DNA from: Minisyncoccota bacterium
GTDB taxonomy: Bacteria; Patescibacteriota; Minisyncoccia; UBA6257; 2-01-FULL-56-20
NCBI GenBank assembly: GCA_031291905.1
Contig: JARLIC010000137.1
Span: forward strand, 1 to 49,761
Direction: 5' to 3'
Length of the DNA stretch: 49,761 bases
The notes under the pieces are model-generated. The model saw only the letters and a list, made by a program, of their open reading frames with translations. It had not been told where the DNA came from and did not search any database. Shown piece after piece: positions 1 through 49,761 of the stretch (within the stretch, counting starts at the first letter, position 1; the number at the start of each line of letters is the position of its first letter). Position numbers and translations under genes: made by a program.

Positions 1-9
1 AAGACTCCG

Positions 10-1350
10 GTGATGTCCGGAACGCAGACGTGGGACACGACCCCCTTGCTCGACGGCTCCGGCAACGACACGCGGGCGAGCACCACCGCCATTCCGTACT
101 CGATCAATTCGATGGAGTATTCCGCCCGGGTCACGGCCCTGGCAGGGTTGGGGTCCTACCATTGGCTCAATGTCAACATCACCGCATCGGACGACCTGGT
201 CGACGCCTACGCCCGCAAGATCCGCGACGGGCTGCCGGCCGGGCAGCACAAGATCCTCGTTGAACTGGGCAACGAGATTTGGAACACCGGCTTCCCGTTC
301 GCTGGCCCGATCCAGGGGTTCGGCCGGCTGTTGGGCTACTACAACGCGTGGGCGAACGACTGGTGGGTGATTCGCGGCAAGCAGGTCACGGACCGGGTTC
401 GGGCGATCTTCAACGACCAGGGGCGAGGCGCGGAAGTCCTGCACTGCGTGGCCTATCAGGCGTCCGCCCTCGGCGACGCCCTGACGCGGTGCCGGGCGCG
501 CGGCGTGGACGTGGACGTGGTGTCGTCGGCCTGCTACATCGACCCCGGCCAGACCCCGGCCCACGTCGCCGCCTTCAACCTTTCCGACAATGAGCAGTGC
601 GGCGACGCCTGGATCTTCGACCTGGAGTTCTACAAAGGGGGGGCGGGCGGCAGACTGCGAGCCGACGCCGCCGCACTGGCGACGCACCGCAGTCTCACGG
701 GCAATCGCAAGATCGAGTTGATCTGCTACGAGGGCGGCCTCACCACGGTGATGCCCGGCACGGCCAATGGGATCACCGACCCATCCGTGTACTATTACGG
801 CGGTGAGAAGCAGCGGGACATCGCCTACAACCCTAACTGGTGGAACGTCGACCAGGACTTCTATCCGGTGATGAAGAAGATCGGCGACGTGGACGGCGTC
901 GCCCTCTTCAATCACTGCCAAACGCCGTACCCGGTCAACGTAGGCACGGGGAGGACCGACGCCATGTGGGGCGTCACGGACTGGCACGGTCAGCCATACG
1001 GCCGGGGCGACGGCAGCGACGGCAAGGCCGACAACCGACTCTGTCTCGCACAGCCCGGCAACGCCAACTCGAAAAGCCCGCTCGTCAACCAGGACGAAAC
1101 GAACGTCTCCGTCCGGCTCCAGTCGGTTATCGACCACAACATCGGGTTCTACAATCCGCCGTCGCCCGTGGTGAACACGGACGTCCCTCGGCGATTTCCG
1201 ACGCGAATCATGCGGCGACAGAGACAGAACGTCGTCCCGATCCAATCGCGAACGCCGCTGGTCTCGGCCGTCGTTCCGCCGCCCGTGCCGCCAGCCTCGG
1301 TTCCGGTGCAGGGGAGACGCGTCGTCGTCTTCAGGATGTCGGTCAACTGA
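10..1350 (+). CDS. Glycoside-hydrolase-like protein, probably the 3' part of a larger gene (possible virion-associated depolymerase)
   Basis: VELGNEIWN (NE acid/base-like) and ICYEGG (nucleophile-like) motifs resemble clan-A GH folds. The frame is open to the window edge and a terminator follows. Confidence 0.5.
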   Translation: MMSGTQTWDTTPLLDGSGNDTRASTTAIPYSINSMEYSARVTALAGLGSYHWLNVNITASDDLVDAYARKIRDGLPAGQHKILVELGNEIWNTGFPFAGPIQGFGRLLGYYNAWANDWWVIRGKQVTDRVRAIFNDQGRGAEVLHCVAYQASALGDALTRCRARGVDVDVVSSACYIDPGQTPAHVAAFNLSDNEQCGDAWIFDLEFYKGGAGGRLRADAAALATHRSLTGNRKIELICYEGGLTTVMPGTANGITDPSVYYYGGEKQRDIAYNPNWWNVDQDFYPVMKKIGDVDGVALFNHCQTPYPVNVGTGRTDAMWGVTDWHGQPYGRGDGSDGKADNRLCLAQPGNANSKSPLVNQDETNVSVRLQSVIDHNIGFYNPPSPVVNTDVPRRFPTRIMRRQRQNVVPIQSRTPLVSAVVPPPVPPASVPVQGRRVVVFRMSVN

Positions 1351-1359
1351 GCCACCAAC

Positions 1360-1386
1360 GCCCCGCCCCAAAAGGCGGGGCTTTTT
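1360..1386 (+). terminator. Rho-independent terminator
   Basis: GCCCCGCC-ccaaaa-GGCGGGGC followed by TTTTT. Confidence 0.85.
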
Positions 1387-1400
1387 GCTTGCTTTTTCTC

Positions 1401-1429
1401 TTGCTTTCTTGCTTTCGCTGAGTTATGAT
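1401..1429 (+). promoter_or_regulatory. Sigma70-type promoter
   Basis: TTGCTT-17 bp-TATGAT immediately after the terminator. Confidence 0.7.
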
Positions 1430-1462
1430 TTCGGTGTCGAATGGAACACAAAAACCCCAGGG

Positions 1463-1993
1463 ATGCTAATCATGGAAACCGCGTCAGAAGTCAAATTGCA
1501 CGTCCGGTGGATGATCAAAGCGGATCTTGCGAGCGTCCTCGGAATCGAATCCAAAAGCTTCGACCGCCCTTGGTGCGAGGAGGATTTCTGCGACAGGCTT
1601 AGGTTCCGCAACGCCATCGGCATGGTCGTCGATCGAAACGGGACTGTCTGCGGCTACATGATCTATATGTTGGATCGCGGCAAGATCGTCGTTGAAAAGC
1701 TTGCCGTTCATCCTGATTTCCGACGCCAGAACGTTGGCAAGAAGATGGTCGACAAGTTGAAGTCGAAGCTCAACGAGAACCGGCGGCGGAAACTGGAGCT
1801 TTTGGTCCGCGAAACGAGCGTCGGGGCTCAGCTCTTCTTTAAAGAGATGGGATTTCGAGCCATCGAAGTGATTCGCGGGCATTTTGAGGACGAGGGCGTG
1901 GACGCTTACCTCATGTGCCACGAACTCGCGGATACGTTTTCCGCCGCGCCAGATGGGGAGATGCCGAGAAATCGAATCCGGATCTACCTGTAG
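1463..1993 (+). CDS. rimI: RimI-like GNAT N-acetyltransferase
   Basis: HVRWMIKADL..IE..SF..PW.EEDF, AVHPDFRRQNVG (acetyl-CoA motif A), VRETSVGAQLFFKEMGF, DAYLM. Start is 1463 or 1472. Confidence 0.85.
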   Translation: MLIMETASEVKLHVRWMIKADLASVLGIESKSFDRPWCEEDFCDRLRFRNAIGMVVDRNGTVCGYMIYMLDRGKIVVEKLAVHPDFRRQNVGKKMVDKLKSKLNENRRRKLELLVRETSVGAQLFFKEMGFRAIEVIRGHFEDEGVDAYLMCHELADTFSAAPDGEMPRNRIRIYL

Positions 1994-2007
1994 AGGTCGA
2001 CGCAACC

Positions 2008-2148
2008 ATGAAACGCACCTTGAGACGGACCACGCTGAGATTGATTTGCATCGCGGCTATGGGTTGCGAGATCGTCATCGCCGCAATGCCGACGTTGGCG
2101 GGATGTGGGTTGGCTTACTTATTTGCGAGAATGTTTACCGGGAGGTGA
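2008..2148 (+). CDS. Small hydrophobic/membrane protein
   Basis: ATG 2008 after GAGG; two hydrophobic stretches. Confidence 0.5.
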   Translation: MKRTLRRTTLRLICIAAMGCEIVIAAMPTLAGCGLAYLFARMFTGR

Positions 2149-2153
2149 TCTGA

Positions 2154-2354
2154 ATGAGCGAGAATCATGAAACCTGTCCAAATCCGAAGTGCAAGTCGGC
2201 CGATCTTTCGATCGCCAAAAGCATGCAGACCACGCAAAAACGCGTGCTTTGCCGAGGCTGCTTGATGACGGGGCCGATGTCGACCGACGAAGTCGAAGCG
2301 TGGGAAGCATGGGACGCGTTGCCGCGCGAATCGAAGGAGGCCGCCCGTGGGTGA
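2154..2354 (+). CDS. Lar-like (restriction alleviation) zinc-finger protein
   Basis: CPNPKC...CRGC..GP......A.EAWD; GGAGG RBS. Confidence 0.6.
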   Translation: MSENHETCPNPKCKSADLSIAKSMQTTQKRVLCRGCLMTGPMSTDEVEAWEAWDALPRESKEAARG

Positions 2355-2709
2355 TGCGAAGCTGGAGCAGATCCAAGAAGGCCTTGGTGAGCTGCTGATG
2401 GCTTGCTCAGGAAAGGGCTGGGTCAAGTCGTGCCGTTTTATCATGGCCGCCCGCGAACTCATCGAGCGCCAGGCCGCCGAGCTGAAGGAGAAGGCCGCCA
2501 TCATCGAGCGGCTGACGCCCAAGCCGATGGACTTAGCCGAAGCGGCGAGGCTGCTCCGAATCAATGAGCACGAGGGTCGCGTCGACTGGGGCGTGGACTC
2601 GGGCATGATGTCCGTTCACAGCTTCGGGGGCGGTTTTATTATCAAAACAAGGTTCGCAATTGCGATCGCCCGAGAATACGAACGCGAGAAGGAGGCCGCC
2701 CGTGGCTGA
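2347..2709 (+). CDS. Modular hypothetical protein (ERL-joint family, H-type C-module)
   Basis: GTG start coupled to the upstream stop; IERLTPK joint; DLAEAARLL..HEG..W..AIAIAREY. Confidence 0.8.
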   Translation: MGDAKLEQIQEGLGELLMACSGKGWVKSCRFIMAARELIERQAAELKEKAAIIERLTPKPMDLAEAARLLRINEHEGRVDWGVDSGMMSVHSFGGGFIIKTRFAIAIAREYEREKEAARG

Positions 2710-3067
2710 CGCAGCTGACTACCCGCTTGAGCTTGGCTATATCGCTGGAGCAATGCGGCGCAAGATAGGTTGGCCTGGCGAAGCCGGAATCCTCGTTGAA
2801 GCCGCCAATCACATCAAGACACTCACAGCCGACAACGGCCGCCTCGCAGCCGAGGTCGAGCGGCTGAAGCGAAAGATGACTCGGGACGAGGCGATCGAGA
2901 TTCTCAACAGTCACGAGTACCAGGGCTTTACTCAGTGGGAGAACACGCACCTCCTGGGAGGCGAAGCGGTCGAGTTCGAGCTGTTCGCCGTCGCCCACTG
3001 GCTCGAAATCACAAAAGGAGCCGGCCCGATCCCGCCGCCGATCGAGAAGGAGGCCGTCCGTGGTTGA
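2702..3067 (+). CDS. Modular hypothetical protein (ERL-joint family)
   Basis: N-module IAGAMRRKIGWP shared with 32960; VERLKRK joint; AGPIPPPIEKEAVRG tail. Confidence 0.8.
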   Translation: MADAADYPLELGYIAGAMRRKIGWPGEAGILVEAANHIKTLTADNGRLAAEVERLKRKMTRDEAIEILNSHEYQGFTQWENTHLLGGEAVEFELFAVAHWLEITKGAGPIPPPIEKEAVRG

Positions 3068-3434
3068 CGCGAAAGAGATTGTCGCAGGGCTCCGAAACAT
3101 CGTCTCCGATTACAACTGCGGAGACAAAGTAATTACCACGGACAAGGCGAGGGTGATCCGCGACGCCGCATTTGAGGTCGAGCGGCTGACGCTGCGGTGG
3201 TCGAGCGAGCCGCCGAAGGTGATGGGCACATTCTGGGTGCGGTTCTCCAACCCAGAATTTCGCTCGATTCGAGGTCCGTGGACGATGACGGCGGATTCCG
3301 AATATCTCGCCCTCGCGATCGACGACGAGATCCCGAGCAACTGCGAGTTCGCCGGCCCGATCGCGGCGCCGCTGGAGCCGGACGCGGCGGCATTACGTGA
3401 GGCTGAAGGACTGAAGGAGGGCGAACGTGGCTGA
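3060..3434 (+). CDS. Modular hypothetical protein (ERL-joint family, different C-module)
   Basis: VERLT joint; WSSEPP...EFAGPIAAPLEPDA tail. Confidence 0.8.
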   Translation: MVDAKEIVAGLRNIVSDYNCGDKVITTDKARVIRDAAFEVERLTLRWSSEPPKVMGTFWVRFSNPEFRSIRGPWTMTADSEYLALAIDDEIPSNCEFAGPIAAPLEPDAAALREAEGLKEGERG

Positions 3435-3828
3435 TGACGCGAAGACACTGGCGGACCTGAAGAAAATCAGGTCCGAAATGGGCTACGACTCGTGGGGCGA
3501 AAGCTGGGACGGAACCATGGCCGATGCCATAGCCCTCATTAAACGTCAAGCCGCCGACAACGCCCGCCTCGTCGCCGAGATCGAGCGGCTGACGCCGAAG
3601 GAGATGACGCTGAACGAAGTGGCGAGAGTGCTGACCGTGCATCGCCACCGAGACCTCACATGGCGAGCCTATGGGAGTGGAGTCGAAGGGACCAATAAAT
3701 TCGTACTCGTTAATTTCAACGGCCTTGAAGCCAGGGCTATTGCCAACGAATACGCCCGACGTGACGCCGGCCCGATCGCGGCACCGCTGGAGCCGGACGC
3801 GACGGCAAGCCGGAAAGAGAGTGAGTGA
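3427..3828 (+). CDS. Modular hypothetical protein (ERL-joint family, H-type C-module)
   Basis: ADNARLVAEIERLTPKEM; AGPIAAPLEPDA tail. Confidence 0.8.
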   Translation: MADDAKTLADLKKIRSEMGYDSWGESWDGTMADAIALIKRQAADNARLVAEIERLTPKEMTLNEVARVLTVHRHRDLTWRAYGSGVEGTNKFVLVNFNGLEARAIANEYARRDAGPIAAPLEPDATASRKESE

Positions 3829-4049
3829 TGCTGCTAGTCATCAACATGACGGGGCTCGATCGAACCTACTGGACGCCAGAGTTCGAGCGTCGATCGGACG
3901 GCGATGGCCTCTGGTACGCGACAGCGAAGTGGCTGTGCGTCGAAGTCACGATCCATAGCCGCGAGATGGGCGCGGAGGTGGTGAGGAGATTCAACGCATC
4001 GATAGCGAAGCCGCTGGAGCCGGACGCGGCGGGGAAGGGGGAGAGATGA
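3825..4049 (+). CDS. Hypothetical protein with PLEPDAA tail
   Basis: Coupled start/stop; shares the tail repeat. Confidence 0.7.
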   Translation: MMLLVINMTGLDRTYWTPEFERRSDGDGLWYATAKWLCVEVTIHSREMGAEVVRRFNASIAKPLEPDAAGKGER

Positions 4050-4264
4050 GCACGCCAAAGCGGAAAACGCTGAAGCGTCCCACTGGTGTCAGCGATACAG
4101 CCGAAGCCTACATCCTCTGGGTCGACGTCAAAGGGATGGGCGTGCGACTGAAAGTCCAAGGCGGCATGGGCGTCGGGCTACGCCGCGACAACCCAGCGTT
4201 ACACGAAGTCATCGGGGAAGCGATCTGTCGCGAATTCGATATCGACTTGGAGGCCACATTATGA
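4046..4264 (+). CDS. Hypothetical protein
   Basis: ATGA coupling at both ends. Confidence 0.7.
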   Translation: MSTPKRKTLKRPTGVSDTAEAYILWVDVKGMGVRLKVQGGMGVGLRRDNPALHEVIGEAICREFDIDLEATL

Positions 4265-5178
4265 CGACCGCGAAGCTTAAATCACTCTGCCTGCAACAGC
4301 ACGAGGTGCGGGCGTTGCTGAAGGACGGGCGAGTGACGGTGGTGCGGGCGATGAAGCCGCAACCGCCAGCGTGGGTTGAGAAGATCGTCATCGAAGCGGA
4401 CGCCCCAAGCGGGCGTTGGTCTGGCCAAGGCCGCAACGTCTACGGGCGGGAGATGCATTGGCCAGGAGAGACGTATCTCCGCTGCCCTCTCGGCGAAGTC
4501 GGGGACAAGCTGGCGGTGAAGGAGTCGTTCTGGGTGAAGCACGACACGGACAGCGACGACTACAGAGAATGGGATTGCGGACCATGTCTTGATGTCGGAC
4601 CTGAGTTCCATCCTGGGATTCAGTACCGTGCGAGCCCCGAGGCGAGGAATCCGCCTGAAGGCGTCGCGCCTCATCCCGTCGATGAGCCAGGCGATTGGTG
4701 GGAAGGACCGCCTGATGATTGGGACGGCGAGTCCGACTATCACGGAAAGGGCCAGTGGGAGTTCCTCCCCTGGGGTCTATACAGCAAGTTTTCGCCAGTT
4801 CTGCTGCCGGCTTGGGCCTCCCGCTTCACGGTCGAGGTCGAGGCCGTGCGGGGCAAGCAGGTGCAGTCGATTACCGAGGACGAGGCGAAGGCTTCGGGGC
4901 TTGAGATTCAGATTGGCGACGGCACCGGAAACGGGCCTGGCTACAAGTGGGACGGCCCCGCGTACTGGGATGGGCATTCGATGCATTCGATCCACGGAGG
5001 CAAGACCTACCATGCCACCAGTCCTCGCGGAACTTGCTACTGCCACAACGGCGAAAGGGACGGATTGACGGCCGCGCGATGCGCCTTCAAGCACCGTTGG
5101 GGTAAAGCCAACGGTCCCGACGCATGGGATCGCAACCCCTGGGTATGGCTCGGCGAGATTCGGAGGGTCGAGACGTGA
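4261..5178 (+). CDS. ASCH/PUA-like phage protein
   Basis: VRALLKDGRVTVVR...CPLGEVGDKLAVKES...LPAWASRFTVEV..VR...VQSITEDEAKASG...WDRNPWVW. Confidence 0.7.
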   Translation: MTTAKLKSLCLQQHEVRALLKDGRVTVVRAMKPQPPAWVEKIVIEADAPSGRWSGQGRNVYGREMHWPGETYLRCPLGEVGDKLAVKESFWVKHDTDSDDYREWDCGPCLDVGPEFHPGIQYRASPEARNPPEGVAPHPVDEPGDWWEGPPDDWDGESDYHGKGQWEFLPWGLYSKFSPVLLPAWASRFTVEVEAVRGKQVQSITEDEAKASGLEIQIGDGTGNGPGYKWDGPAYWDGHSMHSIHGGKTYHATSPRGTCYCHNGERDGLTAARCAFKHRWGKANGPDAWDRNPWVWLGEIRRVET

Positions 5179-5345
5179 ATCACTGGTGGGAGCGTTGCAG
5201 GCTTCCCGATCCGGTCTGCATGGTCTGCGGAAAGGATTGCGAGATAACCGAGGTCGTCGACATCGGCGGTGAGAAAGAGCTTTGGTGTTACTGCCCGAAG
5301 TGCGACGCCGAGACCTTTCATCCATTGATAAAGTCGACCGACTAA
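5175..5345 (+). CDS. Small zinc-ribbon protein
   Basis: GTG 5175 overlapping the upstream stop; CMVC...CPKC. Confidence 0.65.
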   Translation: MNHWWERCRLPDPVCMVCGKDCEITEVVDIGGEKELWCYCPKCDAETFHPLIKSTD

Positions 5346-5449
5346 TCGCGGGAGTTAGGCATGACGCTGCTTACCATCATCCCCGTCGCCAGAGGTCCGG
5401 TGCGGCGGGGCGTGCGGCAGTGGCTCGGCGAGATGCGGAGGTTTGAAGG

Positions 5450-5722
5450 ATGAAAACTCTTGAACTGCGTCCTGTGTACGTCGAATTCGTTCCAGACGAT
5501 CCAACCGAAGGCGTGCTCTACATCTCAGAGGAATACCAAACGGCGATTCACAAATGCCCGTGCGGATGCGGGAGCGAAGTCGTGACGCCGCTGTCCGGCG
5601 AGCATGCGTGGCAGCTTACCGGATCGGCCGACGCTGTCACGCTGAGGCCGTCTGTCGGCAATTGGAACTGCCTGTGTCAGTCCCACTACTACGTCACGGC
5701 GAACAAAGTGGAGTGGCTTTAA
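5450..5722 (+). CDS. DUF6527-like protein
   Basis: AIHKCPCGCG..VVTPL...W.L...TLRPSVGNW...CQSHYYV...VEW. Confidence 0.7.
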   Translation: MKTLELRPVYVEFVPDDPTEGVLYISEEYQTAIHKCPCGCGSEVVTPLSGEHAWQLTGSADAVTLRPSVGNWNCLCQSHYYVTANKVEWL

Positions 5723-5738
5723 TCGAGGGGGTTGCGGG

Positions 5739-5948
5739 ATGAGCTGGGAAGCGTGGGGAGATCCGCCGGACTGCTACTGCGAGATGTGCGGCTGCGAATG
5801 CGGGTCGTGCATCTGCGAGGAATGCCCCGTTTGCGGCAAAGTGGGCGATCCGAAGTGCTACAAAGAGCATGGCCTCGTGGAGACGGAGGAGCAAATCCAA
5901 TCGCGGATTCGCAATAGCCCAGATGATAGTTTCGACTATTGCGACTGA
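5739..5948 (+). CDS. Cys-rich hypothetical protein
   Basis: Multiple CxxC; ATG after GGGG RBS. Confidence 0.6.
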   Translation: MSWEAWGDPPDCYCEMCGCECGSCICEECPVCGKVGDPKCYKEHGLVETEEQIQSRIRNSPDDSFDYCD

Positions 5949-6024
5949 CAGCCGCGTCACGGCGGGGCGACGGTCGTATTCAGGGCGTTCCCCGTCGCCA
6001 GAGGTCCAGTGCGGCGGGGCGTGC

Positions 6025-6338
6025 GGCTTACCGAGTGGGAGGGAGATTGAAGATGGGAGACAAGCCATCACTGACACAAAAGATAAAGAAGCATATTAGA
6101 TGCTTTTCGGAGAACATGATTTTGAATACCAAACCTATAACACGGATCATAATAGCAATTGGTCCACGAAGTTCCACTATCGGATGTGCAAGACATGTAA
6201 ACGTTGTTGGGCACAAAAAGATAGTCCAATATACGAAACGATCACCGAGTGGATACGTTGCAAAGGCTGGGGCGAATGGCCCGCCGACTAGTCGGCATGC
6301 CATGAGGCTTACCGAGTGGGAAGGAGATTGAAGATATG
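6025..6338 (+). repeat. ~30-bp direct repeat containing an RBS, flanking the 6053 gene
   Basis: GGCTTACCGAGTGGGARGGAGATTGAAGAT at 6025 and 6306. Confidence 0.85.
6053..6291 (+). pseudogene. Probably frameshifted small Zn-binding protein
   Basis: Strong RBS and ATG at 6053 (MGDKPSLTQKIKKHIRCF). One extra T in the T4 run at 6104-6107 would give RCFFGEHDFEY...CKTCKRC, continuing into ORF 6100..6291. Confidence 0.5.
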
Positions 6339-6939
6339 AGCGAAACCAAGACCATTTCCGAAGGCGACTTGGTTCGCCGGCACGATGACAGCCAGGTCAT
6401 GCGAGTGGAGGAACTGGGCGGCGGCAAGAACGCTCGCAAGGCTTGTTGCCTTTATCGAGCGACATCCGGATTCCACCGAGGGCTTGATTGCTGGGAGTGG
6501 ATTCCCATCGGCGATCTAGTCTTGGCCGAGCCCGACACAACCCTCGCCGACGAGGTGGCAAGCGTGCTCGCGCAGCTCGACGATCTAGTTGGGTGGAGCG
6601 ATCTTGGTGCGTACAGGCGTTGTCGCGACCGGCTGCGTGCGGCTCTCAAGAAGGCAAAGGGGGAGCGAGATGGCTGACACCGAAGACCGCATCGCAGAGG
6701 CGTATGAACAGGGCCTTGAGGATGGCTACGCTGGCGTTGCACCCGAGGCAAAACGATCGCCTCGCAAGCACCACGACCAGATCCAAGCCAGGCTGCAAAT
6801 CGCGGCCGAACAGATCCGCCGCGCCCTGGAGCTGGACAGTTCGCTGCACAGGGCTCCACACAGCCTGCTGGATGTCGAATACGCGATCCGGCGGGTTCAT
6901 GAGGCACTGTGGAATGAGAAGGATGGGAGTGATGGCTGA
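6336..6939 (+). CDS. Two coupled hypothetical proteins (6336..6677; 6670..6939)
   Basis: RBS and overlapping start/stop. Confidence 0.7.
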
Positions 6940-7011
6940 GCAAACAAAACGGCAGCGACAACGATTTCGTGTGGACTGATTGCGGCTACGACGACTAGCC
7001 AGGGAGACGAG

Positions 7012-7488
7012 ATGGGATTTCGCAGAACCGCACTAGGGATCATGCACAGCCTGAGAAGTAAGCGTGAGCCTGGAGACGCCAGTGTTTTCGCCGGAGAGAT
7101 GCACTCGCCCAACGACCCGAACATCAAACTCAAGGGCGCCCCGCACTACAACATCCAGGAGATGCTCGCCGCGACCGCAAGCCCCGAGTTCCTCGACGAG
7201 TTTCGCTGGTATCAGGCGAACAGGGTCATTATCAATGCTTTGTGCGTGGGCCGAGCTGTCGCAGGCGTCACCATAGATGAACTCTCGGCCCGCACTAACT
7301 GGTGTTCGGACGACATCGATGATTTCGAGGCCAGTGAAGACGGCGAGATCAACTTGCGGGATCTCAACACCTACGCGAGCGCTCTGGGAATCCAGGTCGA
7401 CATCAGCTTCCGGGCAGCCAACGATCATTCGGACAGCGTCGCGGCGGTGGAAGGGATTAACCGGGCGGTGAACGGAGGCACGCCATGA
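7012..7488 (+). CDS. XRE-type HTH protein (start possibly 7099)
   Basis: GVTIDELSARTNWCSDDIDDFE...INLRDLNTYASALGIQVDISF. Confidence 0.65.
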   Translation: MGFRRTALGIMHSLRSKREPGDASVFAGEMHSPNDPNIKLKGAPHYNIQEMLAATASPEFLDEFRWYQANRVIINALCVGRAVAGVTIDELSARTNWCSDDIDDFEASEDGEINLRDLNTYASALGIQVDISFRAANDHSDSVAAVEGINRAVNGGTP

Positions 7489-8482
7489 GCGATCTACCGG
7501 AAGAACTACAGGAAGCGATCGATGAGGAGCGGTGGGCCTACGCAATCAAAATGGCCACGGATTCTGGCTACGACGTGTACATCACGATCACGCCGACGGA
7601 GGATGGGTCCAAGGGCATAGTGACGCTCGTGGACGAGCACGATTAATGGGGAAGCGATGAGATACGACTTCAAGTGGCGATGGCTGCCCGAAGACCAGCT
7701 CGACGAGGCCCTGGAATGTCCTGACGCGGCGGATCGGGTCGTCGGCGGGTTCATTCGATGGCACCACAAAGAGATTCAGTTCATCTGCGGCGACCTAATC
7801 ACTACATTCCGTGTTCCGTTCGATTGGTTTGAGACGTGCGGCGATGGAATTCGGCCAGACTTCGAGAAACTCGCGTTTGACGACCACGGCGGAACGATCG
7901 CTCTCGGCAAGTACGAGGTCTCAGAAAGCTCGATCCTATACGACTTCGACCCAGAATATCGGCGGCGGCAGGATGAGGCGAAGAAGCCGACCGCATCAAC
8001 ACTTATGCACACGCCCCGCCAGGAAGCAATGGAGGCTGACGAGCAATGACTGACGCTAAGCGACCCGCCCCCAGGCGAATCCTCTGGTTGATAAAGAGTG
8101 GAGATGTTTTCCAGGGCACGGCGTACGGCTGGAACCTGTCGGTCCAGGGAGGGACGAGATGCAACGAGGCTCGGTCGAACTGGTCGGCGACCGCACAGCA
8201 CGAGCCAGAGATCGTGATCGGTGAATTCCGGGATAAGTACAAAGCTTTGGAAGGTGCGGAAGAATGGGCGAAAGCGAACAGGAGGGATGCATGACGATGG
8301 CGACCGAGGATCGGATCAACCTGATCCGCAACCGACTGGTAGAAGCGAGCCTCGATCTGACCGAGTTCCAGGCCAACAACTACGGTGGAGCACCGGGGCT
8401 GGACGCGGTGCAAAACAACATCGAAGACGTGATCGTGGAATTCGAACGGGTCGTGGATGCATTGACCATGGAGGCGGAATGA
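7485..8482 (+). CDS. Run of hypothetical proteins (7485..7646, 7657..8049, 8046..8294, 8291..8482)
   Basis: Tandem ORFs with GGAG RBS and mostly ATGA overlaps. Confidence 0.7.
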
Positions 8483-9144
8483 CGACGGATCACGAAGCGG
8501 CGGCGGAAGCGGGACGAAAGGGTGTTTTGGGGCGGATCATCAGATGGTGGAATAAGCCGAGCGGTCTTGAGATGGCCCTTGATCTGGAACTGAAGGCGAC
8601 CAGAGCGGCCGGCGCAGACTTGGCACAGACAGTTGTACGGCTTAAGAACGACGCCAGGGATGCAGAGGAGGAGCTAGACAAGCAAGCTCGCGGCTGGAAG
8701 GAATCGCTTGATCGGATCGCGTTCCTTGAAGGCGAGCTGAAGCGGACGATCGGGCAGTTAAATACGAAGCTTCAGGCTGACAAAAGCCTGGAGCAGCTTA
8801 TCCAGGAGCGGAACAGGTTCAGCGTGGAAGTCAGGGAACGCGAATCCACGATCGCCGCCAAAAACACGGAAATCGCTGGCATGAGGTCCAAGGTTAAATC
8901 GCTGGACAAGATCCGCGACATCGTCAAGGAGCAATACGACCTCGTGGATGAGTTCCCGGACGACGACGAAGATGATGATGACATCGCCGATATTGAACTC
9001 GAAGACGAGCCCTATTGCGACGGCTGCGGTCGACTTGAACGAGAGCATCCTTTGGGATTACCCGGAGGAGAACCAGTATCGCTTGGAAAAGATCATCGCG
9101 ATCCTGAAGCGGGAGGCGGAATGAACCAAGCTTACGACAGCTAA
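8479..9144 (+). CDS. Coiled-coil protein with acidic tract; 3' end ambiguous
   Basis: ATG 8479; heptad-rich; a +1 frame ending at 9124 carries the expected coupling joint. Confidence 0.65.
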   Translation: MTTDHEAAAEAGRKGVLGRIIRWWNKPSGLEMALDLELKATRAAGADLAQTVVRLKNDARDAEEELDKQARGWKESLDRIAFLEGELKRTIGQLNTKLQADKSLEQLIQERNRFSVEVRERESTIAAKNTEIAGMRSKVKSLDKIRDIVKEQYDLVDEFPDDDEDDDDIADIELEDEPYCDGCGRLEREHPLGLPGGEPVSLGKDHRDPEAGGGMNQAYDS

Positions 9145-9324
9145 ATGGAGTGCATCCTCGAACTCTGCCTCCTCGAACATCGCGGCCTGCTTGATTCGCC
9201 CGAGGCCGAATCGGTTCGGGGCAAGTCGGACACCCCGTGGGACGCCATGACCGACGACGAGCGAAAGCGGGCGAGCCGATTTTCGGCGGTGTTGGAACGG
9301 ATGATGGAAAGGGCGATGAAATGA
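9121..9324 (+). pseudogene. Small gene interrupted by an in-frame TAA at codon 8 (or restarting at 9145)
   Basis: GGAGG RBS and ATG at 9121; MNQAYDS*MECILELCLLEHRG... is in one frame and ends coupled to ATG 9321. Confidence 0.5.
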
Positions 9325-9760
9325 ACAACGAGACAAAAGAAGCCGTCCTGAAAGCCCGAACCCTTCTAGGAGACTGCCGTCGCGAGACGCTGTTCGCCCT
9401 GATGTCGGATGTCAAAGAGGAGCAAATCATCCGGGGGTTGCTCGACAAGCTCAACGACCTGGAAGAGAAACTTGATGACGTTGAAGATGCGTTGAAGTCG
9501 GCCGAACTGCCGTGCGTGCGGAGAAAACTATGACCCAACGCGAGTGGTATGTGAATTTGTCCGTGAACCTGAACCACGTCTGCGATGCGGACGACGAGGA
9601 CCGGCGGTTGATCGTCCTATACCTGCGAATAGCCACTGACTGCCGTGCGACCGGGAGACGCCGGGATTCCGAAGGAGCAATGAACGCGGCGAGCGAGATG
9701 GTTAAGCGGGCGTGCAGGAAGAAGCAGGAGGCTATCGAAAAAGCGGAGGAGAGCAAGTGA
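9321..9760 (+). CDS. Two hypothetical proteins (9321..9533; 9530..9760)
   Basis: Coupled ORFs. Confidence 0.65.
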
Positions 9761-9766
9761 TTTTCC

Positions 9767-9795
9767 TTGCTTTCAGTCCTGCGTGCTGGTAAAGT
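9767..9795 (+). promoter_or_regulatory. Sigma70-type promoter
   Basis: TTGCTT-17 bp-TAAAGT with TGn extension, in an intergenic gap. Confidence 0.55.
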
Positions 9796-9839
9796 AAGGT
9801 CTACGCGTTTAAGGTTGCCGTACAGTCCAGGAGAAATCG

Positions 9840-10172
9840 ATGTATCACGAGTTCAGGTCGGACACCAAGAGAGCAGGGTGGGTCTTTACGTACACGGGTA
9901 AAGACTTGCTCCGCTCCGCTCAGTCCAAAAGGACGCACTACGCCGTCGCCGAGTCGTCCGCGAGGCAAGCCGTGGCAGACCTCATGCTCGACAAGTCGAT
10001 TCCAGCGAGCGACAAGCGAATCGAGGAAGCCCGAAAGGCCGTCGAGACCAACGGGTCAATTCACGAACAGCTCGTGGTTTGGTGCCATGAATTTATCCGG
10101 CATCCAGAACGCGAGTACTTCCTGGCACTTGGCGACGTGGTGTTTTTCGGGATCACTGACAGCGAGGAGTGA
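9840..10172 (+). CDS. Hypothetical protein
   Basis: AGGAG RBS; follows the promoter. Confidence 0.75.
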   Translation: MYHEFRSDTKRAGWVFTYTGKDLLRSAQSKRTHYAVAESSARQAVADLMLDKSIPASDKRIEEARKAVETNGSIHEQLVVWCHEFIRHPEREYFLALGDVVFFGITDSEE

Positions 10173-10174
10173 GC

Positions 10175-10305
10175 ATGGTGCCAAAGTTGGTTGATCGGCT
10201 TGGCATGAGGTACGGACGATCGACTGTATCGAAAGAGCCAAGCCTTACGCAGGGACTGCATCCTGACGCTGCTTATGCGATTGCAGGAAAACGCATGCGG
10301 CAGTG
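10175..10305 (+). pseudogene. Remnant of a homing-endonuclease N-terminus
   Basis: DRLGMRYGRSTV / frameshift / IERAKPYAGTAS*RCLCDC matches the DLTG.RFGRLTVIERA...W.C.CDCG pattern; TGA at 10264 lies where W is expected. Confidence 0.6.
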
Positions 10306-10338
10306 GAAACGGTCGCCGTGCAGTCAAGGAGAAACTGA

Positions 10339-13143
10339 ATGAGATTCACGGTAAGGCAAAGCACGATCGAGACGATGAACGGCGAGTACGAGGTTCTGCC
10401 TACCGGACTCGTGCTGAAGACAGAAGAGGAGAGCGGCATCGCTTTTCAGAATCCGCTTAAGCCGGACATCGCCCATGTCATCAACTGGATGGTTGTCTTT
10501 GGCAGCCCTGGGGTGATTCAGATCAACGGCAAGAAGCACGCCTTGTCCACGGGGAACGCATGGCCGATTCTGGACGATCTGGGGTTTAGGGATTGGCGAA
10601 GGGATAAGGCGTGAGTCTTGACGTTTACCTTGAAGTCGTGATGCCGACCAATGTCTACTCGGCCAATATCACGCACAATCTCAATGCGATGGCTGCGGAA
10701 GCAGACATCTGCAATGAGCTATGGCGACCCGAAGAAATCGGGATCACCAAGGCTCATCAGTTAATCGAGCCGCTGACGAAAGGCTTGGCGTTGCTCAAGT
10801 CCGACCCAGCGAGGTTCGAGGCGCTGAATGCCAAGAACGGCTGGGGCTTGTACAAGAACTTCGTGCCGTGGGTCGAGGACTACCTTGAAGCGTGCAAAGA
10901 GAACCCCGAAGCGGATGTGAGGGCGAGCAGATGAGCGAACTTGGCGAGCAGGTCCTCGCATCGCTTCAAGAAGCCATCGATGCGATGGAATCGGGCGAAC
11001 CGCTTCCGTCCAGTGCGTGGTACGCAACCGAGATTGTATGCCAGGGGTGCGGCGACGGTCGGGTAATTCGACGAGATCGAACCGAGCCCGACGGCTTGTT
11101 TGAAACGACGTTCGTGTGTCGGGATTGCAACTCGGCGTTCTGGTTGGAGAGAGAATCAAATGGGTAACGCTAAAGATCAATGGGACGACAAATGGATGGC
11201 AGCACAGTGTGGGCGGCTCAGAGACAATTACGACGACATGTGCGACCACCTCAAGAAAGTGGGCGAAAAGGAAGTAGAGCGATTCGACGAGGCGGTCGCT
11301 CGGTCCCCAAAAGAGAGCCACCCTGAGTCCGCCCGAGAATTTCTTGAGACATGCTCAAGTATTGAAGCAATCTTCAGGGAAGCCATGCTGGCCGAAAACA
11401 ACTGGCGAGACGTAGGAACGGAGGCGAATAAGCGGCTCAAGAAGCTGATGGCACTCACTGAAGCCTTGAACTCCGCTACACTCACACTATTAACCGGCTC
11501 AGTAGTGGCGATGACGATAGCGGCGAACTACCACACTTCGGATCACAGCAACGGCGACCGGCTGTTTGCGCTTGCCGCTGGGATTCTTGCCTTAGCAGGC
11601 ATCGCGCACATGGCGGTGCGTCTGGTTCTGAAGAAGATCGACGCGACCACGGAGGGGTGATGATGGAACCCATGGGGAACTGGACGCACCAAGATAACTA
11701 CGCCAGCGAGTTCTTGGGTCGCAAGGGGGAAGCCGACGAGATCATCAAGCAGGCTAGGAAGGCCGATGCAAGAGCAAGGCGAACCGCCGGCCTCATGTAC
11801 TGGATGCTCAACGCCGGGTTCGCTGTCGCGGTTGCGGCCTACGCATTGAACATCGCGTTCAATACGCCAGGGTGGCCAATTGGAATCGGCGGGGCGATCA
11901 TGGCGGTTCCGATTGCGTGGTGTTGGAAGGAGGGGTTATGAGCGACGAGCCAAAATCCCTATCGATCATCTTGACGTTGTTCGACGACGATAGCGTCCGA
12001 GAGAAACTGACGGTAATGACCAAATTGGAAGCCATGACGGACGACTCGCGAAACCCGGACGACGGATTCTATGAGAAGCTTGAGGATGAGTTCCTCCAAA
12101 TTGGCAAGACGTACCGGCTTACTTTCGAGGAAGTGGAATGAGCGACAAGAAGACGGCCAAGGTTTACCTGTTGGTGGAGTGCGAGGTTGAAGAGATCAAC
12201 TGGGCGGGATCGACAGAGGAACGTGTTATCGACACTCTCGACCACATCCTGTTCAACGGCTGTGCCGGCATGAAGAATAAGGGTTATCGGACGGAATGGC
12301 TTGGGCCAATGGTGTTTCATAAGCCGACCACACTTCCCGGCGACATTAAAGACATCCTCTGGCGAGACAGCGTTAGGCACCTGCCGCTGCACAAGCAGTT
12401 AGAAGCAGCCATCATTGAAAACAGCAAGGGTCCGGCGAAAGAGCGACTTCAGGAGATGATCGATCGCGGGGCGATCAATGAGAAGGGCGAAGTTCTGCTG
12501 AGAGGGCCGGGCGACCACGAGGACACTGGCCCGTGAGCGAAGAACGCCAGTTGATCTTGATCAACACCGAAGCCCAGATGTACGTCAAGCCGCATGTGGC
12601 TCGGTATCTGAGGATTATCGAAGAGATCAAGCAGTATCAGGAGACCGGGGTTTGGCAACACGCCGTGGCCGAAAGGCGAGTGCCAAACCAGGCGGCGGAT
12701 GTGATTAACGTGCAAGACATGGCGGATGAACTGGTGAGGATGCTGGAGGAGCAGGGCGGATGAGCGACAACGCCAATAGCAAATTTTGGAACCGAGGCCA
12801 TCGAGCATTTGATCGACTTGCGGCGCAGGCGAGACTGCTTGTCCCAAATCTCGATCGTGCCTCGGGCAGCCCGACGTCCGAAGCTATTGAGAAGATTGGA
12901 GCTACAATCGGCGAGATTGAGGCGAGGCTTACCGAAGCCAAGGCGTTCCACGCAATCCTCAAGACCAAATCGGACCTGAAGCCACAAGCCAGACTCAAAG
13001 ATTTTCATCCTGGCGTTCTCGACAGTGCGTTCGCGATCTTCGCTAGTACAGTAGACAACAAAGGCGACGAGGCTATTCAAGCCGCAGAGGCCAAATTTAA
13101 AGACGAGTGGCGCAAAGCCAAGGCGGAGGAAGACTCGAAATGA
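10339..13143 (+). CDS. Run of coupled hypothetical phage proteins (10339..10614, 10611..10934, 10931..11167, 11160..11660, 11657..11941, 11938..12141, 12138..12536, 12533..12763, 12760..13143)
   Basis: Contiguous overlapping start/stop codons. 10611 has the common phage motif ANITHNL..MA...LWRPEE...NGWG. 11160 and 11657 carry TM segments. Confidence 0.75.
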
Positions 13144-13409
13144 GCGATAACGCGACGATCGTCAAGATTCTGGATAGGGCGGCGGAGTACGCCGAGTTGG
13201 GCCAGGACTGTTTGACATCCTTGTGGCATGGCCATGTGGCTGCGTTTCCTGGACGCCCGGGGCGAGAATTTGAGGCCGCCGTTAACGCCGTTGGCATGCA
13301 TCTTGGACTCACGACGTTCAACCCATGGAACGACGATCCAGGCCGCACCCAGCAGGAAGTCGTCGACACGCTCAGGGCCGTGGCGAGGAAGTTGGAGGCG
13401 GAAGGATGA
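13140..13409 (+). CDS. DUF6197-like protein (WND.PGRT family), copy 1
   Basis: PWNDDPGRTQQEVVDTLRAVA. Confidence 0.65.
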   Translation: MSDNATIVKILDRAAEYAELGQDCLTSLWHGHVAAFPGRPGREFEAAVNAVGMHLGLTTFNPWNDDPGRTQQEVVDTLRAVARKLEAEG

Positions 13410-15558
13410 AGCTGACCTGGAGCGAAATGTCGCCGTTCGTCATCACGTCATGCGTCGCCGTTATACTGGCGTTGGCGGTGGCCAGGACGACGCAGAACTT
13501 CAATAAGCTCTACAAGACCGCGAACGCCCCCGCGAAGGAGACGAATCCATGACTATAATTCCCGTGACGTACGAGATTGAACTGCCGGACGAGGTGGACG
13601 CGGTGGGAGGAGTGCTAGTCTTCGAGTGGGCTGGACGCGCAATTGTCAATATTGAGCACACCGATGGAAGTTGGTCGGCCTGGATGGGGAGTTGCTATGC
13701 GTGGAAGGACAGGTGGGCCACGTGCAGAGAAAACGAAACATGGAACGGCTACATTGTTGACGGTGGAAAGTGGATCAGGAAATAGGAGGGGGAAAGATGA
13801 GAGACCGAGACATCGCCGAACAGGTTTCCGGATGGTTCAAGGCGGCCATGCGAGACACTCTCGAATCCAACCCGCACGCGGTGCTGCCGTCGAACCCGGA
13901 TTGCCAAGGTCCAACTGGGCCGCATCCCTACACAGACATCGCCTATAAAGCCGGAGTCGAGATCGCCGAGCAAATCATGCGGGATCGGGCGACTGGAGCT
14001 GAGTTGTCGGATAGGTGAAGGAGAAACCATGAAGCCCAAAGTGAAGACGATCATCATGACGTGCTCAATAAGCCCGTCGCAGTGGGTTGGAAAGACGGAG
14101 AATGGAAGTGATCTTTATATCCGTTATCGATGGGGAGGATTGAGCGTTGATGTGAATGACATCGAGATCCTATACGCCGACTGCGGTCACGGCTACGACG
14201 GCGAGATGACGACCGCCAGGATGATGGGGCTAACCAAAGACGTGCTTGACTGGTCGGAAGCGGAGGTGGAAGGATGAGCATGACCGCCTTGCGGAGCAAC
14301 GAGTGCACCAACTTCTGTATGAGCGGGCGACGGTTTCTGCTCAAAGTTGGGTCTGCTGATTACGGGAGGCGATTTGCCGTATGCGTCCACATCGGCAGGA
14401 TGAAGGAAGCCGACGAAATCTGGCGGCACAACCATCATCGCGAGCTTCCGTTTAAGGATTGCGAGTGCCAGTACTGCAATCAATGGAGGGAAGAATGAGA
14501 AGCCTGCCACGGAACGTCGAACTGGCCGTAGACCTTGTCCTCAAGAAGATGGATGACCAACTTGGCGGCTTGGGCCGGGAAGATAGGTAAGCAGCGATCG
14601 ACTACCTGATTGCGTGGCTCAAAGATGGCTCTCGGTGGAATAAAGAGGCGGAGGAGGAAGAATGAGACGGATCGACCCAGCACCGCCACGAAGGGGCGAC
14701 AGGCGGGAACGCCAGTGGTTCGCTTGGCTCTCGGTCGATATCGTCTATCCCGACCTGTCTCGCGAGTCTCGCTGGCTGGAGACAGTCAGAGTCGAAGAGG
14801 AATACGTCCCTGATACTTCGGTAAATAATTGCTACTGGGCAAAGCGAAGGTTCCTTGAGCCGGAGAGAAAGGGGAAATGATTGGCACAAACGGCTGGCGA
14901 AAACTGAACGTGCTCGAAGCGATCGAGTTCAGCAAGAGTCGCGTAGTCGAACTGCACAGGCCCCAAGACGATGGCTTTTATGAGTCGATTAGGTTCACTG
15001 ACGGCGCCCGACTTATCGCCAGGACTGGTAAAGCGAGAGGCGAAGTAGAGTTTTACGCGAAGGAGGACCGATGATCGACCCTTATTCGTTCTACCGAAAG
15101 CCGCTCGACGAACAATCCGTGATTCTGGAGAAGGAAGCGGAGCAACTATGTAACGCAGTCAAGAAGCTCTGGGAAGCAGACAAGGACTATGCGAAGTACA
15201 AGGTCTGGCGGCAGGCTTGCGATTTCTACACCCTGACGTTTCAGCACCGGACGTTCGTTCAAGAGGAGCTGTTTGATCGTCGAGAATCCAATGAAGGGAG
15301 AGAAGGATGAGCGAGAAACTGAAATGCCCGTCGTGCTTCAATATGACGATTACCTTTCACTTCCTTCACTGCTTCGTGCCGCCCAACAGGATAAGCTATC
15401 AATGCGATAACGAGGAGTGTGGATTCAGGCTCTATGCCCCAGAATGGAAATGGCCGACCCAAGCATTGGTTGTCGACTTCATTCGAAGTGCCCAAGATGA
15501 GAGCTTTACTCCGGTCCAACAACGAAGGATCAAGACGACGGAAGTAGGTGAGGGATGA
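13406..15558 (+). CDS. Run of small hypothetical proteins (13406..13552, 13549..13785, 13797..14018, 14029..14277, 14274..14498, 14662..14880, 14877..15074, 15071..15310, 15307..15558)
   Basis: RBS and coupled starts; 14029 is a paralog of 18698. Confidence 0.7.
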
Positions 15559-16196
15559 GTGAGAAACGCGATAGAGGACGTTTGAACGACGACGCGCCGA
15601 AACACAGAAATTTCAAGCACGGAGAGGGCACCAAGGACAGGCTGTACCGGATTTGGAGCGGGATGAAAACTCGCTGCTATAACGACAACGAGCCTGCGTA
15701 CCCAAGATATGGGGGCCGAGGGATTACAATCCATGAGTCTTGGCTGACCGACTATGTTGCATTCAAATCATGGGCGCTCAGCAATGGATATTCGAACGAA
15801 CTCACTATTGATCGGATTGACAACGACGGGAACTACGAGCCCGGCAATTGCCGGTGGATAACACGCAAGGAACAGAACAGAAACAGAAGATCCAATGTAA
15901 TGGCCACGGCATTCGGCGAAACCAAGAGTGTCGCCGAATGGGCTGATGATCCGCGATGTTGCGTAGACTACGAATGCTTGATAGAACGAATAAGATATGG
16001 CCATGATCCAGAAACGGCGATCACAAAGCCATCAACAAGCTACGCGAACTTCGGAACACTGGGAAAGGACGCCATTCTTGGTATCAGGCAAAGACGCCAG
16101 GAAGGACATCTACTTAAAACAATAGCCGTGGAATTCAATACAACAATTTGCAATGTCTGCATGATCGTCAATCGGAAAACTTGGAGACACATATGA
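15555..16196 (+). CDS. HNH homing endonuclease-like protein
   Basis: RLYRIWSGMKTRC...YGGRGI...LTIDRIDNDGNYEPGNCRW...QNRN plus a C-terminal HTH. Confidence 0.85.
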   Translation: MSEKRDRGRLNDDAPKHRNFKHGEGTKDRLYRIWSGMKTRCYNDNEPAYPRYGGRGITIHESWLTDYVAFKSWALSNGYSNELTIDRIDNDGNYEPGNCRWITRKEQNRNRRSNVMATAFGETKSVAEWADDPRCCVDYECLIERIRYGHDPETAITKPSTSYANFGTLGKDAILGIRQRRQEGHLLKTIAVEFNTTICNVCMIVNRKTWRHI

Positions 16197-16645
16197 CCAT
16201 GAAGATCTGTTTCTTGGACATTGATGGCGTTTTGAATCGCCACCAATACAACGAAATGTCGCAATCCAACTCTGTCGACCCAGAATGCGTGGCGAGGCTG
16301 AATCGCATCCTGATCGAGACCGACGCCCGCATTGTCCTTTCCTCGGCGTGGCGATATATGCTCATCGGCAAAGCCATGAGCCTCGTCGGATTTGACTACC
16401 TGCTGAGAACGCACGGCGTTGTCGCCAATCGCCTGGTGGGGCGGACGCCGGCCGACGAGGAAGTCAAAGAGCGCGGCTGGCAGATTCATCAGTGGCGAAA
16501 AGATAACGGCCATTGCGGGAAGTACGTAGTCATCGATGACATGGACCTGCATATCTCGCCGTTGCATCCGTTCGTTCAACCCCAGGGCGACATCGGGCTG
16601 ACCGACGCCGACGCGGACAAAGCGATCTCGATCCTGAAAGGATGA
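16193..16645 (+). CDS. HAD-family phosphatase (Swiss-army-knife RNA-repair HAD type)
   Basis: FLDIDGVLN, IVLSSAWR, YVVIDD motifs. Confidence 0.8.
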   Translation: MTMKICFLDIDGVLNRHQYNEMSQSNSVDPECVARLNRILIETDARIVLSSAWRYMLIGKAMSLVGFDYLLRTHGVVANRLVGRTPADEEVKERGWQIHQWRKDNGHCGKYVVIDDMDLHISPLHPFVQPQGDIGLTDADADKAISILKG

Positions 16646-17391
16646 TCATGAGCGAGACCCGATTCTGTCCAGCCACCATGTGCCCACTCTTTGCGCCGGA
16701 TGGATCGCCGTGGACCGGAGAGAAAGACGGGGTCTGCCCGAACCACGACGACATCGAAAACGATGGCTGCATGTTCTGGAGCAAAGACCATTGCGACGGA
16801 TGCCGCACGGCCGTGTCGCAGGTCTACGAGGTTCAACGCAAAGGCGGAACGCTCCAGATCGGGCCAGTCCAGCGGACCAAGACCAGCGTAACACCGAAGG
16901 AATTCGACTGCCCGAGATCGCATGAATGCCAGTGGCAGGCGGAATCCAGACCGAGCCTATGCCCGCCAAGGCTCGCTCTCAGTATCGGCGTCGATCCCAA
17001 ATCTTGTGCGTGGTGAAACGGAGGAAGGATGAGCGAGCCATGGACCATGAAGCCTTGCTTCTCTGGACCCGATTGCTGGTGCCGGATCATCGTCGACCCG
17101 GATGGACGGGAATGCAATGACTGCGGAGCCATGAACATAGCGAATTGTCAGTACGTCATCGACGCATTGAACAAGACGCCCGGCACGGAAACCAACGTTA
17201 ATGAACGACACCCTGTCCCGTGGCACATCGAATCAGTGAAGGAATGCGGATGCAGGTACGTCGTCACCACGGCGGGGCTAGGGGAGAACGATCTGGAGTA
17301 CTGCGTGTCCTGCGTCGGCCAGATCCGCAAGGAATACGTCGAACTGTTCGTGGAAGCGGTCAATGGGTTTTACAAGGAGATGCGCAGTTGA
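16642..17391 (+). CDS. Two Cys-rich hypothetical proteins (16642..17016; 17029..17391)
   Basis: RBS; 17029 has an internal two-fold repeat (PW...C.CR...C..C). Confidence 0.7.
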
Positions 17392-18221
17392 GCGACAAAG
17401 GACCAAGATTCAACATCTACGATACAACGATTATCATCTGGTCGGAAGCAAGGTCGGATCGCAAGTTGTACGACAAAATCCGCCGCATGCTGAAGCGGCA
17501 GCAGTTTAGTTGGATGAGAGATCCGCGTATCGTTAAGTTATATCCATCGCTCGCTTCGACGTTTCACTACGGATGCCTGAAGGGCTTGGAATTCTGTGCC
17601 GAGATTCACCCAGCGATGATCAAACTGGAGTTCTTCCAGAACTTCGTCACGGAGAATCGGAACGGCGGGAAGTACGACTTCGACAGGCTGAAGAAGATGC
17701 CCTACCTGATCCGCCTGCGATACCAGAAGGCAGTGAACAGCATTCGATCCATGCTTCTCAAAGAGGGTTTTGCGGACGACTCCAAGGTCACCCACAAGTC
17801 GGCCCTCGCTAACGTAATGCAGCGACGCAAGGAGCTGGAGGATTTCCAGGGCAAAGGATTCTATGCCCGCGAGCGCCAAAGCTACAACATTACGGACGGC
17901 GACGGCGTAGCCCTGAAAGACGGGGACGTGAGATACTTCTACGACCTCAACAACCGGCTCAGCAAGGCCACGGTCTACCACAACATTAACAATATGTGGT
18001 GGGCCGTATTCAACGAGTCCAGGTACACAAATATCGCCAGCTTCAGGCTGTTCTCATGGAAACCCGGATTGCCGAGGCGGAAATATCCAAAGCCGGAATC
18101 TCGCATCCAATCCCTGCTGGACACTGCGACGAAGCACATGGACTTCGAGCGTGCGATCGTCTATCGGGACCTACTGAAAGCCAGGAACCCGTCGTCGCTT
18201 GAAGTCTCGATTTCGGGTTAA
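17388..18221 (+). CDS. Hypothetical protein with C-terminal UVR-like motif
   Basis: TTG start coupled to the upstream stop; LLDTATKHMDFERAIVYRDLL. Confidence 0.7.
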   Translation: MSDKGPRFNIYDTTIIIWSEARSDRKLYDKIRRMLKRQQFSWMRDPRIVKLYPSLASTFHYGCLKGLEFCAEIHPAMIKLEFFQNFVTENRNGGKYDFDRLKKMPYLIRLRYQKAVNSIRSMLLKEGFADDSKVTHKSALANVMQRRKELEDFQGKGFYARERQSYNITDGDGVALKDGDVRYFYDLNNRLSKATVYHNINNMWWAVFNESRYTNIASFRLFSWKPGLPRRKYPKPESRIQSLLDTATKHMDFERAIVYRDLLKARNPSSLEVSISG

Positions 18222-18241
18222 GCGTTTTATGGAGATAAGAC

Positions 18242-19558
18242 ATGAGCGAGCCGCACAATGTCAAGATCCTCATCGAACTGGACGTCTACGAGAGCGACGA
18301 CCAAAACGAAGCCAGCGAGAGAGCGTTCGGCGATATCCTCTGGATCATCGATCGACACTCGGAACTGGATGGAAATGGAATTCGGAAGCTCAGGCGGTAT
18401 TTTCACGATTCCATGCCGATGGTTGTGAGCAGGATTGGGGTGGTGAAAGATGAGTGAGGAATTGCAGCAGGGGGCTTCGAGGATTTGGAACAGAGTGCAA
18501 GTCGTCATTGATCTCGATGTTTGCCACAAGGAACAGTGGTACTGCGAGAAGCTGGCGAAAGAGACGGTCCAGTTCATGATGTCCAAGCAAAGCACCTACA
18601 TCGGAGATAGCCAGTATTACATCGACCTGTACGGCGACGACAAGTTCCCAATGATGTACGGCAAGATTGAAGCTCGGAAGCCTGTGGAGGATTGCCAGTG
18701 AGTGAGCGAAAACGAATCGCAGTAGCGTTTCTCGAAGAAGGCTACACCGCATGCCCCACGCAATGGGAGGGAATCGCGGACGACGGCAAGGAAGTCTACG
18801 TCCGATACCGTTGCGGAAGGCTACGCGTTGAATGTGGCCTGAATAACTGGATCTACTCGGAAATGGTCGGCGAGAAATACGACGGACACATGAAGACCGA
18901 GGTCATGCAAAGGCACACAGCCTCGATTATCGATTGGTCAAACACCGTTGTTGCTCGGCGTGAAATGGAAGAGTGGTATCCGTTCGAGGGGCTTCCTGAG
19001 AGCGAGTAGGTGCATGACCTTTTCAGAAAAATTCTGCGGCTGCAAAAATGAGGAAGCTATGCCAAACGATACCGAGATTCAGGGTGGGACTCCGACGCCC
19101 ACCCCGGCCGCCGAGGAGATCAACACGGAGGAGCTTCACGCTTTGCACTTGAGCCTCATGATCATGGCCGAAGAAGTCCAGGTTATAAAGAAGATGGTCA
19201 ATGCCGACAGGCTGGACCTTGCCGAGAAAACCCTTCGTGGCGTGATCGAAGTGTCCAGGGACAGTCAGCACAAGATGACCAACTACTGCCTCATGCTCAG
19301 AAGGAAGCTCGGAAAGACCGGCAAGACGCGAAGAGGATGGAAGTGCGAGAACAAAACAAGGTCGAACACGATACCCACAATGCGTGCCCAGAATGCGACT
19401 CAGGACATAGATTCTATCACTGCTTTGGCAGGGATTGCAGGATGGAGACGCATTCAGTGACGTGCCTGGAGTGCGAGACCCCGTACGTCACTGGCCAAAG
19501 CTTGACGCCAGAAGGAGAGTGGATGGGAAGGATGAGGGATAAGCGAGAGTCGATATGA
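18242..19558 (+). CDS. Run of hypothetical proteins (18242..18457, 18450..18701, 18698..19009, 19059..19460, 19337..19558)
   Basis: RBS and coupling; the last two overlap by 124 bp, so one boundary is uncertain. Confidence 0.6.
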
Positions 19559-19581
19559 AGAATGGTGGGGGATCTGAGTGA

Positions 19582-19625
19582 GGCTGGGGGATGCCCCTAT
19601 GCCAATAGAAGCCCCCGGCCTGTTT
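19582..19625 (+). terminator. Possible terminator hairpin
   Basis: GGCTGGGGG...CCCCCGGCC followed by TGTTT. Confidence 0.45.
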
Positions 19626-19779
19626 AACATAAGCGATCGCCTACCCACCCGGTCTATAGGAATGGTCGTCCTTCCCTTCTCCATGCATGCACATGCTTTG
19701 CGTCACAGACTGTGCCAATCCATGTTGATTCTCTGCACATGGGGGCAAAAGAAATCTCTTGCAATGCAGAACAAATCTC

Positions 19780-19807
19780 TTGACTTTGCTTGCCTAGGGT
19801 GTATACT
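19780..19807 (+). promoter_or_regulatory. Sigma70-type promoter
   Basis: TTGACT-16 bp-TATACT, A-tract upstream, GGAGACGAG leader. Confidence 0.75.
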
Positions 19808-19848
19808 TAGGGTGTGGAGACGAGGAACGCCAGAACAAGGGGCTTGCC

Positions 19849-20964
19849 ATGACGACCATGCTGACCGCCGAGATGAGCGTTGACGAGGCTTTGTTGGTCC
19901 TTCGCCGCAAGCCGGTGGGGCAGGCCGAGCACGGGGTTGCTCGTGCGGCCCTGCTGCTGCTGAGGGGCATTGGGATGGGCCAGGCGTCGATCGAGCGGGA
20001 GGCCATGCGTACGCTGTCCTACAGCGAAGAGCTTGTTCTGGTGGAGTTCTGAGGGGATGTGCAGGGGATGGGCCTCCGGGGTGTTCCTGGGGGCTGTGCA
20101 GGGGCGGCTGACACAAGGAGCTAGACCGATGACAAGAACAATGAACGACGTCCTGACTGCGATCGAGGTGGACGACAAGATCGGTGATGCCACCGACGGC
20201 ATGTACGGTGCGGTAGGCGTCACGGCTGTCGTGGTTCGCGAGGTGAGCCGTAGTGAGTCCAGGGACGGGTTTCCGGAGTGGGCCGTGGAAGTGGTCGGTG
20301 ATGGCTTTCGGTGCGTCCTGAAGGCTTTCAGGCACGACCACAAGCAGGCCGCTGTGATCTACGCCAGCGAGGTTGCGGACGCCATGGGGCTGAATGTGGG
20401 CTGACAAACTAGGTGCATAGGAGATGGCGTGACGAAGGACGACAAGCCAAAGCCGACCGGCCACGTCAATCCTGTGCGAGTCTTGGCCAGAGGAAGGACT
20501 AGCCCGCACGCCGTGTACGCAACCGTCGTTTGCGAGGACGAGGATGGCACGGAATGGTCGTTTGATGTGGCGGCTTTCAACTTCGACCTCAAGCCGAACA
20601 GAGGGGAGGGCAAGCCGTGACCAGTGAGCAAGCCAAGCAAGCCGCCGACAAGGAACCAGACAACTACTCCAGTCCCTACGATGACGACTACCAAGCCGAA
20701 CCCCAGCACTGCGACGGGAGGCAGTTGAAGTATCTAAGGTTTATGGCTGGACTAGTCCGCGATCGTGCGACGTGGTTCGTGGCTGACTGCGAGATCAGCC
20801 AACATTACAATAAGGAAGACCCTAAGCCGGAACTGATGAAGGACCTGCTGGCGATCGAGAAGCATGTTGCAAACCTGAGGGCGGCAACCGAGAAGTGCAT
20901 TGCCGATGGGCCAAACGGAAACGACACGCCAGAACTGCCGGACTGGGCGAAAAGCTGGGAGTGA
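19849..20964 (+). CDS. Cassette of hypothetical proteins (19849..20052, 20129..20404, 20429..20620, 20617..20964)
   Basis: RBS for each; downstream of the promoter. Confidence 0.7.
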
Positions 20965-21120
20965 CCAGGGCAACGCCGACGCATAACCGAATGGGCTCCG
21001 AGGGGGAAAGCCATGGCTGCCGACGATCCGCACCCCCGCGAGTCTCGAAGACGACAGCGAAGCCTAGGAACCTATTCCGAGTTTATCCAATACCGCGATA
21101 AACTCTGTATAACTCGATCT

Positions 21121-21197
21121 AGCCAGGCAAGGATGACGCGGTCGACAACGGCACCAACGCCAATGTCGGCCCCTAGGTTCGACTCCTAGGCTGGCTC
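21121..21197 (+). ncRNA. Non-canonical tRNA-like element
   Basis: Acceptor AGCCAG/CTGGCT; perfect T-arm CTAGG-TTCGACT-CCTAG; central stem GTCGACA/TGTCGGC with inner GGC/GCC; no D-stem, no 7-nt anticodon loop, no CCA. Confidence 0.55.
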
Positions 21198-21309
21198 TCT
21201 CGCCCCGTAAGCTGTGAGTGGGGGCGGGTCGTCGTGCGGCTGGACAGGTTACACCAACAGCGTGAACCAAGCGACGTTAACCGCAGCAAGCTATCAGTGA
21301 GGCACGCCG

Positions 21310-21351
21310 GCCCCCTGTCCGCGACCGACCATCGCAGGCAGGGGGCTTTTT
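21310..21351 (+). terminator. Rho-independent terminator
   Basis: GCCCCCTGTC.GCGA...TCGC.GGCAGGGGGC + TTTTT. Confidence 0.85.
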
Positions 21352-21392
21352 CATGCAACGAAAGAAAAGCAAGGAAATTCTGCCACACCCAC

Positions 21393-21421
21393 TTGACGTG
21401 TAGCTACACGCGGCGTATAGT
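21393..21421 (+). promoter_or_regulatory. Sigma70-type promoter with palindromic operator
   Basis: TTGACG-17 bp-TATAGT; perfect 14-bp palindrome CGTGTAGCTACACG at 21397-21410. Confidence 0.85.
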
Positions 21422-21467
21422 TTGGGTGCGGAGACGAGAGACGCGAGGATGAATCGGGAGATGACCG

Positions 21468-21812
21468 ATGACCACCCGGAAGCTTGCCATCGCCCTGTTG
21501 CACAACCACTTCGACGCCGACCATCTTGAGCAGGTCAAGGCCGAGATGGCGACGATGGGAGCCCCGACGATCCGTGTAGCTTGGCACGCAGGCGGCGTGT
21601 GGGTGGCCCTTGAGGGGTGCCATCGTCTTCGGGCCGCCAAGGCTCTCGGGCTGACTCCGGTGATCATTCCGGTCGAATACGACGACGAGACGACGACCGA
21701 AGACGCTGGATTCACCGACGACGAGCTGCCGGATGTCCTTGTAATCGCCGACGTCGTAGACAAGGCGTCGAACCGGTTGATCCTGGATTTCGAGCCGCAA
21801 GATGATGACTGA
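21468..21812 (+). CDS. ParB/Srx N-terminal-like protein
   Basis: PTIRV...WVALEGCHRLRAAKALGL (GxHRL motif). Confidence 0.7.
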   Translation: MTTRKLAIALLHNHFDADHLEQVKAEMATMGAPTIRVAWHAGGVWVALEGCHRLRAAKALGLTPVIIPVEYDDETTTEDAGFTDDELPDVLVIADVVDKASNRLILDFEPQDDD

Positions 21813-22143
21813 CACGCTCCTTTCAGCCCCGCTGGATAGTCCAGCGGGCCACCCGCATGCCAAGAAATGCCCAATGACGATCTACCACAACCAAGACGAC
21901 GCCCCCCTGAATATCCCAGCCGGCATGGTCCGAATCTCGGGCGTCCGCGATCTCAACGACGACACGCTCTGGATGGCCGCCGAGGACGACGACAGGATTG
22001 CTTTCTTTGACGCCTACGGCCGTCCGGTCGACGACCGTAAGTACATCACATTGCACATCTACGCTGACGTTCCGGCTGAGCAAGTCCCCGCGTTTTTCGA
22101 GTGGCTGACGACGACTGGGCTCCGGTTGGACGAGTTGCGATGA
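21802..22143 (+). CDS. Hypothetical protein
   Basis: Coupled ORF. Confidence 0.6.
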   Translation: MMTDTLLSAPLDSPAGHPHAKKCPMTIYHNQDDAPLNIPAGMVRISGVRDLNDDTLWMAAEDDDRIAFFDAYGRPVDDRKYITLHIYADVPAEQVPAFFEWLTTTGLRLDELR

Positions 22144-22706
22144 GCGTCGATCGTCTCAGGTTGCTGCACGGCCCTTATGCCGCGCCGGCCGTCGGACGCG
22201 GTGACGTGTTGACTTGCGAACGCCTAGGCCGCGAGGTCCGCGTCGGCGGCCTGAGCGACGCCCCGATCCCATGGCCCCGCGTACTCAAGACGGGGTCGCC
22301 GTCGCTCATCCTATGCGAAGACCTGGCCCGAGCCGTGCGGACAGAGAGCGAGATCGCCGTCTCCCATCACTGGGGCGTCGGCGTCGTGACGGTCTGGGCC
22401 TGGCGCAAGGCGCTGGGCGTCGGCCGCGTCACGGAAGGGACGAGCCGGCTGCATCGTGAATACAAGCCGATCAAGCTGCCCGACGACGTCGCGGCCGAGG
22501 GCCGCCGCCAGGCCGCATTGCCCGAGAATCGAGCGAAGATGGCCGAGGCGAAACGAGGCTCGTTATTGCCGCCGCAGACCCGCGCCGCGCTCCTCGCGGC
22601 TGTCAAGGGCCGCAAGCAGCCGCCTGATCAGATCCGCAAGCGGGTTGAATCGCGCAAGGCCGCCAAGGCGGCTCGCCGCGCCGCCCGTGAATCAAAGGAC
22701 ATCTGA
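22140..22706 (+). CDS. Putative DNA-binding protein (HTH plus NUMOD3-like motifs)
   Basis: ESEIAVSHHWGVGVVTVWAWRKALGV; ENRAKMAEAKRG; KGRKQPPDQIRKRVESRK. Confidence 0.6.
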   Translation: MSVDRLRLLHGPYAAPAVGRGDVLTCERLGREVRVGGLSDAPIPWPRVLKTGSPSLILCEDLARAVRTESEIAVSHHWGVGVVTVWAWRKALGVGRVTEGTSRLHREYKPIKLPDDVAAEGRRQAALPENRAKMAEAKRGSLLPPQTRAALLAAVKGRKQPPDQIRKRVESRKAAKAARRAARESKDI

Positions 22707-22891
22707 TGCCAGCCATCCCCCCGAGCCAAATCCGCATCCCCGAGGTCACGCAGGCCAAGATCGCCGACCTGAAGGTGAGATGGGGCGGTATCTCGCCAGC
22801 CACGCGAACAGACGTGGTAATCAGATCGATCGATATCGCCCACGCCGCCGAGTTCGACGCGAAGAAGAAACCGAAGTCAGCGAAAGCCTGA
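22706..22891 (+). CDS. Small ribbon-helix-helix-like protein
   Basis: SQIRIPEVTQAKIADL...TRTDVVIRSID. Confidence 0.55.
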   Translation: MPAIPPSQIRIPEVTQAKIADLKVRWGGISPATRTDVVIRSIDIAHAAEFDAKKKPKSAKA

Positions 22892-22899
22892 TCAACCGC

Positions 22900-22923
22900 A
22901 GCCCTGGGAGACCAGGGCTTTTT
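22900..22923 (+). terminator. Rho-independent terminator
   Basis: AGCCCTGG-gaga-CCAGGGCT + T-run. Confidence 0.9.
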
Positions 22924-22962
22924 CATGCGCCAAACCAAAAGCAAGAAATTTTCCTTACTGTC

Positions 22963-22990
22963 TTGACATGCCAACAATATGTGGTATAGT
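22963..22990 (+). promoter_or_regulatory. Strong sigma70-type promoter
   Basis: TTGACA-16 bp-TATAGT with TGn extension. Confidence 0.85.
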
Positions 22991-23045
22991 TGGGACAGTG
23001 AGAGCAAGGGAGCAAGAGAAAAACCTAAACACAGGGAGCAGAGCC

Positions 23046-24347
23046 ATGACCACCATCAAGAACACTTTCCACAACACCACGGCCCGCACTGTTAAGACCG
23101 CCGACCAGATCGACGCCATCCGCGAGCGGGTCCAGTACCACGAGGCCAACGACGCCGAGCGAGCCCTGATCCGTCGCATCGACAATAAGCTGTGCGGCAT
23201 CAAGGATTGCTGCTGCGGCGGGTTCACGGTCATCAGCTAACCCCAACCACGAAAGGACCAACCATGCCACCTCTGCCGATCGACGCCAACGCTCGCAAGC
23301 AAGCCCAAAGCCTTGAAGCACGATCGGCACGGGCCAGGCGATACAGTCTCCTCCAAGCACGACGCGACTACTATCAGCGTTCACGCACTATTCGCTATGC
23401 CGCTCGTTTCATCAACATCTGACCACAAGGAACAATCCCATGTCCGAACATCAAGCCGCCTGCTATCAGCTCATGAATCAGCGATCCATCCTCAAAGCCG
23501 AGTACCGCATGTACCGCAACATGTTGACCACCTCAAACAAGGGCGATGGTCGGTATTGGGAGATCGGCCGAATGATGGAAAACTTGCACAAAGACATCAG
23601 CCGCATGACCAAAATCATCAAGGGAAAATGAGGTTGTTTTTGGTTAACCAAAATTCATGTTTTAGGCTAACCAAAAAATCCGCTCTAAGACAACTTGTCT
23701 GAGCCCACCCATTAATTAGCCAATCATCTAACTACTACGCGGTGTAGTAGATCGACGAAAGGCTTAGTCGAGTCCCAACTCCAATCCTCAATCCACGTTA
23801 GGAGCAAGCCATGCGATCGGAAACCTACTATACCCTGCGAAACATCAAAGCCTGTTGGGAGTCCGGCAAGGTCAGTGCGATCGAAGCCGCTTATGCCATG
23901 CTCGCGGGCATGTCAGGGGAGTTCATCGTCGAGAAGCACGACACGGTTTGCGGCCTCATGGGATGCCATCGCATCTCGATCACAAAGATGGCCAAGATTG
24001 ACTAACGGTTAATCTTTTCGCCCATCCAAAACCATGAAGTTTCTTTCAGGAGATTGGTCATGACGAAGAAAAAAGCTCCGTTTAAGTTCTTAGTGCTTCG
24101 GGAGATCACTGGCCATTTCTTGGATGCTGCCGCCCAAGACGTTCATGGAACTCTCAATGCGGTGGGAATCCGTTGCTCCGTGCCGGAGTTCTACGAGGGA
24201 GCGGGAATGCTTCAGGAATCTGGACTTATCGAGGTTTCTTTTCGGCACGCGGGTGCCGATGACGAATTCGCCCTCCTGCGTTGCTACCGCATCACCTCGC
24301 TTGGCAAAGCCGCATTAGCCGACGCTCTTGAAACCTACGAATTCTGA
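23046..24347 (+). CDS. Small hypothetical proteins (23046..23240, 23263..23422, 23440..23631, 23811..24005) and a winged-helix-like protein (24060..24347)
   Basis: RBS for each; 24060 has LQESGLIEV...YRITSLGKAAL (PadR-like wing). Confidence 0.65.
23637..23771. repeat. Cluster of inverted repeats in an AT-rich intergenic region
   Basis: TTTTGGTTAACCAAAA (23638-23653) and a degenerate copy at 23660-23678; AGACAA-c-TTGTCT; CTACTAC/GTAGTAG; TCGAC/GTCGA. Confidence 0.8.
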
Positions 24348-24359
24348 GGAGTGGAGGCC

Positions 24360-24976
24360 ATGACAAAGAAAACCCGAGAAACTATCCTCGCGGCGGCTAA
24401 CTTGATTCGGCAAGGCTGGGCGCAAAAAGTGGGCCACAAATACGTGGACGGCAAACACTACTATTGCATGCTTGCAGCATTGGCTAAATTTGAGCCTCCG
24501 CACGATTTCAGTGCGGCATTTGAAGTCAGTAAATACCTGAACGGCCGTGGGCACTGCGGAATCACAGCTTACAACGACGCTCCGGGTCGCACACAAGCCG
24601 AAGTGATTGCTTTACTCGAAGCCGTGGCTAATCAAATGGGAGACGAATCGTGACGCACGAAACCCGAGAGGTGTCGCTGCGAGCCCGCGATCTGGTGGAT
24701 CAGGGGTGGTGTAAAAATGATTACAAGGTCGAGATTGCCGGATCTTGGCGCTACTGCGTCGTTGCGGCGATCCATACCGCCGACGATCGAAGTTGTACGC
24801 ACACCAATGAAATCGTGCGTCTTGCATGCAAGCACCTGTCGATTCCGGTTAGCCCGACGTCTCTAGGTTCTTGGAACGACCGTCCATACCGCACCCAAGC
24901 CGAGGTGGTCGCCCTACTCGAAGCCGTCGCCAGCCAGTCCGATCCGTTGGCAGGTTGGCGTGAAATCGAAGTCTGA
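24360..24976 (+). CDS. Tandem DUF6197-like proteins, copies 2 and 3 (24360..24653; 24650..24976)
   Basis: A..L..QGW...YC...A...(Y/W)ND.P.RTQAEV.ALLEAVA. Confidence 0.7.
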
Positions 24977-25006
24977 TCCCCTGGCCAACGCACAGGAGTC
25001 CGCAGA

Positions 25007-25264
25007 ATGACGCGATCCAAGCTTCGTCGTGCGATCCGAGAGAAGATCGATGAAAAGCTCAGCTCGCTCGCGACTTCCGAGATTCGCAGCCTGCTTGTCT
25101 TGATTGCCGACACCATGGTCGATTACCTCGATGAGGAATCGCAATTCTACGACGCAGACGACTGCTTCATTGAGGTGAAATCCGTGCTCAATGACGCGGG
25201 GATCGATCCCGAACAGATTGGACGCGAAATTCTTGAAGCTGAGCAAGAGAATTCCCTTGATTAG
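25007..25264 (+). CDS. Acidic hypothetical protein
   Basis: AGGAG RBS. Confidence 0.7.
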   Translation: MTRSKLRRAIREKIDEKLSSLATSEIRSLLVLIADTMVDYLDEESQFYDADDCFIEVKSVLNDAGIDPEQIGREILEAEQENSLD

Positions 25265-25266
25265 CC

Positions 25267-25295
25267 TTGCAAACATGCAAGCGATTTGCTAAACT
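25267..25295 (+). promoter_or_regulatory. Sigma70-type promoter for the putative ncRNA
   Basis: TTGCAA-17 bp-TAAACT with TGn extension. Confidence 0.65.
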
Positions 25296-25301
25296 ACAAA
25301 A

Positions 25302-25744
25302 TAGGGAAAGAAGAGGTCTGTTCGACGTTCCGGGTTTCGGCCCGGCGGTGCTCCGGGGCTCCTGTCAGTAGGCCCGGTGATTCCTCCTAAGCTCGTAAGG
25401 GCCACGAGGACGGGCATCAGGTTAAAACCTCCCTGAGTGATGCTAGGCCGTGCAAAGGGGCGGCCGAATCAGGCTAGCGAAACCAGCTTTCCCGCAATCG
25501 CGGGTTTTCCGGGCAACGGGCAGGTAATCGATCCTGCAATGGGCCAGACGTCCCGGTCTAAATGTGATGAGCAAGAAAAAAAAGCCGGAAGCGAAGTTAG
25601 CCCGAAGCATCTGAAAGAGCCAGCAGACGTCGAACACCGGGATGGGCAAAAGACCCTAGATCACTAGGGATTGGCCCTTTCCACGCCTTGAGCTAGACAG
25701 AATGACGCAGGGCAGGGGGTGGGCTTAGGCTCATCCCTTTTTTT
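25302..25744 (+). ncRNA. Candidate large structured non-coding RNA (class not recognised)
   Basis: Own promoter and terminator; no ORF with an RBS; at least 12 mutually compatible helices, including long-range 25319-25328/25627-25636 and a loop pseudoknot. Confidence 0.7.
25714..25744 (+). terminator. Rho-independent terminator
   Basis: GGGGGTGGGC-ttag-GCTCATCCCT + T-run. Confidence 0.85.
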
Positions 25745-25793
25745 GTTGGTATTCGGCTCGACTCAGGATTCCGCAAACGGCAATGGAAATGTC

Positions 25794-25821
25794 TTGCTTT
25801 CTGGGGATTGTGTGGTATTAT
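25794..25821 (+). promoter_or_regulatory. Sigma70-type promoter
   Basis: TTGCTT-16 bp-TATTAT with TGn extension; AGACGA leader. Confidence 0.7.
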
Positions 25822-25881
25822 TGGGATGTAAGACGAAACGAGACACGAACGCAACGCCAACCACGAACGGGAGACAGACAG

Positions 25882-26121
25882 ATGATCGCAAACAGCAAGA
25901 TGAAAGCGAATTACTACGGCAAATGGGCTGCGGCCCGCAAGGCTTACGCCGAGATCATCAAGCACATCGAAGCCGGAGGACGAGTCGCTATCGCGTCGTA
26001 CACGAAGCCGCGAGTTCTTTCGGACGCCAGGTGGTTCAAGTGCGGTCGCGATGGGGTTTACATCGCACGCGGGAAGAACTGGGATTACCTGTTCGCTGAA
26101 GCGATTCGGCTTGTCGACTGA
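25882..26121 (+). CDS. Hypothetical protein
   Basis: GGGAG RBS. Confidence 0.7.
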   Translation: MIANSKMKANYYGKWAAARKAYAEIIKHIEAGGRVAIASYTKPRVLSDARWFKCGRDGVYIARGKNWDYLFAEAIRLVD

Positions 26122-26163
26122 CCTTGGCGTCCAAATAACGAATATCATATCAAGGAAAACCAA

Positions 26164-26832
26164 TTGCACTATCACCTAGAAATCATCATGCCGCCGGTCG
26201 ATGACATCAAAGCGGCGATCGAACAGGTCCTCAAGCCGTTCGACGAGAATGGCGAGAATGAAGACGGGAACCGCAGCAATCACGCATTCTGGGATTTCTA
26301 CGTCATCGGCGGCCGATTCGCTGGGGTGAAACTGGAGGCGATGTTCGACGCGGATCGACTGAGGGCGTTCAACACCGAACTGGCAAACCAGAAAGTCACG
26401 GTCAGAGGCGTTCAGTTCGGGAAACAGGAGCTGGCACCGTCCAGTCAGATTCCGATGGTTGACGCTCTCTGGTGCGAGTCGTTCCCTGAATCGCCGATCA
26501 AGGTTTGCCCGATGTTCCGGCACTACAACGACCAGCACGAGGACAGCAACGGATTTCCCGACATCATGCGTCTCGGCGACGTTCCGGCATCGCTGAAGGC
26601 ATTCCGCGTCATCGTGGCAGGGCCGAATCATAGAGGTGAACTGGAAGCCACCTACATGATCCAAGGCGACATGTGGAACGGCGTCAGTTGGGTTGATACC
26701 CGATGGGATGGGCTGGTCCGCTCGACGGTCGACGCGCTGCGAGAAAAGCTTGGCGACTACAAGCCAGAGTACGCGGCTAGGAACACGCCGAACGATGATT
26801 GGCTGGCCGTGACCGTCGATTACCACTCGTGA
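26164..26832 (+). CDS. Conserved phage hypothetical protein
   Basis: MHY...L.PF.EN...WDFYVIGGRF...VDYH pattern. Confidence 0.75.
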   Translation: MHYHLEIIMPPVDDIKAAIEQVLKPFDENGENEDGNRSNHAFWDFYVIGGRFAGVKLEAMFDADRLRAFNTELANQKVTVRGVQFGKQELAPSSQIPMVDALWCESFPESPIKVCPMFRHYNDQHEDSNGFPDIMRLGDVPASLKAFRVIVAGPNHRGELEATYMIQGDMWNGVSWVDTRWDGLVRSTVDALREKLGDYKPEYAARNTPNDDWLAVTVDYHS

Positions 26833-26911
26833 TTCGTTGCGTCTCACCCACGATACGCTGAGCGTCCAGCGTATCACCAAACCGGGAATCTGATACACAA
26901 GGAACCTTCTC

Positions 26912-27643
26912 ATGCTTGCTCTAACCGAACGCCGTCGCCCCGAAACCCTTTCCAAGATCGTCGGCCAGTCATTCGCGGTCATGAGCCTGACCGATTTCGT
27001 CGATCAACCCTATCCCCAAGCGTTCCTGTTCTCCGGTTCGACCGGCGTTGGCAAGACGACGGCCGCGCTGGCTCTGGTCAAGGAACTCGGGATCAACGAC
27101 CAGAATTTCATCCACATCAAGTCGGGCGAGATGGACGCGGAGTCGGTCAAGTCGGCTCTCGACCTGTGCCGATTCGTCGGCCTGGGCAACGGTTGGAAGT
27201 TGATCTTGTGCGACGAAGCGGACTTAATGTCGACGAAAGCCCGGTCACTCTGGCTCTCGGCTCTCGAAGCCTTGCAGTCGGGCGAGTACGGCAAGACTGT
27301 GATCGTCTTCACGACCAACGATCCCGGCCGGTTCGACGCACGGTTCCGGGATCGATGCGAACATCTGGAATTCGAGAGCGAGGCCAAGGCACTCTATCTG
27401 GACGCGGAAGGACTCTTGGCTGACCTCTGGTGGTCCGAGGGGCTAGCCGGTGTGCCGCCCGCTCTGGATGCGATCAGGGGGCTTGTGGTGGACGGTGCGA
27501 TATCCTTTCGTCGTCTGGTTCGGTTCGTCGAGAGCGAGTCACGTCGTCCTCGCGACTTGGCTGGGGCTCGACTGGCGAAGATCGCGGCGAGTAAGCCGGT
27601 TGCGAGCGTTGCGAAACCCGTTTCGTCTTGCGTTTTGCTCTGA
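26912..27643 (+). CDS. Clamp-loader-clade AAA+ ATPase (DnaX/RFC N-terminal-like)
   Basis: RRPETLSKIVGQ; Walker A GSTGVGKTT; Walker B LILCDEAD; FTTN; DRC (SRC-like). Confidence 0.85.
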   Translation: MLALTERRRPETLSKIVGQSFAVMSLTDFVDQPYPQAFLFSGSTGVGKTTAALALVKELGINDQNFIHIKSGEMDAESVKSALDLCRFVGLGNGWKLILCDEADLMSTKARSLWLSALEALQSGEYGKTVIVFTTNDPGRFDARFRDRCEHLEFESEAKALYLDAEGLLADLWWSEGLAGVPPALDAIRGLVVDGAISFRRLVRFVESESRRPRDLAGARLAKIAASKPVASVAKPVSSCVLL

Positions 27644-27652
27644 GGAGAAGCC

Positions 27653-28831
27653 ATGAAAACGATTTGTGGAATCAACATCAAGCTTGAGAACGGGATTCGC
27701 TACTTGGCATCGTGCCGCGAAGTTATCGATTGCGGCGAACGAACAGGGTACTACGAGGTTGCCATACGTGCTGTGTCCGCCAAGGGAAAGCGAATCGGAC
27801 GGTGGGAGGCCACGCACGACGGGTTGACTCGGAGTCGGGCTGAGCAGTTCGTGGTCGAGTTCAATGGGCCTAGTGGGTCGCCTATCGTCTGGCAAGAGAG
27901 CGAAGAACCTTTGTTCGCCTGTATGTCTTAAGGAGCCAATATATGATTTCTGTGATCTGCCACACAAACCTAGACCTATCTTTCGAGCGATGGCCGGACA
28001 AGCTTCCAGCCGTTCCGAGGGTCGGGGATACGATTCAATCCAAGACCATACATGGAGATTTTCGGCTATCGCTTCAAGTCATCTCCGTGCGGTGGGACTA
28101 TTTCCCGTCGTATGACGACTATATGCCACGCATTGAACTGCACATGACGGAGTTTCAAAAGCGGTTGCCAGGAAGGCGAGAAGGAGCGGAGACCGGTTCA
28201 ATCACGGCGTTCTACGAATGGTATGCGCCGCTAGTCGGCCGAACAGTCTCGTCATTTATTTGAGGAGAAGCCATGAAACGCATCACATGGAAATGCAACA
28301 GCGAAAGCCTCGCATCTGATTGCGGCCGGTTTACGATTCACTTGGTACACCTGGCCCCGGGTCATCCTGGCTGCTGGATACTCAAGGATTTGCAAACCGA
28401 GAAGAAATACCCACGTCGATCGGAGAAGGAAGCCAAGACGATGGCGCGAGCCATCCTGAACAGCAAACACTGAGGAGAAAGCCATGCAGCCCCTAACCAA
28501 GTACCTCGTTAAAGAATTCGAGCCCGGCGACAGCCAGGATTTCAAGATCCACCTTGTCGACGACTACGCTGAGTCTAGCGAATCGACAATCTGGCACTGG
28601 ATCAAACGCGCTGCGCGATCAGGTCTTGAAATTTACGTCGAGTTTGTCGAGTCGCCGATTCTCCGGATGCCTGGCCAGCATCCCTATAAGGAATACCTCG
28701 TGATTGACAACCGGGAAGGCAAACGGGCAAAATCGCTCGTGTGGGTCGACGATCTTGAGCCGTGGATCGACCTAGCCAACAGCGAAGACGTGGCGATCCA
28801 TCCCCTTACCTGCGTTCTCGACCTTTCCTGA
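27653..28831 (+). CDS. Hypothetical proteins (27653..27931, 27943..28263, 28273..28473, 28484..28831)
   Basis: Three of the four are preceded by the joint TGAGGAGAA(A)GCCATG. Confidence 0.75.
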
Positions 28832-28849
28832 GGACGTGAGTGCGACACG

Positions 28850-28886
28850 TTGCGTGGCTCCGCCACAGTGGATACAATAGTCCACT
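28850..28886 (+). promoter_or_regulatory. Promoter with an inverted repeat around the -10
   Basis: TTGCGT-17 bp-TACAAT; AGTGGA/TCCACT flank the -10. Confidence 0.65.
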
Positions 28887-28930
28887 CGTGGCGAGACCAC
28901 AGGCGAATTTAAAGCGATCTGGGCAGCATT

Positions 28931-29500
28931 ATGGCCGACAACCCGAACAAGCCATCCACCGAAGAGATCAGAGAAAGGCTGCAAAAATCGGCCAGCGAAT
29001 CTCAAGGCAGCGTGGGAAAACAAACGATCCGCAGTCGCCGAAAAAACACATGGACAGACGAGCAGACAGCGATCCTCGGAACAATGCCGGACTACAAGGT
29101 TGCCGCAAAGCTTGGGCTCACTGTGAGCGTCGTCTACAACCGACGCTGCAAGATGCGCATACCGACGTGCTGGAACGATAAGGCTTATAGCGGGGATGCC
29201 CCGGCCGACTCGGACTGGACTCAGGAAGAGGACGACCTCCTGGGGACCCACAGGGATCACGTCATAGCTGGCAAACTTGGCCGGTCATTGGGCGACGTCC
29301 AAAAACGACGTGCGTCACTAGGAATACCAGGCTACGATAAGCCAGTCGAGCGGCCAGTGCATGAATCCGTTAGTCAAGACGCCAGGGTCGCACTGGATAG
29401 GATCATTGAACTCGTTGAGGAGATCAAGGATCGATCCGAAGCGATCGAGTATGCGGCGAAAGCAGTCGTCGACTACCTCGAATCCCAAAGCGATCACTGA
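28931..29500 (+). CDS. Tandem Myb/HTH-like repeat DNA-binding protein
   Basis: Two copies of WT.E...LGT..D..(V/I)A.KLG.....V...R....IP. Confidence 0.7.
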   Translation: MADNPNKPSTEEIRERLQKSASESQGSVGKQTIRSRRKNTWTDEQTAILGTMPDYKVAAKLGLTVSVVYNRRCKMRIPTCWNDKAYSGDAPADSDWTQEEDDLLGTHRDHVIAGKLGRSLGDVQKRRASLGIPGYDKPVERPVHESVSQDARVALDRIIELVEEIKDRSEAIEYAAKAVVDYLESQSDH

Positions 29501-29529
29501 GACCGCGTTGGCCAACCTTGGCCTCAATC

Positions 29530-29551
29530 GCCCCGCTAGCCGGGGCTTTTT
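29530..29551 (+). terminator. Rho-independent terminator
   Basis: GCCCCG-ctagc-CGGGGC + TTTTT. Confidence 0.85.
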
Positions 29552-29591
29552 CATGCGCGGAACCAAATCTCTTGCTTGCTAGGTTTTTCTC

Positions 29592-29620
29592 TTGCTATTT
29601 GGTCTTGATGACGATATAAT
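29592..29620 (+). promoter_or_regulatory. Sigma70-type promoter
   Basis: TTGCTA-17 bp-TATAAT; GGAGACGAG leader. Confidence 0.85.
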
Positions 29621-29662
29621 TCGGCAGTGGAGACGAGAGCAACGCAAGCCAAGGGGAATGAG

Positions 29663-30067
29663 ATGAAATTCACCATGTACTACAGGACGAGCCCTGGGGC
29701 CAACAAGACTAACGCCCGCGAAGGCGAATTCAACAGCATGGAAGACGCCAGGGCGATGGCCCTGAAAGCGATCAAGGCGAAGTATCCCGATGGCGTGTTG
29801 CTCAACGTGGTCGAGTCGTCGCAGGCTGTTGAGCTGGTCGACTTGGACCGGGTCTTTAGCTTCTATTACAGGAAGGACACGCGGGGCGAGGTTAGCATCG
29901 GCCGGGCGGTTGGCGACAGCAAGGATGAAGCCGCCAAGGAAGCGACTAAAGCTGTCAAGACCGCCTATCCCGCTGGCTCTGTCTTGAAGGTCTTCTTGGC
30001 CAAGAACTCGCCGACGCTGGCCAAGAACGCACATGGCGTTGAGTGTGCCCCATCGCTGGTCTACTGA
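29663..30067 (+). CDS. Hypothetical protein with internal two-fold repeat
   Basis: F..YYR...S...A...A.KA.K..YP.G..L.V occurs twice. Confidence 0.75.
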   Translation: MKFTMYYRTSPGANKTNAREGEFNSMEDARAMALKAIKAKYPDGVLLNVVESSQAVELVDLDRVFSFYYRKDTRGEVSIGRAVGDSKDEAAKEATKAVKTAYPAGSVLKVFLAKNSPTLAKNAHGVECAPSLVY

Positions 30068-30078
30068 GGGGAAATGCA

Positions 30079-30618
30079 ATGTCGCTTGATTTGGAACAAG
30101 CCGCCGACATCCTGAGACGCAATCGATATCTCGGGATAGGAGACTGGTCGTACGATGGGTGCAGCGTCGTGGCGGAGGGCGTAGGCGTGCTATTTGACAG
30201 CCACGCGATCAAAAGGGCTAACGGCTATCTTGGAAGCGATCCCGAGTATCTGGCGAGCCTGGGAGGCGTGCCCGTGCTGAATGAGGAGGTTGAGAGCAGT
30301 CCGCATGGACAAGGACTTGTTGACAGCCTTGAACGGCTCAAGATGTTCCTTATCGAGAAGCACGAGTTTGACCATGCGGCAACGATAGTTAAAGCCAAAA
30401 ACTGCGCCAAGAACGTCATCGCTGAGTCAAAGGCTTCCGCCATCCCTTCCGCCGACGAAGCCCTGGCGATCATCAATGAGAACAACCACAACGGGCTCAA
30501 GTACAAGTTGTTCGTATCTAACGCCGGAACCACAGATCCCAGGAATGCCGCTTATGTTCTGCCTTATGAGGAGTTCATCGGCACCGCAATGTTCTACAAA
30601 GCCAAGAAAGCCAACTGA
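30079..30618 (+). CDS. Hypothetical protein with two H-type modules
   Basis: LDLEQAADILRRNRYLGIGDW and SADEALAIINENNHNGLKY resemble the C-modules of 2347, 2702 and 3427. Confidence 0.7.
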   Translation: MSLDLEQAADILRRNRYLGIGDWSYDGCSVVAEGVGVLFDSHAIKRANGYLGSDPEYLASLGGVPVLNEEVESSPHGQGLVDSLERLKMFLIEKHEFDHAATIVKAKNCAKNVIAESKASAIPSADEALAIINENNHNGLKYKLFVSNAGTTDPRNAAYVLPYEEFIGTAMFYKAKKAN

Positions 30619-30642
30619 GCCCCGGTTTCACAGGGAGGAACG

Positions 30643-31265
30643 ATGTTCAAGCGATGGATCGCAGGTTTCGCGACGTTTCTATTTTGCACGACGGCCGCCG
30701 GATGCGAGATCACGGCTTCGGCGCTCGTGCAGCAGGAGTGGAATACTGACCCCCGCGTTTTTACGAAGCCGGACGGCCTGGCGAAGGCGGAGGTCAAGGT
30801 TACAAGGTTGGTTGGGAAGGACAAGGTTAAGAAGTGAGTAATCTTGAAGAGGGCGATTCTTGCCCAGACAATTGCGGCGGGAAGATTCATTATCAAGTCG
30901 AGAACTGCTATTGCCACATCAGCCCGCCTTGCAGTGCATGCACTGACGCTTTGGCGACGTGCGATAGATGCGGATGGAAGGAGCCAGAGGGCAAATCTAT
31001 GCCAAATGGCGATTTTGTGGCACTAGCGCCGGGCCTCTGGACTTGGATCTCACACAAGAAGCCATCACAAGACCTCGGAGACGGGAAACGGATCTTCGAT
31101 TACGACTACGATTCGTCATCAGGATCAACCATGGTCTATCGAGGGCGATACGAAGGCAACGTGACGGCCAAGGACATCATTGAGGCACTTGGGGATGGAT
31201 CATTCGGCCATCGTGGGCCGATCCTTCGCAACGGCCATTTCACCTACACAAAGATCACTGACTGA
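30643..31265 (+). CDS. Putative lipoprotein (30643..30837) and Cys-rich protein (30834..31265)
   Basis: MFKRWIAGFATFLFCTTAAGC resembles a lipobox signal; C.CHISPPCSAC motif. Confidence 0.65.
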
Positions 31266-31284
31266 TCGGGAAGGATGCGAAGAA

Positions 31285-31596
31285 ATGAGCGAGCAACTCA
31301 GGACTTGCCCAGAATGCCATAGCGCCTACCCGAAAGTACGGGTTGTGACATGGAATGACGTCAACCATCGCACATGCTGCGGACTTTGCGGATACAGCGT
31401 TTCAAAACAGAGCACCAAGGAGGCGGCGATTGCGGTTTGGAACCAGCGTCCGCACTACCCTCAAACCGCCGCCATTCTTGAGGGGATCGCAGCAGCGATC
31501 AAGAGTGGCCGCTCGACGAGCATGTTCGGTCAATCGGTGTGCGTCGTCGCCGTTTCCGACCGCGAAGCATTCTTGAGAGAGCAGGGGTTTTTATGA
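31285..31596 (+). CDS. Lar-like (restriction alleviation) protein
   Basis: LRTCPEC...CGLCG...TKEAAIAVWNQR. Confidence 0.7.
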   Translation: MSEQLRTCPECHSAYPKVRVVTWNDVNHRTCCGLCGYSVSKQSTKEAAIAVWNQRPHYPQTAAILEGIAAAIKSGRSTSMFGQSVCVVAVSDREAFLREQGFL

Positions 31597-32150
31597 GCGA
31601 CCACGACGACGACCGAAGCCTGGTCGAGTGCGCTATCGGGATCGCTTCCGAGGCTCACGCACGCGAGTGGCGCAAGGGCAAGAACGGCTTGCCGTACATG
31701 GTCCACATCTACGACATCATGCGGTTCGCTCGCAAGATCGGGATCCCGACTAGCGATACTGATGTTTACCAGGCTATCGCACTCCACGACACGGTTGAGA
31801 GCGGGCTGCCGATCGGCATCATCAAAACGCTTCTCCCTCAAATCGTTCCGGTCGTCGAGGAGCTGACGTTCCTTGGGACGCCGGAAGAGAAGCCGGATTA
31901 CCTGGCGTCGTTCGCCGGGAAATCGGTCGTCGCTCTTGTCGTCAAGGTAATGGATCGGATCTGCAACGTCTGGGATTTCTACGATGACGGCGACCGGGAG
32001 TACGCCCGAAAGTATCTACAGAAGGCGTCCGAGCTTTGGATGGCGGCCTATGCCCGACGAAGCGAAATCATTGATCGCTTTGGGCAAGCCGTCTGGGACA
32101 ACCTGTCCTGGGAATACGACCATGTGTCCAACATGACCGACGAGTACTGA
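31593..32150 (+). CDS. HD-domain hydrolase, RelA/SpoT/Mesh1 (small alarmone hydrolase) type
   Basis: AH...RK...PYMVH; ALHDTVE; VEELT; VKVMDRICN. Confidence 0.8.
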   Translation: MSDHDDDRSLVECAIGIASEAHAREWRKGKNGLPYMVHIYDIMRFARKIGIPTSDTDVYQAIALHDTVESGLPIGIIKTLLPQIVPVVEELTFLGTPEEKPDYLASFAGKSVVALVVKVMDRICNVWDFYDDGDREYARKYLQKASELWMAAYARRSEIIDRFGQAVWDNLSWEYDHVSNMTDEY

Positions 32151-32157
32151 GAGGAGT

Positions 32158-32768
32158 TTGATATTGATTTCGACCGTCCGCCTAACCAACGCCCAGTCCA
32201 GCGAACGCCATAAGCACGGCTACAAGCTCGCGAGACTGGCGAACGCTGTATCGCACCACATTAGCGAGTTCGACGCCAAGGCGGCCGAGCTGAGGCCCTT
32301 CGCGAGCCGTGCCAACCACGCGATAGAGCAGTACAATAATGCGATCGCCGACGCGAACCAATTCCTGGCGTCGATCGGATACGACGGACTCCCGATCCCG
32401 ATGTTTCAAGTCGCGATTCCGGGGCAGATTGAGTACGATGATGCTATGCTTGACTACGCGTGCGAGCGGATGAGCGAACTTGGGATGGAGGATTAGGACT
32501 AGTGTTCGGCGACATCCACGTAGAGTTTAAGTGCTCGCGATGCGGCGAGACTGAAAATGCCAAGGTTGACTACTGGATCTCGTGCGATGGATCGCCGCAA
32601 CTCATGATGGAGACAGGGGGGGGGGATCGGCTAGCGAGCGAAGGCTGGGCCTTCGAGGAGCGAGTGGGTAAATTCGAGCACTGGCAGACCCCGTTTGTCA
32701 GCCGATGCTATGATTGTTCGTGCCGGCTTCAAAGGATGAGAGCCGAGCTTGCGAAAAAGGAAGGCTGA
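32158..32768 (+). CDS. Two hypothetical proteins (32158..32496; ~32502..32768)
   Basis: RBS; the second has CxxC pairs. Confidence 0.6.
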
Positions 32769-32959
32769 CGATGACCTACGCCGTCGGCCATGGCACGCCT
32801 AACGCCGGCGCCGGCTTTAGCAACACAGGGCAACGGAGACACATGAATGCTGGCCACATTCCGTAAGTTTTGGAAATCGGTGATCAACGCGGTTGCGAAG
32901 CTGTTCTCTTCCAGGTCGCGCCGCAGCATTAAGAGCATTGAAGAGAGGGAGATCGAACG

Positions 32960-33277
32960 ATGGGGGCCACTGTGAACGAGAACATCAATTACGCAGCCGA
33001 GCTTCGCATGATCGCTGGAGCCTTGAGACGCAAGATTCAATGGCCGGAAGAAGCGGATATCCTCGAAGCCGCCGCTGCCGAGATCGAACGGCTGAAGCCC
33101 AAGGATCTGAGCGACCAAGAGATCGCCAACACATTAAACAATATAGAGCATGGCAATGTAGACGACTGGCGTCCCCATTTCGGCAATTTCAGCAGCAAGA
33201 ATCTTTATTGCTCGATCGATCGAATCGTTGCCAAAGCTATCGCCGAGAAACACTGGCGAGAGAAGAATACGTCATGA
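32960..33277 (+). CDS. Modular hypothetical protein (ERL-joint family)
   Basis: IAGALRRKIQWPEEADIL (like 2702), EIERLKPK joint, H-type C-module. Confidence 0.8.
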   Translation: MGATVNENINYAAELRMIAGALRRKIQWPEEADILEAAAAEIERLKPKDLSDQEIANTLNNIEHGNVDDWRPHFGNFSSKNLYCSIDRIVAKAIAEKHWREKNTS

Positions 33278-33353
33278 CCAAATACGAATCCGGATTCCAA
33301 GGGTTTTATCGGGAACAAGTCGGGGAAGAACGTGGGGCCGAACTGGATGAAAG

Positions 33354-35680
33354 ATGAAGAAGGGAGTAGCGATGCTGATTAAGGCTGGAAAACACATGGT
33401 GAATCCTGATCGCGTGCTCATGATCGGCGATGCGTCTTACTCGAATGCAGACCAAAACAAGATCGAAGGCGTACGCCACGGTCTTGAGGTCATGTTCGAG
33501 GGCGGAAAGAGGCTGTCATGGGGAACGAGCGAATCGACGGAATCCTTCGCTGAAAGGGTTACGCGGTCGAAAGAACGCGAACAGGGATACTAGGAGGCGA
33601 CATGGGTTAAATCCATTTCTGGCAGATGACGGACGACTATGACAATTGCCCCCAATGCGGATACTTCGGTTTCCCTGACTGGTTTCATGGTGAAGCCGAG
33701 TTGTATTTTTGCGACGTCTGTAATCAGTCGTACGAAGTCGTCAGGATGGACGAAGAGGAACTTGATGATGAGGGGGAGTGGCAATGTGGACTAAAAAGCT
33801 TACGATCTTCACCGGGACTGCATGGTGCGGTCCACCTGAAAACAGGACTCGTTGCGGTGGATGCAATAGCAGTTATTTTATTTGCGATGAAGAGCGGAAC
33901 TTCTCTTGCGAGAATTGCGGAAGCCCGTTTCACGTCGAAACACCAGAGTATATCGAACGTATGTACAAGCTGACCGTCTATCTTAATGAGGATGAGCCGA
34001 TCATCGGCCCTGTGATCTATGAACGTATCAAGCGGGACAGGCGACTAGCACTAGAGGACTGAGGAGATGCCATGACCAACGACGATCAAGTGAAACTCGC
34101 CCAAGACATCCTGGACGAGACGGTCGGAGCCGCTGGACTGACCAACGACCAACTCGCCATTCTCGGGTGGGACGTTCACAAGTTCGGATACTACGGCAGG
34201 CCAACAGCCGACGAGAACAGGGACAAGGCCATAGATATTATTCGGATGGCCGAAAACGCAGCAGCGAACGCCGATGAGCATAATCGCAAGATCACTGATT
34301 CAGAATATCAAGACAGCGTCATTGCTCGCTTGGAAAACACGTCCGATGCATTGTGGGACGACGAGCCGTGCAATCGCAATCACCTGTTCGCGATGAGCGA
34401 TGCATTGGAACTGCTCAAAGCCCTGTGTCCGAGGCCGACCACGAACGATAACGAGGGCAATCTATGATCGATCAACCAGAACTATCACCCAAGCTCATCG
34501 CCAAACTGGAAGCCGCCGGTCTGGACCAGATCGCCGAGATCTTGTCCGCTCGTAACCGGATCGGCCTGGACCAGATCGACGACCTTCCCGATTTCGATCA
34601 AAACGTCGAGTGGGTTTGCCCCGAAGGTTATACCTCGCCGGTCGCGGAAGACGAACAGCTCAACTACTTCGCGGTCAGGGTGAGCACGAAAGCCCTGACC
34701 CGGCTCATCTACTTTCTGGCGACGGCCGACTGGAGCCGGATGGCCGTTCCGATCTCGCTGCTTCCGCCCGAAAAGCTGGCCGACCCGATCTTAAAGCGAT
34801 GGACTTGGATTTACGATAACCTGGCTGGCGAAGACGAGTGCAAGCGGCTGGCGGATTCGATCGTGCGGCGACGCACTGGAGACAACAGCGGGCAGCAGTC
34901 CTTCACTGTCGCGACCCCGAAGGCCGAGCATGTCTTCGTAACCACGTCTGACTGGAGAGGATTGTTGATTCCGGAGTACATCGCCAACCGCGAGCCCAGG
35001 CCGCAAGCCGGCTTCTCAAGATACCAGACCTTCATCGGCAAGGAAGTGACGGGCGAGAAGAAGATCAGAAGTGCGGCCCTGAAGATCGCCCGCGAGTACG
35101 ATAAGATCAAAATGAAAGACAAGTTCGACCCGGATGCGATGAGCATGGACAGCCGCCAGCGGTACTGGGTGTCGGCCGAACGGCTGAAAAAGCTTCAGCA
35201 CACGATGCGGTTCTTGCGGGCGACCGAGCCGCATGGAGTCATCGCCCAAAGCCACGCACTCGGCGAACTGATCGACCGGGGGTTTGAGACGATCCCGCCG
35301 GAGTCGGAGTGGAAGCGGAAGAAGCCGTTTCCGTGGGAGCTTATCTCGGGTAAAGTAGGTTCCCAAGAATGACCAATCCCCCAGCTAATCCGGAGAGGAA
35401 ACCAATGGACATCGGCAGGGATCACCAGATCACGATTCAGACATCGAAAGAAGTTTCGGATAAGCTCCGCAAGCTTATTCCAGCCCTTGACATTCAATTT
35501 TTTGGAAGGCCTCTGAAAAGCAAGTACTTCTATAATGCGATTCTGCTTTGGCTAGCTAATGCACCAGAATCGGAGATTCGTGAGTTCATCGATCCAAAGC
35601 TGCACGATCTCGCGGAGAGGATCGCTGGCAACGATAAACCTGACAACCCCGGCAGGTTTAATTTCTTCGGACCAAATTGA
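33354..35680 (+). CDS. Hypothetical proteins (33354..33593, 33626.., 33778..34062, 34072..34467, 34464..35372, 35369..35680)
   Basis: RBS and coupling; the Zn-ribbon ORFs at 33626 and 33778 overlap, so that boundary is uncertain. Confidence 0.6.
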
Positions 35681-35707
35681 CCTTTTGAAGAAACCACGGA
35701 TTGCCAC

Positions 35708-36145
35708 ATGGAGGCCAGCATGATGACGACTGCACGAATCACCGCGTCCAAGATCAAGCCGGCCGGAGCGAACTTAACGGCACGCGAGCAGCAGGTCTTG
35801 GACGCCGCCGCAAAGCTCGCCAAGCCGGGAGAGCCCGTCTCGCCATCGGCGATCGCCGCGAAGCTTGGGGTTGGGCGGAACTACGTGGGAACGGTCACGG
35901 CGAAGCTGAAAGCTAGAGGTCTGTGGAAGCATGCTTCGTCGCCGCGAGGAAGGAAAGCTGGGGGTACGGCCAAGGCGAAACAGATCGCTGTAGCCACGCC
36001 CGTCGCGACGCCAGTGCCAGCGAATCGAGAGGCCGATGTGATCGATACGCTGAAGGGCGTGGCGGACCTTCTGAGGCCGTTGAGCGAGGCGGATCGACGG
36101 AGGGTCCTGGAGTGTGCGACGGCTCTGCTGTTGCCGAAGGCGTGA
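35708..36145 (+). CDS. Winged-HTH transcriptional regulator
   Basis: LTAREQQVLD...VSPSAIAAKLGVGRNYVGTVTAKLKARGL. Confidence 0.75.
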   Translation: MEASMMTTARITASKIKPAGANLTAREQQVLDAAAKLAKPGEPVSPSAIAAKLGVGRNYVGTVTAKLKARGLWKHASSPRGRKAGGTAKAKQIAVATPVATPVPANREADVIDTLKGVADLLRPLSEADRRRVLECATALLLPKA

Positions 36146-36175
36146 GGGGAAGAAGGGAAGCCCGGAAACGAAGAT

Positions 36176-36201
36176 AGCCCTGGAACTCGCCAGGGCTTTT
36201 T
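36176..36201 (+). terminator. Rho-independent terminator
   Basis: AGCCCTGG-aactcg-CCAGGGCT + T-run; same stem as 22900. Confidence 0.9.
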
Positions 36202-36285
36202 CATTGGTCCGAGTTATCGTGGGCCGCGAAACATCGTAGAATGCTTGCATCGTGAGAACCGAGGACCAGAAAGCGAGACACGAGC

Positions 36286-36633
36286 ATGGCCGGAAAGCGA
36301 AAATCCAACCTTGAGACCACAGCGTACGCTATCGCAATCCTCGTGCTGCTGGTTTTGGGCGGCCCATTTATTGCTGGTCTAGCCGGCTTCGGAACGAAGC
36401 CAGCTGTCGAATTCGCGTCCGGAACCCTCGGGCTGCTTGTCGTCTTGGGAATCGCAGTCGTCGTGCTCTCGGTCTTCCCGCTGCTGGGAGCCTATGTCGC
36501 GAAACAGAAGGGGCGATCGACGACCGAGGGCGCGGTATTCGGATTCCTGCTGGGGCCGTTCGGCGTGCTGATCGAGCTGATGCTGCCGACGATAGAGGCG
36601 AAGAGGCACGGGCGACAGAGCAGAAAAGCATGA
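36286..36633 (+). CDS. Small multi-pass membrane protein (stand-alone moron-like gene)
   Basis: Three hydrophobic segments; YVAKQKGRS..EG..FGFLLGPFG; bracketed by terminators. Confidence 0.75.
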   Translation: MAGKRKSNLETTAYAIAILVLLVLGGPFIAGLAGFGTKPAVEFASGTLGLLVVLGIAVVVLSVFPLLGAYVAKQKGRSTTEGAVFGFLLGPFGVLIELMLPTIEAKRHGRQSRKA

Positions 36634-36646
36634 CCCATGAGTCGCG

Positions 36647-36673
36647 AAAGCCCCGCCGAAGCGGGGCTTTTTT
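36647..36673 (+). terminator. Rho-independent terminator
   Basis: AAAGCCCCGC-cgaa-GCGGGGCTTT + T-run. Confidence 0.9.
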
Positions 36674-36697
36674 GTTTGGCCGGGGGGGCCGGCGATC

Positions 36698-36989
36698 TGG
36701 TCCATTTTTTGGTCCATCATGGGCGTGGTCCAGGCACGCGCCCCCTGAAACTAGAATGCAAATTTGACGTAAGCCACATCATAGTAACGCATTTCGAGTC
36801 AGCCATAAGCCCAGGAAACAGGCCCACCCGCCCGACCAGCCCCTCATTACTATTGCGGAAACCCAAAACATGCGTTTTCTTTGAATTAACGCATTGTGTT
36901 GCGGTTAAACAGGTTATGCCGATCGACTCAATTGGCCTGGTTGGTCCACCTGACCGCTCGGCCTCCGATTTAATACAGAAAATGGTCCA
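36698..36989. other. Probable attP with arm-type repeats
   Basis: TGGTCCA direct repeats at 36698, 36710, 36726, 36942 and 36983 flank an AT-rich non-coding stretch directly upstream of the integrase. Confidence 0.65.
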
Positions 36990-36992
36990 GCC

Positions 36993-37021
36993 TTGATTGA
37001 CGCAGGCGGCCGGATTACCAT
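36993..37021 (+). promoter_or_regulatory. Possible integrase promoter
   Basis: TTGATT-17 bp-TACCAT. Confidence 0.45.
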
Positions 37022-37052
37022 CATCCCTCACCGAAAACCAGGGGAGGGAGCC

Positions 37053-38363
37053 ATGCCTGCGAAGTTCCTGATGTCGTGGATGCCGCGCGAGAGGCGATGG
37101 AAGAAGATGCATCGCGGGAAGGTCTACGTCGTCTCCTGTCGCCACCTCGGAACTCCGGAGACCAAAGAGGGCTCATGGAAGGAAGCGAACGAGTGGTGGG
37201 CGGCGACGAAGGCTGAAGCCGAAAAGCCGGCGGAGGATGGCCGCGTCACAAAGGCCGTGGCGATGGCCAGGGCGGTCCGAGGGTTCGAGGACCTGGACGA
37301 CGAGGGCCGGAGACAAGTCCTCGATTCCATCCTTGGCGGCGGTTCGTATCAGAGGCTTCTCGCTCAAAGCGATGCGACCACGAGCGGGGCCAAGGCCCTT
37401 CAGTCCGATCGATCCATTGAGGCTCATGTCGAAACGTGGCGAAGCCTCTTGCTCTCCGCCTGCGAGTCCGGGCAGATCAGCGCGGGGCGCTACGAAGCCT
37501 ACCTCGCGAACGTCGCCAAATTCGTCCAATGGATCGGACCCAAAGCCCTGATCGATTCGATCGACGAATCCAAGATCGAGAAGTTTTACGCGATCCTGTC
37601 GGCGAAGGTCGCCGAAGGAGCCTACGCGCCTTCGACGGCCCACGGGATCTTCATGACTGCGAAGCAGTTCATCCGGTGGATGGCCGAGAAGAAGCTGATC
37701 CAACTCCCAGGAAACATCGACTCGCGACGCCTGCGATTCAACCAAGGCCAAGCCTCGAAGATCGAGACGTTCACGATCGACGAGATCAGGGCGATCCTAG
37801 CGGCGTGCGACGAGTTCTCAGAGAAGGTCAAACTCTACGTCCTCCTAATGCTTGGGGGAGGCATGTATCAAATGGACATAGCCGAACTGAAGCAGGACGA
37901 AGTCGACTGGGAGAATGGGCTAATCACGCGAGCCAGGACCAAGACGCGGAATCAGGGTGGACCCGTCGTCACGTATAAATTATGGAAGGAAACCTTCTCG
38001 CTGCTCAAGAAGTACCGAAACAAAAAAAGTCCCCTCGTCCTGACGACAGGAGAGGGGAATCCGTTGGCACGGCGGTGGGTCGAATCAGGGAAGACGAAGC
38101 GATACGACTTGATCGGATCAGCCTGGGAGCGACTGGCCAAGCGGATGGGGATGGCCAAGCATCGCCTTGGAATGAAGCATCTGAGGAAGACGGGAGCGTC
38201 GATCTTGGCCGAGCATCCGCAGTATAAATACTATGCCGGAATTTACCTCGCACATGCGCCCCAGAGCGTCGGAGATAAGTCATACGTCGTCCCGAGCGAG
38301 TCTGAGTTCGCCGAAGCTTTGGATTGGTTGCGGGTGCAGGTCCTTGGGCCTGAAGGGGGCTAG
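37053..38363 (+). CDS. int: Tyrosine recombinase / phage integrase
   Basis: Arm-binding-like N-terminus, core-binding helices, RTKT (K), HLRKT, LAHA, C-terminal SY; GGGAG RBS. Confidence 0.85.
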   Translation: MPAKFLMSWMPRERRWKKMHRGKVYVVSCRHLGTPETKEGSWKEANEWWAATKAEAEKPAEDGRVTKAVAMARAVRGFEDLDDEGRRQVLDSILGGGSYQRLLAQSDATTSGAKALQSDRSIEAHVETWRSLLLSACESGQISAGRYEAYLANVAKFVQWIGPKALIDSIDESKIEKFYAILSAKVAEGAYAPSTAHGIFMTAKQFIRWMAEKKLIQLPGNIDSRRLRFNQGQASKIETFTIDEIRAILAACDEFSEKVKLYVLLMLGGGMYQMDIAELKQDEVDWENGLITRARTKTRNQGGPVVTYKLWKETFSLLKKYRNKKSPLVLTTGEGNPLARRWVESGKTKRYDLIGSAWERLAKRMGMAKHRLGMKHLRKTGASILAEHPQYKYYAGIYLAHAPQSVGDKSYVVPSESEFAEALDWLRVQVLGPEGG

Positions 38364-38468
38364 TTTCTTTTTCGCTTTCTCTTCGAGCAGCAGCATCAAG
38401 ATAATGTCCGCGAATTCGGCTTCCGTCATGTCAAGGTAAGGCTCATAGTCCGCGTGTTCCTCCGTCAT
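38280..38468 (-). CDS. Small hypothetical protein overlapping the integrase 3' end
   Basis: AGGAG RBS on the - strand after the MTase stop. Confidence 0.5.
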   Translation of the reverse strand: MTEEHADYEPYLDMTEAEFADIILMLLLEEKAKKKLAPFRPKDLHPQPIQSFGELRLARDDV

Positions 38469-38483
38469 GCGGTGCGAACTCCT

Positions 38484-39368
38484 TTACTCAATCCCAGCGA
38501 ACATCGGCATCGTGGTTTTCTCGTCACGCAGTTTGATCGCCCGCTCGCAATTCTTGATCGCCGTCGCGTGGTATTCATCCTTGATTTCGCATCCATATGC
38601 ACGGCGGCCGAGTTTGAGGGCGGTGTAACCAGTCGATCCAATTCCCATGAAAGGGTCGAATACGATTTCCCCAGGATTGGAATAGAGTCGCACCAGTCTT
38701 TCAATCATATCGAGCTGCATGGCGCAAATATGACGGGTGTCTTCCTCGCTCTTGGCTTCCAAGGTATTGAGGGTTTCAGTCTCCCGGATTCCAGTCCAAC
38801 AACATTCGGCCCATTCAATCCATTGATTGCGGCTGACTTGTCCTTCGCCTTGAATCGGAACAGCATTTGGGCCGGGCTTGCGAAATTTCAGCAAGTAATC
38901 AGGCAACGCCCCTCGTGACCCCGACCTGTCGCTCTCCAGCCCGGCGAATTGCAAGGACCGAGACCTGGTGCGAATAGCTTGACTCTGGGGGTTGCGCCTT
39001 ACACACCAGTCGTAGTCAAAGATCCACCCAGATCGAATTGCGATCCGGATCAGAAACCCACGGAAGTCAAAAACCCCCTCGCCACCAGAACGCTTCATGT
39101 TCTGTATTTGGTTGCAATGCATCATCATAACGCGACCGGGCTTCAAGACCCTTAATAGGCCCTTGAACATATAGGACAAGTGAATCTTGGCCTCAGCCGG
39201 GTTCTCTGTATTCCCAAGGTCTTCCGCGAGAGACGTGTAGGAATAGACTGAAAAGAATGGCGGAGACGTAACGATTGCGTCAACGCTATCCGGCCCCATT
39301 TCGGCCGCCATGTGCTGAATGGTGTCACCGTGATTAATCCTAAAGCTCTCTGAGTCATTGATCAGCAA
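38484..39368 (-). CDS. DNA methyltransferase (N4-C/N6-A, beta-class order)
   Basis: VTSPPF (motif IV) N-terminal; DPFMGIGSTG (motif I) C-terminal; TTG start at 39368 after AGGAGG. Confidence 0.9.
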   Translation of the reverse strand: MLINDSESFRINHGDTIQHMAAEMGPDSVDAIVTSPPFFSVYSYTSLAEDLGNTENPAEAKIHLSYMFKGLLRVLKPGRVMMMHCNQIQNMKRSGGEGVFDFRGFLIRIAIRSGWIFDYDWCVRRNPQSQAIRTRSRSLQFAGLESDRSGSRGALPDYLLKFRKPGPNAVPIQGEGQVSRNQWIEWAECCWTGIRETETLNTLEAKSEEDTRHICAMQLDMIERLVRLYSNPGEIVFDPFMGIGSTGYTALKLGRRAYGCEIKDEYHATAIKNCERAIKLRDEKTTMPMFAGIE

Positions 39369-39369
39369 G

Positions 39370-39927
39370 TCATGCCTCCTTTGGAATGAGCCGCCCTCGG
39401 TCATCGATTTTCCTGTGCGCGTAGTCGTCTCGTTTGTGCTCTGCATTTGTTTTATACAATTTCAGGTTTTCGATTCGGTTGTCCTGGGTATTCTCGTTTA
39501 TATGGTGAACGACTTCGTCGGGCAGAAGTTGACGACCAATTGATTTCTCCATGACAAGGCGGTGCTCTAATACATATCCGTTTCGCCTTGATGTCCCATC
39601 GTAATCCCGATATCTCACAAGAACATAGCCATCCTTGTCTATCGTTCTTCCTCCTTTCCAGTTTGGATGTCGCTCGCCACGGCGACCAATTCCGGCACAC
39701 GTTCGCCCGCAATACTCCAGTGTACTAAGGCCAGATTCAACGCTAGAAGGAGCCACCCATCTCTCGACATGCTTTCCGCAAATGCGACAATCGTATATTG
39801 CATTAGGAGTCAGGACCCTGTTCTTGTTATGCCAATCAGTCTTGCATTGCGTGCAACAAAACTTCTTTCGTCCCGAATCAGCATTGCACTGCTTGCATAC
39901 TTTTTGCTGATCATCACGCAGCAGCAA
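39370..39927 (-). CDS. HNH endonuclease with Zn fingers
   Basis: HPNWKGG...EHRLVME..IGRQL...EVVHHINE...DNRIENL. Confidence 0.85.
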   Translation of the reverse strand: MLLRDDQQKVCKQCNADSGRKKFCCTQCKTDWHNKNRVLTPNAIYDCRICGKHVERWVAPSSVESGLSTLEYCGRTCAGIGRRGERHPNWKGGRTIDKDGYVLVRYRDYDGTSRRNGYVLEHRLVMEKSIGRQLLPDEVVHHINENTQDNRIENLKLYKTNAEHKRDDYAHRKIDDRGRLIPKEA

Positions 39928-41380
39928 GAGCCATCTCCTTAAAAAGTCGTTCTTGGATCAACGTGTCTTCCTCAACCCGATGGGCTTTACGGAGCACATT
40001 TTCCATCATCTGCCGCTCAGCCTCAGTGACCGGTAGATGCACATTTAGGGGGCGAGTCGAGCCAACGCGATTGGATCGCATGACGGCTTGGAAATACTCC
40101 TCGTAGCTGTCGTGGCACGAAGAGAAAACCTGCCTTGTGCAAACCTGCATATTTAGGCCGAAGCCAAGGATCTTCGCTTTCGTGAGAATCGTCTTAATGG
40201 ACCCGGCCTGAAATCCGGCGATAATCCGCTCTCGCTCGTGATCCGGAGTATCCCCGGAGATCGACGCAGCCCACGGCATTTCCGCTTTCAAGCGATCTTG
40301 CTCATCATTGAACCGACACCAAACCAGAGTCGATTCATCTGGCCAAGATTCGATCAACTCCCGAATGAACGCGGGCTTGTTCGAGTCTCCACCTTTAGCG
40401 ATTCGAGCCAGTTTCGACCGATCGCCAATCCCGCCAACGTGGTTTGAGAACAGGGTTCCGGTCAGCTTTCTGACCTGATCATTCTGTGCGTCGGTCATGT
40501 CGACATCGTGGATATGGACCTCGATCGGCGGGATCGTTCCGCAGTTGTCCTTCCATCCGTACGTCGCCGGGCTCGACATGAAGATCGACCAGTGCGACAA
40601 CGCCTTATAGAACGCTCCGGCCGCGTGGGCTTTCATCTCCCACCGTTCTTGGGTCTGGCCTCGGTTGATGAAGAACTTCGCCAGGAACGAGTTGATCGTT
40701 GGAAAGGCGTCGAGGAATACCGCGTGATTGGCGAACTCGATACGATCGTTGGGAGCAGGAGTCCCGGTTAGGCACAATTTCCAATCGAGACCCTTGCCGA
40801 GCCGGATAACTTCTTGGCCCCACTTGCCATAGTGAGATTTCAAGAGGGATGATTCATCGGCGATCAACGCGCCGAGTCGACCTCGCGGAACGTCCGGCTT
40901 CAACCCCTCGTAATTGGTAATGCCGACGCCTGATCCATTGACGGTCCAATCAGCCAGTTCAGAAGCTCGAATGCGTTGGATCGGCAGTGATCCGCCGTAG
41001 AACCGAGACGCCTCTTCGATCGTTTGCTTGATGACCATCGGGGGCGAGAGCATCAGCACGTTTCGCGTTATTCCAAGTTGCTGAGATGCATGGCGAGCGA
41101 ACTCGGTTCCGATCAGGGTCTTCCCCATCCCAGGTCGAACGAACGCCGCGAACTTCTTCCGCTTGATCGCCAGCCGGGCGATGTCTCGCTGGTAGTCGAA
41201 CAATCCATCTATCGGCATGTATTCGGCGTCGTTCGTCGATTCAGTCGACAACCCAAGCCGACCCGCGTACTCGTCAGGGAACCACGCGGTTCGGCCTTGG
41301 AAGCAATACCGGGGAAGGCTCTTTATCTTCAGGAATTGCGAATACGATTCGATGCTGTCGAGATCGAGTTTAATGATCAC
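39914..41380 (-). CDS. SNF2-like superfamily 2 helicase
   Basis: PGMGKT, IADESS, LTGTPAPN, GFGLNMQ, QAVMRSNRVG; GTG start at 41380 coupled to the upstream ORF. Confidence 0.85.
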   Translation of the reverse strand: MIIKLDLDSIESYSQFLKIKSLPRYCFQGRTAWFPDEYAGRLGLSTESTNDAEYMPIDGLFDYQRDIARLAIKRKKFAAFVRPGMGKTLIGTEFARHASQQLGITRNVLMLSPPMVIKQTIEEASRFYGGSLPIQRIRASELADWTVNGSGVGITNYEGLKPDVPRGRLGALIADESSLLKSHYGKWGQEVIRLGKGLDWKLCLTGTPAPNDRIEFANHAVFLDAFPTINSFLAKFFINRGQTQERWEMKAHAAGAFYKALSHWSIFMSSPATYGWKDNCGTIPPIEVHIHDVDMTDAQNDQVRKLTGTLFSNHVGGIGDRSKLARIAKGGDSNKPAFIRELIESWPDESTLVWCRFNDEQDRLKAEMPWAASISGDTPDHERERIIAGFQAGSIKTILTKAKILGFGLNMQVCTRQVFSSCHDSYEEYFQAVMRSNRVGSTRPLNVHLPVTEAERQMMENVLRKAHRVEEDTLIQERLFKEMALAAA

Positions 41381-41580
41381 GGATTCGGTTTCTCCGTTGC
41401 CATGAGATTGCCGCAAGGAATACACACTACGACCCCGGCGATGAGAACCCCATGATTCCGAGGCTTCCCACGCGACACGATGACGATCTTTCCGACCGCA
41501 TCGTGATACGGCATGTACTTGGCGCGGGAGGCTCGGTATCGGACGCGGCATGGTTGATTAAGACGCGGGTTGGCCATCAT
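41377..41580 (-). CDS. Hypothetical protein
   Basis: Coupled between csrA and the helicase. Confidence 0.65.
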   Translation of the reverse strand: MMANPRLNQPCRVRYRASRAKYMPYHDAVGKIVIVSRGKPRNHGVLIAGVVVCIPCGNLMATEKPNP

Positions 41581-41759
41581 TCCAGAGTCCTCCTCGCCGC
41601 CTTCTTCGCCTCATGCAACTCTTCGCGATCCACGACGACAGCCCTGTCGGCCTGGACGCCCAGCCTGACGACGCCCTTCTTGATCTCGACCACCGTCACG
41701 ATGATGCGACCCCCGTCGATGACGATGGCTTCGTTTTCATGTCGGCTGAGAACTAACAC
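41577..41759 (-). CDS. csrA: Carbon storage regulator CsrA/RsmA homolog
   Basis: MLVLSRHENEAIVID...VTVVEI..GVVRLGVQA....VDREEL. Confidence 0.92.
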   Translation of the reverse strand: MLVLSRHENEAIVIDGGRIIVTVVEIKKGVVRLGVQADRAVVVDREELHEAKKAARRTLE

Positions 41760-41800
41760 GGTATCCTCCTTGCTAGACTGTTCGTTCCATTCCCGCGATC

Positions 41801-41829
41801 ATTATACAGGGCGAAGTTCTGCACCGCAA
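41801..41829 (-). promoter_or_regulatory. Promoter for csrA-helicase-MTase
   Basis: TTGCGG-17 bp-TATAAT with TG before the -10 on the - strand; GGA-rich leader. Confidence 0.8.
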
Positions 41830-41856
41830 GATGAATCTCTTGCTATTTGCCTCCGG

Positions 41857-42345
41857 TTAATCCTTTGGGTTGAAGCTGCGGCGGAACAGGTAATGGCCGT
41901 ACGGCTCGCCGCGAAGGACTTCGACGGCCTTCACGTCGCACTTCTTGAGAAACTCCTGCGTGCCCCGGTCGCGTTCGTCAACGACGATTTCCATCGCGGA
42001 TCGAACCTCGTCGAGAAACTGAAAATCGAGGTAATCCAAGAGCATGCGGCCGACCCCGATCCGCCTGTAGTCCGGGCTGACGAGGATGTCCGTCACGTGG
42101 ACCTTGGTCATCCCGCGAGCCAGGACGACGAAGGCGATCACTCGGTCTTCGTTGTTGTAAACCACGGCGGCACGGATGTTGGCCGCACGAATTTTCGTGC
42201 GCCACGTATCCAGCGACCATGGGTCTTGGCTGCAAAGTTGGTCGAGATTGGCGATCTGGCTGAGCTGGCCATGATTGCCTGCTTTAACCTCCTCGACCAC
42301 CATGCCGAACAGCTTGCTTTTTACGCCCTTGGCTTTCGTCTTCAT
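41857..42345 (-). CDS. Second RimI-like GNAT acetyltransferase
   Basis: DPWS...VTDILVSPDYRRIGVGRMLL...VDERD.GTQEFL. Confidence 0.8.
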   Translation of the reverse strand: MKTKAKGVKSKLFGMVVEEVKAGNHGQLSQIANLDQLCSQDPWSLDTWRTKIRAANIRAAVVYNNEDRVIAFVVLARGMTKVHVTDILVSPDYRRIGVGRMLLDYLDFQFLDEVRSAMEIVVDERDRGTQEFLKKCDVKAVEVLRGEPYGHYLFRRSFNPKD

Positions 42346-42359
42346 CGTCGGCTCCTTGA

Positions 42360-42914
42360 TTAGACACCTTGTTTGGCACGGAATAAAAGCAAGAAAAGCG
42401 CATCTGAGGCGTCAGAGCCTTTGTCCCAGTTCGGCTGAGCGGCGACCTTCGCGGCGTACTCAGTAACCTGGGTCTTCACCCACTCGCAGCGAGTCTGTTT
42501 CTTGACGTTGCGGCCTCGTAGCTTGGTCGCTTCACGGACGGGAACCCTGTCGACCTTGAAGTCTTTCAGGTGGTTCCACAAGGCTCCCTGTGCCTGTCCC
42601 AGTACGGCTAATCCCTGGACCCTCATCGACCCGGAACGATGATCTTGCCATTCAAATACGACGTGGCTGACCTTGTGGAAGGCGATCAATCGGTCGATCT
42701 CATCGGCCATAAACCCGACCTTGCGATCAAACGACCACGATGACGGGGGCCGTGCGACGCCGAAGCTGTGAATCTTGACGCCAGATGCTTCGATCTCGCC
42801 GACAGCGATGCCGGTTGCTGAGCTAGAGACGTCCAGAGCGAGCAATACCGCTCCGATGGGCAGGGGAGGGTAGACGACGGGGGGCTTCTTCGGCTTGGGC
42901 GTCTTAGTGGTCAT
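42360..42914 (-). CDS. RuvC-like Holliday junction resolvase
   Basis: LALDVSSSATG, VVFE, DASDAL acidic triad. Confidence 0.75.
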   Translation of the reverse strand: MTTKTPKPKKPPVVYPPLPIGAVLLALDVSSSATGIAVGEIEASGVKIHSFGVARPPSSWSFDRKVGFMADEIDRLIAFHKVSHVVFEWQDHRSGSMRVQGLAVLGQAQGALWNHLKDFKVDRVPVREATKLRGRNVKKQTRCEWVKTQVTEYAAKVAAQPNWDKGSDASDALFLLLFRAKQGV

Positions 42915-43639
42915 TAAGGAGTAACCTTGTCTTTTGAAGCCTCAAACATGGTTGGCTTCATGGATTTCCTATTCGTCACCCTAGAAGGCGTTGTTATGGC
43001 GAGTTCTGGGTCCATTCCTTGGCCAAGCCTGAACTCCAGGCCGCCACGGCCCGTCTTGCATCTTTCATCCTCAAGCCATTCTGCCATGATTTTGGTTTCC
43101 CCGAAGGCGGTGATCCGACGGTGGGTTCCCCTGTTTCGGTTTTGCTCTTTTTGTGTCACCCATCTGCAATTTCCCGGCTCGTAGTTTCCGTCGTTGTCAA
43201 CGCGGTCCAGAGTCAATTCTTCAGTGTATCCGTTTGCCAAGGCCCATTCTCGAAAAGCTACGTAGCTTTTCGCCCATTCATCGCACATCCGAATCCCTCG
43301 CCCCCCGTACCTATGATATTCAACTTCATTAGGGTTTCTGAGTCGAGCTAAAGCGTCCCTGTAGACCACATATATTCGACGGTTTGGCGTTCCACGCTTC
43401 GAGTCTCCGTGGTGCGCAGTCCGCCTTTCGGCCGTGCATGTGTAGCATCGTTGGCATTTCCCAGTTCTGAGCTTACTGTGTATGACTCTTGCTTCGCGTC
43501 CGCATTTACACCTGCACAGGACCAACATATCGCCTCGGATCGCGTCTTCCAGTAAAACGCGGTCTCCGTATTGAGTGCCAGCGGGAGCAAATTTCATCTT
43601 CGGTCCCCCGCGATGGCTACTACGATTGCTATCTGTCAT
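42914..43639 (-). CDS. HNH homing endonuclease-like protein
   Basis: CRCKCG; YGGRGI; LTLDRVDNDGNYEPGNCRW; paralog of 15555. Confidence 0.85.
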   Translation of the reverse strand: MTDSNRSSHRGGPKMKFAPAGTQYGDRVLLEDAIRGDMLVLCRCKCGREARVIHSKLRTGKCQRCYTCTAERRTAHHGDSKRGTPNRRIYVVYRDALARLRNPNEVEYHRYGGRGIRMCDEWAKSYVAFREWALANGYTEELTLDRVDNDGNYEPGNCRWVTQKEQNRNRGTHRRITAFGETKIMAEWLEDERCKTGRGGLEFRLGQGMDPELAITTPSRVTNRKSMKPTMFEASKDKVTP

Positions 43640-45057
43640 CAGAATGGCCTCGAATCAAAGCTGTCAAAGTCTTCCAACGTTGGGTCGGGCTCTTCTTGAG
43701 ACCTACCCGGCGTTGCCGTGCAATCGAACGTGTTGTATCGCTTGTCGTACCACAGCGATACTCGGCCTCTCGGGCCACCGCGATGCTTGGCGACGATTGC
43801 CGTGACTTCGCCTTGCTTGTCGGCTTCGTCCATCTTCGAGTGGAGAAGGATGACCACGTCGGCGTCTTGCTCCACGCTTCCCGACTCTCTCAAGTCGTGA
43901 AGCTTCGGCTCTCGGTTCTCTTTGGCCGACTCGCGGTTGAGCTGGTGAAGGACGAGCACGGGTATCTTGAGTTCCCTGGCCAGCATTTTCATGCCGCGAG
44001 ACAAGCGTCCGACGACTTGCGTGCGGTTTTCGTTGTTGCCGTGCTCCTCGCTGATCAAGGCCATGTAATCGACGACAACGAGATCTAGGGCGTCCTTCTG
44101 CTTAATGCGGCGGGCGCAGGCCGCGATATCCATCATCGTTTGGTTCGGTGCGTCGCTGACATGGAGCCTCGCCTTCGCCATGATCGATGCCGCTTTGGCG
44201 ACAGCGGCACATTCTTGGCTGTTGAACTCGTCGTTGTCCGTCAGTCTCCGCGAATCAATCTTGGCCAGAGCCGAGGTCCAGCGATGACCAAGTTCGTCGC
44301 CTCCCATTTCGAGGCTCACGAACAGAGTCGAGTTCTTGTTGATGGCGGCGTGCTGAGCAATCCGAAGTGCGAGAGCCGTCTTGCCTTCCCCGGTTCGAGC
44401 GGCTAAGACGTACATCTTTTCCGCCATAAGTCCTTTGATCAGACGATCAAGGTCTACAATGCCTGTGGGAATACCGTGAAACTCGCCTCCCTTCGCGAGT
44501 GCGATATTGTCCATCATGTCTTTCATGACGACGTCGATTGGCACCGCAGATCCGACCGCGCGATCATCAGCTATTCCCTGGATTGACCTTTCGGCCTCTT
44601 CCTGTAGCTGCTTCGACGTATATAGGTTCGAGTAGCCTTTGTCGATGATGTCGGTGCACGACTGAATCAGTCTGCGCGTCACTGATTTTTGTTTTAAAAT
44701 ATCGGCGTGGTGGCGGGCGTTGGCGGCGTGAGGGACACTGTTGGCGATCTCGGTAAGCAGGTTGTCGCCGCCGATCTGCTTGTACTGGCCGCGCAACGTC
44801 AGTTCATCGGCGAGGGTCACTGCATCGACTGCCTTGCCCTCGTCGTGCATGTCGCGGATGGCGCGATAGACGACCTGATGCGCGTCGCGATAAAAGTCGT
44901 CGGCCCTTCTTATGATCGAAGCAACCTCATCGATCGCCCTATTGTCCAGAAGCATGGCCCCGAGGACGCTTCTCTCCGCGTCGAGATTCTGGGGAGGCAG
45001 TCGGTCACTGAGTCCGGAACGATCCCCGCGAACAGCACTAGGTGAATCGGAAAACAT
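43639..45057 (-). CDS. dnaB: Replicative DNA helicase DnaB
   Basis: PPQNLDAERSVLGAMLL; AARTGEGKT; SLEM; VVDYM; QLNRE; DLRESGSVEQDAD; AKHRGGP. Confidence 0.95.
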   Translation of the reverse strand: MFSDSPSAVRGDRSGLSDRLPPQNLDAERSVLGAMLLDNRAIDEVASIIRRADDFYRDAHQVVYRAIRDMHDEGKAVDAVTLADELTLRGQYKQIGGDNLLTEIANSVPHAANARHHADILKQKSVTRRLIQSCTDIIDKGYSNLYTSKQLQEEAERSIQGIADDRAVGSAVPIDVVMKDMMDNIALAKGGEFHGIPTGIVDLDRLIKGLMAEKMYVLAARTGEGKTALALRIAQHAAINKNSTLFVSLEMGGDELGHRWTSALAKIDSRRLTDNDEFNSQECAAVAKAASIMAKARLHVSDAPNQTMMDIAACARRIKQKDALDLVVVDYMALISEEHGNNENRTQVVGRLSRGMKMLARELKIPVLVLHQLNRESAKENREPKLHDLRESGSVEQDADVVILLHSKMDEADKQGEVTAIVAKHRGGPRGRVSLWYDKRYNTFDCTATPGRSQEEPDPTLEDFDSFDSRPF

Positions 45058-45067
45058 GCAATTCTAC

Positions 45068-45589
45068 TCACTTGGCGCCGCCCTTGATCTTATTGTACAT
45101 GCGGAGGAAGACAGGGTCTTGGTCTCCGACGTCATCGATGGTCGTCGTCTTGCCCTTGTCGATCCAGAACTGACGAACTGTCTCCGTGGTCTGAATGTCT
45201 CCTTGGATTTTGGCGGCCTTGTTCGCCTCTGCCAACTTCTTCGCCATGCGTTCCGTCGGCGTGCCTTCTTTCTGAAACGTGTGGGCCATCGCGATGACGT
45301 ATCTCAAATGGCTCATATTAGGCTTTGTGATCCACGTTTCTTCGATCGCCTCACGCCACCAATCGACCGAGAAAAGCCGGTTGTACCTGATGACTTCATA
45401 GCAAACCCTCTGGTTGCCCCATCGCTTCCAAACGAGCGACCAGAGGCAATGAAGGTCGTGATTCGAGTGTTGATGCGGGCCTGGAAACGGAGCTAGGTCT
45501 AGGCCGCTTTCGTCGAAGAACTCGGGCTCGTCATGAGCCGGCTCGACGTTCCAGATTTGCAGGATTTCTTCTTTGCGAACTGCGGACAT
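45068..45589 (-). CDS. Hypothetical protein, possible replication initiator/loader
   Basis: Position immediately upstream of dnaB; the function is inferred only. Confidence 0.5.
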   Translation of the reverse strand: MSAVRKEEILQIWNVEPAHDEPEFFDESGLDLAPFPGPHQHSNHDLHCLWSLVWKRWGNQRVCYEVIRYNRLFSVDWWREAIEETWITKPNMSHLRYVIAMAHTFQKEGTPTERMAKKLAEANKAAKIQGDIQTTETVRQFWIDKGKTTTIDDVGDQDPVFLRMYNKIKGGAK

Positions 45590-45660
45590 TCAAAAGCGCC
45601 CCCTTGGCCTCGCAGTGAGCAAGGCTTGCTGATGTTTCGGGCTGGGGATTCGGCGGGATT

Positions 45661-45945
45661 TCAGAGACCAGACGGCTTGCTGATCAGTTCATAGATCGAG
45701 TTGCCGTCGCTCTGTTCTTCGCACTTGATCACGCACCCGGCCTTGCGGAGATCGCTGATTCGGCTGGTGTACTTGGCGGCAATCGCCGCGATGTCACGGA
45801 GCCGTGCGGGGCCTTCGCTGAGAAGATCGAGGATGCGTCGATTCTGGCCCGACAAACGGCGTCGGGCGTGGATTGCTACGTTGGGATCGGTTGCGGGCAG
45901 GTGCTCAAGGATGTCGAAAAGGGGAGTTGCGGAGGAGCGTTTCAT
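45661..45945 (-). CDS. Winged-HTH protein
   Basis: RILDLLSEGP...YTSRISDLRKAGCVI. Confidence 0.7.
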   Translation of the reverse strand: MKRSSATPLFDILEHLPATDPNVAIHARRRLSGQNRRILDLLSEGPARLRDIAAIAAKYTSRISDLRKAGCVIKCEEQSDGNSIYELISKPSGL

Positions 45946-47412
45946 GCGTCCTCCGCGTCAGGCATTCGGCCCTTGATCAGGCGGTAGACTTCCAGTTCAT
46001 CGCACGATTTTTGGAAGGCGACGACGATCACTCGATCGTGCTGCTTAACCTTCTCGTACCGAGCTTTTGTATGGTTCGGCTTCAGGAACACGGTCTTTTC
46101 GTCAGGGAACGTGAACCACTCGACCAGCATCGATTGGAAGTCATGGTCTAACTGATCGTGGTCGAAGTACTCGTGATCGGGAGCATCGACGTACAGTTTT
46201 TCAATCACCGCGTAGTGGGCGGCTGGGTTTTCCGAGGCGTGAACATAGGCTTCGGGAACAGCGAATTCCTTGAACCCATTCTTGCTGAGTTCGGCGATCA
46301 GCTCGCGTGCTCGCTTGGAAATATCGCTCATGCATCCCCCACTAAACTGCAATGATCTGGCACAGAGCAAAAGAAGCCGCCAGGAAAGAAATCGCACGCG
46401 ACACGAACGTACCACTCGTATTCACCCACAGGCGGATTAGCCACCACGAAGATGTCGCCGTCTTTGATCTCGCGCCCTACGCCGTCTTCGATGACGTAGC
46501 AATGCGAGCCTTCAGGAACGTGGAAGACGACGCGGTCGCCGGTCTTGATTGTCTTGAGGTCGATCATGATTCCTCCCTTCCGTCCGAGTCCCCGTATCGC
46601 TCGCGAACCTCGTCATTCCAGCAATCGCCGCATAAGTATTTGCCTTTATGGTTAATGATCCATCCGCACCCGAAGTAGTAGCTCATGAAGTCAGACCTTT
46701 TCTTCATGCTTGTCGTGGATTCGATCGCTCGACAGCACGCCTTGCCGTCGCATTTGACCTCCCATCTGGAAACCGTTACCAGAGGCATCATGAACCACCC
46801 TTCTCTGCCCGCTCCCTCGCCGCAAAACCGCACCGACACCCGAACCACATATTCGGGCCTCGCATGTCGCAAGTGCATGACTTAGGTGTTTCGACTGGCT
46901 CTTCACCGAGGTCCGCCATGCGAAGCAGGCTCTTATCGATCAAGAATGCTCCACTTGGAGCCTTCTCGTGAGCCACCCGGACACACTGATCCACCCAGTC
47001 GACGGCAGGCTTGGCGAGGGCGAAGGCGCTCCCGGCCGGAACATCGAACCAGTCGCCGTTGGCTGGACAAAACGTGTCGGCGTACAGCGTGACGACGCGA
47101 TCGCCAGGCTTGAGTTTGTCTAGTTCAACCACTGTTTCTCCTCCCCCCTCGCACCCCGAGGGGATTGACGTTACGCTACGCCTTGATGTCGAAGTCAAAC
47201 GGGCTCTCGTCAGCGGCCGATTTCGTTTGCCTCTTGAGTATTTCGGCATACTCGCGGGGCGTCCTCACGTAAGGCGTCTTGCCTGCGTAGATCGTGGAAG
47301 CGACGACTCCAAGGCATTCGTCGTCCACTAGGCTCTCGGCGTAGCGGCTCCCACCAACGATCACCGTCCAGCCTTTGCCGGCTTCCTTGATGATCACGAT
47401 CGTGTCATTCAT
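45942..47412 (-). CDS. Hypothetical proteins (45942..46331, 46328..46567, 46564..46791, 46788..47132, 47176..47412)
   Basis: Coupled ORFs; 46328 and 46788 share L...K.GDRVV. Confidence 0.7.
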
Positions 47413-47454
47413 CGCCTTCTCCTTCCCCCTCGCACCCCGAGGGGATTGACGTTA
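47136..47454 (-). repeat. 38-bp direct repeat (47136-47173, 47417-47454) flanking gene 47176..47412
   Basis: - strand TAACGTCAATCCCCTCGGGGTGCGAGGGGGRAGGAGAA: a hairpin plus RBS. Confidence 0.9.
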
Positions 47455-47465
47455 GAAACGGGCGA

Positions 47466-48374
47466 TCAACCCCGCGACCCCGGCTCATCCGGGAACTCTT
47501 CCTGAACCAACGGCTTCACCGGCTGCTTGACCTGATTCGCGGCGGCCTGTTTGGCTTTGACATCCGCAAGCGTAGCGTTGAGGTTCTGAGCTTTGACGCT
47601 GACGACGACTTGCACGGGGAAGATGTCGTACAACTGAGCTTCGCCATTCTCGATAGACTGATTCCATCCGATCATAGTGATGACGTGCTCCTCCGTGATC
47701 TCCTCGCGTCCGTTCACTCCAAGGGCCTGATAGACGTGCTCGGCGGGGATCGCCTTGCCTCGCCAGAAGTCAAGCCATTCGCCTCGCTCCACGTCGATAG
47801 CCTTGAGGCTTCCCTTGATGACCTGGCGAACTTGCTCGTACGCTCCGTCCCAGAAAGCTCGCGGGACGACCTTGAAGATCGCATTGCGAGTCGCCTTGGA
47901 GATCGCCGCGTTCGCCGTCATGTTGATCATGTCGGCGTTGTACTTCTTGCCGTACTTGTCGATGATTCCGACGCGAAGTTCAACAGCCACGCGATTGTTC
48001 CGCTGGAGGTCGATGCACTCGCCCATCACGACCACGACCTTGTCGTCTTCGTCGATCACGCGGCCCTGAACGCTGATATTGCCCCAGCATGAGGCCAGGA
48101 TTTCAGCGAACCGAGCGGACGGCCCTTCGATCGTCTTGCCCCCGCGAGGCAGGGCGTAGATGCAAGACTTCGCGATCTCTTTGGTCAATCCAGCCATCGT
48201 CTTGACCTCGTCGACCGCCCTCCGCAGGTTGCGAGGGAACGCCCGAGCCGTCGCGATCTGACTGTCGATCGTGGCCTTGACCAACGCATATGAAGCGTTC
48301 GGCGTCGATACTTCGATGGACGATTCGTTTTCCATGATCTCGCCGCCGCGACCTTCGTACGAAACAATCGACAT
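47466..48374 (-). CDS. Putative single-strand annealing/recombination protein
   Basis: IATARAFPRN...YALPRGGKTIEGPSARFAE...WGNI; adjacent to the YqaJ exonuclease. Confidence 0.55.
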   Translation of the reverse strand: MSIVSYEGRGGEIMENESSIEVSTPNASYALVKATIDSQIATARAFPRNLRRAVDEVKTMAGLTKEIAKSCIYALPRGGKTIEGPSARFAEILASCWGNISVQGRVIDEDDKVVVVMGECIDLQRNNRVAVELRVGIIDKYGKKYNADMINMTANAAISKATRNAIFKVVPRAFWDGAYEQVRQVIKGSLKAIDVERGEWLDFWRGKAIPAEHVYQALGVNGREEITEEHVITMIGWNQSIENGEAQLYDIFPVQVVVSVKAQNLNATLADVKAKQAAANQVKQPVKPLVQEEFPDEPGSRG

Positions 48375-48377
48375 CTG

Positions 48378-49277
48378 TTAGCTTCTCCTAGGGGTACGGA
48401 AAGAAAGGTTGATTCGCCTGTGCGCTTTTCTGACTGACACGCTTTCCGCAATGTCGCTGACGCTGCACTTGATGATCCGACCGTCGGGAAGCACGCCCGA
48501 CGACACGCCGCAGAGAGCGTCGATGATGCTGGCTTTGCGTTCGTCCTTCTGAGCTTCAAGGAAGCCGATCGACTCCTTGATCTCGTTGTACTGATCGACG
48601 ACGGCCTGGATGTCGTCGCCTAGTGCGATCTGACCTTCTTGGACGCCGAAGTGCTTCACGAGGGCTTCGGAGTCGCGAATCCCTAGTGAGAGCGGAGGAG
48701 TCTTGGATTCGACCGAATTCCAAAACTCAGCCTCAACGTCGTTGATCTGGTCGATCAATTCGTTATTGCGTTCGACTGGGTATACGCGAATGTCTTCCAT
48801 CATTCCGACAAACACAGCGAAGATTACGACCTTGCGTTTCGTCACGGCGAGTTGATGTTGTCCCTGGATTTGCCATTCGATCGGCAGGGAATCCACGTCG
48901 CCGTCTTCGCCGAGTTCTCTCGCCTTCTCGTAGCCAACCGACTTGAATTCGGCGATCCGCTCGCCATCGATCAGTCGGTCGAGCGTGGCGAGTTGCCAAG
49001 GCCGATCATCAGACTGGAAGCAAACCTGAGAGCCTATGTAATTGCACCCGATTCGCTCCTGAAGTGCTTCAGCAATGGCTCCTTCAAATCGATGCCCCCA
49101 TTTCATCGGCGGCGACACGAATTTAGGCGGAACGGGCTCGCCAAGTTTTTCCAGCCAGAGACCAATCCGGTTCTGATCCGGGTATGGACTAGCTCCAACG
49201 ACAACCGGCGCGTCTGAACCTCCGATCCCGCCACGTCGCCACGCGAGCCAATCGGTATTCGATAAACTGTCGCTCAT
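48378..49277 (-). CDS. YqaJ-like viral recombinase exonuclease
   Basis: WLAWRRGGIGGSD; WGHRFE; ATLDR; EFKS; QGQHQL. Confidence 0.92.
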   Translation of the reverse strand: MSDSLSNTDWLAWRRGGIGGSDAPVVVGASPYPDQNRIGLWLEKLGEPVPPKFVSPPMKWGHRFEGAIAEALQERIGCNYIGSQVCFQSDDRPWQLATLDRLIDGERIAEFKSVGYEKARELGEDGDVDSLPIEWQIQGQHQLAVTKRKVVIFAVFVGMMEDIRVYPVERNNELIDQINDVEAEFWNSVESKTPPLSLGIRDSEALVKHFGVQEGQIALGDDIQAVVDQYNEIKESIGFLEAQKDERKASIIDALCGVSSGVLPDGRIIKCSVSDIAESVSVRKAHRRINLSFRTPRRS

Positions 49278-49324
49278 TGCCCGCGCTTTCCTTCGGCCGC
49301 CCGGCCATTCGATTTGATGCCCAT

Positions 49325-49761
49325 TTACGCAATCCTCCGCTTAACAGGAATCGCATCAATCGCCTTGGCCAGCTTCCTGGCTCGACCGCTGAGGATCGCC
49401 ACGCCGTATCGAGCGATGAGGTATCCGTCGAACGTCCGATCGGAGATCGCCTTGGCCACAAGTTTCGAGCCGCGAGCGTCGATCCGATCGATCAACGCTT
49501 CGAGCCGGTGGATTCTGGTTTTCATCTCACAGTCCTTTCGATCTCGCGTACGCCGCCTCGAACGCATAAAGGCAGCCGCCATCCTCGCGTCGCCATTTCG
49601 ACCAAGCCTCTTCAAGCTCCTCGAACTCGGCGTCGAACCCGCTGGACACGCGAGAGCCGCACGAATCGATCTCGCCGAGCCGCTTGAAATCCCGGTCGCC
49701 GTCCGCGTCGGTAGTGACGAGGAAGACGTCGCCGTCGGAGTCGAGCATCAGGTTGGCGGTG
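49325..49761 (-). CDS. Two hypothetical proteins (49325..49525; 49527..window edge)
   Basis: ORFs co-oriented with the recombination operon. Confidence 0.55.

Follow-up and report, generated by a model that had tools for sequence, protein, structure and literature searches.

In the T4-type internal-protein locus, small and fast-evolving genes carry a conserved 5' coding leader and conserved flanks around swapped bodies, and one member of the locus counters a restriction system. Under the modular genome hypothesis of Susskind and Botstein, short conserved border sequences such as the lambdoid boundary sequences, mostly intergenic, reportedly serve as crossover points. At the T-even tail-fibre / gp38 adhesin locus, genetic shuffling from phage to phage reportedly takes place by way of conserved motifs (PMC3157838, citing Tetart et al. 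1998). In temperate phages, by the account in PMC3945230, a phage-encoded exonuclease/annealase pair can act on homologies that are short and diverged, and the resulting mosaics are bordered by raised identity; the Rad52-like assays described there used regions of 300-3353 bp whose longest perfect stretches were 11-298 bp. The array of small genes analyzed here resembles the T-even locus, as the former source describes it, in that short, strictly conserved in-frame motifs (glycine-rich in the T-even case) stand between variable modules.

The window, which is the whole stretch of 49,761 nt (49.8 kb) that was analyzed, is the first part of a circular tailed-phage genome of about 119 kb. The phage is large, uncultivated and tailed. 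Six tandem genes, g1 to g6, were found on the plus strand, located by the window annotation in an accessory region of small genes (Table 1). Neighbouring genes overlap by 8 or 4 nt at every junction (GTGnnTGA, GTGA), and the same arrangement extends to 4046-4264 and 4261-5178 via ATGA overlaps. Long ORFs on the opposite strand of the array (2115-2606, 2642-3100 and 3133-3648) were taken as by-products of high G+C and set aside, because the plus-strand frames have relatives and confident folds. The initial annotation had described the array at 2154-4049, where it does lie, but the gene family within it is not confined to that range: members were also found at 32960 and 30043, and two more on the same contig beyond the window. 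The C-terminal domain (C-domain) of the family is used at least seven times within this single 119-kb genome.

Table 1. Genes and joint copies of the array, dispersed family members and recombination genes in the window.
Feature	Coordinates	Strand	Remarks
g1	2154..2354	+	66-aa four-Cys zinc-ribbon protein, C-terminal end KEAARG-stop
g2	2347..2709	+	family member: helical hairpin, ERLTPKP linker, C-domain, tail KEAARG-stop; P0003 in representative search
g3	2702..3067	+	family member; N subtype like 32960 and P0033; tail AGPIPPPIEKEAVRG-stop; P0002 in representative search
g4	3060..3434	+	short N helix, ERLTLRW, different C module, AGPIAAPLEPDA tail
g5	3427..3828	+	family member with AGPIAAPLEPDA tail; protein used for structure models
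g6	3825..4049	+	74-aa protein unrelated to family, IAKPLEPDA tail; phrog_34000 E 6e-4
Joint 1, copy 1	2330..2357	+	SD AAGGAGG, 6 nt, GTG; upstream TGA stop inside codons 2-3 of next gene
Joint 1, copy 2	2685..2712	+	
Joint 1, copy 3	3043..3070	+	1 mismatch in 17-mer
Joint 1, copy 4	3410..3437	+	3 mismatches in 17-mer
Joint 2 in g2	2496..2531	+	AIIERLTPKPM
Joint 2 in g3	2828..2875	+	ADNGRLAAEVERLKRK; 48 nt, 85% identity to 3553-3600
Joint 2 in g4	3150..3197	+	FEVERLTLRW
Joint 2 in g5	3553..3600	+	ADNARLVAEIERLTPK; 28-nt stretch exact in L006 gene (another phage)
Joint 3 in g3, weak copy	3019..3061	+	AGPIPPPIE, 67%
Joint 3 in g4	3350..3392	+	AGPIAAPLEPDAAA
Joint 3 in g5	3765..3807	+	95% identical to 3350-3392
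Joint 3 in g6, partial copy	3992..4034	+	77%; 23 nt exact with g4
Dispersed family member	32960..33277	+	short N, different TIR, without joint 1 or joint 3 DNA
191-aa protein, two C-domain-like copies	30043..30618	+	E 4e-4, second copy by eye only
Candidate annealing protein, YqaJ neighbour	47466..48374	-	phrog_3657 (unknown function) E 5e-47; no Pfam match
YqaJ / RecE-like exonuclease	48378..49277	-	Pfam PF09588 E 3e-23; phrog_434 E 3e-56

The short DNA repeats that had been noticed at fixed positions in the six genes are real and lie far above chance in shuffles. The 17-mer of joint 1, AAGGAGGCCGCCCGTGG, was found exactly at 2334 and 2689, with one mismatch at 3047 and with three at 3414; 0.19 matches were expected in shuffles, and four were reached in none of 100. 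Joint 2, with the sequence CGAGCGGCTGA(C/A)G, was found at 2505, 2857, 3179 and 3582. Joint 3 was found as two 43-nt copies, in g4 and g5, and two weaker ones, and its 18-mer CCGCTGGAGCCGGACGCG was exact at 3369, 3784 and 4011 in three genes with unrelated bodies (0.12 expected; three matches in 0 of 100 shuffles). All exact matches of at least 13 nt between family genes fall in the joints or the tail, and the exact tracts are 13-28 nt only. The copies are all direct repeats on one strand, none inverted, and on the 119-kb genome the joint motifs occur inside family genes only.

Joint 1 had been described as encoding the tail of one gene together with the ribosome-binding site and GTG start of the next, and this description stands, but its role as a recombination joint is not supported; it is explained more simply as a translation-initiation region. 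AAGGAGG, 6 nt and GTG, with TGA in codons 2-3, are present at four junctions and would fit translationally coupled operon junctions (SD 5-9 nt from the start); at three more junctions, GTGA or ATGA overlaps are present. The upstream gene acquires the KEAARG tail because it reads through and stops inside joint 1. The same cassette stands in front of a family gene at contig position ~106,931, where the gene upstream is an unrelated DUF5131 gene that ends KETGLE-stop, and in L006, where a ribbon-helix-helix-like gene lies upstream. The most natural reading of joint 1 is that it supplies the family genes with their ribosome-binding site, start codon and MxDAK N-terminus.

The relationships between the array proteins were analyzed at the protein level. 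The products of g2, g3 and g5, with that of the gene at 32960, are full-length paralogs; the first three are 29-40% identical, with 14 invariant columns over both halves, and a whole-genome search with the g5 gene gave E values of 4e-8 and 7e-7 for the g2 and g3 genes. The sequence between the joints is indeed dissimilar as DNA, but the N-terminal modules, which had been taken as different and unrelated, are subtypes of one helical module, because the three proteins are homologous over their full length. In the model, the architecture of the family is an N-terminal helical hairpin, a strictly conserved ERLTPKPMT (ERL-TPKP-MT) junction and an autonomous C-domain of about 55 aa with an alpha-beta3-alpha fold. 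The AF2 model of g5 reached a pLDDT of 88.6 over the full protein, and that of the isolated C-domain reached 95.6. The C-domain was considered autonomous because it is found alone (P0057, P0050 and P0049), in tandem (P0037, P0025 and P0059), behind zinc-ribbon N-termini (P0030, P0043, P0046 and P0055) and behind a different 130-aa N part (L006 and L021). The g4 protein has a C module and tail homologous to P0047 (41% identity, E 9e-15).

A homodimer prediction for residues 1-117 of g5 scored 0.65, in comparison with 0.00 for the best of three controls; of proteins whose solved structure is a pair of one chain, 20 of 30 reached this mark, as did 1 of 23 whose solved structure is a single chain, counts that are rough since a custom alignment was used. 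The dimer runs showed at least 90% contact agreement and a partner pLDDT of at least 83. Contacts ran from 34:34 to 55:55, with 101:101/104:104, which places L55 of ERL in the predicted interface. The model thereby supports binding, in which, by prediction, the long second helices of two hairpins pair as a parallel coiled coil. On this model, joint 2 covers the final heptads of the coiled coil through which the chains would dimerise, together with the linker between the two domains. Three unrelated domains end in joint 3, which encodes a proline-rich C-terminal tail.

Pfam and PHROG scans of the array proteins gave no family for g2-g5, and the family is new, without an entry in either collection. 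Among 1.84 billion representatives it had 59 matches at E<=1e-3, four of which were the window's own. Foldseek searches of the full and C-domain models against the PDB, and of the full model against the viral library, gave no match at E<=0.001. The VIA fold searches gave nothing clearly above background, the best Z being 6.2 for the full model, on its helical hairpin, and 4.6 for the C-domain. The latter match was to the anti-CRISPR AcrIC4 (rmsd 3.0, 56 of 57 residues aligned), tied with an unrelated kinesin domain, and a Z below 8 may mean a common arrangement. For g4, the ESM Atlas contained unnamed clusters only, with scores of at most 0.87. Most likely, these are dimeric proteins with an early or accessory role and with variable C-domains that would bind host or phage targets.

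The gene that heads the array, g1, had been labelled Lar-like. Its sequence reads CPNPKC...CRGC...EAWEAW, a four-Cys zinc ribbon and then an A-x-x-A-W type helix, which we take to be the Lar-type motif. The label proved weak: phrog_599 matched at E 0.06, no Pfam match, including the Lar restriction-alleviation family PF14354, was found at E<=1, and BLASTP against the Lar-like end of P0047 gave E 0.25. The guess that the array encodes anti-defence proteins rests on this label and has no support from the folds, and no anti-defence family or fold was found in the Pfam, PHROG or fold searches of the array proteins.

We also analyzed whether the two halves of the proteins share one history. At the protein level, among 50%-identity cluster representatives of unknown origin, N and C similarity were uncorrelated (Spearman -0.01; 51 proteins, 1275 pairs). 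Only 1 of 9 pairs with an N score of at least 0.5 also reached this value for C, and 1 of 4 pairs with C of at least 0.5 reached it for N. BLASTP showed that g5 and P0006 are 59% identical over residues 1-56 only (ERL being 53-55), that the 32960 gene product and P0033 are 77.5% identical over residues 10-49 only, that P0019 and P0043 are 75% identical in the C part only, and that P0027 consists of the N part of P0013 and the C part of P0011. The breakpoints were at ERL or at most 4 residues away. Clear N/C chimeras are thus present in place of a fixed module order, as the initial annotation had anticipated, and these protein sequences support the conclusion that half-genes of the family have been swapped between relatives with breakpoints at joint 2. 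Short conserved in-frame motifs border variable modules in the family.

Codon use was compared in seven genes from three phages. Identical residues in joint 2 had the same codon in 135 of 157 cells (58.6 expected), and those in the rest of the gene body in 209 of 438 (167.2 expected). With disjoint pairs, codon identity was 22/22 in joint 2 versus 24/66 in the flanks (p 2.6e-8), and the other disjoint-pair sets gave 20/24 versus 32/65 and 21/25 versus 37/73. CGG and CTG in joint 2 were each used in 7/7 genes (overall usage 0.26 and 0.28); outside joint 2, columns of Arg and Leu had mixed codons. The core GAGCGGCTGA(C/A)G was alike in all family genes examined, also between phages. The third position of the joint 2 proline codon varied (CCC, CCG, CCT), and conserved Ala was GCC in three body columns too; part of the joint 2 signal may come from preferred codons at conserved residues. 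Synonymous sites were more conserved than in the flanks in joint 2, in the tail and in joint 3, also between phages, which bears out the proposal that the joints are conserved as DNA; relatives for nucleotide comparison were the two distant ones L006 and L021.

A word-based protein search with g5 in a set of 5.8 billion clusters returned only g5 itself, on five contigs (longest 119,133 nt), and recent exchange events are not visible, because this search contained no close g5 variant. One contig, L006, was obtained from the viral collection searched for relatives with DNA. Metagenome contigs scanned for the motif yielded 25 loci, with a full-length relative in L021 only and one marginal 36-residue match (E 8e-4) in L009; the remaining 23 had no family relative. 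None of 40 pattern matches in genome contigs was a family relative, and the family was absent from all 100 host-bin relatives searched.

The YqaJ exonuclease that had been named as part of the phage recombination system was confirmed (Table 1). The exact tracts in the joints are mostly under the pairing minimum of Red-beta, quoted as 23-27 bp in PMC3945230, which argues against efficient recombination at the joints. Since every repeat is direct, exchange within one genome would delete or duplicate modules without permuting them. The array has no recombinase gene next to it; a single integrase match was found, at 36993-38363, 33 kb off, and the hallmarks of shufflons (inverted repeats bounding segments and an adjacent site-specific recombinase) were absent at the array. 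The population data were Logan contigs, which drop rare variants, from four runs of one study, possibly the source sample. One contig per run spanned 1500-5500 with 0 differences, so that a single identical arrangement was present in all four runs, and no joint-to-joint junctions inside the array were found in these contigs; these contigs gave no support to the suggestion of a working diversification system. Candidate "goes back" junctions were traced to a match resembling joint 1 at another place on the same long contig and to a repeat near 5380-5418; neither is an array rearrangement. Short unrelated contigs resembled joint 2 or joint 3 over 35 nt, at 3-5 differences, and diverged beyond.

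Taken together, the probable explanation, held with some reserve, is evolutionary mosaicism in a new two-part family, that is, ordinary phage gene shuffling inside genes and not a generator of diversity that is programmed or works at a high rate. The array would consist of tandemly duplicated, translationally coupled small genes in a phage accessory region, whose modules (N hairpin subtypes or zinc ribbon, C-domain or other domains, and tails) would have been reassorted over evolutionary time through recombination, unequal or between phages, in or beside short in-frame stretches that are conserved. At the joints, recurrent exchange or gene conversion would keep the DNA alike beyond the protein level. 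We infer that the exchanges use the conserved joint DNA as homology and that the YqaJ-type system of the phage takes part in them. Plain duplication and divergence, with the joints as islands of purifying selection that have no recombination role and the chimeras as a product of unequal rates in the two halves, seems unlikely to us. Every joint does have a protein- or translation-level reason for its conservation, the conserved Ala columns outside the joints are single-codon as well, and one fixed arrangement was present in the four runs (contigs only). However, rate differences cannot yield both pairs with like N and unlike C parts and pairs with like C and unrelated N parts, including helical versus zinc-ribbon N-termini; in addition, codon identity in joint 2 is far above that of other identical-residue columns, the mixed Arg and Leu codons elsewhere go against this explanation, and the joint 3 18-mer is exact in genes whose bodies are unrelated.

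The joints might instead be kept as recombination sites at which the phage recombinase shuffles half-genes at an appreciable rate, giving a population of combinations, for example of anti-defence proteins. This is the least probable of the explanations, and by a low estimate. It would agree with joints that keep the reading frame and are conserved at the DNA level, with the existence of natural chimeras, with the encoded YqaJ exonuclease and with the location among small accessory genes, but direct repeats, short identity tracts, the weak evidence of Lar-likeness and the lack of an anti-defence family or fold in the searches all count against it, as do, weakly since rare variants are lost from contigs, the uniform contigs of the four runs. 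Nearly as improbable is that synonymous sites are conserved because the genes contain a nucleic-acid element, such as a site of protein binding, a site of RNA processing or regulation, or a structured RNA, and that module exchange is incidental. The constancy of the joint 2 core across phages would suit such an element, as would the 9-mer GGCTGACGC, common to joint 1 and joint 2 with 4 matches versus 0.76 expected; yet 2 of 100 shuffles also reach 4, the motifs are restricted to family genes, and seven joint segments fold no better than shuffles (z -0.66 to +1.30) and have no common structure. The same 9-mer had suggested that joint 2 was a fused gene junction, which was rejected since the reading frames mismatch and an equal count arises in 2 of 100 shuffles. 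A more elaborate form of exchange is quite doubtful, though less so than the two preceding explanations: the joints would be kept alike in DNA as crossover points, and in each phage lineage the YqaJ-type system would reassort a set of cassettes, namely N hairpins for dimerisation, C-domains for target binding, tails and an RBS/start that is portable, through unequal crossing-over and through exchange with relatives that infect the same cell. If true, dimeric and possibly heterodimeric proteins for host interference or anti-defence would be turned over rapidly with no reverse transcriptase involved.

Whether phage mosaics come from conserved "linker" homologies or from random joining and subsequent selection is an old and unsettled debate. 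The present family is a compact test case for it, with intragenic frame-preserving joints, measurable synonymous-site conservation and natural chimeras that break at the joint, and its two-module architecture is confidently modelled and testable by recoding of the joints. As a counterpoint to evolutionary mosaicism at conserved joints, illegitimate recombination with selection for folded chimeras would also put breakpoints at the domain boundary. The practical weight of the family is modest pending its function.

Diversity-generating retroelements, shufflons and integron cassettes share with the array combinatorial or sequence diversity in a repeat-bearing locus. However, the array has no template/variable repeat pair, its repeats are short motifs, direct and not inverted, its joints are non-palindromic and it has no neighbouring recombinase gene. 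Like the T4-type internal-protein locus, it is a cluster of small, fast-evolving phage genes with swapped bodies, but it has no evident capsid-targeting leader or protease site, and its N part is a predicted dimerising hairpin. The crossover idea is the same as in the modular genome hypothesis, whereas two of the three joints here are intracoding and keep the frame, and joint 1, of the intergenic type, is better explained by translation. With the relaxed recombination of Rad52-like systems, the phage has in common the YqaJ exonuclease, accompanied by a candidate annealase only; in comparison with the mosaics of temperate phages, its joints have 13-28 nt of exact identity and exchange is intragenic. 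The gp38 proteins of T-even phages, as described in the account above, are virion host-range proteins whose recombinants were recovered experimentally, whereas the array encodes small non-structural proteins, tandem paralogs whose family chimeras are documented as protein sequences, and one of its joints is a translation-initiation cassette.

The three classes of short repeats in the array of six small genes lay where the initial annotation had placed them. Joint 1, the Shine-Dalgarno and start region at the gene junctions, gave four matches where 0.19 were expected, a count reached by 0/100 shuffles, and the joint 3 18-mer, in the near-terminal tail DNA, had three exact copies (0.12 expected; 0/100 shuffles). 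A scan of the full 119-kb genome that allowed up to three mismatches gave a single further copy of joint 1, at 107,216, ahead of another family-type gene, and the joint 3 18-mer had no further copy elsewhere. All exact matches of at least 13 nt between family genes were within joints or tail; the longest tracts were 28 nt (g5 and a gene of L006, a locus of another phage), 26 nt (g2 and the similar locus L021) and 23 nt (g4 and g6). The 9-mer GGCTGACGC was found at 2510, 2704, 3184 and 3587, three times in joint 2, the mid-gene ERL stretch, and once in joint 1 (four matches versus 0.76 expected; 2/100 shuffles equalled that count). The gene overlaps carried on into two genes downstream of g6, and the array is part of a long plus-strand stretch of small genes without known function. 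It is overlain by long antisense ORFs (152-171 aa), which naive length-based gene calling favours over the real plus-strand genes. The post-array gene has two relatives that adjoin the family genes in L006, so the neighbourhood is partly conserved between distant phages.

Positions of the array genes and of other features named in the text
Feature	Position	Strand	Remarks
g1	2154-2354	+	array genes g1 to g6 overlap by 8 or 4 nt
g2	2347-2709	+	
g3	2702-3067	+	
g4	3060-3434	+	
g5	3427-3828	+	
g6	3825-4049	+	
Antisense ORFs	2115-2606, 2642-3100, 3133-3648	-	
Post-array gene	4261-5178		phrog_874, E 4e-25
Its relatives in L006	4069-4878, 6055-6735		
Cassette with 20-aa ORF in L006	3331-3393		MADADLTDAAG...
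Two-C-domain protein	30043-30618		in the window, far from the array; 191 aa; one copy HMM E 4e-4, second C-domain-like stretch terminal
g33	32960-33277		
Gene chain in L039, beyond the window	about 105,934-107,603		
Family gene with C-domain	about 106,931-107,236		beyond the window; TTG start, KEAGRG-stop tail
Helix/zinc-ribbon gene	107,229-107,603		
Large terminase ORF in L041, on the same contig	15318-17864	-	849 aa

The genes g2, g3, g5 and the dispersed copy g33 could be aligned from end to end, the 14 invariant columns being spread over both halves, and they matched one another with E-values of 4e-8 to 6e-4 when the whole genome was searched; no family for these four was found in Pfam or PHROG. 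When 1.84 billion representatives were searched with a profile, 59 proteins were returned at E<=1e-3, including four of the window's own, and most of them were 100-135 aa long and matched end to end. The AlphaFold2 model of full g5 (pLDDT 88.6) showed helices at residues 2-17 and 26-55, a linker at 56-61, and then a helix, three strands and a helix; the C-domain modelled by itself reached a pLDDT of 95.6. Neither model had a clear match among solved or viral structures. The best rows for the C-domain (3592-3768) were tied at Z 4.6, which is within the range the search tool calls common arrangements, and were an unrelated kinesin MBS domain and the 57-aa anti-CRISPR AcrIC4 (56/57 residues aligned, rmsd 3.0). 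The modelled likeness to AcrIC4 is within background and is a lead only.

The similarity of the N parts and that of the C parts were compared in 51 proteins of N-joint-C plan, namely 46 of the 55 non-self matches, the nine without this plan being left out, and five genes of the studied phage. The two were uncorrelated (Spearman -0.01 over 1275 pairs). Alike C parts were present in one of nine alike-N pairs, and alike N parts in one of four alike-C pairs, and some N scores of the database relative P0052 are inflated by its short N part. In BLASTP, g5 and the relative P0006 were 59% identical over residues 1-56 but not further on, with ERL at 53-55, while g33 and P0033 were 77.5% identical over residues 10-49 only. 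P0019, with a helical N part, and P0043, with a zinc-ribbon N part, were 75% identical over a stretch that starts shortly ahead of the joint and reaches the end; P0027 carried the N part of P0013 fused to the C part of P0011, and P0032 and P0009 had the C part in common. Unequal rates of the two halves are ruled out as the explanation, since discordance ran in both directions, with alike-N/unalike-C and alike-C/unalike-N pairs both present. The likeness of relatives thus breaks off at joint 2, as expected from the crossovers proposed by the initial annotation, and the sequence comparisons show that modules were exchanged and that the exchanges end at this joint.

The joint 2 block, (A)AE(V/I)ERLTP(K/R)(P/E)MT, is at protein level the most conserved of the family. 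Codons at identical residues were compared in seven family genes from three phages; in these genes, which are related to one another, codons were identical in 135/157 cells of the 12 joint 2 columns (58.6 expected from codon usage), in 209/438 cells of the rest of the body (167.2 expected) and in 60/102 cells of the tail (34.2 expected). Joint 2 codons were therefore conserved beyond the rest of the body. In the 12 pairs of window genes with genes of other phages, 79/90 codons were identical in joint 2 versus 111/247, and disjoint pairs gave 22/22 versus 24/66 (P = 2.6e-8), with two further sets at 20/24 versus 32/65 (P = 0.003) and 21/25 versus 37/73 (P = 0.003). In joint 2, Arg was CGG and Leu was CTG in 7/7 genes each (usage within the codon sets 26% and 28%) and conserved Arg and Leu columns elsewhere had mixed codons; however, conserved Ala columns outside joint 2 were likewise all GCC, and the proline codon within it varied. 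RNA structure was rejected as the cause of codon conservation at the joints (folding z -0.66 to +1.30, seven segments).

The homodimer prediction for residues 1-117 of g5 passed with a score of 0.65 (best of three controls, 0.00). This mark was reached by 20/30 proteins whose solved structure is a pair of the same chain and by 1/23 whose solved structure is a single chain, counts that are rough because the analyst's own alignment was used. Contact agreement between runs was at least 90% and partner pLDDT at least 83. At the predicted interface the two chains form a parallel coiled coil in register (34:34, 38:38, 41:41, 45:45, 48:48, 52:52, 55:55), and the last C-domain helix also takes part (101:101, 104:104). 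The modelling supports a g5 homodimer. With coiled-coil contacts up to 55:55, the dimer helix would end with ERL, and TPKP would form the break that precedes the C-domain, which would provide a protein-level reason for the conservation of joint 2.

The joint 1 cassette, AAGGAGG, six bases, GTG and G-N-T-GA-C, codes for the downstream Met-x-Asp and simultaneously for the stop of the upstream gene. With a TTG start it is also present in front of the family gene near 106,931, where the upstream gene is unrelated and encodes a DUF5131 protein (Pfam E 1e-62), which ends in KETGLE-stop because the cassette sits at its end. In L006 it lies 3' of a small ribbon-helix-helix-like gene (KEAGRA-stop) and of a family gene (QEAARG-stop), and KEAAR[AG] is the C-terminal end of many database relatives. 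Joint 1 is most simply read as the translation-initiation region and N-terminus of the family, a reading that makes the KEAARG "tail" a by-product of the tandem arrangement. A recombination role would be unneeded for its DNA conservation, yet 18-20 nt of homology would still be offered. In L039, the DUF5131, family and helix/zinc-ribbon genes are chained via joint 1 cassettes. In L006, a cassette right after a family gene starts a 20-aa ORF, and the DNA that follows is similar to joint 3, read in a different frame, as if the body of this cassette had been deleted.

The N helix and ERL are kept in g4 and are followed by a domain different from the family C-domain; this g4-type unit, including its EFAGPIA-PLE tail, is conserved in P0047 (41% identity, E 9e-15). 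The (A)GPIA-PLE tail was found in the studied phage on the family C-domain, the g4-type domain and the unrelated g6, and elsewhere on several C-domain subtypes. The near identity of joint 3 DNA (g4/g5, 95% across 43 nt; g4/g6, 23 nt exact) despite unrelated gene bodies suggests that neighbouring genes recently acquired the tail by copying from one another. The C-domain also occurs by itself in proteins of 56-87 aa, in tandem with two, three or more copies per protein, and after zinc ribbons or long extra coiled coils; a different N part of about 130 aa precedes it in two related phage loci. At least seven C-domain genes are present in the studied phage. The helix/zinc-ribbon gene showed by eye an N-type helix and then a zinc ribbon, with no Pfam family. 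Among the database relatives P0059, P0025 and P0037, the C-domain is repeated at least four times in one protein of 598 aa, and three times or twice in others. In one of P0059, P0025, P0037 and P0016, the C-domain runs on into a next N module ending directly in a KEAARA tail, as would result from a fusion together with a deletion from joint 2 to joint 1.

The contig, of which the window is positions 1-49761, has a length of 119,133 nt; its ends overlap exactly over 141 nt, so the assembly is circular, with about 118,992 nt. Its genes include those for large and small terminase, portal, major head protein, head-tail adaptor and a tape-measure-like protein, as well as DnaB, helicases, clamp loader, RuvC, methyltransferases, integrase and YqaJ exonuclease, and this structural and replication gene set identifies it as the complete genome of a tailed phage. 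The contig accounts for about 12% of the 0.95-Mb genome in which it was binned, and is probably a phage of the binned organism or a binning passenger. No family member was found on any other contig of the bin, or in 100 relatives of the bin (0/100). The first ~300 residues of the large terminase ORF match primase-like or other terminase-associated PHROGs; the ORF may be a fusion, or its start may have been called too far upstream.

The view that half-genes were mixed at conserved, frame-preserving joints with unusually conserved DNA proved right. The evidence does not fit the dedicated, RT-free diversification system also proposed by the initial annotation. In four runs of one study, possibly the source of the studied DNA, one contig each spanned 1500-5500 with no difference and no joint-to-joint junction, so that these contigs, which hide rare variants, gave no sign of present-day shuffling. 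Because all joint copies are direct repeats, exchange within the genome would delete or duplicate genes and make chimeras, and would give no reversible permutation. The exact tracts at the joints (13-28 nt) are mostly below the minimal pairing segment of Red-beta, given as 23-27 bp in PMC3945230. The YqaJ exonuclease assigned to the shuffling is encoded, but its neighbour, the supposed annealing protein, matched no recognised annealase family. The anti-defence idea was based on a Lar-like label, which fails the profile test. We lean towards a new modular family marked by evolutionary mosaicism, in which translation accounts for joint 1, rather than a dedicated diversification system.

Cases for comparison also include the T4 internal-protein locus and the classical idea of boundary sequences. 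Keyword searching of open-access text brought up no account of comparable tandem arrays of small genes. The two nearest described cases are the T-even adhesin/tail-fibre locus, where shuffling is reported to be mediated by the conserved motifs that separate hypervariable segments (PMC3157838), and the mosaics that phage recombinases form through relaxed homologous recombination (PMC3945230).

Follow-up and report, generated by a model that had tools for sequence, protein, structure and literature searches.

Introduction

Does the gap of 617 nt that follows the stop codon at 25264 and ends at the open reading frame at 25882, the next one led by a ribosome binding site, hold a gene, and if so, what kind of gene? 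The gap belongs to a stretch of DNA of 49,761 bases, here called the window, to which all positions refer. The first-pass annotation had placed in it a large, pseudoknotted, non-coding RNA gene of an unrecognised class, carried by a phage. This central claim was borne out, as Rfam is empty at this locus, the open reading frame within the gap is not conserved, seven homologues covary and the contig is a complete phage genome. It is very probable that the gap encodes a genuine structured RNA from a new family, a judgement that is based on sequence comparison and, for the candidates of PMC10690425, on their description in the abstract of that paper. The genome around the gap had also been described as coding from wall to wall. 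The gap itself is real, but the coding density was judged here from lists of open reading frames alone and other gaps of ~500 nt are present.

The phage genome and the locus

The window makes up the first 49,761 bases of a contig (C76) of 119,133 bases. The opening 100 or more bases of the contig are repeated at 118,992, and the contig is therefore a circular assembly of ~119 kb. Its genes include those for capsid, portal, large terminase, a tail-completion protein, RNA ligase, integrase, a SNF2-type helicase and a clamp loader. The bin that holds the contig comprises 0.95 Mb, and the contig is an outlier within it by tetranucleotide composition (r = 0.81 vs at least 0.94 for most of the contigs from 8 kb upwards). 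Phage genes, circularity and the outlying composition together indicate that the contig is a complete phage genome that was binned with a small-genome bacterium. The sole hint of the host is one neighbouring protein that is 61% identical to its homologue from Aquisphaera giovannonii, which hints at a Planctomycete.

Replication genes lie downstream of the RNA in the window and the integrase gene is 11 kb away. The RNA gene is present in a single copy, and no second DNA copy was found elsewhere in the genome. Close DNA relatives were found neither in 60 relatives of the bin nor in plasmids, and the GenBank phages gave three chance matches only (E of at least 0.4).

Searches for known RNA families

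The sequence was compared by cmscan with the 4227 models of Rfam 15, which include GOLLD, ROOL, OLE, raiA, HEARO, riboswitches and ribozymes, and the gathering score was used as the criterion. No match at the gathering score was obtained in the whole window or in the rest of the contig. When E-values up to 10 were allowed over 25100-25950 (851 nt), the only matches were one to SorY and a 13.7-bit match to a lncRNA model. The SorY match is the terminator hairpin, with 27.1 bits against a gathering score of 111. The homologous loci described below likewise gave no match on the RNA itself. Their Rfam matches are tRNAs and DUF3800-IX (RF02968) in locus L042, and in locus L053 there is one sub-threshold match to a lncRNA model, off the RNA (24.4 bits, gathering score 80).

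ARAGORN found no tRNA or tmRNA in the contig. A search of the genome with RF00010 had its sole match at C108:174-360 and gave nothing in the window, and RF00023 matched only six short stretches of 74-85 nt, which score 15.6-21.5 bits, fall below the cut-off and all lie on other contigs. The hallmarks of RNase P RNA and tmRNA, which had been judged absent by eye, are thus absent by these models as well, and the description of the class as unrecognised holds. A likeness of the core to the 3' domain of 16S rRNA was considered and rejected, since the local alignment of the core to a 16S gene (L056) scores 24 and the shuffled core scores 26.0 +/- 3.3. The motifs were also searched for as words in the literature, which returned primers and unrelated matches only, and a topical search returned nothing specific. 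Fremin, Bhatt and Kyrpides (2023; PMC10690425) collected 10,006 RNA candidates supported by covariation from viral sequence collections. The RNA described here is like them in being a viral RNA motif with covariation support; the abstract of that paper stresses tRNA-like structures, terminators and cis-regulatory motifs rather than a pseudoknotted RNA of 400 nt.

Homologues and their neighbourhoods

A homologue search had been proposed together with the annotation, and it yielded seven IMG/VR phage contigs that carry a homologous RNA. When IMG/VR was scanned with a 16-mer from the hairpin Pb, 15 loci were returned, two of which are true homologues (L034, nhmmer E = 3e-5, and L042, E = 6.5e-7). 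A scan with a degenerate motif, in which the stem positions were unconstrained, returned seven loci, and all seven have the extended core. Five of these were new (L050, L051, L052, L053 and L054), and L051 is nearly identical to L050. The comparison set therefore holds eight sequences including the window, seven of them distinct. Outside the core the family falls into two subtypes, one with the window, L052, L053 and L054 and the other with L034, L042 and L050/L051.

No further copy was detected with a profile of the core in 458 kb of loci or in the bin, and the core pattern was found in none of 400 other genomes of the phylum of the bin. The 20-mer at 25470-89, which lies outside the family-wide core, gave one match by chance in the collection genome_contigs, to a MAG contig of Rhodobacterales (L002), and one in metagenome_contigs, where a nearly identical stretch of a TARA contig (L022) was hit. 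Two further viral scans with other stretches of the window gave no matches.

All eight loci are phage contigs, as judged from gene content and IMG/VR origin, and their neighbours differ. L034 has a large terminase gene beside the RNA, L050 has genes for RusA and an HNH endonuclease, and L053 has an integrase gene ~1 kb away and a cysteine-dioxygenase-like gene. In L042 the RNA is followed directly, on the same strand, by genes for tRNA-Arg and tRNA-Leu; this is the one homologous locus of seven in which tRNA genes adjoin the RNA, and none were found in the window contig or in five further loci that were scanned. No open reading frame product is common to the RNA loci within 5 kb, three of the homologous loci being just 2.4-3.2 kb long. 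The RNA is absent from 19 phage loci that encode the neighbouring 222-aa protein, and no other neighbour is shared.

Closer relatives were seen as short contigs in public sequencing runs from two other studies. One of these (X5, 245 nt) spans 25345-25590 and the other (X6, 249 nt) spans 25437-25686, and 25464-25546 is identical in both. Their coverage is limited to the stretch of the RNA, and the lack of flank coverage carries no weight. X5 is ~93% identical to the window with 12 substitutions, nine of them listed, and six of these nine compensate one another two by two (25418 C>G with 25435 G>C, 25419 A>G with 25434 T>C, and 25448 C>T with 25463 G>A). Among the other three listed, one disrupts a terminal pair (25417) and two are in a loop or junction. 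Twelve further runs (X7-X18) have small shares and have no bearing on habitat.

Coding potential

One open reading frame, at 25437-25667, spans the core. It would encode 76 aa, begins with GTG and has no ribosome binding site. A search of 5.8 billion proteins found no homologue of its product, the only match being the protein itself from another assembly. Two separate 1-nt deletions fall within the frame in X6, a contig with a depth of 2.2 in which they may be errors. The length of the linker 3' of Pb varies across the family between 6, 7 and 8 nt. An open reading frame of at least 70 aa covers the core on the same strand in three of the seven distinct sequences when the window is counted, and in two of six when it is not. 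Conservation of 25437-25667 at the codon level with no covariation was named beforehand as one result that would speak against an RNA. What was found is indels, no homologue and covariation, in agreement with the claim that the stretch encodes no protein.

The conserved core

The family core is ~55 nt long, and the features of the RNA are collected in Table 1. The bases between the stems are identical in all eight sequences; these are GCAACGG, the 8-nt loop UAAUCGAU, CAA and (U)ACGUCC. About 35 invariant bases frame the helices Pa and Pb, and the linker between CAA and ACGUCC is variable (6-8 nt). The loop and junction bases are identical in eight of eight although the adjoining stems changed four to five times. 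The window carries every element of the proposed family: Pa, GCAACGG, Pb with UAAUCGAU, CAA, a linker of 6-8 nt, ACGUCC, the second strand of Pa, and the pseudoknot with a hairpin ending in GGGA(A/U).

The eight sequences were aligned by MAFFT, and 13 pairs of the core were tested against 500 shuffles. All 104 of 104 cells hold standard pairs, compared with a shuffled mean of 87.2%, and no shuffle was as good. Five pairs are changed on both sides, a number reached by 3 of 500 shuffles, and they are so changed in 14 cells, which none of the 500 reached. The covariation score is 0.398 and the shuffled score is 0.122 (0/500). One measure, that of further pair types, was not significant (118/500). 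When the 3' partner was slid by 1-3 columns, pairing in the core dropped to 25-42%, and RNAalifold returned the same 13 pairs unprompted. The covariation that had been called for as a check is thus strong in the core stems, and it extends to the pseudoknot and the wider helices, by shuffle tests and by RNAalifold.

The hairpin proposed at 25520-37 is Pb, and its stem covaries. A second hairpin had been proposed at 25546-59, with a pseudoknot between its loop (25550-55) and 25638-43. These can pair on paper, with one G-U pair. Bases 25552-56 are taken up by Pa, a covarying helix with 25509-13, and this refutes both the hairpin and that pseudoknot. The loop of Pb includes the 6-nt palindrome AUCGAU, and no invariant stretch elsewhere in the RNA was found to be complementary to the loop. 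The G-U pairs place the structure on the + strand, which is also the strand of the flanking genes and, in L042, of the tRNA genes.

Table 1. Features of the RNA gene and its surroundings in the window.
Feature	Position	Strand	Remarks
RNA gene	25302..25745	+	~440 nt if the start is set by the putative promoter; folded body ~25304-25690
Promoter-like sequence TTGCAA-17-TAAACT	25267..25295	+	8 of 12 consensus positions; unproven
Terminal closing helix, 5' strand	25304..25317	+	pairs with 25675-25690; register ambiguous
P2, long-range helix	25319..25328 / 25627-25636	+	perfect 10 bp
P3, hairpin with UUCG loop	25330..25345	+	-9.4 kcal/mol alone
Variable 5' peripheral domain	25346..25471	+	arms 25417-21/25432-36 and 25446-50/25461-65 supported
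H1	25472..25478 / 25596-25602	+	closes the conserved domain
H2	25486..25490 / 25581-25585	+	73% of cells paired, 5 of 5 pairs changed on both sides (model-fitted alignment)
Hp1, hairpin	25491..25504	+	stem covaries in L052, L053 and L054; 70% of cells paired (model-fitted alignment)
Ultra-conserved core	25509..25556	+	Pa, GCAACGG, ACG/CGU, Pb with loop UAAUCGAU, CAA, linker, ACGUCC
Pa, helix	25509-13 / 25552-56	+	covaries
ACG/CGU	25516-18 / 25549-51	+	among the 13 tested pairs
Pb, hairpin	25520-24 / 25533-37	+	stem covaries; invariant loop UAAUCGAU at 25525-32
Pseudoknot	25564..25568 (GUGAU) / 25660-64 (AUCAC, loop)	+	covaries in 7 of 7 distinct sequences
3' hairpin	25654..25670	+	loop is the pseudoknot strand; followed by conserved AGGGA(A/U)
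Intrinsic terminator	25714..25744	+	11-bp stem, 4-nt loop, T-run; called by scan

The long-range pseudoknot

The RNA had been described as pseudoknotted, and this is correct, with other partners than those first named. The covarying pseudoknot joins 25564-68, just after the core, to 25660-64 in the loop of the 3' hairpin. It occurs in four versions (GUGAU/AUCAC, GUCAG/CUGAC, GGCAU/AUGCC and GCCGAU/AUCGGC). The native Watson-Crick runs are 5, 8, 5, 5, 6, 7 and 4 bp long and sum to 40, a sum reached by none of 2000 loop shuffles. Non-native combinations have a mean of 3.8 bp, and 10 of 42 have at least 5 bp, mostly where both members carry one and the same version. The hairpin itself, which had been placed at 25654-69, is backed by the relatives.

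The wider fold

The energy of the fold is marginal (z = -1.97, 3 of 100 shuffles as good; z = -1.49 for the minus strand), so thermodynamics alone is insufficient and the comparison with the relatives decides. The four long-range helices that had been proposed, with the candidates 25349-53/25569-73 and 25378-83/25466-71 among them, are perfect complements, and every hairpin listed with them folds alone. Several of these elements gained support from the relatives. L052 has a different perfect 10-bp P2 at the matching position, and RNAalifold on the two sequences gives nine consensus pairs for the helix 25319-28/25627-36, five of which are changed on both sides. A GAAA-loop hairpin stands in L052 in place of the UUCG hairpin at 25330-45. 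The closure of the ends in the window, GGAAAG/CUUUCC, is a perfect complement that competes with AGAGG/CCUUU, and RNAalifold on the window and L052 prefers AGAGG/CCUUU plus GGG/CCU. L052 has an 11-bp end closure at the matching relative position.

Support within the variable 5' domain comes from X5. The arm proposed at 25446-65 has a compensatory change at 25448/25463. For the arm proposed at 25414-43, the part at 25417-36 is supported by the changes at 25418/25435 and 25419/25434, but the inner pairing is unlike the simplest fold. The hairpin proposed at 25491-504, here called Hp1, covaries in the relatives.

The core is enclosed by H1 and H2, which lie at matching positions but differ in sequence between the window, L052, L053, L054 and L050. 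Different complementary sequences occupy the place of H1 in L052, L053, L054 and L050, and on the model-fitted alignment 80% of its cells are paired, with six of seven pairs changed on both sides. The duplex energies of H1/H2 do not discriminate (z = +0.14, -0.73, -2.66, +0.05, -2.02, -0.77 and -1.8); they are unsupportive in four or five of the seven, with z below -2 in L053 and L050 only and a borderline -1.8 in L042.

A covariance model (R1) was built from four sequences, the window among them. A search of 324 kb with this model returned all eight loci and nothing else, the window scoring 139 bits as a member of the training set. The resulting alignment is fitted to the structure and is biased towards it; on it, 86.9% of 191 cells are paired, compared with 70.0 +/- 2.5% when shuffled and 28.6-45.0% when slid. 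On the same alignment 21 of 30 pairs are changed on both sides, all five measures gave 0/500, and the paired share is 100% in the core and in Pb. Strand-specific G-U pairs and nested covarying helices extend over ~200 nt.

Limits of the gene

The promoter that had been proposed is present as a sequence, TTGCAA-17-TAAACT, but the promoter scan, which needs 9 of 12 consensus positions, made no call. As an alternative to a promoter of its own, the RNA may be cut out of a longer early transcript. Given the weak promoter, it could also be the tail of the upstream operon. A second promoter-like site was seen by eye between the terminator and the next gene. The proposed terminator was found by the scan at 25714-39, to which the T-run is added.

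The region is present in two metatranscriptome assemblies, both from one study, together with the flanking genes, and carry-over of DNA is possible. The contigs stop at 25572, 25675 and 25760 and restart at 25839 and 25931. Since the flanks are covered too and the data are contigs from a single study, these assemblies give neither the expression of the RNA nor the ends of a transcript.

Proposed role and alternative explanations

How might such an RNA work? In the fold that the comparison shows, the closing helix and P2 bring both ends of the RNA together. The variable 5' domain follows, and then the conserved domain closed by H1 and H2, and a long-range pseudoknot between the strand just after the core and the loop of the 3' hairpin locks the fold. 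The RNA of ~380-440 nt would then act in trans as a compact folded particle, in which the invariant junction and the 8-nt loop of Pb would offer a pocket or surface to a partner that is constant between phages. This partner may be a host macromolecule that is conserved, or else a small molecule, and the RNA may be a decoy, sponge or scaffold that aids the phage.

The RNA probably does act in trans through its invariant core, as far as can be judged from comparison of the loci, since it is a free-standing gene in unrelated phages with no protein companion and with differing neighbours. A cis-acting element in a leader or 3'-UTR, for example a sensor akin to a riboswitch that controls how often transcription passes the terminator at 25714-44 and enters the replication genes, would fit a terminator that comes ~30 nt after the fold with replication genes downstream. 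It is distinctly improbable, however, because the other loci have unrelated genes downstream, no terminator-like site was seen behind the homologue in L052, tRNA genes follow directly in L042 and the next gene in the window appears to have a promoter-like site of its own. A small protein gene (25437-25667) or an element that works as DNA, for instance an origin or an attachment site, could be argued in place of an RNA from the reading frame that spans the core and from the integrase gene ~1 kb from one homologue. This is very improbable. The frame lacks a ribosome binding site, starts with GTG, has no homologue and is broken by indels in the relatives, and conservation comes in blocks of 7-9 invariant bases and has no three-base rhythm; a DNA element would not agree with strand-specific G-U pairs and nested covarying helices, and the integrase of the window is 11 kb off. 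The paired ends, long-range helix, internal pseudoknots and 3' hairpin recall tmRNA or RNase P RNA, and a very divergent member of such a known class might have been missed by the Rfam models. Such an identity is hardly credible given that there is no match at E-values up to 10, that ARAGORN is empty, that RF00010 and RF00023 match on other contigs only, and that there is no T-arm, G-U acceptor stem or CCA end.

Why have the stems changed repeatedly when ~35 junction and loop bases have never changed? Those bases must do more than pair. As no invariant stretch elsewhere in the RNA complements the loop of Pb, the loop may dock in a non-canonical way, bind an outside partner or pair with itself through AUCGAU. 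The last of these would make a self-assembling RNA, copies of which dimerise or oligomerise by loop-loop pairing of the palindrome. It would account for an 8-nt loop that contains a 6-nt palindrome and has no partner inside the molecule, it has a precedent in the homo-oligomers of ROOL, GOLLD and OLE (described in part of PMC12286853), and one homologue lies directly upstream of two tRNA genes, GOLLD and ROOL often being near tRNA islands. Self-assembly is nevertheless unlikely. Self-pairing would tolerate double changes, yet the palindrome is identical in all eight sequences while Pb has five versions and the pseudoknot four, and the RNA, at ~400 nt, is smaller than ROOL or GOLLD. An outside partner that does not change is the better guess. 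A ribozyme, which would have the invariant junction as its active site and might, for example, cleave itself out of a longer transcript or away from adjacent tRNAs, is rather improbable; many invariant bases of the junctions lie between covarying stems and a pseudoknot, much as in the cores of known ribozymes, and one homologue abuts a tRNA gene, but no Rfam ribozyme family was matched and no conserved context of a cleavage site was seen. That the RNA binds something outside itself, instead of assembling with its own copies or acting as a catalyst, is put forward only as a tentative reading of the alignments. The idea that the Pb loop might pair with the T-loop of a tRNA was a speculation and was dropped. 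It is also conceivable, though doubtful, that a new class of phage RNA does its work through the invariant core, be it as a pocket for a conserved host molecule, as a ribozyme or as the contact of an RNA-only particle. As a pocket, it could soak up, for instance, a nucleotide of immune signalling or part of the tRNA or translation machinery. As a particle contact, it could assemble RNA-only particles of a third kind in phages, next to those of GOLLD and ROOL.

Relation to known phage RNAs

Some phages carry tmRNA genes. The RNA described here is like tmRNA in that its ends are paired, a long-range helix adjoins them, pseudoknots lie inside and a hairpin directly precedes the strand that closes the molecule at its 3' side. 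It differs in that it has no T-loop, G-U acceptor pair, CCA or tag reading frame, and the loop of its 3' hairpin is 4-6 nt.

GOLLD and ROOL, phage RNAs whose function is not known, are often found near tRNA islands and form RNA-only cages, as stated in part of PMC12286853. According to the same source, ROOL, GOLLD and OLE are homo-oligomers held together partly by kissing loops, and many GOLLD RNAs exceed 800 nt. Like GOLLD and ROOL, the new RNA is an orphan, highly structured, pseudoknotted phage RNA with no known partner protein, and like GOLLD it has a conserved 3' part beside a variable 5' part. Of its seven homologous loci, one has tRNA genes close by. However, it does not match the Rfam models of GOLLD and ROOL or any other, its length is ~380-440 nt and its core is unrelated in sequence and fold. 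From the lack of a model match and the smaller size it follows that the RNA is not a member of GOLLD or ROOL and resembles them in setting only.

Significance

Large intricate RNAs without a known job are rare, and GOLLD, ROOL, OLE and raiA had unexpected architectures. The family described here is an RNA class without a detectable relative, yet orphan structured phage RNAs have precedents. Its size, with a conserved domain of ~200 nt and a total of ~400 nt, suits probing, binding screens and cryo-EM. What the family adds is a free-standing RNA gene that is passed between phages that are not related. The conservation of its core goes far beyond that of any neighbouring protein, which points to a direct interaction with something that is common to many hosts.

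The phage genome and the surroundings of the RNA gene

The opening bases of the contig that holds the window (C76), at least 100 of them, are seen again at 118,992, and therefore C76 (1-119133, with the window at 1-49761) represents a complete phage genome, circular and approximately 119 kb long. The features around the RNA gene and elsewhere on the phage are collected in the table, together with those of L042, an IMG/VR phage contig carrying a homologous RNA.

Features of the C76 phage and of L042
Feature	Location	Strand	Remarks
DUF6197 paralogue	window 24351-24653		first of two in tandem, overlapping; directly upstream of the RNA gene
DUF6197 paralogue	window 24650-24976		second of the two
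Promoter-like TTGCTT-16-TATTAT	window 25794-25821		read by eye; no call from the promoter/terminator scan
222-aa protein	window 26164-26832		adjoins the RNA
Large terminase, 849 aa	C76 85076-87625 (L031:15315-17864)	-	outside the window
RNA ligase (PF09414)	C76 101219-102502 (L032:11458-12741)	+	outside the window
DUF3800-IX RNA (RF02968) and RNA homologue	L042 1939-2002 and 1369-1526	+ and -	the two RNAs are on opposite strands

The promoter-like element sits 3' of the terminator and 5' of an ORF at 25882, and a TGG precedes its -10 hexamer, as in the extended -10 type. The 222-aa neighbour has no Pfam domain, and its 512 homologues occur in many different phages and also on some bacterial chromosomes. 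When 30 sequences are aligned, 25 residues are invariant, among them H2, E6, P10, C115 and the C-terminal TVDY. According to the ORF lists, two more stretches of about 500 nt in the window (~20965-21467 and ~23241-23810) hold no convincing ORF, and an Rfam search of both gave no match; the latter stretch has a lower G+C content and a reversed GC skew.

Further from the RNA gene, the large terminase has a LAGLIDADG-like domain that follows its N-terminus and precedes the terminase domains; this domain could be an intein or an inserted homing endonuclease. The RNA ligase contains a PHA02142 OB-fold domain; the C76 phage has no tRNA genes. For L042, the DUF3800-IX RNA (50 bits vs 36.8) lies directly upstream of the RNA homologue, and genes for tRNA-Arg(CCU) and tRNA-Leu(UAA) follow the homologue directly.

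The bin

C76 is an outlier by tetranucleotide composition (r = 0.81) in the 0.95-Mb bin to which it was assigned, and it was probably mis-binned. No 16S rRNA is found among the assembled contigs of the bin. Its sole RNase P RNA match, 187 nt on contig C108 (174-360), scores 31.9 bits, far under the gathering score of 100, and could represent an RNase P RNA in reduced form, typical or not of this small-genome lineage to which the bin belongs.
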